Below are positions 1 to 64,000 of a stretch of 64,000 bases of DNA, piece after piece. Every line of letters begins with the position of its first letter. The stretch's first letter is position 1. The notes beneath the pieces were generated by a model that saw only the letters and a program-made list of their open reading frames with translations, was not told the DNA's origin and did not search any database. Position numbers and translations under genes: made by a program. This DNA is from Octopus vulgaris (Eukaryota): positions 3,906,001 through 3,970,000 of the forward strand of contig OX597816.1 of the NCBI GenBank assembly GCA_951406725.2, written 5' to 3'.

Positions 1-351
1 AAGTTTTGGCAGAAACAAGACTATGATCGACAATTGTAACAAGATACACGAATAAGATTGAATGACGATTAGATTAACAATAATTGGAGTTGTAGCAAAA
101 TAAATCAATAACAAATAGAAAAGTCAACCGAATAATAAAGTAAGAACGTTATTAAAATATATCGATTGATTTCGTTTCCAAAAGAAACAATGCGATGTTC
201 TCCTTCTTCGACTGGAACAAAAGATTCGATCTATTTTATGACAAAAGGAAATCGAGTAATACGGATCGTTGAGTTCATAAAATACTGGACAGTCAACGGA
301 GCTGGCAGTGGTTCGTATTTACTCGGCAGTACGGCTTTGTGTCAAAGGCTA

Positions 352-774
352 TACTCTTACTCTTTACTCTTTTACTTGTTTCAGTCATTTGACTGCGGCC
401 ATGCTGGAGCACCGCCTTTAGTCGAGCAAATCGACCCCGGGACTTATTCTTTGTAAGCCCAGTACTTATTCTATCGGTTTCTTTTGCCGAACCGCTAAGT
501 GACGCGGACGTAAACACACCAGCATCGGTTGTCAAGCAATGCTAGGGGGACAAACACAGACACACAAACATATACACACAGACACATATATATATATATA
601 TACATATATACGACAGGCTTCTTTCAGTTTCCATCTACCAAATCCACTCACAAGGCATTGGTCGGCCCGGGGCTATAGCAGAAGACACTTGCCCAAGATG
701 CCACGCAGTGGGACTGAACCCGGAACCATGTGGTTGGTTAGCAAGCTACTTACCACACAGCCACTCCTGCGCCT
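352..774 (-). mobile_element. tRNA-derived SINE, family A (full length)
   Basis: Minus strand reads AGGCGCAGGAGTGGCTGTGTGGTAAG (A box)...GGTTCAGTCCC (B box), then an internal (TA)n/(TG)n tract and a (GAGTAAAA)-type tail; more than 10 similar copies in the window. Confidence 0.9.
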
Positions 775-1289
775 ATGACTATTAGATCTCAGCAATTGAG
801 GTAGAATTAATATATATATGCTACCCGAACATTTTAGCGTGTATCATAAGAGATCCCTTCTCGCTGAGCAGTCATATGACCAAGAACATCCCGGCCTTAA
901 ACATTTCGTGCACTACAAGGTTATCAAGGAATACATTATCTATGTCTATTTTTTTAAAAGATGTTTCGGTTGCAGCGTTACCCAATACAATTTATGTTGG
1001 ATCGCAATACCCATCAATGTTTTATCCAATGGAAAACGGTGTGTCACAGACAACATTTCTGATTCCACCAAAGTGAGAAATAAGACTGAAAATCAGAAAT
1101 TATTAGAAAAGAAAATTTGTGATGCTTTTGTTTAATTCTCGACATTTATGTTGCGAAGAAGAGAAAAATATTTAAGCAAAAATCAAGAGCATATTACAGA
1201 TAAAGTTCACACACAGCTAACACATTGCGGAAGCTGGGCGGTCTGTGAGAACTATACACACACGTTAGAAATAGCCATAAATTAAAAAG

Positions 1290-1535
1290 AAACTGGTACT
1301 CCGTCGGTTCCGACGCTAAGTGTTCCAGTTGACACGATCAACGGAACAGCCTGCCCCCGAAATTAACGTGCAAGTGACTAAGCACTCCACAGACACGCTT
1401 ACAGTTAACGTAGTTTGCAGGAAGATTCAGCGTGATGCAGAATGTGACAAGGCTAACTCGAATTACCGGTACAACATTTTTGACATCAGTGGACTGTTGC
1501 AACGAGGAAGAGAGTGTCTTGCTCAAGACACTGCA
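1290..1535 (-). mobile_element. SINE family B fragment
   Basis: Aligns with 56910-57230 (GATCAACGRAACAGCCTGC..GAAATTAACGTGCAAGTG..GATTCAGC); minus-strand GTGTCTTGAGCAAGACAC motif typical of SINE post-tRNA regions. Confidence 0.7.
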
Positions 1536-1629
1536 TTTTTTCCAATAATAATGTAGGTGACTTGAGATCTTTGCCTTGCCTTAACGTTTGTTACCCTCTT
1601 TAAAAATTACACACACACACAAACACACA

Positions 1630-1673
<44 letters not shown>

Positions 1674-1674
1674 A

Positions 1675-1808
1675 GGCTTGCTTCCCAACTACATGGCTCC
1701 ACGTTCAGTCCCACTGCATGGCACTATCAGCGGGTGTCTACTATAGTACTTGGGTCGACTAAAGCCTTGTGAGTGGATTTGGCAGACGGAAACTGAAAAA
1801 ATTCCGTC
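1675..1808 (+). mobile_element. SINE A 5' fragment, diverged
   Basis: GTTCAGTCCCACTGC...GCCTTGTGAGTGGATTTGGCAGACGGAAACTGAA matches family A. Confidence 0.75.
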
Positions 1809-1894
1809 ATGTGTTTATTTATGTATGTACATATACATATATATATATATATATATTTTTGTTTTTGTCCTGTTATTATTATTATTATTGTTTT

Positions 1895-2130
1895 TTTGTA
1901 TTTGTTTCGTATACATTCGATCCTTTTTCCAAGAAATCTAATGCTCGTAGCTTAGTTTTTCCTTGGGGCTGGCCGGATAGGAGCGATCTCAAGATTAATC
2001 AGCCGAAATTGCGAGGATGATCCGGTTCTTGACTGAAGATAGAGGCTTCGAATGACCCGTCCGTTTTTTGTGTCGTCTACTTGAATGTTTTGCGTTTTTG
2101 TCCCATTTTGTATTTTTATATATATTTTTT
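1895..2130 (+). mobile_element. Short microsatellite-abutting element, family D (putative PLE-derived)
   Basis: Similar copies at 25310-25547 and 28494-28692; all end TTGTCCCAKTTTGTAT next to (TA)n/(CA)n. Confidence 0.75.
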
Positions 2131-2132
2131 AT

Positions 2133-2206
<74 letters not shown>

Positions 2207-2503
2207 ATCAATCAATCAATCAATCAATATATATATATATATATTCGTACGTTCATCCTACATTATTTTGTTTGCTCGAGCCCTAATTCTCCGCAAATCT
2301 TGCGGGTGCCGCCGATATACAAAGTTCCTAGTCTTAACGTTAAAGGCAGGAAATTAAGTATTAGTATTTTTCAATCGATAACTGATGAAGTATTTGGGTT
2401 CTAGTTAGTCTTTGTCCTACTTCTACGTTTTGTAGTATTTAATGCATTTTCTATTTATGGAATTACTGAACTCCACGCATCCCGACCTTTGTTAACAATA
2501 AGG

Positions 2504-2550
<47 letters not shown>

Positions 2551-2557
2551 TGCATTT

Positions 2558-2721
2558 GTGTGTGTCTGTGATTGACCTCCTCACCATCGCTTGACAACCG
2601 GTGTTGGTGTGTTTACGTCCTCGTAACTTAGTACTTTGGCAAATGAGGTTGATATAACAGTTATCGGGCTTACAATGAATAAGTCCTGGGGTTGATTTGT
2701 TCGACTAAAAGGCGGTGCTCC
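2558..2721 (+). mobile_element. SINE A 3' fragment
   Basis: CATCGCTTGACAACCG...GGGGTTGATTTGTTCGACTAAAAGGCGGTGCTCC matches the family A 3' half. Confidence 0.75.
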
Positions 2722-2874
2722 TGCATGTCAAGATATGCGACTATATGCATGAGAATACATACATAAAGCAAGACATACAAATCTGCACATATACATACAA
2801 TCACACACACATACGTACATACATACAATCACACATACAAACGCACACAGAAACACATGTACTCACTAATTCTT

Positions 2875-2927
<53 letters not shown>

Positions 2928-2929
<2 letters not shown>

Positions 2930-3123
2930 GAATGGTTGTATACTGTCAATCTAACGTGAACGTGACAGTAGCGGGTTACACCACCGCTGTTTAGCCCTAG
3001 GAAGCATCGACGGTGGTGTAACCCCCTACTGTCACCTTCACGTTAGATTGACAGTATACAACCATTCTATAGCCCCACCACCGTACATATCCCTATGAGA
3101 GATTTAGAAATTTAATATTTCTG

Positions 3124-3125
<2 letters not shown>
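2928..3125 (+). mobile_element. Fold-back element FB1 between (TA)n tracts
   Basis: 59-bp inverted arms (2928-2986 / 3011-3069, 2 mismatches) with a 24-nt loop, then the tail motif GAGAGATTTAGAAAT..ATTTCT. Confidence 0.85.
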
Positions 3126-3154
<29 letters not shown>

Positions 3155-4331
3155 CACCGACAAACCGAAAGACCAGTTCTTTGCGTACGTGGCCCATTAC
3201 GATATTTGTTCTGCACTGTGCTGTTGAAACTTCTGTAGCACTCTCTCACAGTTAGAAATAAGGTGACCCACTGAGAGATCCTTTGAAAATCTCGTAAACA
3301 AGATTACTGTCATACACTAGTTGCAACACGAGGAATAAAGTACAGTCCACGTGAAAAGTCAAGTAGATTTCTGGCAGAATTAAAAAGGAAATTATTTCGG
3401 ATGCATTAGAAGGAAATCAAACATTTTGTGTCAGAGCTCAGCTTTTAAACTCCTAACGATCAAATCAAATCATATTTCCAATTATTTTCTATAAACTTCA
3501 CTTTGAGATTGTTGCCAGCGTTAAAGCCCCAGCTCTCTACCATTGACTAAATGCGACATTCATCAGATTGCTCAATAAAGAGGCTGATTTGTTGTCATGG
3601 TGATATTATTGAGATCCTCGCCATCACATTGAAAACGAAAAAAAAAAAAAAGAAAAATGGCGACATATATCTGATGTCTCAGCCATATACATCGTTTGTC
3701 ATCACAGCTTCTTTACTTGTCATCGCAGCAGTCGTCAATACCATGTTCCTATTGATGAGAGACTACGATCTTCAATATTCTTGTTGTTGTAAATGTTGTT
3801 GTTGTTGTTGTAGGGTGGTAGTGGTGGTGGTGGCGGCATCGATTTTGTAATTTAATAGTTCAGCTTTTGCCGTTGATTTGATTTATGTCTCTACCGTATT
3901 TTTTTTTTTATTTAACATAAAAAAACCCCGCCAACTTCAACATTGATTTGCAATATTAATCCGAGATCTTAACGATCCCTCCCCCCCACACACACACATA
4001 CATGAATGCAGGTATTCGTCTTATATGTGTGTATATATGTATAAACATACCTATACAATATTTACATATCTATATATCACTATCTATCATATCTATCTCC
4101 ATACGTATCTATATATGTACATATATGTGTGTGTGTGTATTTTAATATATATATTTTAATTCTTTCATTTATTCATCTACAACACACACATTTCTGCACA
4201 TGAACCCGGAGTTTCTACCCTTGGACAGGTCGCTTCAACCGTGTTTCTGACGTGAATTTGCTACCCAGGTTTCGGTTCAACGAATTTTCCATGATGACGA
4301 TAAACATAGGATAATTCATTCACCTATTTAA

Positions 4332-4409
<78 letters not shown>

Positions 4410-4444
4410 TATATATATATATGTATTTTAATATATATACTATT

Positions 4445-4738
4445 TACTCTTTTACTTGTTTCAGTCATTTGGCTGCGTCCATGCTGGAGCACCGCCTTTA
4501 GTCGAGCAAATCGATCCCATGACTTATCCTTTGAAAGCCTAGTACTATTCTATCGTTCTCTTTTGCCGAACTGCATCGGTTGTCAAGCGATGTTGGGAAA
4601 CAAGCACAGATACACAAACATATACACACATACATATATATATATATACAACGGGCTTCTTTCAGTTTCCGTCTACCAAGGCTTTGGTCGGCCCGAGGCT
4701 ATAATAGAAGCCACTTGCCAAAGTTACCACGCAGTGGG
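4445..4738 (-). mobile_element. SINE A, 5'-truncated with internal deletions
   Basis: Colinear with 352-774, with gaps. Confidence 0.85.
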
Positions 4739-4747
4739 TCCCCAGTT

Positions 4748-4950
4748 TTTCATCAACACAGCAGCTGCTTGGCCAGGTGCCGCTACTTTAAAGATTTGTG
4801 ACTGAATGTCTCTCTCTCCCTCTCTGAGAGATTTGAAAATAATAGTATTTCTATTTATAGATCAGAGACTGTGCGTCCCTTTGAAGTCTATATGTTCGAA
4901 CCGTGAATTTAGCAGCGCCACCTGGCCAAACAGCTAATCTGTGTTGATAA
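4748..4950. repeat. Degenerate inverted repeat FB2
   Basis: TCAACACAGCAGCTGCTTGGCCAGGTGCCGCT vs AGCGCCACCTGGCCAAACAGCTAATCTGTGTTGA; spacer contains GAGAGATTTGAAAAT..ATTTCT. Confidence 0.65.
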
Positions 4951-5284
4951 AGGGCAATAACCGTGAAACTAATACACAGATGTCGTTTTGTGCTAAGTGA
5001 GGATACTGAATTCCCTTTTCAGGGAATATAAGGACACAGATAGTGTGGCTGAAAAGCTCCTGGCTTTAAGGTTCCCGCAAAATGCCTGCCTTGAGACCCG
5101 AACTTCCGAGTTCTTTTACAGAGCTTAAAAAACCGAAGGATAGTTACAATAACCGTGTGAAAGTTAGAGGGGAATATGTTCAATTAACTGAACCTCTTGC
5201 ACTATTTTTTTACCCCAAACCAGAAATAATTCTGCACTTCTCGTATATATATGTGTGTGTGTGTGTATATATTTATATATATAA

Positions 5285-5647
5285 TACTCTTTTACTCATT
5301 ACTCTTTTACTCTTTTACTTGTTTCAGTCATTTGACTGTGGCCATGCTGGAGCACCGCCTTTAGTCGAGCAGATCGACCCCAGGTCTTATTCTTTGTAAG
5401 CCTAGTACTTATTCTAACGGTCTCTTTTGCCGAACCGCTAAGTGACGGGGACGTAAACACACCAGCATCGGCTGCCAAACGATGTTAGGGGGACAAACAC
5501 AGACACACAAACATATATACACACAAGGCTTTGGTCGGCCCGAGGCTATAGTAGAAGACACTTGCCCAAGGTGCCGCGCAGTGGGACTGAACCCGGAACC
5601 ATGTGGTTGGTAAGCAAGCTACTTACTACACAGCCACTCCTACGCCT
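5285..5647 (-). mobile_element. SINE A with internal deletion
   Basis: Head and tail present; the segment next to the internal microsatellite is missing. Confidence 0.9.
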
Positions 5648-6345
5648 ATATAATGTATGTATATATTTATTTGTATATGCATACATGCAGCTTCTGTCGC
5701 ATATCACAGAAGAGTAGGCAGTTTGTAAACTTGAAGCATTCCGTGGTAGGTACAGAGAACAAAAAATGGCCGGTGTCCGATCTGGAATAATAACTACATA
5801 TTGGTATCGAAAGTCACAGTGTTTCCCCCAGATCGAAGTTACGAAGAAATTCAATAAGCTGAATGTTTCTGCATATCTCACGGTTATAGAAACTCGAGTT
5901 GCTACAAATGCGAATAAAATTCCAAATTGAGAGAGCGGAATGAATAAAAGGCAGGCGACATATGTATCTGCCAAGAAATCAATACCTAATGGTAAGCTAG
6001 CCTTTATCTTTATCATAAATATTTATCTTTAAATATTTATGATAACAATTTCCCCCACCCGTTAACGGTAGCAACTCTCTGCTCTTATCTCCCTCCATTT
6101 TCTTTCCCTTCGCCTTTTCTTCATTCCTATCAATTCTACTCAATTCCCACCTCATCCCCCCCTTCTTCTTGACTGTTTTCTTCCTTGGAACGTTTCTTTT
6201 TTTTAAATTTATCTTCTGGCTTCGCTATTCATTTCGACTAACATCTGTTACGGTGAGTTAACCATTATAAACAAATCATTTGTACAGGTCGTTCGGAGAA
6301 AATTGTTAAAAACTGAACGTTCATACATCGTCTTCGACGTGTCCA

Positions 6346-6396
<51 letters not shown>

Positions 6397-6607
6397 CATA
6401 TATATACACACACACGTGTATATATATCCACACATACACACACACGTGTATATATATACACACATACACACACACGTGTATATATATACACACATACACA
6501 CACACGTGTATATTTATACACACATACACACATATGTGTATACATACACATATACACACACACACACATACAGACAGACATACATAGGCACATGCATAGA
6601 CACATGC

Positions 6608-6730
6608 AGAAAAACAAAAGACTAAAACAGGTGTATAAACAACAAGTAGGTGCATTAGTTTGATGCTCGGGAAGGTGAGAAAGTCCTTTACGTTTCGAGC
6701 CTACGCTCTTCAACAGAAAGGAACACAAGA
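6608..6730 (-). mobile_element. Short element family F with HHR-like motif
   Basis: Minus strand: CTTT-CTGTTGA-A-GAGC-GTAG-GCTC-GAAAC-GTA-AAGG; copies at 13108-13285 and 50779-50903. Confidence 0.75.
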
Positions 6731-7292
6731 AAATCTTGTGGATTTAGCGGTGAATCATGGCAACTGGTTGGAAAAAAGGAGTTGGACAGGAGAGCTAGGA
6801 AGAAGGGGCGATAAGTCTTGGTGATCCCAAAACGAACGTGCGCGCGTGTGTGTCTTTGTGTGTAAGTGTGCGCGTGTGGATAGGGGCTGGTGACTGATGT
6901 GTGTATATTTGCGTGTGTGTGTGTGTGCGTCTGTAATGTGTGGGTGTGTGGATGGCGTGGGTGCTGGGAAGTGGTGAGTGCTAGTGTGTGTGTGTGTGTG
7001 GAGGGGGTGATGTGTGGTGGCGTGGTGTGTGTGTGTATATATATATATATGCATATGTAGGCACAGTACGTCACGAAACGTGTATAACAAAAATGTACGA
7101 AGCACGAGTACATGGAACATAAACTATTCTTTCGAACAACGAAAGAGACAAACGGAAAACAAAAGAAACAACATAAAGAACGACCCTTCATCAGTTGTAG
7201 GCTGTGTTTCTAGTCTCGTATTTCGAGCATTTCATATTTGTGTGTATGCAATATATATATATACTTATATATGTGTATGTATGTACGTATAT

Positions 7293-7470
7293 ATTCTTTT
7301 ATTTGTTACAGTCATTTGACTGCGGCCATGCTGGAGCACCGCCTTTAGTCGAGCAAATCGACCCCAGGACTTATTCGGCCTCTCTTGCCGAATCGCTAAG
7401 TTACGGGGACGTAAACACACCAGCATCGGTTGTCAAGCAATGCTAGGGGGACAAACACAGACACACACAG

Positions 7471-7530
<60 letters not shown>

Positions 7531-7693
7531 GACGGGCTTCTTTCAGTTTCCGCCTACCAAATCCACTCACAAGGCTTTGGTCGGCCCGAGGCTATAGTAG
7601 AAGACACTTGCCCAAGGTGCCACGCAGTGGGACTGAACCCGGACCCATGCGGTAGGTAAACAAGCTACTTACCACGCAGCCACTCCTCCGCCT
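7293..7693 (-). mobile_element. SINE A
   Basis: Colinear with family A, small deletion. Confidence 0.9.
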
Positions 7694-8303
7694 AGATCTT
7701 TAGTTATTACGTATATTATTTTAAATTGGTGTCTCATTTGTTGATATTCCGCTATGACTAACATCCTACATTCATCGAAGGAAAGAAAGCAATTTAGTAT
7801 GGCCGCACAAATGAATCCACTCATAAAATTAACAATACAATGTTTTTGTGCAGTTTTCTCTTATAAAATAATTTCTGAAATAGAAACACACTTTTCTTGG
7901 AGAATATACTGAATGAAACCAATTATTCGAAATCAGGTGTTAGAGTGTTGTTCAAGTCCAGAGTCTATTGTTGTAGAAAAATATCGAAACGAGCAAATTT
8001 TCCAATTTCTTACAAAGAAAGTCCATCTTCTTTGTATGATGTCCCTTTAGAGACAGCAACAAAGGTTTTAGTCGTGTTTTTTTTTTTTAAACGAAAATGG
8101 AGACAGTTGTTTCATACGACGCTCTCTGTCAGTCTGTCTGTTTAGCTGCGTGTCTCTCTGTCTCATCCCACCACTCTCTCTGTCGAAATTTTTCTCTGTC
8201 TCTGCTTTTCTGCCTTTCACTTTCTTCCTCTCTCCTCACCCGCCTCTCACTGTCTGCTTGTCTGTCCGACTGCTTTTCTCTGTCTTTCAAATTCTTTTTG
8301 CAA

Positions 8304-8698
8304 TACTCTCTTTTACTCTTTCACTTGTTTCAGTCATTTGACTGCGGCCATGCTGGAGCACCGCATTTAGTCGAGCAAATCGAGCCCGGGACTTATTCTT
8401 TGTAAGTCTCTTTTGCCGAACCGCTAAGTGACGGGGACGTAAACACACCAGCATCGGTTGTCAAGCAATGCTAGGGGAACAAACACAGACACACAAACAC
8501 CCACACACATACATATATATATATATACATATATACGACAGGCTTCTTTCAGTTTCCGTCTACCAAATCCACTCACAAGGCATTGGTCGACCCGGGGCTA
8601 TAGTAGAAGACACTTGCCCAAGATGCCACGCAGTGGGACTGAACCCGGAACCATGTGGTTGGTTAGCAAGCTACTTACCACACAGCCACTCCTGCGCC
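8304..8698 (-). mobile_element. SINE A
   Basis: Colinear with family A, small deletion. Confidence 0.9.
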
Positions 8699-9061
8699 AT
8701 GCCAACATTTGGTTTACATTCCAACACTTCTATCAATGTTGTACCGATTTTTCAGTTTCCTCATCCACCTTTCTCTTTGGCTTTCTCATTCAAGCTTTGT
8801 TAATGGTTTTCTTCTTTCACTGCTTCCTCTTTTTTCCTCCTTCCTCTAAAACGTTGTTGTCCTAGCAACGTTTTGTTTGCGATTCAATCTCTTTCAATGC
8901 ACTTTTCACCGCTAGCACCGTGATCCATTTGTAAAGGGAATGATTAAAGTGAAAAATTTAGAAGTACCATAGATTCTGGAGGGAAGGGCAGAAGGACAGG
9001 ACAGTCACGTAACAACTATATATATGTATATATATATACACACACACACATATATATATAT

Positions 9062-11164
9062 AAAGCTACCTCCGCCTTATAGAATTCTTTGAAAATAAAG
9101 AAACAGAAGATAACTCAATCATAAGAAAAAAATCCCACTTCACCCCTTACAAGTGAAGTGACAAACACCTTGACACATACATAGAAACAATATCCAAATT
9201 CCCTCTCCACAAACACAAATGCAAACAGAATCTCCGCAGAGAAGAAAAACAAGCCCTACAAAAACTGAAAAATGACAAATCAGTCATTATAAAAGAAGCT
9301 GACAAAGGTGGAGCAATAGTAATTATGGACACAGATTACTACAAAGAAAAGATACTGGAGTTACTGAACAACCAGACATATTACAAAGAGGAACCAACAC
9401 CACCGGAGAAAACAACAATAAAAAAAAATTAGAACTTTAGTCAATGAATATCAGGACTCCTTTACAGATAAGGAGGAAGACTATCTATGCAACTCACAAA
9501 CCAAAGAAAGCAACTTTTATGGATTACCTAAAATTCATAAAAGCTCGGAAATACAGAGAGCCATAAAGGAACAGAGGAACCACTACATAAGAGTACAAAG
9601 GCCTGCAGACCTCACAATGAGACCAATAGTGGCAGGACCCCAGGCACCAACACAACAACTAAGCCACTTCATAGATATACTCCTCAAACCTTTATGCCCA
9701 CAGATACCAAGCTACATAAGGGATGACATAGACTCCCTCACACACATTCCAAATACAGTCCCGAAAAACACCATACTTGCAAGCTTTGATGTCACAAATC
9801 TATACACAAACATACCACACACCCTAGGTCTAGAAGCTATAAAACAATCAATAGAAAAATACAGAGAACTTATAGACGAACGCTTTAAGACAAACTTTAT
9901 CACCCAAGCCACCCAACTAATACTAGAAGAAAACACATTCTCATTCAACAAGACATACCGACAGATAAAAGGCACAGCTATGGGTACAAAATTCGCACCT
10001 TCATATGCCAACCTGGTGATGGGTTTCCTGGAGAAAATACTATATGACGAAATAGGGAAAGTCTTCGAACACGACTTCAGAGAAGACATCAAGAAAAAGT
10101 GGAAACGCTACCTCGATGACTGCTTCATCTTTTGGAACAGATCAGAAGAGGACCTACAAACATTCCACAACATCCTCAATACGCTGCACCCATCTATCAA
10201 TTTCACAATAGATACCAGCCACAACGAACTTCCCTTCCTAGACATCAACATCAAAATACACAACTCCATCGTCACAACAGACATCCACTACAAAAAAACT
10301 GACACACATCAATACTTAAATTTCCACTCCTGCCACCCATCCCACACAAAAAGAAACATCCCATATAGTATGGCACGACGAATATGTAGCATAGTAACTG
10401 ATTCACAAATACGATTAATAAGACTAGATGAACTCAAAAACTTCCTCCTAGAGCAAAAATACCCCCTTAAACTAATAGAAAATGGAATCACAAGAGCATT
10501 AAAACTAGACATCTCACAACTCAGGACACCCAAAACAAAAAACAAAGAAAACACTATCCCTTTTATAAACACGCACAACCCTGGAGTTACCAACATCTTC
10601 CAAACCATACATTCAAACCTACCAATAGTCTTACAAAGCCCCAAAATGAAAAACATATTAAACAAATATAGCATAAAAAACAGTAGACGACAGGACAAAA
10701 ACCTAAAAAAACACCTAACAAGAGCGAAATTCTCTTCAGAAACTAAAACGGAATTCTTTGCAAAAGAGTGCGGAGATGATAGATGTGGGATCTGCAGCAA
10801 CCCCACCTACAAATGCATAGAGAGTAACAGAGGGATGAGATTTAAAAATGGTGACATATTCAAAGTAAATGCAGATATGAATTGCAAGACGCAGAACGTT
10901 ATATACTGCATAACCTGCCCCACGTGCAAGGAGAATTACGTAGGTGAAACTGGTAATTCTTTGTGCCAGCGAGCCAGGATCCACCGACAACATATTCGGC
11001 AGGAAGAACTACGCAAAATACCACTAAGCACACACCTAGCTACATGTGGAGAAGGAAAATTTAAGATCTTTCCCTTCTACAAGTGTCCGAAGAACGACAC
11101 CTCCTTCAGGAGGAATATGGAAAAACATTTCATAGCTAAGTTCTCCCCCAAATTAAATGGCTGA
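9062..11164 (+). pseudogene. Penelope-like retroelement ORF (RT + GIY-YIG endonuclease), disabled
   Basis: Upstream frames give IIKEADKGGAIVIMD and NFYGLPKIHK. ORF 9617-11164 has RPIV, SFDVTNLYTNIP, GTAMGTKFAPSYANL, RYLDD, LPFLD, YKKTDTHQYL and GIY-YIG (NVIYCITCPTCKENYVGETG..R..H). Premature TGA at 9154-9156 and a +1 frameshift in the A-run at 9420-9428. Confidence 0.95.
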
Positions 11165-11179
11165 AACTTTACTCAACAT

Positions 11180-11529
11180 ACATTGAAGGGCAAATTTTTC
11201 GATTTACAATATAATATAGTAGAACATTTAATATATGTGTGTGTATATATATATATAGGTCTGTGAGTATATATATGTTACCTGTTATATACATTATATT
11301 GTTTTTGTAATTTACTTGATCTTTACTTGCCAATTGTCATTCTAATTTTAACCTTCCTATGATATGCAATTTTCAAGATGGTGTAATTTGATTGTTCATT
11401 TTGATTCGATAGAAGGTGGGTTTTTCTCTAATATTTCATGTGTAAGCATGTATATATATATATAGTGACATTGAAGGACGCATCTTTCGATTTACAATCT
11501 AATATAGTAGAACATTTAGTATATGTCTG

Positions 11530-11600
<71 letters not shown>

Positions 11601-11815
11601 GTGTATTTGTATATATATATATATATCTGTGTATGTATATATATATATTGCCTGTTATATACATTATATTATTATCTTTATAATTTACTTCCATCTTTAC
11701 TTTTTAATTGTCACTTTAATTTTAACTTTCCTATGATATACAATTTTCAAGATGGAGTAATTTGGTTGTTCATTTTGAACAGATAAAAGGTTTTTTTTCA
11801 AATATTTTATGTATA
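11180..11815 (+). repeat. Tandem duplication of a ~290-bp unit downstream of the PLE stop codon
   Basis: ACATTGAAGG..CGATTTACAAT..TAGTAGAACATTTA..CAATTTTCAAGATGG recurs at ~11180 and ~11469; the second copy has expanded (TA)n. Confidence 0.85.
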
Positions 11816-12283
11816 AGTCTGTGTGTGTATATATATGTAGTGGTATAAATATCAACACACAAAAATATTTTTTCTTCTCCATTTCCTCCCTTATTTTTAT
11901 TTATTTTTTATTTTTATTTTTATTATTATATTTATATTTATTTTTATTTTCCCTTTTCTCTTTTTGTCTCTCTCCCCTTCTCCAAACACACAGAGACACA
12001 CACACACACACGCACACAAACTCACACGGACACACAGAGACACACACACACACCTCCACAAAACGATCATAAAAAGTATGACCCCAAATGACATTTGTCC
12101 ATCTCCAAAATCATAAAAGGTGTAATTTCTGGCCAGCCTACCCACCAACACACACTCAGTGACACCAGAATGGACAGAGAGCTAAAATTCTTAGAACTCC
12201 CCAGGGGGCCCAACAGGCCAAAGGAAATCCTTCTTCTTCTTCCCTCTCCCCCTTCCCCTTTCCCTCTTTAGCCTCAGATACAA

Positions 12284-12329
<46 letters not shown>

Positions 12330-12450
12330 ATACACACATGTTCTCTCTCTCACTTCCTCCTCATCTACCTCACCCTCTTATACTATCTTGTTCCTCCCCA
12401 CTACTACGAAACTCTATAAAATGACCAAATTCCCCACAAAGGAATTAATT

Positions 12451-12491
12451 TGATTTGAAAACCCCACTGGAATGGGAGAAAGCGCTAATAA
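12451..12491 (+). ncRNA. Degenerate hammerhead motif in the PLE 3' region
   Basis: TTGAAAA-CCCC-ACTGGAAT-GGGA-GAAA-GCGC-TA with palindromic helix III (AGCGCT); core mutated. Confidence 0.4.
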
Positions 12492-12597
12492 TCTGAATGA
12501 TATGATCTGAATGATATGATATATATATGTAAAAAATGTAATATATAAATAAATATCTATAAATATGAACCATCCGATCTTCTGATTACCTCATTTC

Positions 12598-12664
<67 letters not shown>

Positions 12665-12778
12665 CCAGAGGTGAATATAGGTCTATTTTTATATGCTATT
12701 TACTGATACAATTTTATAAAAAAAATTATCCATTATTATATGTGTGTGTGTGTGTGTGTGCTTGTGTGTGTGTGCATC

Positions 12779-13043
12779 TCAATTAATAATGAAGGGTACT
12801 ACTTGTAGTGCCAGCATGCTAAAAATAGCAGTCAAAACGACTCAAAACGACTCAAAACAAAGATGAAATCGAGGAAACGGGCAGTAAAATCTGAAGACTC
12901 CGTAGAGTAGACGAAAAAAATCGAAAATGAAAATGAATTCGATTTCGCCCCTATGTACAAGTGAAAACTATGGTTTTGAGTCGTTTTGACTGCTATCTTT
13001 AGCATGCTGGTACTACAAGTAATACCCTTTCATTATTAATTGA
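12779..13043. repeat. Fold-back element FB3
   Basis: ~70-bp inverted arms (TCAATTAATAATGAAGGGTA..GCAGTCAAAACGACTCAAAAC and its complement at 12974-13043); 10-bp internal duplication in the left arm. Confidence 0.85.
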
Positions 13044-13107
13044 TAATTTTTTCCTTTATGGTGCTTTTGCGCATGCTAGCCGCTGATATTATTGTAAATT
13101 ATTAACA

Positions 13108-13285
13108 TCGCTAGCCACTACACACATTTTTTCTCTCCTTGCTCCTTTCTGTGGAAGAGCGTAGGCTCGAAACGTTAAAGACTTTTTTCAATTTCCGAGC
13201 GTTATACTAATACATCTGTTTGTTGTGTAAATCAAAAGACGAAGACCACCTGTCTTTATCTTTTGATTTTTTGTGAATTCTCCCC
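13108..13285 (+). mobile_element. Family F element with HHR-like motif
   Basis: CTTT-CTGTGGA-A-GAGC-GTAG-GCTC-GAAAC-GTT-AAAG; 3' end abuts (TA)n. Confidence 0.75.
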
Positions 13286-13287
13286 CA

Positions 13288-13374
<87 letters not shown>

Positions 13375-13808
13375 GGAGACAGGGAGAAAAAGAAAGGGAA
13401 GATATTTTAAACCATTCCATTCTTCATCCTATTCTGATGACGAACAATATCCGAACCGCACTAACAATCAATATTTTTTCTATTTCTTTGAACGCCAAAC
13501 TTATAATTTTCACTTTCAAATTACCTCGTCGTTTTGTTCTCGACTTTCTGTTTCTCTTTTCATAGTCATGTACACGTATACAGGCACACAGTCACACTCA
13601 CGTATGCACACACACTCATATACACACACTCATACAAACACGTAAAATGTATTACACACATATTTATATTCATGTTTCTTCTCGAAATAGAAACAATTTG
13701 ACTGTTTTTAAATGAAAAGTACACTGAAGGACTACAGAGTACTTTTTATTAAAGTACATTTTACAAAGAAAATTTTGGCAGTGACTATTTAGTTCGTTCG
13801 TCTTCATC

Positions 13809-13857
13809 TGACAGTCCGACGAAGGATGGTGTCCTTGAAACTTCGAAGTCATTGTCA
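13809..13857 (+). ncRNA. Type-I hammerhead ribozyme-like motif (CCGACGA core)
   Basis: TGACAGT-CCGACGA-AGGA-TGGTG-TCCT-T-GAAAC-TTCGAA-GTC-ATTGTCA; 7-bp stem I, perfect palindrome ACTTCGAAGT as helix III, GUC site. Confidence 0.7.
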
Positions 13858-13957
13858 AATATTTTTCTTGCCAAAGTTTAATACATACATGCACAAACCC
13901 ACCCTCCCAAAAATACAGATGTAGATAGGGCTAAAATCCAAGAGTGTACTTGTAGGC

Positions 13958-14152
13958 TCGTGTGTACCGTTGGCGATTCTTTTCCTCTGTCTTCCCTTCT
14001 CTAGATCTTTCCTTCTCCTATGTTTCCGACGAAGAGCTCCGCTCGAAACGTTAAACCCTCCTTCTTCCCTTCTTTCCTGAGCGTCCAATAATACTATATT
14101 TGTTCCACGTCCTCGCGTTGTTGTGTTTTTTTGTGTTTTCTTGTTTGAATTA

Positions 14153-14157
<5 letters not shown>
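13958..14157 (+). mobile_element. Short element family E with HHR-like motif
   Basis: GTTT-CCGACGA-A-GAGC-TCC-GCTC-GAAAC-GTT-AAAC; 4 copies in the window, each with its 3' end on (TA)n. Confidence 0.8.
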
Positions 14158-14219
<62 letters not shown>

Positions 14220-14303
14220 ATTCGAGACAAAACCACTATTTTAAAACCAAACAAGGAAAGACTTAATCAATACATAAAATTTTAATATAAATTAAATAAA
14301 CCG

Positions 14304-14347
14304 CCACTACAAATGTTTCATGTCTGCTACCGACAATCTTCAGGTGG
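14304..14347 (-). ncRNA. Minimal type-I hammerhead ribozyme
   Basis: Minus strand: CCAC-CTGAAGA-TTGTC-GGTAGCA-GACAT-GAAAC-ATTT-GTA-GTGG; canonical core, perfect stem I, GUA site. Confidence 0.75.
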
Positions 14348-14433
14348 ATTTTCAATCTTCTAATCAGTATCAAATATGTGTGTGTTTGTGTGTATATGTA
14401 TATATATGTATATAATGTGTATATATGAATATT

Positions 14434-14466
<33 letters not shown>

Positions 14467-14825
14467 GTATGTATTTAGATGTGTGAATGCATGTGCATCT
14501 GCATAAGCGTGTGTCTATGTGTACACTTACTACGTCGTGTTCACTCAGCCTTTCTCGTTCCGTTCTACAATACTAGTTGCCTCTCATTATATAAAAAGAC
14601 ACTTCATTACTAACTATTCATAAACGTTTCGTCCAAGCGTAAATTTCGTATTATTTGATTCCCTATCGGGAGAATTTCCGATCGGAGATATGTTACACAT
14701 TTTCCATTTCACGTACAATTCTGTTGCAAATGAAACCCCTGTAATGGTGAATATACCATAGAAAAATATTTTCTATTCTCCCTGGTTTTGATACACACAC
14801 ACACATACACACTATATATATATAT

Positions 14826-15080
14826 AACGGAATCTGGTAGGCAGCTGAGACCCAACAGGGCCCACATCCGCCCAACACCAGAGCTGTCGAGGACAACGTG
14901 TGCAACACCTGCTGCATTAGTGACAACACCCACAGAATCATCACCCCAACGTGCACCAACCACCTATCAGCAGCCCAACAACACACCCCACACCGGTGCG
15001 AAGCACAAGATCCACCAGATGGAGAAAGAACATTCTGCCACCGGTTCGATACCGTTAAAGAAAAAAATAAGGGAAAATGA
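14826..15080 (+). pseudogene. Probable Gypsy LTR-retrotransposon integrase C-terminal remnant
   Basis: TESGRQLRPNRAHIRP resembles the T..G...RRNR.HL motif; Thr/Pro-rich linker, then TRSTRW..ILPPVRY and a purine tract. Confidence 0.45.
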
Positions 15081-15234
15081 AAAGAGAAGTAACTAATACA
15101 GCTAGACTACAAAGCAGAGGCAGAATATTCTCACGATTTCTGCTGTAGGAAAAATTACGTATTTTTATATATATCTATATTTTCTTATAAGATAATATAC
15201 GTACATTTATTTAATTATTTTCTGTTTTTATCTT

Positions 15235-15317
15235 GGACCTGAATAGTGACTATATTTAAATTGAATTGATTTTACTATTATCAGTTTGAAAATATAGCCA
15301 TGAAACACGTGTGGTCT
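15235..15317 (+). ncRNA. Degenerate hammerhead motif with long stem II
   Basis: GAC-CTGAATA-GTGACTATATTT...AAATATAGCCAT-GAAAC-ACGT-GTG-GTC; core and cleavage triplet mutated. Confidence 0.55.
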
Positions 15318-15367
15318 ATTTACTAATTATATGCTATTTATTATTTTGTACTGTATTAAGATTACTT

Positions 15368-15435
15368 AATAACCTTTACACTTCAAAAACTGTATTAAGT
15401 AATCTTAATACAGTTTTTGAAGTGTAAAGGTTATT
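15368..15435. repeat. Perfect 32-bp hairpin (FB4)
   Basis: AATAACCTTTACACTTCAAAAACTGTATTAAG-TAAT-exact reverse complement. Confidence 0.95.
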
Positions 15436-15879
15436 TTTCCAAACATTATTTTTAAAAAAATAGACGTTATGAAATTGAGCATGTTAGTAACCTTTTTTGG
15501 GAAGAAGTTTTTTCTAGTGTGTGAGCGCTTTCGTTAAACTATTTCACACACACACATGTATGTATTAATTGTTGGCAGAGCATATACATATACGTAATAT
15601 GAATTAAAGAGAGATGAAGTTTCGTCACACACAGAAACCATTCCAACATAATCACAAAGAATGTAAACGTTTACTTAGAAGCAAGACATTTTCTATTGAT
15701 TAGCGCTCTGTGGCAGCATGAAGGAAAAAAAACTGATATTCTTTCTCTATAATTAAACAATGAAGTAGAAATTACAAGCTAAGTATATGAAAGAACATTA
15801 TTAGATAAACACAAAAGGAAGAGAGAATGAAATAAACCAAAAGTGCACCAAATCGTAGAAATCAATGAAAAGCAAGGAA

Positions 15880-16400
15880 AAATAAATAAGGAAAAATGAA
15901 GAAAACACATGTTGGGTCAATATTCTGCAAGATAGCCACAAGAAAAACAATGAAATGACTATAATAAAATATGAAAAGAAGATGCTAAGATCAACCATAG
16001 ACTATGTAATTAATATAAAAACAGAATCAATACCACCATTTCCGGCTTGCAGGCATCACAAAGAGAGAATATATTCACAGACATGACAAGGTAGCTATAG
16101 TTATTGGGAAATATGCAGATGCATTCTCATGGAGTCTCAAGTATAAGTTGTATGATCACGCACCAAAACAGGTAGCGACAACGACATAGTCACGATCGGA
16201 AAGACAAAGAGATCAAAGACAAGTGCTTAGTGTTCGGTGAAACAAAGAAATGAAAATGCATGTATTATGATAGACATCTCGATCGCTTTCAGTGAGAACA
16301 TGGCCCGAGAGGATGTTGTTGCACGAGAGGATGGAGACGAAGGTTAGAATATAACAGGACATTATAAAAAGAATAAGAATTGAAACAAAAGAAAATAACA
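15880..16400 (+). pseudogene. Old R4/Dong-like LINE remnant (C-terminal/RLE region)
   Basis: Fragmentary translations REYIHRHDKVA, KLYDHAPKQV, ACIMIDISI. Confidence 0.55.
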
Positions 16401-16936
16401 AAACCGCAGCCTTATTGTAATCCATCTCATGATCCTATCAAGTATAAAATACGCCCTACACAAGAGAATTTTAACAAAATAAGAAATACACAAACAAAAT
16501 AATATCATTTGCTTAGGCAAGTGTCTTTTACGATAGCTCTAGGCCTTCTTATGCCTTGAGAGTGAATTTGGTTGACCGAAACTAAAAGAAGCCATCGTGT
16601 ATACATATATAAATACCAGTTGAATACTGAGGCTGAGATTATTTATAATTGGATGTCTGTTGATAAATTGGTATCTACTGATTTCTCCATTTTCTTTTCT
16701 TATACCCATTAATATATATTAATTATACCCAATAATACCCAATAATGTATATACCCAATAATATATATTATACCCAATAATATACCCAATAATATATATT
16801 AATATATATTTCTTAATATACTCATTTGCATCGACGAGAAGCTAACGTCTTTTTAGTACTTCACCGATACACTGGATAAAAACCGGGGAACTTGGATGCT
16901 AACATCACTTTAAGACATATATCCTCGCAAAGATAA

Positions 16937-17013
<77 letters not shown>

Positions 17014-17439
17014 TATATACATATATATAACAAAATAAAGTTGTAAGGTACCGCACGAGTGGAAATATATATGAAAAAAGGTTTGAAAATGAAATTTTAA
17101 AGATGTTTATTCACTTGACCGGTTTCACTTTTTTAGAAAAAGATTGTCTAAAGTAAAATGTAAAGCTTTGTTGTGCTAAGTACTGGTTGTCATAAAATAT
17201 TAAAATACATATATATATTCCTTGGTAATAATAAAATGTTAAATGCAATTTACAAGGAAATATCTTGAGAAAATAGTAAACATAAAGTTCAATAAAAATA
17301 TTAGGAGTTCATTAAAAATCATGTTTGTTCGGAAGTATCAATATGCATACACAGAAAATTATTAGGAGTTCAAAAACAGTCTTATTTGGTTAATAGTCTT
17401 TTCGTTATATAACATAATTGAACAGCATTACTATATTGC

Positions 17440-18575
17440 AGCCAATTGGCAATAGCTTCGTCCAATCTTTTACAGATTCGGCACACTGGAAACCCTTGCT
17501 CAGTCCTAAGGTCCCCACTCCATTTTGTAGCTAAAGTTTGGTCTTGCGCGGGCAGGATGGTGCTCTCATTCTGTTTTTAGTGTTCTTTTACCTCAACCAG
17601 TTCCAGCTATGTTTTCCAGCAACCTCAGTTGCGGATACATGGAATTGATTGTGTAACCCTTTCTTGTGTAATACTTCTTCATATCCTTTTTGTACTTCTT
17701 GCTTTGTTTGACCCCTTTTCTCTGTTTTCAATACACCCTCATTCCTAACTGATATTAGCAAGTTTTCCTTACTTTGGTATAGGTATCTCGTTACGCCCCA
17801 AAATCGATAGGTACGCAGTCTTCCACACTTGTCAGTTCCCTTCCTCCATTTGCTTTCTTCCTTTATAGGCGACCAGTGTCTTCACATGGATGATGGGCTC
17901 CATGCATCCTTAGAAACTTTCTTGTCTTCCTGTCCAACTCCTTTAGCTAATCCGCTGTCCACTTCAGAAATCCAGTGCCATACCAAACCTCTGCGACTCT
18001 GTGCGAGTTTACTGTCGACATTATGGTTCTGGCATTCAGATTTGAAGCCAGTATTTTTCTCCGATACTTTTCTTGCATAACGTTGTGCTTAATTCCATCT
18101 GCTTCAAGTGTTCCTAGGTATTTATATCCGGGTTAAGGCTCAATTACGTTCATCATTTCACCACTTGCCATACACATACCTTCTGTCCTGACAAGCTTTC
18201 CTTGTCTCAGCACATTTTGAAAATCTAAAATCTCTTTTGAAAACCTTCGAGAAAAACCGCGCAGACGGGACCAGGCTGTCCAGCCCTCCTTCACTTTTTA
18301 TGAACAATTTCAAGTCATTCATGAATAGCGGGAGGTTAGGCTTTCTCTTACCGTTTCCTAGATCATGCGCTAACTTTTTCTTCTACAGAATTTCAGTCAA
18401 AGGGATCATTCCCAGCACAAAGATCAGTAGGGACACACTGTCTCCACGGAAGATTCTTCTTTTGATTTTCACCTTTCCTAATGCCTGATGCCCTACTGTC
18501 AAATTCTGTTCTTCAACATTTCATATTGTTCCGTATAAGGTTACTTATGTATTCTGCTACTCCATTCTTGTTTTC
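17440..18575 (-). pseudogene. R4/Dong-clade LINE fragment: RT core to zinc knuckle
   Basis: Minus strand: KIKRRIFRGDSVSLLIFVLGMIPL, LFMNDLKL, GYKYLG, LKELDRKTRKFLRMHGAHHP, GGRELTSVEDC, AQDQTLAT, CRICK; many stops and frameshifts. Confidence 0.85.
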
Positions 18576-18636
18576 CAAGAGCGTGGTATGTGTCGTATGC
18601 TTTATGATTATCATTATTATTATTATTATTATTATT

Positions 18637-19720
18637 GCCTTCGCACAGCTTCTAACGATGGAGATGTACTACAGTGTCAGCTGTTCACTACCAGTGAACT
18701 AAGGTAACACCTCTTATTTTTCAGCACTTTCCGGAGTATTCGAGCGGTACCACATAGTGCTGTTTTCTGCAAGTGCTCCACCCTTATTGCAGCCCCTATT
18801 TGTTCCACGTACTTCTCAAGATTTTTGCTCACTGTTCCCAGTGTTCCGACAATTATTAGTACTACTCCCACTTTTTTTAACGACCACAACTGCTTAACTT
18901 CCCAAGCTAACCTCTCATATCTATCGACTTTTCTTTCTTCCTTATCGCATACCTCGTTGTCAGCTGGGCTTGCTATATCTATGATCCAGCATCGTTTGCT
19001 TTTTTTTCTCAATAAACACTACGTCTGATCGCACTGAATCATAAAATCCCATAAGATCTTTGCATTATCATTTTCGACATTGCCTTCAGGTTTGTGGTCG
19101 TACCACTTCTTTGCTCTGTCAAGTCCATACTTGTTGCAAAATGTCCAATGGACAAGTCAGGCTATATTGTCTTAGATTAGAGCCTACGTTTTCGATTTTA
19201 AATTAATTTTAGTCATCCATAGCCATATTTTTTCTCTGTCTTATCTTCAGCATTCCTATGGAATTGACCAAGCATTCTTTTCTTTATCCACCCGTTTTCA
19301 GTTTCACTCAATCTCAAGTGCTTCTACTGTTTTTTCTTTCAAATCTTCCATCTTAAACAAGCTTGACCTTTATACTTCCAATTATAGTGGTTCTGTGACA
19401 TTTTTTGCATACGATACTATGTTGTTTTTTCTGCGTTAATGCTGTGTTCGCATCCAATCAGTCCTCTTCCCCTTTTTTTTCATGGTACATACTGTCTGTG
19501 TCACTTTTTGGGTGAAGTGACCCATATCTAGTTAGCAACTTCCTTGACTTTCTGTCTAAGCTGTTTAGTTCGTCTACTGTCCATGCGATTACTCGTCTCT
19601 TGCTCCATATACAAGTGTTCATAGCTTCAATCTTATTCCGTCCGTTTAATTTCGACTTAAGGATCAATCTCAGTCTGCGCAAGTATCAACCTCAAATTTT
19701 TCTGTCATTTCTTTCTCCAT
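18637..19720 (-). pseudogene. R4/Dong-clade LINE 3' fragment with restriction-like endonuclease
   Basis: ORFs 19458-19682 (RRLRLILKSKLNGRNKIEAMNT..LDRKSRKLLT..LHPKSD) and 18677-19012 (CWIIDIASP..K..RYERL..VGTLG..QKTALCGTARILRKVL); 3' end on (TAA)n. Confidence 0.9.
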
Positions 19721-19776
19721 CAATTTGTCCAATGAAATGACACAAAAATTACTATTGTTATTAATATTATCGTTAC

Positions 19777-19824
<48 letters not shown>

Positions 19825-19881
19825 CGTTATCGTCATCATCATCATCATCATAATCACCATCATCATTATTTTTATTATTCC

Positions 19882-19948
<67 letters not shown>

Positions 19949-20013
19949 TTTTTTTTATTCCTTCTTTCTTCAAATTTTCTTCGATTTCTCGTCGAGTGTT
20001 TTCCGTACACCTC

Positions 20014-20330
<317 letters not shown>

Positions 20331-20339
20331 GGCATTGTT

Positions 20340-20720
20340 GTGTGGCTTCTATCTACATTTTCCTGATGTATTTTTTCTTTTAAATGTTCTATTTCTATTT
20401 CTGATATTTTTTGTGTTGAGAATGTATGTTCGTACGTTAGCTAGTTTATTAGGGTTCATTGCTGTATCCAAGTCTTTAGTTATGATATTTTTCTTCCATA
20501 TTTTATAAGTATATGTAAGTGTTGTATTTTCGTTCTTTGGGTAGAGCACTGCTGTAAAGTAAGCGTGTAGGATTGAAATGTATTCCTCACGTGTCCATTT
20601 ATGCCTTTTGGCTTTATTTGCGGGACATGTGGAATAACGTCCGGACCATTATGTTCGTAGGGTACCAGTCTGTTCATTTCTGTTGTCACATTGTTTTGCA
20701 CGTGTAGATTTTCGTACATT
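20340..20720 (-). pseudogene. Probable N-terminal fragment of a Dong-like ORF
   Basis: TYKIWKK...MNPNKLANVR resembles R4/Dong N-terminal regions; flanked by Dong pieces. Confidence 0.45.
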
Positions 20721-21086
20721 TTGTGTAACAAATTTAAAGTACGCACTTCCCGATTGTTATTCTTGGGTTGAATAATATCGGTGTTATTTAATTTCTTCGT
20801 AGTTTTTTTGTACATGGTGTTTGGGGCCGGAGATGATCTGGTGTTGATGGATCGTAATGTATCAAGCATGTTTACATGTGCTGTGCTAGAGGTAGAGATG
20901 ATATCGAGTTAAAATACATCATTTCGTTTGGAAAATAGTAATAAATTTCAATGAGTATTACTTACTCGGATATAATCCAATTCTTTGTCACTTATTTTTG
21001 GGCTCCATGCGATGTCTTCGTTTCCGATGTTTGTGGATAGATTTCGGGGCACTTTTTTTGTCGTTCTCACATGTTAAACGTCTCCC

Positions 21087-21132
<46 letters not shown>

Positions 21133-21136
21133 CATT

Positions 21137-21457
21137 CAGTAGTTTTATTTTTATAGCGTGCTTTCACTTCACTACCGAGCGCAGCTCTGTGTGCCTTGGG
21201 TATGTGCTGTGATTTGTTGTGATGTTCTGATGGTTACTGTATTGAAAGTGTTCTGCGTAGGATGTGTGCAGTGCCTAGTAGTGCAATTTTCTGTATGTTA
21301 TATGTGTTTGTAAGTCCTGATGTTTTTGTTATGTATTTGTCTGAATATTTATTATTATTATTATTGTTTCTGTTTTCAGTTCCATTCTAGTTACTCTATT
21401 TCCAGGTCTTTGTATTTTGAGAGTTTCTCCATTTCTTTAGAGACACGTTGTCATCTG

Positions 21458-21458
<1 letters not shown>
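21137..21458 (-). mobile_element. Dong-like 3' end plus RLE fragment
   Basis: Second IQKIALLGTAHILR copy; 21366-21458 reads EMEKLSKYKDLEIE. Confidence 0.8.
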
Positions 21459-21545
<87 letters not shown>

Positions 21546-21989
21546 CATTATTATCATCATCATCATCATCAATATTTTTATTATTCCTATTATTATTATT
21601 GTTGTTGTTGTTATCGTTGGCTGTAGAAGAAGCAGCAGTTGCAGTAGTGGTAGTAGTACTAAGTGCATAGAACATGTGTGGTACGTCGTCAAGTGGTTCA
21701 ATCAATAATCTACCATAAAATTTTTAAATAACCACAACAACAACAACAACGACAACAACATTTGGTGATGTTAATACGAAGACACAAGGTTATGAAAAAA
21801 AAAAATAGCAAAAAATAAACTAACAAGAGCAAAACAAACAGAAATCAAAACAAAAATAAAAGAAACACAAAAACAATATCTGAAATTGATTAATTTTATC
21901 AGATTTTTATTTTATTTTACTTTATTTCTCACTCTTCAATTTAGAAATAAATCATCTATGAGGAATAATTGTGAAGTTCTTTAGGAAAC

Positions 21990-22870
<881 letters not shown>

Positions 22871-24495
22871 TATTATTATTATTATTATTGTTATTATAAT
22901 TATAACAGCAAAAGCAACAACAAACCTAACATTAATAACAACAACAACACCATTAATGATAATAATAACAACAGCAACAACAACAATGATAATAACAATA
23001 GTAGTAATAATAGCAATAACAAGGACAAAGACGATAACAATAGTAACATCAACAATTGTAATTCAAAAAATCTTGGCATTTTATTAAAGTATTTATTGAA
23101 ATGGAAAAAAAAAGAAGAAAAAGGAAACCATTATAGCGAAAGTTATATATGATTATTATTTTTTGCAAAAAAGTGTTATTATTATCATTATTATTATCAT
23201 GGCTTTTTTGGAATTATTGATTTTGTTGTTGTTAATGTGTTGTTTGTGTTCATTCTCGTCCTCCTCCTCCTCCTCCTCCTCCTCCTCCTCCTCCTCCTCC
23301 TCCTCCCTCCTCCTCCTCCTCAGAGTCGCTTTCAACTCAACGTTTGTTTTAATTGTCAACCGTCTTTGCTGTCATTATACAATCATTAAAATTCACCATT
23401 CTCGCTATCATGCTAATTACTGAGACAATAATTATTATGATCCTCCTCTTCCCAATCATCTCCATCATCATCATCATCCTCATCGTCATCATGATCGTCA
23501 CAGTCTTAATTATTACCTTTATTATTTTAATTGATAATCAAACATTGAATTTTTCTTCTTCTTTGTTAACCCTTCCATGAAATTGGTTTTAGTCAACGGA
23601 TTTCCAGTTGTTGAATAAATTGCACAAACTTGAAGCTCATTTTGTCATTGACAAGGGTCAGACAAATCCGACAATAAGGGAATTCCTTTACTTTTTCGTT
23701 GTATTGTTTTTTCTTTATTTTTGGTTTTCAATTTCTAAATCGTTCTTCTGATCGTCTGCCATATCTTGTAGACCTGCTTACCGAATTATTATGTGACCAG
23801 GAACAAAGTCGAAGGCTGCGTGTTTCGTATCCTGTTCGTTGTAATTCGCTATATCCATTGACGAACAAAACATTTGATACTTACATAGATTTCTACACGT
23901 GAATGAATGATTTCACGTTCAATTTATAAATAAAAATTGTAACGGAAGCGGTATTAATGTCGAAGAGCAATCTTTATATCCAACTTAACATTGATGTTGT
24001 GTTAGAGTACGGTAAACTGCTTTATTTATCTTGAGAAAACCTCTCATATGGAGTAGGGGTGCATAAAAGCACTCGTATTCATATCATTGACAGATGAGAG
24101 TCGTCTTCCACACCCACTGGAACTTCCAGATCACGTGATTTTGCCCCGTTTTGGGCTCACCAGAAGCAGACGACCGGTTGCGAAATTGTATTTCAGAGGA
24201 CAGGACAAACTATTCACGAGATGGTAGACTGGGTATTGAAAAGTAGGTTAGCAGCTGCCTCTAGTTATCACACGGGAATGTTACAGCGACCGAAAGCGGA
24301 AGCAGATTCGTTGGTCCTACACAGAAAGAAGAAAATAGTAATTAGCAAAATACAAAGGGAATGTGCATTTGGATATACTTTCTTATGAATGAATTGAGAA
24401 TAAATGCTGGACGTTGAAGAAACATTGAATGCAGGGTTTAAAGTGTTAAATGCAGAGCTCAAGACTGAAGTATTTACATCAATCCCACAATGCAT

Positions 24496-24718
24496 TACTC
24501 TCTTTTACTCTCTTTTACTTGTTTCAGTCATTTGACTGCGACCATGCTGGGGCACCGCCTTTAATCGAGCAACTCGACGCCGGGACTTATTCTTTGTAAG
24601 CCCAGTACTTATTCTATCGGTCTCTTTTGCCGAACCGCTAAGTAACGGGGAAATAAACACACCAGCATCGGTTGTCAAGCAATGCTAGGGGGACAAACAC
24701 AAACACACAAACACACAA

Positions 24719-24788
<70 letters not shown>

Positions 24789-24950
24789 GACAAGCTTCTT
24801 TCAGTTTCCATCTACCAAATCCGCTCACAAGGCATTGGTCGGCCCGAGGCTATAGTAGAAGACACTTGCCCAAGATGCCACGCAGTGGGACTGAACCCGG
24901 ACCCATGTGGTTGGTAAACAAGCTGGTTACCACACAGACATTCATGCGCC
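24496..24950 (-). mobile_element. SINE A (full length)
   Basis: Colinear with 352-774. Confidence 0.9.
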
Positions 24951-25309
24951 ATTAGGTTACAATAAATAAATAAACGCACCAATAAAACATGCCACTTTCA
25001 TCTATTCTTTCAGTCGATGCTCGGTAAGTCTAGTGGAACTAATGGAATTCGTTATGTTGCTGTTCTTTAATTATTATCATTAAGAAAGATAAGGAGAGAT
25101 GAAAAAACATTGAAAATTAAAAACAATCGTGACACCGACGTAAAAGGTTTGATATGAAGCCGCTTCCTTTACCTATACACACTACACACTACACACGCAC
25201 ATAGGCGTTATATGCATTATTACCATTATTGTTTTTACGTATTTTGTATTCTTATTCGTGCTATCATTATTGCTTTTACGTATTTTTGTATTTTTATTCG
25301 TGTAACATT

Positions 25310-25542
25310 GTCCGTTTTCCGTCCTTGTGTTGTATACATTCGAGGCTTTCTTCCAAGGAAATCTAATGCGCTTGGCTTAGATTTTCCTTTGGGGCTGCCC
25401 AGGTCGGAGCAATCTCAAGATTAATCAGCCGAAATTGCGAAGATGATCTGGTTCTTGACTGAAGATTGAGGGCTTCGAATGTCCCGTCCGTGTTTTTTGT
25501 GTCGTCTTCTAAATGTTTCACGTTCTTGTCCCAGTTTGTATA

Positions 25543-25547
<5 letters not shown>
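25310..25547 (+). mobile_element. Family D element
   Basis: Matches 1895-2130. Confidence 0.75.
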
Positions 25548-25605
<58 letters not shown>

Positions 25606-26384
25606 GTGTGTGTGTGTGTGTATAAACATATATATATATACGTGTGTGTTTGTATACACACAGACACAGACACTCGCACACGCACACACATGTATATATA
25701 TATATATATACATATATATGTATGTATAGATAAATATATACATAGATGCATAGATAAACTGATAGGTGTAAGAAATGGAATCCTTCGATACATATTTAGA
25801 CTTATACAGGTAGTGAGATTTTGTGTAATCATTATCCTACATCCAAGGTGTAAAATGCGTCTCCTCAGGTGATTGTTTAAATACGTCCTGTGTTAGACCG
25901 TCACTTCAGTCAGTGTTAGAAAGTATACCCAAAGTGATATGTCATTTGCAGCAGGTTACAGAAAAAAGAAACTAAAGCCATAGATATAATGATAGACAAA
26001 ATATAATTATATTCAAAATAAAGATAATATTCACGGAAAAACGGTCAGGTCTACTTTAATGGCCAGATTATAAGGAAGAAAATAATAAACAGAATAAAGA
26101 ATAAAATAGAGAATAAAATTAAACATTTAGAGGTAAAATGATAAAGTAATGAAGGTCGATCATTTTAGTAATGATCAACTGTTTCTTTATTTATATGAAA
26201 GATCTAAATCGCTCCACTGTCTTTCGCTACACAACTGGTTCCATCCTACACTCAAATGAGCCGTTTTATTTTTAAGACTGTTAGAGACAAAATTAGTTAG
26301 TCGGTATCCCTGTATAAATATTCTTCCATATACCCACCTGAAAGATAGTGTACATTGTTTTACACACACATGCACACACACACA

Positions 26385-26483
<99 letters not shown>

Positions 26484-26614
26484 ACATATACGATCATATA
26501 TACTTCTCACCAATATTTTTACTATTTTCACTGTTAATATCAATATCAATATACGTTCGGTTGAAAGTCCAGCCCCAAAAGCAATGTAGTTTGTATATTT
26601 TTAAATGTCCACAC

Positions 26615-26676
<62 letters not shown>

Positions 26677-28293
26677 CAGCAAAAGATTGCTCTACATTTT
26701 AAAAACTGATGTAATACATTGTTTAATAAAATGAAGTAGCATGAAACGATTGTACTACACTACCTTGGATACCCTTGCTGCTTATTTTGATTATACATAT
26801 ATATATATCTGTGTATATATAAAAAGCAGATATAAGTAGAGAGATAGATACGGAAGGAATGAGGTGTTGTAGAAGTATATGAAGTACAATCAATCATCTG
26901 TTTCTATGCAAGAGAGTAACACGAATAGAGAAGGAATGAGAAAGCGAGATAAGACAACTGATTCAATAGCAGAATAATGTTAAACCAGAATAAAAAAAAG
27001 AAAAAAAAAAACAGTAACAAACAAATACGTCTCCCCGGTGTCGCATTTGCAATCGATACAACTGAGATATTATATTCTGTGACATTCCCTGACAAATATA
27101 TAATTTTCTGTTGGAAAAGTAAATGCACAATTATAGCGAAACCGACTTTTAGCGCCAGCCACACAGAAGACTGAGCCTAGAAGACAGGTATCGATGGAAA
27201 CCAACACTGGAGAACTCTTAACAAAAAGTTGATCATATTTCGCATCGCAATTGAAGTATTGGGCCGCCGACAGTTTGAAAGAAGCATAGTTTGTCTCAGT
27301 CGCCATGTTGGCTTGTCATTTGACAGATTCATATTACATATTGACTTGGAGAACTGCTTCCTGCTGCTATCCTAAACGAGAGACAAGCACGGTGGTGTGG
27401 GAACAGCAGGTAGCGAGTAGGAATGGTGCAGAGAGAACGATGGTGGATGGTGAATGTGGAGATACATTGTAGTAATAGAGGAGAAGCTGATCGGATATAA
27501 GATTGAAAATAGCGACTCATTAAATGCACGCTGCAGATGCTACAAAACTCGAAATCAATAGAAAAAGCAAAGTCACCAATGAAATAGTCTAAAGAGGTTT
27601 TTTTTGTAAAAAAATGTTCTTTCGTACAACATCCATATCATTTCGAATATTTCCAGCTAGGTTATTGTTGACAACAATAACAACAGCAGCATTTTTTTCC
27701 CCAGAAATATCCTAAGTAACGAGAATTTTGCATAAAATAACTGGCTGTTTTCGCATATTTATTTATATATACAATTTTACGTTCTCCTTGGATCGTTCAT
27801 TTTATATCCGAATTCTTATTTTCTTTCACGTTAGCATTTTTATTTTGTAATTCTCTTCCACTTGACCCTCTTCTTTCTCTACAAACATTTCTGCAGATGT
27901 TTGTTCAAATGTATGTTCATTGCGTATGGTTCTCTGGTTGAGTTCATGTGTGTATATGTGCCGGCATCTACGTAAGTCTATACTGCTGATATGTTAATAT
28001 CTAAGAGAAAATTGAACGCAATCTGAATGGCAGGAAGTGTAACAGAGTTCCAATGCGAAAACTATCTTTGGTTGACGACTCTGCATATACATACATACAT
28101 ACATACATACATACATACATGGTGGCTGCCCCTTGTTATCGAGTATGGCCATTGCGCGAAGCTTAATCAATGTTGTTATCGTGCAATGCCTGTGCAAGAA
28201 GATTTTTTTTAAGTGAGGAAAGGCTGTGCACTGAGTCAATCCCACTCACTAAGCAACAGCAGTCATAATCCGAAAAGAAGAACAAGTCAACAT

Positions 28294-28463
28294 CATACAT
28301 ACATACATACATACATAAATACATACATACATACATACATACATACATACATACATACATACATACATACATACGTACGTACGTACATACATACATACAT
28401 ACATACATACATACATACATACATACGTACGTACATACATACATACATACATACATACATACA

Positions 28464-28492
<29 letters not shown>
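28294..28492. repeat. (TACA)n microsatellite
   Basis: Direct observation. Confidence 0.95.
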
Positions 28493-28493
<1 letters not shown>

Positions 28494-28494
<1 letters not shown>

Positions 28495-28692
28495 CTGGGG
28501 CTGGCCAGATTGGAGCAATCTCGAGTATAACAAGCCGAAATTGCAAAGATAATCTGGAACTCGACTGAGGAAAGAAAACTCCGAATGACGCGTCTTTGTT
28601 TTCTTCGCATCGTCTATCTGGATGTTTTGTTGTCCTTTTTTTGTATCACCTAACTGCCTGGATGTTTTGCGTTCTTGTCCCATTTTGTATTA
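28494..28692 (+). mobile_element. Family D element, diverged
   Basis: GGGGCTGGCC..AGCCGAAATTGC..GACTGAGGA..CGAATGACGCGTC..TTCTTGTCCCATTTTGTAT, then (TA)n. Confidence 0.7.
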
Positions 28693-28716
28693 TATATATA
28701 TATATATATATGTAGA

Positions 28717-29380
28717 AGGTTGTAAAGGAAAACAAGAGTTGATATATATATATATATATAAATGTGAAGGTGGAAGATGCTAAAATAATTTTATAAAAAT
28801 CATTTCAGTACTATCATACCACTCCTGCATTCTTTTATTATTCTTTCTCTTCTTCTCCTTCTTCTTCGTTTTCTTCTTCCTCTCCGCCACCTCCTTCCTT
28901 ACCCTATTACTACTGTTGTTTAGAATAACACCTACGCAAATATTATAAACAATACATTCAAGAGATATCTCAAGAATTCAATCGCTACTATTCCATAACA
29001 AGTCACTTTCGGGGCACTTGACCATTTAATACCCTACCTGTATCACAGTACTCCCACATTCATCATCATCATCATCATCATCATCATCCGCATCTTCTTC
29101 TTCTTCTTCTTCTTCTTCTTCTTCTTCTTCTTCTTCTTCTTCTTCTTCTTCTTCTTCTTCTTCTTCTTCTTCTTCTTCTTCTTCTTCTTCTTCTTCTTCT
29201 TCTTCATCATCTCCTTCTTCTTCTTCTTCTTTTCCAAAATTTAATTGCTTTCTATGCTTACAGTTGAAGAAGTCCCAATGACTGAAAGCGGTACTGAAAT
29301 GTTTTTATAAAATTATTTTAGCATTTTCCACCTTGACATTTTTTCCATATATATAGCAACTTGTGTTTTCCTTTTCAACC
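28717..29380. repeat. Inverted repeat with ~90-bp arms (28717-28811 / 29291-29380)
   Basis: GGTGGAAGATGCTAAAATAATTTTATAAAAATCATTTCAGTAC vs GTACTGAAATGTTTTTATAAAATTATTTTAGCATTTTCCACC. Confidence 0.85.
29261..29296 (+). ncRNA. Slightly degenerate minimal hammerhead motif
   Basis: CAG-TTGAAGA-AGTC-CCAAT-GACT-GAAAG-CG-GTA-CTG; perfect stems I and II, 2 substitutions. Confidence 0.6.
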
Positions 29381-29891
29381 ATGGATTGTTATGGATGGTG
29401 GGAATTGAAGTTGATTTATCGTCCAGTAAAGGTCGGCTTGCGGTATACGGATGTCCTGAATCCATACAGCTGCTTGTCTTTTTCCTTTTCCATACAGTGT
29501 AAAGAGAGCAATTATTCAGTACCTAAAACATCGTACAAAGAATATAAGTAGCAATCGTGACACACACCACGAAGAAATGATCAATCTCAATAACGATCTG
29601 CTAAGCAACAACAACCCCAAAAGTATACTATCCACTCTAATTATGAAGAAGAGAGAGGATAAGGTCAGTAAACTGACCACAGTCCGTCTACCCATTTTGA
29701 AAGGCATCTCCGAAAAGATACAAAAGATATGCGGCCCATATGACATCAGGACAGTATTCAAGAGTAATACAACACTGCGCAAATATCTCCTTCGAGTTAA
29801 AAAACCAATCGAAGAGAATATGACCAAGCACTGCATGTAATCCATCCCATGCAGCTGTGGTATCTTGTACAAAGACGAAACATGTTTTGAA

Positions 29892-29957
<66 letters not shown>

Positions 29958-30230
29958 GACAGGCTTCTTTCACTTCAAAATAAGGATAGACAAACATCGC
30001 AAAGCTGTGACATGAGGAGATATTGATAAATCGGGTATAGTTGATCATGTATGGAAAAATGGAGACCACCTACCCCTGTGGGATGAAGTTAAAATAATAG
30101 ACAGAGAACACTACTGGAAAATACGAAAACTGAAAGAAGCAACACATATGCTAGGACACAATAACCTCCTAAGCAGACCGAGTGCCAATATGAACAGCAT
30201 ATGGGAACCATATTAACGAAGGATAGGAAA
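29381..30230 (+). pseudogene. Second PLE remnant with an inverted 5' piece
   Basis: Minus 29381-29480 reads TSVYRKPTFTG*INFNSHHP. Plus strand reads LPILKGISEKIQKI..DIRTVFKSNTTLRKYL..SIPCSCG..Y..ET, then a (TA)n interruption, then KSGIVDHVW..WDEVKIIDRE..RKLKEA (GIY-YIG C-terminus). Confidence 0.85.
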
Positions 30231-30472
30231 ATATTAGATTTATAAGCCCTAAAACTCCATAATTGCCGATAATTGCATATGGCGTAGTGGTTAAGAGCCC
30301 GGCCTACTAACCCTAAGTTCCGAGCTCGATTTCAAGCAGTGACCTGAACAATGATGATGATGACCACAACAACAACAACAATAATAATAATGATGATGAT
30401 GATAATAATAACAATAATATTAACGTCGAAAAATACCTTAGGAATGAGAACCCAGGTTTGAAATTTCCCCAA

Positions 30473-30516
30473 GACACCTGATGAAGGCTGGAGGGTATAT
30501 CAACCGATACGTTGTA
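30473..30516 (+). ncRNA. Hammerhead motif in the PLE 3' UTR (GAAA mutated to GATA)
   Basis: ACAC-CTGATGA-A-GGCTG..CAACC-GATAC-GTT. Confidence 0.55.
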
Positions 30517-30688
30517 TTAACCACAAACAAGATGAGGACAAATATCCGTCAAATGTAAATGATGTAAATAATATATATATATATATATATACATATCTAT
30601 AATAAGATTAGCTCGTATACGAGTGGGTATATATTTGTAAAAAATGAAGTTTGAATATGCTGCTATATTAGACAAATTTTAATTTAAA

Positions 30689-30731
30689 TTTAACATGTTT
30701 CGGTTCTTGAAATAACGAACCTTATCAAAAA
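30689..30731 (-). ncRNA. Degenerate hammerhead motif
   Basis: Minus strand: TTT-TTGATAA-GGTTC-N10-GAACC-GAAAC-AT-GTT-AAA. Confidence 0.5.
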
Positions 30732-31602
30732 AATTTATATATAATAAAGAGAGTCCATGCTATATATTTAAAGAGTATGATGTAATAGTTCATAATTGTG
30801 ACATATATATATATATACACACCACTGCACGCGAGTATGTCTATGTATGTGTGTGTGTGCTTGTTTGTGTGTATGTGTGTGATTATTATTTCTGGTGTTG
30901 CCTTTTTGTATTGTCCTTATATAAAGAAGGGTCACATTATGTGCCTGATTGTTTGGTGTATGTAAGGACCACTGCACCGGCGTGTAAATATTTATGTGTA
31001 TCCCAGAGTAATACTATATCTGTGTGAATACAGCCAATGTTTTTCTCTTTCTTTTGTTTGCCCATATAAGCGAATGCATACGTACACTTGTGTAACCCTT
31101 TACATATACCTATGTACATGTATGTGTTCGTGCGCGCGCGCGTGTCTGTGCGATTGGGTGTGCATGCGTGTATTTATGATGTATGAGGATAAGTAGGTAT
31201 CCTTGTATGCAATGTCTTTTTGTCTGTGTGTGTATGTGTGTGTGTGTGTGTGTATTTATATATATATATGTATGTATATATATATATATATATATATATA
31301 AATATAAATATATATATATACATACATATACCAGCAAATACACAGACACGTATACATAGACACACATACGTATGTGTATGTGTGTGCCTGTGTGTTTAAT
31401 TATTCTCCGTGTACAACACGGAGACTATATCTTTTCTAACTCACGCCATCTTGTTTACATAAGAACCTTTTTTTTTCCTTTTAAAAGCGCTTGTTTGTTT
31501 CCATTCTCTATACTGATTAAAACACAATATCGATAGCTGTCGTCTAGTGACACTGTATGAGGTGTCTACGTAAATAATCCCATGATGGAACGAACAACTT
31601 TG

Positions 31603-31645
<43 letters not shown>

Positions 31646-32835
31646 CTGCTTATATTTCACAGTTTCCTGCAGCCTTTTATCATCATCCTGAGTCAGATAA
31701 TCATAATAGGTTTATCTTTAAACTTAATCATTCTGACAGCTCTCCACTGTTTTAGGATAAGGATTTTTTTTTTGTTTTTAATTTGGTTCCGATGATTGAA
31801 AATACCAAACAACCACTGATCTCTCAAAAATATCTTCAACTCAAAGAGAATTTCATCTCTCTCGATTGTCACTATTCCTTTCTCTCACCGTCATGTATTT
31901 ACTATGTTAAAGAGTGAGAATCTAAATGCAAAGCACAAGACATGGCGTTTGAACCGTTGTTCTTACTGGTATTTATGATTTAATCGTGTCATTGTTGAGA
32001 ATCAAAGTCGACTTAAGACGAAATGAGACCGCAAAGTAGATAACAGTAAACGGCAAACTACGCATGAGATTTCAACGAGAATCGACGAGAGTTTATTTTT
32101 GTCCAGTAAATGCTTAAACGAGTTGAACCCGATCGATACGAAAATAAAGAAGAACAAAAAATCGCATTACCGGCTGAAGAATCAATGTTTCGTTTCACGT
32201 TACGGACGTTGTTACGTATCTTGGTCTAATGCATTGGAACCGAAAATTACTTCAGTCACCTTGTTCCGAAAAGTTATTAATGGAAATCTGACTCTTTGGA
32301 GCAGACGAAGCAGAAGCGTGGGTTTGAGGTTGCTCTGCGTAGTAACCAAAATGGCCGCTGCCTTCCTTCAACATAATATACAGAATATTACCATAAATTC
32401 TCAGATTCACTATTCTTGATAAACACTTCAACAAAAAAAGTATGGTGTGCGCCTGTCCAAACCACCTTGTTAAGTGAAAAAGGCGATAACGTATAATCTA
32501 TACAAAGGCGCCATTAAAACTTGCTTAATTTCATTAGTGCCAAACCAATAACCCTCAAAAACATGGCAGGATTTTCAATCTTATCTGGCATATTTGTATG
32601 GATGTATATGAAGAGATGTCTTAACATTATTCAGAATGCGCACCTCACCCCCGTTCGTCACTATTCTTGATAACAACAAACGCATAATGTGCACCAATCC
32701 GAACCGGAATGGTAACTAAAATATAAAACGATGAATTCTTATCTGCATGAAGACACGCTTCCCACCCACCTACCTTCCCATCTTGTATTGAATTTGTCAT
32801 GTGCGGCTATGAAGAAATGTCTAAGCATTGTACAG

Positions 32836-33349
<514 letters not shown>

Positions 33350-33871
33350 TGAGGGCTTGCGTCGCAACAGTGCTTCGGTGCATCGATCATTTGGTGGTGG
33401 TTTCCTGCCCCTGGCGTATATCCCCTTAGCATCGTGGGTCTGTTTGGGTAGACGTTGCTGCGGAGGGCTTTACGAAGCCCGGCTGCCAATTCCACTTCAG
33501 TCTCTTATAGTCGCGTTTTACGACAGACAGACAGAAACGCTGGGTGTATTCTTTAGACATGCCGACCCCTATACGGTACTAGAGCAACGTGAAATGAAGT
33601 GTCTTTGCTCAAGAACACAACGTGCCATCCGTCCTGGAATCGAAACCACGATCTAGCGATTGTAGTTGAACCACGAAGCTACGCGCCTTCATCGAGTGTT
33701 GCAAAATAAATAAATAAATAAATAGAAAGAAAACACTCCAAGAGTCACTAATTTTGAGACACGTTTCAAGAATTGCTCAATGTGCATTGGTCCAGATCAT
33801 AATGGCAACAAAAACATAAACCAATAAAAAAATAACAGAATGAAGACGCCATTACCGCATGTCTGATTTCA

Positions 33872-34326
33872 ATACCTATTTCTTTACTACCCACAAGGGG
33901 CTAAACACAGAGGGGACAAACAAGGACAGACAAACGCATTAAGTCAATTATATCGACCCCAATGCGTAACTGGTACTTAATTTATCCACGCCGAAAGGAT
34001 GAATGGCAAAGTCGACCTCGGCGGAATTTGAACTCAGAACGTAACGGCAGACGAAATACCTATTTCTTTACTACACACAAGGGGCTAAACACAGAGAGGA
34101 CAAACAAAGACAGACAAACGGATTAAGTCAATTATATCGACCCCAGTGCGTAACTGGTACTTAATTTATCCACCCCGAAAGGATGAATGGCAAAGTCGAC
34201 CTCGGCGGAATTTGAACTAAGAACGTAACGGCAGATGAAATACCGCTAAGTATTTCTCCCGGCGTGCTAACGTTTCTGCCAGCTCGCCGCCTTTCTGCCA
34301 GCTCGCCGCCTTTCTGCCAGCTCGCC
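33872..34326 (-). mobile_element. Nin-like-domain SINE (family C), partial tandem dimer
   Basis: Minus strand: GGCGAGCTGGCAGAAACGTTAGC (A box)..AGTTCAAATTCC (B box)..GAGGTCGACTTTGCC.TTCATCCTTTCGG..ATAAATTAAGTACCAG. Confidence 0.85.
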
Positions 34327-34618
34327 ACGAAGCTTAAAGACAATGACTTCATTGTTAGTTCAACCATTGAAATAATTGCGGAACGAAAGCGCTAAGCAGT
34401 GGTGCGCATAAATACAGAACTGTTACCAGTCCAAACATGCTTCAGACATTATTCCAACCTGTAAGAAAGTCTTTCACTATATTTTGCAGTGGAGGAAATT
34501 TCTCACCTTAGACAAATAGATGTAAAGCCGTCAAGTCAGTTCACAGCGCCCCTGGTGGATGCATGCGATTTGAAGTGGTTATCACTTCTTCAGCAATAGT
34601 TATGTCCTCTTTAACAGA

Positions 34619-34846
34619 AATACCTATTTCTTTACTAACCACACGGGGCTAAACACAGAGAGGACAGACAAATGGATTAAGTCGATTATATCAACCCCAG
34701 TGCGTAACTGGTACTTAATTTATCGATCCCGAAAGGACGAAAGGCAAAGTCGACCTCGGTGGAATTTGAACTCAGAACGTAACGGCAGACGAAATACCGC
34801 TAAGCATTTCTCCCGGCGTGCTAGCGTTTCTGTCAGCTCGCCGCCT
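34619..34846 (-). mobile_element. SINE C
   Basis: Colinear with other family C copies. Confidence 0.9.
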
Positions 34847-35022
34847 TTCTTTAGCAGAGATACCTGTATAGGAATGGTCATCATCACTGTTGCCTCCTTC
34901 TCTCTCAAATGCCTTTGTTACACTCCCACCCAACCCCATTCTATCAGCAACAATACCGAAAATATTCAGAAACAAGAACAACAAAGGGTATATTTGTTAC
35001 CAGTTTTTTTCCCCACAGAATA

Positions 35023-35421
35023 TCCTTATATATAAAAGTAAGGTTGTGTGTCTGTCTCCTACGATTTAGATTCCTAGCTACTCCCACATTTTGCGGTGCA
35101 GTTTAACCAAAACCGGGTATCTTATAGTCGTGATTCATATCGAACCCTTCTGGGTATTAGCGCGTGTCTACGATGAGTCTACGATTTAAAAAAATATCTA
35201 CCATCATTTTTTTCCATTTTAATGCATTTTTTTCGCTATTATATAAGGGAAGTAACTCTCTAAAAATGTCTACGATGAGTCAACGATTTAAAAAAAAATT
35301 TACCATAATTTTTTTTCCATTTTTAATGCATTTTTTTGCTATTTTTTGGCTATAACTCTCTAAAAATGCTTATATAGTTATTTCCCTTACAAACCCGAGC
35401 AACGCCGGGCGATACTGCTAG
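35023..35421 (+). mobile_element. Non-autonomous Helitron
   Basis: A|TCCTTATATATAAAAG 5' end; 3' hairpin CCCGAGCAACGCCGGG followed by CTAG|T; internal ~100-bp tandem duplication; no TSD. Confidence 0.85.
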
Positions 35422-35904
35422 TCGACAATAATTTTCAATTAAATCTCTTTTCAATACAATAAGATATTCTGTTTGAATCTTATGGAATCGTATTCTTCGT
35501 GACTCATGTTTGTCAGTCACTTGATCGATGTATCGATACCTGTCGATAAAAGTCGATGTCGATTTTCCTGTAACCTTGGTGTTATTTTTCATGAAATATT
35601 ACTTTCTATGAATTAACTTTTTCCCAATTGATATTACGTCACTGTCTGACAACGTAGTCGGACGTGTTGCTAGTTAATTGTTTGAGCTGACTAATGAGAT
35701 AATTGATAATGATTTTTCCTAATTGACTGAACGGGTCTCCTTTATTTTCTCTATTAATGCTTTGGTTCGAATTTCTTTGTGTGTGAAAAACATTCTAACA
35801 TTTTGTTTGTCTTGCTTATATCTTTGAAAAGAAGAACTGAAATCGCTTCTATCACAACAATATTGGTTTGAAAATATGGCAGCAGGCCAGTAAGTTCAGG
35901 GAAA

Positions 35905-36070
35905 TGGGTAAGTCGACGGCATCGACCCCAGTGTCCAACTGGTACTTAATTTATCGATCCCGAAAGGAATGAAAAATAAAGTCGACCCCAGCTAAATTTG
36001 AACTCAGGACATAAAGACTGTCGAAATGCCGCGAAGCATTTTGCCCGGGCGCAATAACGACTCAGCCCCT
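35905..36070 (-). mobile_element. Diverged SINE C
   Basis: TCGACCCCAGTG..ACTGGTACTTAATTTATCGATCCCGAAAGG..AAAGTCGACC. Confidence 0.75.
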
Positions 36071-36139
36071 TCACAAGTTTTTAGTATCGGTAATACTGAT
36101 TTCAAATTTTGGCACAAGGCTCGGAATTTTTAAATTCTA

Positions 36140-36486
36140 AGTAGCCCATCCCGGTTAAAAGGTCCTTGAATAAGGTTTGTTTAAGGATGATGAATGAAAC
36201 ACCCATGTTTTTAGAAGTAAATTATTCAAACCCCAAATAACTCCTCTCAACACATAGATATGATGCTCCCCACTACTTTTGCTCATGATCAGAGATGCAT
36301 ATATTGTCAGCCATTACAGGACATGCGCAACTGGTTATGGTCAAGCAACCGACAAGCAAATCTGTGGTATTGAGCAGAATATTTGCCGTTGCCCTTCTTT
36401 TATACCAAGACAAAACACTGTCCATGATAACACTTCAGTTAAAATCAGAAGCCATGCGAGCCACTACCTGGTACTGCATCGGGGCG
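36140..36486 (-). mobile_element. Partial copy of element H
   Basis: Reverse complement of 47720-48075; abuts (ATC)n. Confidence 0.75.
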
Positions 36487-36505
36487 TTGTTATCATCACC
36501 ACCAC

Positions 36506-36548
<43 letters not shown>

Positions 36549-39500
36549 GTAATCATCATCATCATCATCATCATAACCACCGTTATTATCATCATTATCA
36601 TTGTTAATATTCATTTCAAATTTTGTCACAAAGCCAGCAAGATCGTGGTGGGAGAAAACCCTTTACATCAACCTCAGTTCTCAACTGGTACTTATTTTGT
36701 CAATCTCGAAGCGATGAAAGGTAAAGTCGACATCGGCAAGATTTGAACGCTGTATCCGTCCAAGTAACGACAGTGTCTGTTCGGCAAGATAACAGATTTT
36801 AGCATTACTCGGCCACTGATCGAGTGCTGCAAAGCAGTTTCGTTGTTTTACGGAATTGACAGGTAGTCACGGTTGACGGCACTTCTCTACCTTTAGAGTT
36901 TCATCGAACAGGTAATACTCTGCCGGTGTCCAATCTCTTTTCGAGCATATTGTGTAAATCCTTTAAGTTTATGTGAAGTCGAAACGGATCTGAAATATAC
37001 CGTCTGTTTGTTTACTTCATAGCAGCGTTACCACTCCCTGTCTCACGCAATCAGTGTGTTTGCCGCTAACTTCCATTATACGACTGTTAAGAAATGGCTG
37101 AGCAAATATGATATTAACCAACAAAGTTGGTAGGGAAGGCCACCCAGTCTTCGTCAAACATTTCCATTTCTACTATGATTCTCAACAAACTACTGAGGTG
37201 AAGCATCGAATCCGATAAACTAAGAAATGGTCGTTCGTCATTTTTGACGCTGCCATTTCAAGAGTGAAGAATTTTCTGACAATCACTTTAACGTTACTTT
37301 TAATTACTTTCCTGTCTAATATTTTCTGGTGCTAAAAATACTTTTATTGATTCTACTAAACCAGTTCGTTTGTCATTCCACTCTATTAACGAAATCTGCA
37401 ATTTCCATTTACCTGATTCCTGCTTTCATCTTCCCTCAATATTGTTATATCCTACATTCTGAAAGACATATCTCTTATACCCACCCAAACATTTTCTGTG
37501 GTAACGTCTTTGAACTTGATAAGAGTTCATGTGCTTTTTGAGGAATTTCAGATATTCATGTAGTCCTTAATGGCAGCCAAAATTATTTAGTGGTGTCTAT
37601 TCAATCTCCATCTCATTTCGATGTGTCTTCTTGAGCTTTGTTGTTTTATTTAGTAGAGATGTTGGACGTTGACTCAACAAATAAATGCCACTTTGGAATT
37701 TGCGGAGAAATCATTTTATTTCTTCCCTGATGTCCAAGGTACTTTTATTTCTTATCTTTGATTTTCTATTTCGTTTTTGGATTTGGTTTGCAAGATTCTT
37801 TATATGAATTCGTGTGTTGAAGCATATTCTGTTGTGTCTGGGGAGAGTAATTTCCTTTTGGTGCCTTATAAGTCACAAACTATTGAAAAACTATTGAAAA
37901 GGTTGCAAGACGCAACGAAAATTTCTTTTTCTAGTTCCTCCATTATTTTCACGTTGCCATTCAAACAACTGTAAAATTGAATCATTGTCGATGGATGGCT
38001 GTCATTTCGTGATGGTTTTGATCTCGCTCTTCTTCAAAGTCAAGTGACAATAAAATTTTTATCTAACCATTTTCTCAGTTGAGATCCATGGTGCTGCTAC
38101 TGCTGTAGTTTTGTTCTACATTGTTATAGTTTCCTTTTGGGTAGACCTGTTGCTTCTGTTACTTTTTATCTCTGCTGTTTTTAACCTTCTCTTCTGTTCT
38201 AGATTTAAAACCATTTGGACAGTTTTTACCACTAAACATGTTATCTGCCATCAATCTGAACTATTTCAATACTGAACTATCGACAAGGCAGACATATGGA
38301 ATGGTGGTACGTTCCTTAGATGTCATTAGAAATTGGAAGTTTATTTAGCTCCCACCCTTCCACAGACTCACTTGCAGATCGCTCATAGTTCCACCGCGCC
38401 GCCAATTTGTGCGTACCTGGATCAGTCATTGTTTAAAACATTCCCCCATATCTTCACCTCATTAGCCATGCTGTAATTATTGTACCCTTTACTTTCTAAT
38501 ATGTCGGCTCATATTCTTACGTCTTTAATGAGAGTACAGCCTCCTTCTCCTCTCTCTTTCTCTCTCTCTTCCTCTCTCCCTCCTTTCTCTCTCTCTGTCG
38601 ATTAAAATCAGAGCGAATTAGCCGCCATGGTTCAGTGTACTCTGACAACTACTTAATGATTCGTTTAGACACATTGTGATCAACGAACTATGATCTCATA
38701 TCTAACTTTCTCCGTCAGATGAATATAATTAATATAAGAAGAAATAGTCGTAAAATCCATCTTATTACAGGAAGATATCGGACGACGGACGTACCCTTAC
38801 GAGAAACATTTAATGTTATGGGCTGGATTATTGAGTAATTGACTCCAGGACAGAAATAACAATTAAAAATACTTTAATCATAAAGATTCTTTCATCTTTT
38901 AATGATTGGTTTACTTTGAAAATCCGTTGGGGAATTATTTTACCAACATTATTTCGAGGAGATTCTAGCACTATAATAGTTTCATTGAATCATCTGTATT
39001 CATTTATAGCTCTCTCCTTGTACGTATCTAGCCTTCTATCAAAACTGAGCAGGCTTTGGTAAAATTATAACGGTATTTCTTAAAGTTTAACTTGTGTCGC
39101 CCTAGTTCCAGTATGTGAGAAGTATCAAATCTCTTTTAAAAAAGAAAACTAATGATGCTGATATATTTTGTAAAATATACTTAATTATTGATATAACAAA
39201 CACAAAATTTCAACAAAATGCCAGTTCCTTTATTTTGACAAATAAAGAGATGTTCGCCATATTATCAGAAAGATTGAATCTGGAGGACTGAACAAGACTG
39301 AATCTTCTTGTAGGTAATCAAAAATAACATGGAATTTCTCTAAAAGAATAGACATGACCAAGAAAAACGATTTATGTTGCCACTGAAGTTAGTCATGTAA
39401 GGAATCGGGAGGTAGTAGTTTCCTTGAAGCCAAGATATGATTAAGTGCACACCATAATCCGTTCTTCTAAAAAAACATCTGACAACCTCTATTGCTATAC

Positions 39501-40965
39501 AATGTGGTACTATAAGCCTTATTGCTATAAAAAATACAATGCTATAAAGGAAAGTACTGTAAAATCTATAAAATGTAAACAGATTTTTATGTAGGTGCTT
39601 AACAATGTAGATTTCAACAGAACATTCTATAGGGGGAGAGAATATGTTTCACTTTGCTGCTAACTGCTGTCCAAAGCAACTGTACCGAAAATACTTTAGA
39701 ATATGGATTTGAATATGGAATGATTTAAAATGCAGGAAGGACATTTTAGCTACATCACCTTCTAGTTATTCCGTAGCCAAAGAAAATCGATAAATCGTAA
39801 GCAGTTTCGATGTTTTGTAGAATCTGGAATTTGTTTGGTCATATATTTTGGGTATCGATTTGAGATAGACCTTGACAAAAACTGTCAGACTAATTTAAAG
39901 CAGCAGAGGTTCAAGAACTCTGCTGTCATGATAAAACCCTGGTCTGTTTTCTGAAACACGTAAATTCATAAAAAAACAACCGGAAGTTATGTCAATCTCA
40001 ACCACCCAGTCGCAGAAAATGTTTGGACAGATATGAATGACGTTTCTCTCAGAATTATGGCTTCTGTGAAAATAACGACAGAAATGTCGACAGTGCTACA
40101 GAAGGAAAAGGTAATAAACTTTAATCTGTGTAAGTGGTTAATATCTTAAATATTCTTTGAAATCTCTTGAAACAATATCCCGTGGTGAGCGGCATGTGTG
40201 CTCATGCGTCTTGGTTTATTAAGGGCTGATTATCTGTAAAGAACAGCTGCTTTCTTAATGTGACAGATTACGAAAGTTCGATTTACGATATTTGATAAGT
40301 GCTTGCTTAAAGTTAGTCGCAATTTAAGCAGCGATAAACGATATTTATCAATCAGATATCCTCCATGTTGACATATTCCGATTTCCTTATGTCATTATGT
40401 GATGTTAGTCTATATGACGCATATTCCAAAATATTAAAGAAACTGTTTTCGGTGATAAAAACATTGATAATTCATTACTAAGAGATACAAATCTTTGTTT
40501 TAATGTCACTTTTTACATTTGTAGTAACTTCGTTGGAAAGTGACTTAGTATTGATTAAAAATCAACCAATTTTGTCTATGATTGTATTCTGAAAACAAAA
40601 TGAATAAAAATCTAACCCTGGTGAACGTTTAAAGCTAACATTCAGATATAAAACTATCGTGACTTTCATTGTATAGCTTCGCGTTCTGAGTTCGCATGTC
40701 GCTGGTATCAACTTTACATTTCATATTTCTGGGTTCCGTCAATTGGAGCATCAGTCACAACCTTGATCCGTCGTACGGTATGTGTTAGTAAAAGTGTTAA
40801 TAAGAGAAATAGGATGGGGCTTAAAATTGTTTAAGAAATATGGCCCTAAGACAATGCATGCTACGAGCCATCAGATGGTTCCAACTGGAATTTATTTATT
40901 GGTATTTTAGGGATGAACTCATCACTGCCTTCCCGCATTTTTAATCTTTGAATTATCTATTTATT

Positions 40966-41420
40966 GTGATGGTTTGTTGCCCACTTAATGTGGCAGTCCC
41001 AGGAAAGGGAAGAATGTTACTGCTATTTAGCACCAAGAAACACCGTTTCTCGTTGACTACGTGACACAAGCATTCTGTGTCCTTAACTTTTCAAACAAGG
41101 GAGATAAGTACCTCCACCCAACAAAGCCAGCATCCAGAGAATACCGACAGCTAGCAAACCAAGCTACTTCAGACTGATGAAGGACAACTACTCTGAAACT
41201 AGTCTCTGGTTGGAAGTGCTTATCTCCCCTGTTTGAAAACATAAGGACATAGAACGCGTGTGCCACGTAGCCAACTAGAAACGGTGTTTCTTGGGGCTAA
41301 ATAACAGTAGCATTCTTACCTTTCCTGGGACTGCCACGTTAAGTTGGCAACAAACCACCACTTTATCCTGCTTCTACTGTATAACTCTCTGAGAGATTTA
41401 GAAATGCAATATTTCTAATT
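40966..41420 (+). mobile_element. Fold-back element FB5 with a hammerhead in the loop
   Basis: ~155-bp imperfect inverted arms (40966-41120 / 41207-41361); tail motif GAGAGATTTAGAAAT..ATTTCT at 41391-41416. Confidence 0.85.
41170..41208 (+). ncRNA. Canonical minimal type-I hammerhead ribozyme
   Basis: CAGA-CTGATGA-AGG-N8-TCT-GAAAC-TA-GTC-TCTG; intact core, palindromic helix III (ACTAGT), predicted GUC cleavage after 41204. Confidence 0.8.
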
Positions 41421-42054
41421 ATCTGTTTACTGTCTTTGCTCTAACTTCATCATCCCTGTTTCTATTTACAACTGCATCGCTGATGGAGAATATTTTTCTT
41501 TTGCTTGAGTTTAGTTGTGTTTTGAAGTTGTTTCTTATGTTGTTGGTGTAGTTGCAAGTCTGAATTGTTGTCGCTGATGTTGCAGTGTCTTTCAGCTGCT
41601 TTTTGATCTTGTTTGTATTTGTGAGGTTTTTTCTGTTTTTGATTTTGATTCTGAAGTTGTAGACTTGCTTTTGTTAATGTTGTTGTCTCGGTATCAGTGA
41701 CTGCGGTGGAGGTGTTCGATGAATGGTACCAGTTTCTTCTACGTTTCCTCAAACCCTCAAGCATATTTTGTTGTGTCTGGGGAGAGTCATTCTCTTTTAG
41801 TTCCTTATTATTTAACACACTCACTGGTAAAGTTTCCACTCATTTATTTATTGTTCCTAAAATTCTCGTCGCTTCCTGCAACCTTTTCAATAGTCATTGA
41901 CTTTGTCCGTTATCCGAGTTGCGTTGAATGCCAGACAGAGGGGTCACACAGGAGAGCTAGGAAGAAGGGGAGATAATAAAGTAGTGGTGATCCCAAAACG
42001 AAAGTGCGCGTACTTTAATACGTATATATACATACACTTTTACATACATACACT

Positions 42055-42086
<32 letters not shown>

Positions 42087-42802
42087 CATACATACATACA
42101 TACATACATACATACATACACTCATGTGTGCGTTTGTTTGCATCCAAATATACTTGGAATCGCCAATGCACAGTTCCTAAAAATCACAATAGTGAAACGT
42201 ACGTAGGAACAAGTAATACAAACGTATTTGCGTGTGTGCCCGTGCGCTTGGGGTGGGGTGTTGCGTGTTTGCATGCCAGCATGCATGTTATCGGCAGTTT
42301 AACCTTGTATTAAATTGTCTTGACTGAACCTAACACCCATATATCGATTATAAAACTCGTCAGCTGCAAGTCAAATAGGCCGCCTCCCCAGCCTCCCCAT
42401 CTTATATGCAAACACTAACACACTAAGTCTCTTTCGCCATCGATGTTTTAATTTCTGTATACGGTATTCTAGTGCTTGTGCTAGGTTATATTGAAACATT
42501 AGTACCAACATGTTCTTTCAATATTTCTTGTAGCTGCTACAATTTTAAGTAGGCCGGTAACTGCTGAGTGCTTTACACAGCTCTATGCCAAAACTGGAAT
42601 CGGTAATTTCACACATATATCGAGCTGCGAGACGAATATCTTGTAGACTTGACTGGAGCTAGTTCACTTTCTGATATTAACGGGTACAAACCTCTGTTCG
42701 TGTGAGCGTCTAAGCGGATAAGTTGGGTGTTGAGAAAGGAGAGGGTGAAAGACAGAGGTGAGAATCAAGAGATTGAAATATAATCAGAATATTTCCCCAC
42801 CT

Positions 42803-42804
<2 letters not shown>

Positions 42805-42896
<92 letters not shown>

Positions 42897-43200
42897 CAGT
42901 TTTTGTTCTATCTATCTATTCACCTACCTACCTCCCTACCTACCTACCTACCTACCTACCTACCTACCTACCTACCTACCTACCTACCTACCTACCTACC
43001 TACCTACCTACATACATACATACATACCTACCTACCTACCTACCTACCTACCTACCTACCTACCTACCTACATACATACATACTTACTTACCTACCTACC
43101 TACCTACTACCTACATACATACATACTTACTTACCTACCTACCTACCTACCTACCTACCTACCTATCTATCTACCTGCTTATCTACCTACCTACTTACTA
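42805..43200. repeat. (ATCT)n/(ACCT)n/(ACAT)n compound microsatellite
   Basis: Direct observation. Confidence 0.95.
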
Positions 43201-43635
43201 ATCTATATACGCACCTACATACACACACACACTGAGCAATCGATGGCTGCATCGAATTCATAATAACTTGACTGACTGACACACACACAGCTTCGCTTTT
43301 AACGGAGACGATGTTGTGACATTCAAACTTTTACTGCTAGTATTAAGAAAAATAAAGAGAAGGCACTTACTAAATTTGGGGATCAAACCAACCCCTATAT
43401 AATCTGATACTTAAGCATATTAAGGGAATCGCATACGAGAATTTGAGATTTGGATTTTATCTTTTTCTATTTACTATTTATTTCCAATAATAACCATACA
43501 AATATGGTGAAATAAGTCCCAAATGAGATTTGAAATCGCATTACGGATGTTCCTTCTTCCGCGACCGCAAAATGGAGTTTTTTTTTGTATTTATATATAT
43601 AAAGACATTGTAGTTTACCTGTATGTATGTGTATA

Positions 43636-43877
<242 letters not shown>

Positions 43878-44614
43878 ATGTATATAAATGTGTTATAACA
43901 TTTGCGCGTGAGTAAGCTTTACTAATTCTCTTTGTGTGTTCTGTTTTGTTGATGGATGTATCTTTTGGTAAATGACTCCTTCCATCACCCCACCGCCCTC
44001 TCTCTCTCACGTACCCTTAATCTCTCACACTCTCTCTCTCTCTCTCTCTGTTTCTCTCTCCTCCTCCCAGCTGCACGTGCTAATATGGTCGGCTTCCTGG
44101 TGCTCATCGCCTAAACAACTGATACGATTTCAACACGAGTTGATAGCAGCACGTGGCAAAGCGATTTTCTTTCATTGTTTTCTCCGTCGGTGTTGCCGAT
44201 GGAAGAAATTCTCGTTCGCTTTCTTTCTTCTTCTTCTTCCTCTTCTTTCACTCTCTGTAGCGAGGCACACTCGGTACGAGATCAGTGCTGACACGTATAT
44301 TTTACATATTCTATTTTACCTTTGCTATGATTTTCTGTATTTCGTTTGAAGCGATTAATTAAATAAAATGGAAACGGAAGAAGGAAACAGAGGACTAAGG
44401 GAAGAAAAGGAAGGAAGGATAGAGAAAGAAAAGAAGAAAGAGTGGGAAAAGAAAGAAAATTCAAGTAATTACAAAGAGAAAAATCCATTCTGTAAAATTT
44501 GACAAATTCCTACATAACCTCACCTGTAATATCTAATTATATTATAAAATATAAACTTAATTGTTAAACTTAATTAAAACAAAAAGGTATTCTAAAAGAA
44601 TGAGTCAAAAAAAG

Positions 44615-44934
44615 TTTGCTTCTAGACCAAATGCTTCCAGGCTGAATCCCATGCGTGACATCTTGGAGAAATGTCTTCCACTATAGCTTCGGGCCCACCA
44701 GAAACCTTGAGAGTGGATTTGGTAGATGGAAACTGGAAGAAGCCCATCTGTGTATATATAGCAACACTGGACAAATATGGTGACTTTACACCTTTTTACC
44801 ATTAGAAAGAGTTATCTCCGAGGTAACTGCACTGAATTTGCCTTTTAGCAGTTGAAATATGTCAAACGTATTTTAACTAACCTAAACTTTGCTTATGTCT
44901 AAACACTGCTTGGAGATAATATTGCGGTAATGTT

Positions 44935-44965
<31 letters not shown>

Positions 44966-45110
44966 CTTTATTTGTCCCCCACTACCGCGTGACGACCGGT
45001 GTTGTTGTGTGTACGTCCCCGTAACTTAGCTGCCCGGCAAAACTGAGACCAGTAGAATAAATACCAGGCTTATAAAACCGTAAGTACTGGGGTCGATTCG
45101 TCCGACCAAA
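44615..45110 (+). mobile_element. Old SINE A interrupted at its internal microsatellite
   Basis: 5' half 44615-44750 and 3' half 44941-45110, separated by ~190 bp of unrelated sequence. Confidence 0.7.
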
Positions 45111-45566
45111 ACCCAAATTGACTGAAACAATTAAAATATGAAATATAAAAAAAAGGATGTTCTTTGAATTTCTTCTGTCTACCATTTATGAAAATACCTG
45201 GAAAATTAAGGAAATCTAATTTTCTAATAAATCATCAAGTGTTGCGACTTTGTCAAGGGATTCCAGTTTTAAGGAGAGATAAAGTAGGATTCATGAAGTA
45301 AAACTTTGTGTGTATTTAGCAATCCCACTCGACCAGAAAGTTAGAAGATAGAATCGAACTCGGAATATAGAAACATGTTACTGCAACATCACTTTTACTG
45401 ATTGGCCTTCTGTATTCGTAATGATAGTTTTAACATAGTCATAAGATCGTAAAGTTTGTGTGAAGGGTCAAAGCATCTCAATACTTGATAGCTATTTCCA
45501 TATTCTATCGACCCAGCGACGTAAAGAGAACCAGATGCCACAACGATATATTCGTTGCTTATTTAC

Positions 45567-45793
45567 GGCGAGCTGGCAGAAACGTTAACACACCGGGCGA
45601 AATGCTTAGCGGTATTCCGTCTGCGTTACGTTGTGAGTTCAAATTCCGCCGAGGTCGACTTTGCCTTTCATCTTTTCGGGGTCGATAAATTAAGTACCAG
45701 TTACGCACTGGGGTCGATGTAATCGACTTAATACCTATGTCTGTCCTTGTTTGTCCCCTCTGTGTTTAGCCCCTTGTGGGTAATAAAGAAATA
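45567..45793 (+). mobile_element. SINE C with 22-bp TSD
   Basis: TSD GATATATTCGYTGCTTATYTAC at 45545-45566 and 45794-45815. Confidence 0.92.
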
Positions 45794-46388
45794 GATATAT
45801 TCGCTGCTTATCTACAGCTGGAGCAAAACTATGATTCAAGACATTCTATACAGGTAGTCTTTGAGCATGCGCAGACTCCACACAACATGTCTCTCCATCC
45901 TATGACTTGAATTTCATCAGAAACGATTTCCAATTAGTCTGTTTGAAAATCTCCCTCCTAAATCCTTGCCCCAATAAATCTGTTCCTTCTTTGTCTCTCC
46001 TAATTCTTCAGACGATCAGGAATTATTTCACCAAGTCTTTTCTGCATTGAAATAAAAAGACATCTCACCTCTTCCATCTACCGAGACTGCTGTTGATTTT
46101 TAACTCTTATAACCCTTCATGACTCTCACACTCAACCGTCACCAATTCGTTCGAGGCAGAACCAGAATGTGTTACTATTCTCAACTTGGAGCACCGGCTC
46201 TATTGTTCACATCCTACCTGTATTCCAAACCGACACACTGTCAACCAACCCTTCGTTATTTCTCTGTCAAAATCTACCACGCCGTGCTTCTGTACTAATC
46301 AGGTAATCTGGAACTCAATCACATCCTTCCCTCTGTGTTCCCTATCTCACTTCTTGTCAGTCAACTAATTGGACCTCCAACAGTTACA

Positions 46389-46625
46389 TACCTATTTCTT
46401 TACTACCCACAAGGGGCTAAACACAGAGGGGATAAACAAGGACAGGCAAACGGATTAAGTTGATTATATCGACCCCAGTGCGTAACTGGTACTTATTTAA
46501 TCGACCTCGAAAGGATGAAAGGCAAAGTCGACCTCGGCGGAATTTGAACTCAAAACGTAGCGGTAGACGAAATACCGCTAGGCATTTCGCCCGGCGTGCT
46601 AACGTGTCTGCCAGCTCGCCGCCTT
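46389..46625 (-). mobile_element. SINE C with 10-bp TSD
   Basis: AACAGTTACA at 46379-46388 and 46626-46635. Confidence 0.92.
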
Positions 46626-47646
46626 AACAGTTACACACCACTTATCCCCGGAAGCACACTTGCTTCAATCCTTCCCAATCGGAAGCAATTGCTCTTTTGG
46701 CTGACATTATTTTTCTTGACACGGTACATTGCACACAGCAAAATCTCAATGCCCCAAATACTCCAAATACTTAAAGATGCACTGTAGTTATTCACGCAGA
46801 AAAGGTCTACAACTCTTGAAAAATCACGTCTTCTCCCTCAACCTGGGGTCCCTTCTCATAGCGAAGCAACTCTAGTCAGAACAGTCAGGTGTGCAAAAGA
46901 CTTGAAAAATCTCGCATACTCCCTCAATCTGGGGTCCCTTCTCATCGCAAAGCAACGCTGGTCAGAACAGTCTGGTGTGCAAAAGTTGCGTTCACGCGTG
47001 CCACGTCTCTCAAGCTTTTTGCCGATCCCTGAACCACAACCGATTTCATTAAACTTTGGCTAAAATAATCTCCACCAATTACGTGGAGATCTCTTTCTCT
47101 CCTATTCTCAACAACGATGGCTCCCTAAGCAGTACCGCCATGGAGAAAAACCTTCCTCTTTACCGTTGTCCGCATTTTACTCAACTCAATAAAAGTTGTT
47201 TCGCCTCCATGTCTTAACCCCTTTCACCCCACAAGGCCACTCACTCAAGAGAAAGTTGGAAGGTAGAAGTATCAGAGAGTAGCATGTTATAGTGTTTCGA
47301 TAGAGCTGTAGTGTATTCTGATATGGAAACATGGTCGTCCTGCAAAACATGTAACAGTAATACATGCTGAGAGCATGGCAACAAGATACGTCAATCGAAC
47401 TGTTTATTGAAAGCCATTAATGTGAAGTACATAAAGAAATTAAATCACTGATTACATGTCAGCAGCAGCTGTAGAGTTAAAGGAAACCAGCTGATGCCTT
47501 TATTTGTTCGTTATCAGTATTTATTTGACACTTGATGTAAGTGGAGAAACAACGATGGATTCAGTTGATTGTATTTATAAAAAAACAGACGATGGGAATT
47601 TAATGGAATATTTGAATGCCAGCTGAAGACTTTACTTTCAGTATAT

Positions 47647-47678
<32 letters not shown>

Positions 47679-47719
47679 AACAACAATGATGATTATAATA
47701 ATAATAATAATGATAATAT

Positions 47720-48287
47720 GCCCGGATGCAGTACCAGGCAGTGGCTCTCATGGCTTCTCATCTTAACTGATTGGAAGTGTTATCATCTACATTGTTTTGT
47801 CTTGATATAAAAAGATGGGCTACAGCAAATATTCTACTCAATACCACAGATTTGCTCGTCAGTTGTTTGACCTTAACTAGTTGAGCATGTCCCTTAGTGG
47901 CTGACGATATGTGCATCTCTGATCATGAGCAGAAGTAGTGGGGGAGCATCATAGCCATGTGTTGAAAGGAAAAGTTGGAGGTTTGGGTAATTCACCTGTG
48001 GAAACATGGGTGTTTCGTTCAACATCCTTAAACAATCCTTATTCAGGGACCTTTTGAGTGGGATGGGTTACTCGACCAGAAGAAAATGCTAACTGAGTCT
48101 CCACCTGCAAGGTCATTCGCTGTTTATGTTGATATGAGATCACCATGTCCCACACATATGGTTGTGATGCATGTGCCTGGTGTACCCTTATCAGACGGGT
48201 AGTCATGATGGGTATACTGGGCTTCGTATATTTTACCCCAGTTTCACTTTGATGGCATGCACTGTTCTCTCACTCAATAATAATAAT
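47720..48287 (+). mobile_element. Element H: ~560-bp non-coding retroposon with (TAA)n tail
   Basis: Follows an (AAC/AAT)n tract and ends CACTCAATAATAATAAT; second copy at 36140-36486; no obvious tRNA head or ORF. Confidence 0.65.
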
Positions 48288-48437
48288 GCATGAATTGCTG
48301 TCGCACAGCTCCTCTATAAATGGAATTTTGGAATTAATTTTATACAGAATTATTGAAAATAAGTTTTTGTATTCAGTTTGCATGATTCTTGATGCGCATT
48401 GGAGTGTTGGATTATATTTTGTTCTATTTCGGGAGAG

Positions 48438-48740
48438 TCATTATGCCAATAATAAAAACATGCACTGATTCTATTTCCCTTCTTGTTAATTGGTTAAATA
48501 TTGAAACGATTGTTTGATTAATCTTCCGGTTTGTCAAAGGTATTTCGTCGTCATTCGTGACCCTATCAACAACATGCTCTCTCTCTATGTTATGCCTATT
48601 TCAGACCTGTCAGTGACGAGACGAACTGATTGATTTCTTAACGAAACAATTAACCAAACAGCTCATCAACTAATTGGTTAAATAATTAACCAACTAACAG
48701 TGAAATAGCAGAGGTGCATGGGTTGTTATTGGCACAATGG
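48438..48740. repeat. Degenerate inverted repeat (MITE-like)
   Basis: CATTATGCCAATAAT..CATGCAC..CTATTTC..TGTTAATTGGTTAA vs TTAACCAACTAACAGTGAAATAG..GTGCATG..GTTATTGGCACAATG. Confidence 0.6.
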
Positions 48741-50327
48741 CATTTCCAAGATACAAAAAGACAAAAAAAAAACAACTCAAAAAGTAACATAATAAAGACA
48801 GCAAATAAGTATTCGCTGATGTGAATAAAATGAATAAACATTTGGAGCTTTAAAAGATTCATAACAAAATTTCAAAGCGAGAATTCCAAGAAATATTCCT
48901 GTGGGGAGATGGAAGAATACAATAATTACTTTATAGATAAATTGATTATTTGTCCATTGAGTATTTCCTGGATTAAACGAAACACAACCAGGAAAGATGA
49001 TTAATAAGAGATTGAATGGAGACAAGTATATTAGTAGAACATCGTTGAGTGGTGGGGAGAATAAAACAATCTGAGAAATTAGAATATAGAATCATTTGGT
49101 ATTGAAAAGATTATGCATAGCTTTTGGATGGAAATATTTGCAACACGTGTGGTACGACCTGCTGTTTAATAGTTGTAAACGATGTACGTTATAAAGTTGT
49201 AGAGCCAAGTAATTAATGGCTATGTTTATTTCACTACATTTTTAGGTCTTTTCTGCCATTAAGGGAAAACATCAACATCACGATCTGAGAAGTGAGTTTC
49301 TAAATGCAGAAGGTAAATCCTCATTGAAATCTAACAAAGAAAAACAAATATTATATTACGGACGTGGATATTTTCCAAAAGACGTGATGGTCATGACGGA
49401 TGTGATTTAGGCAAGAGTGTTCTTCAATGATTATTCAAATGAAACTAAGGATATTGCCTTTAATGTCAGGACTTCGAGTTCCTCCACCCATTTTCGACAA
49501 TACTTCTAGAATTATTAGTAATTTTGAAACTTTTAAGGTGAGACACTTCTATTGCACACTCATTGAATGGATCCAGGTGAAAAACTGAGTAAGCTCTGCG
49601 TGTAAAAATAACAAGATGTCCAATGATGAAAATAGTAACCCGTACAGGCTGTTGATTTTGTGTGACTGGTGCAAACTGTATATTCAAAATTTATCACCAA
49701 TTAGTAGTTTGGGTGTTTTAACCAAAGATGGTATCAGTAAATAAATAAAAATAACAATGAATTATATTAATACAATACTTTATTCGCTTACGTACGTTTC
49801 AAATGATCTGGCATGCTTAATCTGTTAAATATTGTGATTTGTGTGCTTAAGCGATCCATTGATTGATAAATTAATTAAAACACTTACAGAACATTTGTCT
49901 CCCGAGTAATTCTTATCAAAATCTTTATATATATTGAAGAATTGTCATTTCGTATGAGATAACATTATAATTAATCAATGCTTAGAACCCCATGTAACTC
50001 GTTTTATATCCAAATTCTAGTCGAGTTTTAATCACTATTTCTCCAGCGATTTATATGCATTTAAATGACTTGAGTAGTTTACAAAACGTAGATCCGGCAG
50101 CTCTAATTTAGCATAGCCAACGGAAAGATATGGGTAAAGAATAATGGATCGGATTACTATTTTCTGTTGAAGAACAAGCATTTCAACGTTGTTAAGCAAT
50201 CGACTACATACAATATTGCCGCATAACAAACTGGTATCCGTGAGTGAAACACCTGTAAAGACTGTGTAATTTATAATGTTATGATAAAAAAAAACGACTT
50301 TCCTTTCCTGCTTGATTCTAATCTCAG

Positions 50328-50380
<53 letters not shown>

Positions 50381-50383
<3 letters not shown>

Positions 50384-50708
50384 TTATTAAATCTCAGAAC
50401 GAGATGTAAACAGTAATCGCTCGACAATGTAAAGTATTATAGCCATCTTAATATGGCTAACCACAAAAGGGGGTGTTACTGTAGCTTTTTAGCCCCAGGA
50501 GATCATCGTCTCCAGCTGGCTTTAGACACAATTTCTGTGCCCTTATGGTATTTGCAATACCAATACCAGAAAGGGGTGGCCTCCCTTTGCAAATACCATA
50601 AGGGCATAGAAACTGTGTCTAAAGCCAGCTGGAGATGATGATCTCCTGGGGCTAAAAAGCTACAGTAACATCCCCCTTTGTGGTTAGCCATATTGAGATG
50701 GCTATAAT

Positions 50709-50714
<6 letters not shown>
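50381..50714 (-). mobile_element. Fold-back element FB6 inside (TA)n
   Basis: ~128-bp arms (50430-50557 / 50587-50714) with about 6 transition mismatches and a 29-nt loop; minus-strand tail CTGAGATTTAATAAT leads into (TA)n. Confidence 0.9.
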
Positions 50715-50778
<64 letters not shown>

Positions 50779-50781
<3 letters not shown>

Positions 50782-50900
50782 CTGTAGAAGAACGTAGTCT
50801 CGAAACGTAAAAGACTTTTTCCATTCCTGAACGTTATACTAATACATTTGTTTGTTTTGTACACCACCTGTCTTCGTCTTTTGTTTTTTTCGTAAACTCT

Positions 50901-50903
<3 letters not shown>
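50779..50903 (+). mobile_element. Family F element between (TA)n tracts
   Basis: TTT-CTGTAGA-AGAACGTAGTCTC-GAAAC-GTA-AAAG. Confidence 0.75.
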
Positions 50904-50966
<63 letters not shown>

Positions 50967-51742
50967 CACGAGGGGTCAGTGTTTCTGCTTGCTTATATAG
51001 TATAATATTAGAAAATGGTTTGGGGTAGGACAAAAAATTTTTCGTTAGATCAGATTCTGTCAATTTTTGCAAAAGCTCTATATTAATATTAAACTAGCTG
51101 TATCTAAATAATGCATTTGTGTTTTCCTAAGAATAATGCGCATGTATATCCTTACGTACATACAAATATGCACCATACATATATAAACATGGATGTATAT
51201 ATACGTATAGGCACACACATACAGATGTGTATAGGTGTTGGACTGTTGACGTAGCAATCCTTCATACATCCAACACTCTGCTACCTAGAGATATCTTGAG
51301 ATGAATATTGATAAACGGGATTTTATCTCCAAGCTACAACATTCATATCTCTCTACCTGTCTTTTATTAATACCACAGAATACACAGACACACACGCACA
51401 AACACACAAAATCTCACATACCCATATATCATATATTTTAATAATATATATATATATATGTATATAATATATATAAATATGTATGTATGTATATATATAT
51501 ATGTGTGTATGCATTAAAATATATATGTATGTGTATGTGTGTTTGTGTCTGTCGTCGTGTACGAGTGTGTGTACAGGAATAAGTGTGTCTATATTTCAGT
51601 GTTTCTTGTGCGTCTACTTGGCAGATGTAAGCTTCTTAAGAAGCTTACTCGTGGCAAGTTCGACGATTTATTCGTCGAACCAGAAGGATAGTTCTTAAAA
51701 CAAAAGTTTCACATCTCAGCTATCGACAACTTGTAACACACA

Positions 51743-51791
<49 letters not shown>

Positions 51792-52019
51792 AGAAAATGG
51801 ATGCCATGCTGACGAAAGCTCTTCTTTATACTGAAAGCAATGGAGAAAATTCTTATTCATTTTATTGAGATTTTTACTACACGACTGGTTATACAATGAC
51901 ATCTATCTTTCAACAAAATTTGAGAGGAATTGTTCCTAAGAAAACAATATCATTTCGACATTTATCATATATTAATTAAAGGGTACGCGTTTATATATAT
52001 ATATATATATATATATATG

Positions 52020-52230
52020 AAGTTAATCCAAACAAGAAAACAAAAAACACAACAACCCAAGGACGTGGAACAAATAAAGTATTATTGGACGCTCAGGAAA
52101 GAAGGGAAGAAGGAGGGTTCAACGTTTCGAGCGGAGCTCTTCGTCGGAAACATAGGAGAAGGAAAGATCCCGAGAAGGGAAGACAGAGGAAAAGAAATCG
52201 CCAGTGGTACTCACGAGGTCACATATTGAA
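52020..52230 (-). mobile_element. Family E element
   Basis: Reverse complement of 13958-14157, including the HHR-like motif. Confidence 0.8.
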
Positions 52231-52381
52231 AAAAGGGGAGGAATAGGGGGTGGCATGGAACTTCAAGAGAAAGCCACGGGGTGTGACGTGATGGCGGAGG
52301 CAACGGCTGAGGATGGAGAGATGGCTATATATGTATATATATATATGAATATACATATATACATACGTATATATGTGTGTG

Positions 52382-52428
<47 letters not shown>

Positions 52429-53673
52429 TTATATATATGTGTGTATGCATGCATCTATCTATCTATATACACATACACATACACATACACGTATGTGCGT
52501 ATATTTATACGCGTATATGCCTTCTTTGTTTTGCAAAATTGTTGATGTGAATTCGTGTGTCGAAAAACCAATATTGTTATACTAGGGGATGGTCATATAT
52601 CACCAGTTAAACACACGCTCGATATATTTGTTCTTCACTTCAGGTTTATTCTTATATTCTTAGATGATCATTATTTTAGTTTCTTTAACAAAAGGAAACA
52701 CGTGAAATAGAGAGTCGTGCACGTGGTCATAGCAAGTGCGACAAAAAAAAGCTAAAATAATATGAATACAGCTGAAGTGAAAACCAAATATACAGAACGT
52801 GCGTTTAGTTGGTCACATTTAACCATCTCTAAGTAGAACAATATATATGCGTTCAAAAGCACATCAACTACTCTGATATACTTGAAAAGTAAACCGTGCT
52901 ATCGTGATAAAAATAGTAAGCAAATCTTCCTCAAACCATGACTTAGAAAAGTTACTATTGAAAGAAATTCGTTCCATACTCTTGATGTGGGATTTTTTCA
53001 TTTCGTGAACACCTCGCAAAGTCAACAGATTTTTATTTCAGTTGGCAAGACTCCAACTTCCTGATCGACCATAGCTTCTCCGCGACCATCGACAACATCT
53101 CAAAAACAATTATTCAAAGTAGTCGAACCGAAAAGCGGGTCTTTTCTCGTTCACAGCTTCATCTTGGTACTTCAACAGTTTTAAACATTGTTGGCTTCTC
53201 CAGCAATAACTGAAGTCAAAAGGGGATTTCATCAGCCATAATTAGGCCCTAACAGCATTTTGGCACTAAACCAAACCCCAGCTCTTGAAGGAAAAGCTTA
53301 TGAACGACTCTCCTTCAGTCAATACGAGGATTTTCTCTGTTGAAGACCTCATCTCCTGACTCAGAAGCTCCAGGGACTCTGTGGAAGATATTTAACCGTC
53401 GTAAATTTATTTTCTCCATTAAGTTTTCTTCATGCTCTGATCTAACTTTGGCTTCATAAACAATTTAGTTTATCAAACACAAGGGTTTCGACAACTACTA
53501 CTGGAAGTGGGCCCCTGGTGGGACTTACGTATGATGATGTTCTTCATATCGGGGCAACAGTCGGTCGTCTGAATTCCTTAACGAGCTTCCACTAAAACAA
53601 TCTTTCTGTATATAAGTGTATGCGGGTGTGAAAAATTATGTATTTATGTGTATACACACATGCATGTCTGTAT

Positions 53674-53852
53674 CACTAGCGATTTTTTTCCTCTGTCTTC
53701 CCTTCTCGGGATCTTTCCTTCTCTTATGTTTCCGACGAAGAGCTCCGCTCGAAACGTCAAACCCTCCTTCTTCCCTTCTTTCCTGAGCGTCCAGTAATAC
53801 TTTATTTGTTCCACGTCCTTGCGTTGTTGTCTTTTTGTTTTCTTGTTTGGAT

Positions 53853-53926
<74 letters not shown>

Positions 53927-54145
53927 CATATATATATTTTCAGTATGTGACCGCGTGTGTGTCGTTGGCAATTTCCTTTCTCCGTCTTCCCTTCTTTGGA
54001 CTTTCTCTATATTTCTGACGAAGAGCTCCGCTCGAAACGTGAAGTCCTCCTCCTTTCTTTCTTTTCCTGAGCGTCCAATAACACTGTACTTCTTCCACGT
54101 CCTCACGTTGTTGTATTTTCTCTTTGATCCTGTTTGGATTAACTA
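53674..54145 (+). mobile_element. Two family E elements in tandem, separated by (TA)n
   Basis: 53674-53858 (CCGACGA..GAAACGTC-AAAC) and 53945-54145 (CTGACGA..GAAACGTG). Confidence 0.8.
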
Positions 54146-54210
<65 letters not shown>

Positions 54211-56909
54211 AATGCACGCAGGTAACTTAATTTGTTAATTTGTAATGAATGTCGAAATCAGCAGATCTACTGCATCATATTTCTAGAATTGGCAATTGAA
54301 CAGCGCTGGACTCCACATAATGTGTGTGTGCGAGTGTGTGTGCGCGCGTGCATGGTGTATGTATATGTATACGTAGGTAAGCTTGAGTACTGTATATGTG
54401 TATATGCGTGCGCTATGGCTTTGTTGTGTTATCAGTCGCTATTGTTTTTGTGATTTTTGTGATAATTTTCATTTTCTTTTTCTTTTTTTTTAATATTTTT
54501 CTTTCTTATCTTTTATTGCCAGGAATAGACGAATATTAATTATCGTCATTTTTCTTAAGAATTCATCATGAACATTGTCCATCTTATCCTGCCAATCACC
54601 ACACCCATATACAGAATATCTGTCACACATATGTATTGAACTTTGTAATACTGAGCCGAAGTTGCGTGATGAACCAGGAATCCCCCATAAGTCGGATTAG
54701 CTTAGCGACACAGAGTAATCTTTGCACGATATTACACCACACACACACACACATGCATACACATATGTATGCTTGTATGGATGTACGTGTGTCTGTATAT
54801 GTGAGTATATGTGCGTGTGTGTGTGTGTTTACGCCAACACATCCATGGACACCTCACACACAAAGCTATATTTTCTTGCATGTTATAACCATTGTATGTG
54901 AAGTCTACATCTCATTTTATTAATGAGCTATAACACTAGCTGTTTTATTAATTTACTGCCAAATAACTTAATAATAAGCTCGCTGTTAATTGTATTCAGA
55001 AATATGCAAAACAGACCTAAACCGGGTAACAAGGTGCATTTCTAACAAATTGATCGCAATAGCTGAACCGGAAGAGTAGCCATGCTTACAGAATGAAGTT
55101 ATTGAATTATTGAAGTCGATTGTTGTAGTGCGGTGTAGAGCAGCATTTAGTTTAGTGAACCTGTTCGGAGTGTTGGCTTTAATGCTAGTATCTTCAACCA
55201 ATTAATTTTGTTCTGGTCACTAATCCCCCGATAAAAGGCATTCACATCAATACAATACCATGAACAGAAATATCACGACATACAAACTATTCAATTGTTA
55301 ATTTGTCCCGGTTCTAATCATCCAGGCTTCAGTCGACTGTGGTAATCAAATAGATATAAAACGAACCACTCTGCGTCGATTTTCCAATCGTTTTGTCAAG
55401 CTTACTGTGGCTTAGACATCGCTATTCACGAAGAATATTTTCAAGGCTATCGATTGTAATCTGTGAGGGATCTGGACTGTATTTCCTGTAAGTAGGTCGC
55501 CACATAGAGGGTCCTTAGAGTCTTGTTCAATTGTACAAGGAGTTGATTAAGTCGATTGTTTTAACGAGAACTCCATTTTGTTAATTGGTAGCTTTAACCT
55601 GGTCTTCGTTTGAATGTGAGATCGGTTCTTTGCGGTATTTGGTCGTAGTGAGACGTTTGGGAGCATGGTAGGGCCTGTTCGGGTGACGGTACTTTTTGGC
55701 GCTGGAGGCACACACATGCGCGTGGGAGAGTAGAAATGAATGCTAACAAAGCGTAAGAGAAAGAAGGAGAGAGGTGGGAGAGAGAAGGGAGGGAAACAGA
55801 GGCGAAGAGAGAATTTAATTTATTAACTGAATACGGTTGATATAAACACTTTCCCTCTCCTCATACACATAGTGAAATATGGTCACACGTAAATAAAGAG
55901 ATGATAGCGAGAGAGAGAGAGAAAGAGAGAAAAGAGAGACGGGGATAAGAGAGAGAGAGAAAGGGAGATGAGGGAGAAAGGAAGATAAGAGAGAAGGGGA
56001 GAGTGAAAGTGAGAGCGAGAGAGAGATAGAAAGCAAAACGTTTAAACATCTGATGTCCAATGCGTCGGTGTCGAGTCTGCGACGCCAAATATATAGTGTC
56101 AAAGCAGCTGTGGCAAAATGTCTCACACCCATATTTTTGGTTTCTTCTTTATCAATTCAAAACATTTCACACTATTCAGTTTTTTCCTCTTCCCTTGTTG
56201 AATGAAATAAAATACCATAATATACTGTGTAGGTATAACACGTCTGTTCACAAAAATAACCTCGTATGTAAGGAAGTCAGTGTTTTAACACAGAGCAAGT
56301 GGAGGACAAAATATTCTTTCAAAGCCCGAAATTTATATCGAAAAAACAAAACAAAAATAAAACAAAGCAAAAAGCAAAACGAAATGTCATATTTGCCATA
56401 AACCCCCAAATCCCTGTTTTTAACCTCGCGGTTGTGTGTAAACAAAGTTAGTTTCTAGAATTTATTTAAATACTTTGTAAAGTGTCACTTTGGTTGGGGT
56501 GTAACAAATAACATAGATATGATTTGTAACTATAACAATAATATCCCACTGATCTATATCAATATTGGTTAGTGGTCTCAGCAAATGTTATTTGCTCTAT
56601 ACTATTGATCACACAATAAACTATTGCCTCCACAAAGGAAACTACATTAAGGATAGGCAACAAAGTACTAAGTAGCTCTAAATGTACTAAATTAAAACGA
56701 AAGCAAAGTTGAGATTTAATATTGGTACAAATAGTCTTTGACTGTCAGATCATCCTTTGCCTGATTCTTTCTAAAATACCAATGTAGTACAATCAGCAAA
56801 GACTCTGTTGAATGAATATCGAATATGGGATTCACTTCATAAGTTGTTTCAAAGCCCGCACATTATATCTAAAAAAGAAAAAAAGAAATGTCTTATTTTA
56901 AATAAACCA

Positions 56910-57230
56910 AAATCGGTTACAACGACGATGGTTTCCTGTTAATCTGATCAACGAAACAGCCTGCTCATGAAATTAACGTGCAAGTGGCTGCGTACTCCAC
57001 AGACATGTATACCTTAATGTAGTTCTCAGAGAGATTCAGCATGACACAGAATGCGACAAGATTGGCTCTTTTGAAATACAATTACAACTAAGTTTTGCCA
57101 GCTGAGTCCACTCTGGAGTAACGTGAAATAAGGTATTTTGCTCATGAACATAGCGCACTGCCAGAAATCGAACTTAAGACTTCACGGCCGTGACCCGAAA
57201 ACCTTTATTACTAAGCCATGGGCTTTCACA
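56910..57230 (-). mobile_element. SINE family B (diverged, near full length)
   Basis: Minus-strand head TGGCTTAGTAATAAAGG..AGTTCGATTTC; body matches 1290-1535; related head fragment at 33582-33690. Confidence 0.7.
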
Positions 57231-57859
57231 CTCATAAGTAGTCGTTTGAAAATGACGTCATAATCGATTTATGAGGTATGGTATTACCAAAATTTACTCA
57301 GTTCGCGTAAAAGTTAGTCTCGACGACGAGAATGGAAAGAAACAGCGAATCATGTGGGGGTGGGGTTATACTCACCTATGAGATGAAAGATACTCCTGGG
57401 ATGTTCTGATCAAAACTTCTGCAAAATATAAACACGAATAGATATAATGATCTAGAACAAGAGAAACGCAAACGAGCAAAGTATTAGAAGTATGGTCATC
57501 CAGTGGCAGACGTTAACAATTTGATCAAGTTTAATAAAAAGACATATTAAGAAAACTAATAAGATGTATGTAGAGACTAAATCCGGGTGATTTAGATTTA
57601 TAATTTGGGATTATCGAGTCAATTGATTGTGAAATGAACTTCTTCAATGTAGCGCTTTAAAGGCTTTGTTTCAGAAAGTGAGAACAGTTGCGATGAATTA
57701 GAGAATTATGGCTATAATCCATTCCTGGATCTGTACAAATATGGGAAATAGTCTATAATATAGCCTGTCGCTTGTCTTGTTTACTTATATGTACAGATGC
57801 GCGAGTAAGTGTATATATGCACACATACTTGACACACTCAGTCACATATGTCCCAGCTG

Positions 57860-57931
57860 TCCTCGGTAGTATAGTGGTAAGTATCCCCGCCTGTCACGCG
57901 GGAGACCGGGGTTCGATTCCCCGCCGAGGAG
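57860..57931 (+). tRNA. trnD-GTC: tRNA-Asp(GTC)
   Basis: TCCTCGGTAGTATAGTGGTAAGTATCCCCGCCTGTCACGCGGGAGACCGGGGTTCGATTCCCCGCCGAGGAG; perfect 7-bp acceptor stem, GTC anticodon, intact A/B boxes, G discriminator. Confidence 0.97.
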
Positions 57932-57944
57932 GCATCTCAATTAT

Positions 57945-58365
57945 AGGCGCAGGAGTGGCCCTGTGGTAAGTAGCTTGTTTACCAATCACATGGTTCCGGG
58001 TTCAGTCCCACTGCGTGGCATCTTGGGCAAGTGTCTTCTGTTATAGCCTCGGGCTGACCAAAGCCTTGTGAGTGGATTTGGTAGATGGAAACTGAAAGAA
58101 GCCCGTCGCATATATGTGTATATATATATATATATATATGCCTGTGTGTGATTGTGTGTGTGTGTGTCTGTCCCACTAGCATTGCTTGACAATCGATGCT
58201 GGTGTGTTTATGTCCCCGTTACTTAGTGGTTCGGCAAAAGAGACCGATAGAATAAGTACTGGGCTTACAAAAGAATAGGCCCTGGGGTCGAGTTGCTCGA
58301 TTAAAGGCGGTGCTCCAGCATGGCCGCAGTCAAATGACTGAAACAAGTAAAAGAGTAAAAGAGTA
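57945..58365 (+). mobile_element. SINE A (full length)
   Basis: Starts 13 nt after the tRNA; tail abuts the mariner TIR. Confidence 0.92.
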
Positions 58366-58367
58366 TA

Positions 58368-59244
58368 TGTAGTCTGATCAATAAATATCCGGACTTTAGC
58401 TATTGTAACGAAACGGAAGCACGCAGAGTAAAGCCACTTGACACAGATTGACCTTGACCTCTGCTGTGAGTGTGCACTAAGTTTCAACGTTCTAGCTTTC
58501 TTCTGCTGTTTACAACAGTGCTGAGAAGGAAGGTGTGTAGCGTGTGACTGTCGCATTGACCATGACAGAGAAAGTTGTTATGGGGATACCTGCTCAGTGG
58601 AATACTCATAGTTACAGAAAGTGTATGGAAAGGAGTGTATGATCCGCACACAAGTGTACGAGTAGTTCAGACGTATCCAAGATGGCCGATATTGACAAAT
58701 GTTCTGGGAGACCCCCCAACCTGCAGAACCGAGAAGAAAGTGCAGAAAGATGTACGTGCAGCTGCGAGGGGAAATCGTCAAATCACTATCAGTGAGTTAT
58801 CAGAGTATGTGAAGGTTCGTTACGGTTCAGTTCAATCCATTATCACTGAAGATTTAGATATGAGACGCCTGTCTGCCAAGTTTGCGTCAAAACTGCTTTC
58901 AGCTGACCAAAAAGACACTGGGGTTTCAGTTGCACAAAATTTCCTTAGTTGTATCTAGAACGATGAAATCTTTTTTGAAAACTTCGCGTTGGCCTCTGAG
59001 CAGATATCAGCAAGCGTTTGGTTAAATTTGATGCATATTCTCTGCTCAGCTTTCTGTCAAAGTCAATGCAGCGATCACACGCTACACACCTTCCTTCCAA
59101 GCACTGCTGTAAACAGCGGAAGTGAGCTAAAATGTCAAAACTGCGCATGCACAGCAGAGTTTAAGATCAACTTTTGACAAGTGGCTTTACTCTGCGTGCT
59201 TTGTTACTATACCAATAATCCGGATACGTATTGATCAGACCACG
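58368..59244 (+). mobile_element. Mariner-derived non-autonomous element
   Basis: TA|TGTAGTCTGATCAATAAATATCCGGA ... TCCGGATACGTATTGATCAGACCACG|TA; transposase HTH remnant NRQITISELSE..YGSVQSIITEDLDMRRLSAKF..LLSADQK. Confidence 0.9.
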
Positions 59245-59324
59245 TATATGCAAGGCACACACTCATAAATACTCGTCTGGTTCCTTCCTTCCTTCTTTTC
59301 TTCCTTCATACTTACCTACCTATC

Positions 59325-59358
<34 letters not shown>

Positions 59359-59778
59359 CATATACACACACATAGGCATATACATTTATATCTATGTTCT
59401 TAAATACACAACCACACATGCACTCAGGCTTCTACACGCGGTGCATCAATGTTTGTTTTTATTATAACTACGAGATACGATTCGAAATGATAATAGTAAG
59501 GAAATTGGAAGACAACGCGCAGACATCTAAGCGATATTCTAAGAGTGCTAGAAAAGTAGTTTGCCACTAGAAATTCCTATGATTTAGCTGAAGCTATCGA
59601 TCGTTTGTACAGTTCGAATATTCTCTTGAAGAAGTGTTTGTGAAAATCTTTGAACTTTATTCTATAATCTCTGTCTGATGTTCCCGAATATAAACGCATA
59701 CACACGTACATGTGAACATTGAGCGCCTCCATAGTCGCAGACATACGTATTTACACATCTGACTGTAAGTATGGATAT

Positions 59779-60000
59779 GCATAAGACGTCATAAAATGCA
59801 TAAAAAGCATAAGACGTCATAAAATGCATAAAAAGCATAAGACGTCATAAAATGCATTAAAAAGCATAAGACGTCATAAAATGCATTAAAAAGCATAAGA
59901 CGTCATAAAATGCAGAAAAGGCATAAGACTTCATAAAATGCATAAAAAAGGCATTAGACGTCAGGAAATGCATAGGATGTAATAAAAAGCATAAAAAGCA
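59779..60000. repeat. 28-29-bp minisatellite, about 7-8 units
   Basis: GCATAAGACGTCATAAAATGCATAAAAA repeated, decaying rightwards. Confidence 0.92.
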
Positions 60001-61076
60001 TCCGCTTCTTCAAGGATCACTACTTAGAGAAGGGCACTTATTGCCTTATATTCCTGTTAGGTATTTAGGTACTTATAGATAGGTACGTGTGTGTGTGTAC
60101 GTGTGTATGTATATATATATGTGTATATGTATGTGTATATGTATATACACATATACAGTCACTAGACTGTATATATATATATAGATATAGAGAGAGAGAG
60201 AGAGGGAGAGAGATGCAGTACGGAATTTTGTCAGTGAGCAGGTCGCGGTCTCAAAGCGCCGAAAATATTTTGGCAAATAAAATTTAAATGTTCAAGTGAA
60301 TCTAACGGTTTTTGTGTGTTTCGTAAATGGCATATAAACACCTTCCACGCCGCAATTGGTTATATATATATGTGTGTGTGTGTCTCTGTGTGTGTGTGTG
60401 TTTTATACGATCACCTCATATACATAAACCACGCTACTAATAGTTTCACTTACTCAAGTACGTTCATCATCCGTGGACTATTCTACCGAACTAAGCAGTT
60501 CTGTCTCAAGGTATCGAAATCACAGTGAGCAATAGCAGAGAGCTACTGAAGGGAATCTTTTGTTTGTTTTGATAAGTTGACTTTTCCTTTCTGCTCTGTT
60601 CACGTTCGTTGTTTGTATAGCTCCAAATGGCTGATGGTGTATCTGCCATTAAAGAGGCGAAATATCACCGAAACAACGGGTCTGTTAGTCAGCTCAGTCA
60701 CTTGGTCCTCGGGTCGATGAGCTTTTTACGTATAATTATTTACACAGAGAAAAATATTTTCACGGATACGAATACTCGCAGCGAATCCCTTTCACGCTGT
60801 AGCAATACTGGTGACAGTTGAAAAAAAACCTGCACAAATATATTGTAACCCTAGAGATTTTGTGTGCATCTTCGTACATACATGTATATATGCACTTATT
60901 AATCCGAGGGGAGGCCATGTGAGCAGCAACTAAAAGAACATTTCAAAATCCACAGAAACATCAAACACATACATATATTCATATTGATTTATATCTACAG
61001 AACAGATATAAAATCCGACGTTTAAAAATATAATAATATATAAATATATAAACATCATATAAAAATATATATATAT

Positions 61077-61242
61077 AGGCGCAGGAGTGGCTGTGTGGTA
61101 AGTAGCTTGCTTACCAACCACATGGTTCCGGGTTCAGTCCCACTGCGTGGCATCTTGGGCACGTGTCTTCTACTATAACCTCGGACCGACCAATGCCTTG
61201 TGAGTGGATTTGGTAGACGGAAACTGAAAGACGCCTGTCGTA

Positions 61243-61279
<37 letters not shown>

Positions 61280-61499
61280 ATATGTTTGTGCGTCTGTGTT
61301 TGTCCCCCCACCATCGCTTGACAACCGATGGTGGTGTGTTTACGTCGCCGTCACTTAGCGGTTCGGAAAAAAGAGACCGATAGAATAAGTACTGGGCTTA
61401 CAAAGAATAAGTCCCGGGGTCGATTTGCTCGACTAAAGGTGGTGCTCCAGCATGGCCGCAGTCAAATGATTTAAACAAGTAAAAGAGTAAAATAGAGTA
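61077..61499 (+). mobile_element. SINE A (full length)
   Basis: Colinear with family A. Confidence 0.92.
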
Positions 61500-61694
61500 T
61501 AAGAGACTCAGTGTTGCATTGAATTTACGTTTAAAATCATACAATATTTGGTAAAAATTTGTTAAATTAAAAATTTGTTAAATTAAAAATTTGGGCTAAT
61601 AAAATGTATATTGACATATTAGAATGACGTATTAAAACTCCAGGGAAAATACACAAAAGATAAATGTACAAAATTACAAAAATACAAAATTGTT

Positions 61695-61772
61695 CATCTA
61701 ACGTTTCGGAGACGCGCCAATTAATATGAAACATATCAAAGATTTGAAATTGTCACTCCCCTCGTCAGGATG
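61695..61772 (-). ncRNA. Hammerhead ribozyme motif with extended stem II
   Basis: Minus strand: CATC-CTGACGA-GGGG..(~45 nt)..CTCC-GAAAC-GTTA-GATG; intact core, perfect stem I. Confidence 0.7.
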
Positions 61773-62706
61773 TGTTTTACACACAACACATAATACACAG
61801 CGACAAATGCACAATTACGTACCAGCCATATGCGAGAGAACAGACATTACATACTCCCCCCCCCCACCAAAAAAATTCACGTAGATACTCATTTGAGCAC
61901 TACAATTCCAGTCTGTTATATATTTTGAGTGTTGTTGTCACTAGCGATCTCAAGATATAACTTTGTATTTTGTAAAGTATATATCCACATATATATGCTT
62001 ACACAGACACACACATACATTAGGGTCCGGGAAGTGTCATGGGCAAACTCTTTTAACTTTTTGCTTAGGCCGAGCCCACAGCAATATCATATCTCCAACT
62101 TTGATTTCTCCTTAGCCCTCACGTCGAACAGTTGTTAATGTTTATTTCAGTTGGGTCGCGCCCTTCCAATTGCTATAGATTTGTAATGCATCTTACGGCT
62201 GCGCCTGTCACCTGGATGGTGAGAACTCCTACATTGGGAGTGGTAACGACTAGGGTACTGTAGCTGACTGCTTATTGTGATCATTCGTCTTCTGGCTTCC
62301 TGTAGCTTTGCTCTCTTTTACAAACCCAGTGAACATATATTTCCTATTTCAAAGAAATTCAGACAATAGATATAAGACCCAAGTTAAAAAATTCTCAACA
62401 ATTCAACTTCTCTGGTTGACAATAAGATGCCCACCCCCAACAGGGGCCTTAACTCTCACATTTCAGAGCTCCATGACCTTAATTTTTCAGGAGCAAAATC
62501 GTTTTAACAGGTTCAATAAGACTGGAATTTTGGAATCTGCGCATAAAAATCAGTAGTATGGGATACATGTGGCACGATTACAATTTTATTTGGGTGTGTA
62601 AAGAGGAAAATAGCTCTCATCTGTAATTTTGATGAAATTCGAAACAGATATTCCAGTTTATTACAGAAAATATAACAGAAAAGGTTAATTTATCAATTGC
62701 ATGTAA

Positions 62707-62734
62707 CACGGGCAACGCCGGGTATCTCTGCTAG
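62707..62734 (+). mobile_element. Helitron 3' terminus
   Basis: CACGGGCAACGCCGGG-TATCTCTG-CTAG|T, like the 35421 terminus; 5' end not identified. Confidence 0.7.
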
Positions 62735-62735
62735 T

Positions 62736-64000
62736 GATCGATAAAATGACTTAGCGTGTCACCAACCGTGATCAATAAAATGACATAGAGGTTTGCTAAA
62801 TGAGATTGATAACATGACTTAGTGGTTCGACAAACGAGTTCGATACAATGACTTAGGGCTTCACCAAACATGTTCGATAAAATGAGGTAGCGGTTCGCCA
62901 AAAAGATCGATAAAATGAGGTAGCGTTTCGCCAAACATAAACGAGAAAATGACTTAGCGGTTCGCATACGAGATCGATAAAATGCCATAGCGTTTCGCCA
63001 GACGAGATCGATAAAATGTCCTAGCGGCCCGCCAAACAAAATTGAGAAAATGAAGTAGCGGTTCGCCAAACGGGTGCGATAAAATGACTTAGCGGTTCAG
63101 CAAACGAGATCGATGAAATGACTAAGCTGTTCGCCAGACGAGGTCGATAAAATGACACAGCGGTTTGCCGAAAGAGATCGATAAATTGACGGAGCGTTCG
63201 CGAAACGGGATCGATAAAATGACCTATCAGTTCGACAAAAGATATCGATAAAATGACATAGTGCTTCGCCAAACGAGATCGATAAATTGACGTAGCGGTT
63301 CGCCAAACGAAATCGATAAAATGACTTAGCAAATCGCAAAACGAGATCGATAAAATGACTTAGCGGTTCGGCAAGCGAGTTCGATGAAATGACTTAGCAG
63401 TTCGCCAAAAAGATCGATAAAATGATGTAGCGGTTCGCCAGACGGGATCGATAAAGTGACTAACCGGCTCGGCAAACGAGATCGATTAAATGACGTAGCG
63501 CTTGCAAAATGATATCGATAAAATGATCTAGAGGTTCGCCAAACGAGATCGATAAAACGACGTAGCGTTCGCGAAACGAGATCAATAAAATGACTTATTG
63601 ATTCACCAGACGCGATCGATAAAATGAGTTAGCAGTTCGCCAAAAAGATCTTTAAAATGACCTAGCGTTTCGCAAGACGAGATCGATAAAATGACTTAGC
63701 GCTTCGGCATACGAGTTCGATGAAATGACCTAGTAGTTCACCAGACAAGATCGATAAAATGACTTAACGTTTCACCAATCAAGATAGATAAAATGACTTA
63801 GCAGTTCGCCAGACGAGATCGATAAAGTGACTTAGCGGGTCGGCAAGCGAGATGGATGAAATGACTTAGCGGTTCGCCAAACAAGTTCGATAAAATGATT
63901 TAGCAGTTCGCCGCCAAACGAGATCGATAAAATGACTTAGCAGTTCGCTAAACGAGAACAATAAAATGAATTAGCGGTTCTACAGACAAGATCGATAAAA
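62736..64000. repeat. 34-bp tandem satellite (about 37 diverged units, runs off the window)
   Basis: Consensus GATCGATAAAATGACTTAGCGGTTCGCCAAACGA. Confidence 0.95.

Follow-up and report, generated by a model that had tools for sequence, protein, structure and literature searches.

What kind of element leaves several hairpins in one short stretch of an octopus genome that share a sequence motif and differ in the length of their arms? The stretch analysed here (the window, 64 kb of Octopus vulgaris contig OX597816.1) contains three such fold-backs, FB1, FB5 and FB6, which a sequence-only reading had attributed to an unclassified family of asymmetric hairpins. We consider it likely that they are truncated, head-to-head retrozymes with a predicted hammerhead, inserted by a borrowed Penelope-like RT/GIY-YIG enzyme. 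The features concerned, including those of a related copy close to position 4826, are as follows (window coordinates, strand in brackets).

2878-2926, (TA)n target tract to the left of FB1
2928-2986 and 3011-3069, FB1 arms, 57 of 59 positions matching
2928-3012 (-), FB1 tail-less arm, monomer positions 224-302, terminating at the short 3' site
3011-3125 (+), FB1 tailed arm, monomer positions 250-358
3124-3148, (TA)n target tract to the right of FB1
4769-5050 (+), 4826 copy of a fourth related family, the tail (to ~4853) running on into monomer positions 1-196
4944-4975 (+), degenerate hammerhead of the 4826 copy, UUGAUAA core
40951-40963 (+), FB5 left target-site duplication, 13 bp with one mismatch
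40962-41143 (-), FB5 tail-less arm, monomer positions 119-300
40966-41120 and 41207-41361, FB5 arms, 136 of 155 positions matching
41140-41419 (+), FB5 tailed arm, monomer positions 58-358
41174-41204 (+), predicted type I hammerhead ribozyme in the FB5 'loop' (CUGAUGA...GAAA...GUC), from motif and fold
41417-41429 (+), FB5 right target-site duplication
50329-50381 and 50713-50779, (TA)n on both sides of FB6
50382-50557 (-), FB6 tailed arm, monomer positions 181-355
50427-50557 and 50587-50717, FB6 arms, 124 of 131 positions matching
50564-50717 (+), FB6 tail-less arm, monomer positions 158-310

The common architecture proposed for the three hairpins is borne out, with arms, 13-mer motif and tail all in place and (TA)n tracts confirmed on both sides of FB1 and FB6. 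The motif TTTAGCCCYARGA matches the window five times at one mismatch or fewer against 0.23 expected, a number reached in 0 of 100 shuffles. FB1 has it in the loop (2990). FB5 and FB6 have it, as had been claimed, in their arms: at 41026 (one mismatch) and 41289 in the two arms of FB5, and at 50488 and 50644 in those of FB6. In FB1 the motif TTTAGCCCTAGGA (2990-3002) falls within the tail-less arm and is missing from the tailed arm; it appears as a loop because only the longer arm of FB1 extended into the motif sequence. The arms do differ in length (59, 155 and 131 nt).

A tail is present beyond each hairpin, and its motif (at 3099, 41393 and 4828, and at 50383-50395 on the minus strand) begins 27-30 nt past the arm rather than the 30-35 nt first given. 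The FB6 variant is found on the minus strand, its ATTTCT half being absent. The FB1 tail occupies 3070-3125 and includes a terminal stem-loop. In its loose 13-mer form the tail motif has 14 matches in the window against 9.9 expected, which is not significant alone, and the match at 10837, within a Penelope-like element (PLE) reading frame, was rejected as chance. Searching the 2.8-Gb genome for exact matches to the 27-nt tail pattern gives 1158, compared to 0 for the reversed control. Other inverted repeats in the window, at 12779-13043, 15350-15435, 52571-52844 and 58364-59248, carry neither motif nor tail.

Retrozyme monomers and their predicted hammerhead

Judged by their sequence, FB1, FB5, FB6 and the 4826 copy all derive by truncation from related ORF-less monomers, that is, from non-LTR retrozymes with a predicted hammerhead. 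We ran four initial genome searches, three with window stretches and one with a tail-free stretch of a relative, and took the best 30 loci of each. Monomers delimited from tandem loci are 358, 358 and 355 nt long, within the 150-450 bp of non-LTR retrozymes, copies that run beyond the tail re-entering the monomer start, and head-to-tail read-through dimers and one trimer are present among the copies. The arms, which had been described as divergent, are not unrelated: they are homologous, the FB1 and FB5 monomers being 64% identical across 287 nt, and six colinear families, among them that of the 4826 copy and two further ones, align at 46-64% identity. We saw no ORF in the monomers, no LTR pair in the segment maps of the copies, and no RT plus GIY-YIG ORF in cis with retrozyme copies. 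The most common target-site duplication is 13 bp, exceeding 4 bp as in non-LTR retrozymes. The label 'unclassified' is not supported, since the elements can be assigned to the hammerhead-bearing non-LTR retrozymes and have the inverted-copy-plus-tail structure published for PLEs.

A motif search finds a type I hammerhead motif in every monomer, and FB5 retains it at 41174. Pairing was assessed in 47 distinct segments anchored on the core and its spacing (fixed by a regular expression) and not on pairing. Stem I pairs 1-3 are kept in 43, 44 and 41 of these, stem II pairs 2-4 in 46, 45 and 46, and the stem III pairs in 45 and 44. The stems covary, with pairing at 0.83 as against 0.63-0.68 for shuffled partners, a comparison between related sequences and hence given without a probability. 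Core positions 3/8 are C-G in 31 segments, U-A in 14 and U-G in 2; a U3-A8 variant is described for PLE hammerheads in the accessible text of PMC4209133. An Rfam search of the window and two monomer stretches returned no hammerhead match, and the folding of tails in isolation and of the two window hammerheads does not surpass that of shuffled sequences (z from -1.3 to +0.5). The full-circle monomers are predicted to be strongly self-paired (z of -8.0, -4.2 and -3.4). A separate, well-formed type I hammerhead motif at 13808-13860 (+), with a CCGACGA core and a 7-bp stem I, is unrelated to the six monomers.

The closest known counterparts of these monomers are the metazoan non-LTR retrozymes, such as the 350-390-bp repeats of mussels, as far as those are described in the accessible text of Cervera & de la Pena 2020 (PMC7229834). 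Common to both are an ORF-less monomer of ~355 nt, a type I hammerhead, low GC, tandem copies, long target-site duplications and a strongly self-paired predicted circle, and stem II of the FB1 hammerhead has a U-U at its base, a feature reported there for axolotl HHR_Amex2. The copies differ in being mostly dispersed, truncated and often inverted, and whereas circular RNA and cleavage are shown in that work, here both are putative.

Two 3' ends and the insertion reaction

The anatomy of insertion was compared across 151 chains from 150 loci (the best 30 loci per search), of which 129 were left after 22 duplicates had been removed by flank similarity. One retrozyme insertion on contig C29 (L039-L042, L046, L047, L052, L053, L058-L060) has been amplified within a larger local repeat and counts as two chains after de-duplication. 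Outer 3' ends pile up at two positions in each family, the end of the tail and a site 45-57 nt inside it. The 80 head-to-head insertions comprise 59 with one tail end and one short end, 1 tail/tail, 0 short/short and 20 with some other end, part of these being LINE insertion points. Independence would give 29.5, 17.6 and 12.4 for the first three classes, from marginal counts in which tailed ends are inflated because most queries contained the tail. Inner ends range over the whole monomer, and inner junctions show overlaps of 1-27 nt or short patches copied from nearby sequence.

The association of tail and hairpin holds beyond the window: of the first 28 distinct loci from a search with the tail pattern, chosen with hairpins ignored, 18 are head-to-head and 10 contain no inversion, and 9 of the 28 read through. 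A flanking duplication of 9 nt or more accompanies 43 of 72 non-microsatellite insertions, FB5 included, compared to 10% of mismatched controls; lengths of ~9-19 bp are common. Microsatellite (TA)n is a preferred target, adjoining 53 of 125 insertions as against 44 of 618 background points. In shape the retrozyme insertions have the published PLE footprint, an inverted copy and a tail, described in the accessible text of PMC8557442 and PMC3846280; that of PMC11167929 reports two RT start sites and extension of both strands in vitro.

In the mechanism that we favour, the template would be a multimeric or circular retrozyme RNA. The enzyme would nick the two strands of AT-rich DNA at points staggered by 10-15 bp, and each nick would prime cDNA from one start site, either at the tail end or 45-57 nt inside. 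The two cDNAs would stop independently and then be joined by microhomology or short templated patches, and the expected outcome is a hairpin with unequal arms, a one-sided tail and a 'loop' consisting of the extra sequence of the longer arm. The earlier view of the hairpin as a product of insertion whose inner junction varies is supported, the fold-back points that we compared spanning the whole monomer. Its plain fold-back origin fits poorly. The 55 clean cases comprise 31 in which the tail-less arm exceeds the tailed one (FB1 among them), 15 with the reverse and only 9 symmetric ones; the excess of the tail-less arm is above 30 nt in 17 and reaches 454 nt. Fold-back of a tailed arm cannot yield sequence that is absent from it, and fold-back of a short arm cannot make a tail, which favours two independent cDNAs joined end to end over simple fold-back. 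The tail-less end is also where 10 of the 12 non-inverted copies from the tail-free query stop, and is therefore not a fold-back stop point.

The fold-back mechanism of the sequence-only reading, kept with the same element and PLE enzyme, has one cDNA prime itself, with the unequal arms arising later by loss of the palindrome apex, an idea close to one in the accessible text of PMC3846280. It draws on the 9 symmetric cases, several of which turn at a palindrome within the monomer, around position 218-237, and on the two youngest testable copies, neither of which is asymmetric by more than 15 nt. The comparison of asymmetry with age (rho 0.23, p 0.16, n=38) did not show the two to be independent, and later deletion of the palindrome apex is therefore a possible source of unequal arms. 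The preponderance and size of the tail-less excess and the use of the short end by non-inverted copies nevertheless make self-priming unlikely.

Relation to Penelope-like elements

The genome contains three PLE families whose RT/GIY-YIG frames are long and intact (775, 781 and about 1200 aa). These coding elements likewise have two ends, ~40 nt apart, and occur as head-to-head pairs in (TA)n, with 17 and 9 rows at the two ends in family A and 5 and 2 in family B, the rows not being de-duplicated. Their tails, of ~40 nt, are shorter than the 45-57 nt of the retrozymes. A PLE-type inverted copy plus tail, like that of this genome's own coding PLEs, makes the suggested PLE link likely. None of the three intact families proved to be an autonomous PLE with this tail, and they were found to share no sequence with the monomers. 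Profile matches within these PLE loci are co-located retrozymes where inspected (L209, L215, L293).

The fold-backs might instead be solo pLTR stubs of a yet-undiscovered coding PLE and not a self-standing retrozyme. Stubs of coding PLEs have the same look, and protein queries could have missed a divergent Hydra-clade element. Set against this, copies return to monomer position 1 beyond the tail in 9 of 28 tail-selected loci, and the PLE-protein matches among the loci are unlinked neighbours where inspected; we regard the stub interpretation as very unlikely. The hairpin shape and TA-rich flanks would also suit a Tc1/mariner-type MITE or other DNA transposon with terminal inverted repeats and a TA duplication, a reading left with almost no probability: its constant repeats and 2-bp TA duplication are refuted by the variable arms, the single tailed end, duplications of 9-19 bp and the 10 of 28 tail-selected loci without inversion, in agreement with the original rejection of a fixed MITE repeat.

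The retrozyme insertions share with those of EN+ PLEs (accessible text of PMC8557442, PMC3846280 and PMC11167929) a head-to-head 5'-truncated copy, a one-sided tail lying between the RT start sites, partial tandems, (TA)n or AT-rich targets and a hammerhead in the repeat. They differ in the lack of an ORF and in a tail of 45-57 nt as against the published 30-40 nt. Target-site duplications of EN+ PLEs are given as 8-10 bp in Adineta in these sources (Craig 2021, PMC8557442; Arkhipova 2013, PMC3846280; Frangieh 2024, PMC11167929).

The mobiliser of animal retrozymes has so far been argued from co-occurrence and phylogeny. PMC7229834 proposes PLE mobilisation from co-occurrence, its main text, as accessible, being without the word 'inverted'. 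The preprint of Li, Clavereau & Pollet 2026 (10.64898/2026.07.22.740005) also treats animal retrozymes as non-autonomous PLE derivatives; its basis is distribution and phylogeny, mostly in vertebrates, compared to insertion anatomy here, and the accessible text does not contain 'tail' or 'target site'. Thousands of ORF-less copies with the PLE-specific two-start-site footprint provide direct genomic evidence and name the exact RNA sites, and the pairing of one tailed with one short end, together with the unequal arms, bears on how PLEs build inverted structures. The kind of element and the hairpin-plus-tail shape are known; what is new is the insertion-level tie of ORF-less retrozymes to PLE chemistry, and their LINE parasites. 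The papers listed by a literature search, largely outside the subscription journals, include none on cephalopod retrozymes or on retrozyme-targeting LINEs.

The window contains several PLE pieces of its own. A copy of a young family, one of the three intact ones, at 9074-11164 (including 9422-11161) and 12414-12609 encodes RVT_1 and GIY-YIG with a CxxC linker and has a frameshift near its 5' end. Its intact relatives have two overlapping frames, and a scan of them found no canonical hammerhead. Stubs resembling the 3' end of a third PLE family, with a minimal hammerhead-like motif, lie at 50775-50912, 13127-13224, 6604-6727 and 14019-14105, and one of them has a (TA)n tract in common with FB6. 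A pLTR stub of the 781-aa family is at 30593-30760 (-).

LINEs inside the monomers and possible promoter signals

At several loci an APE-RT LINE or its 1.6-kb ORF1-only relative is inserted 25-32 nt 5' of the hammerhead core, with its own 10-18-bp duplication and an AATAAA end. Several Tx1-like families and the ORF1-only derivative behave in this site-specific way, sometimes in tandem (L121-L126, L129-L188), and L125 is a full-length LINE of 5.3 kb; the 64-kb window contains no such monomer-inserted LINE. ORF2 encodes APE, RT and zf-RVT domains and ORF1 a CCHC domain, this zinc knuckle exceeding the Pfam cut-off in 1 of 5 ORF1 pieces. In an RT tree of 19 rows that included no named Tx1 reference, the LINEs stand apart from L1-like rows with weak support (89/90).

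Site preference was assessed from 3'-end searches with two families, LINE-A and LINE-B, examining 30 of 40 matches for each and excluding the discovery loci from the counts. LINE-A is directly followed by monomer in 26 of 28 cases and by the target motif and a second LINE in the other 2. Of 29 LINE-B copies, 22 run into a monomer and 1 into the motif and a LINE; another 3 sit off target, and in 3 the 3' end is missing. Among themselves LINE-A copies have a median identity of 98%, their targets being 75% alike, and 186 of 378 pairs combine a LINE above 95% with a target below 75%; copies so alike in targets so divergent imply largely independent insertions. Seven LINE-A 5' junctions are visible. 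Monomer sequence precedes the LINE at 5 of them, and (TA)n or an inverted tailed arm at the remaining 2 (L142, L144). The latter suggest that the LINE is occasionally carried as cargo, deletion being the alternative. At L176 a LINE-B flanked by a 14-bp duplication is inserted into a non-retrozyme sequence, ~50 nt ahead of a CUGACGA motif; this target may be another promoter-bearing repeat.

Their intimate association with the monomers might cast the LINEs as the mobilising enzyme of the retrozymes, an idea with next to no chance of being right given that they lie inside the monomer with their own duplication and AATAAA end, have no 3' end in common with it, and that the two-end pattern occurs in PLEs. 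The known parallel is with target-specific Tx1 LINEs, listed in the accessible text of Kojima 2015 (PMC4494074) as Tx1 in Tx1D, Tx1-Mar in Mariner-N4 and Keno in U2. Both are APE-RT LINEs with a zinc-knuckle ORF1 that use one site of another repeat and re-insert in tandem. The octopus LINEs differ in using a retrozyme as their target, at a site ~30 nt behind a TATA-like box, and in that one family is ORF1-only (1.6 kb); they add a target class to Tx1-type specificity.

The LINE site is 28-32 nt 3' of the TATA-like box in the monomer, a spacing that hints at capture of a putative retrozyme promoter. U6 genes have a TATA ~30 nt upstream. Inspection by eye of 12 U6 loci, 6 of them with a TATA at about -30, revealed no upstream element shared with the monomers. 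T4 runs are scarce in the bodies of FB1, FB5 and FB6 (0.3-1.5 per kb, against 2.7-4.8 for A4; shuffle p 0.05), and a run of T4-T5 occurs within 11 nt past their tail ends, a hint of a Pol III signature from which the 4826 family departs with 7.8 T4 runs per kb.

With slightly more doubt than confidence, we can picture a three-tier chain of parasites. Retrozymes would have a TATA promoter of their own and circulate as ribozyme-cut RNA, and their insertion would be the work of a PLE dimer that primes the two DNA strands from two sites on a single RNA. The Tx1-like LINEs and the ORF1-only derivative would target the retrozyme start site, take over the promoter and at times travel as cargo of the PLE reaction (L142, L144).

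Divergent U6-like genes form a tandem array at L340-L343 with ~1.1-1.4 kb spacing. The window additionally contains a tRNA gene with a GUC anticodon (57860-57931), a 184-bp tandem SINE-like pair (33871-34244) and a 34-bp minisatellite (62736-64000).
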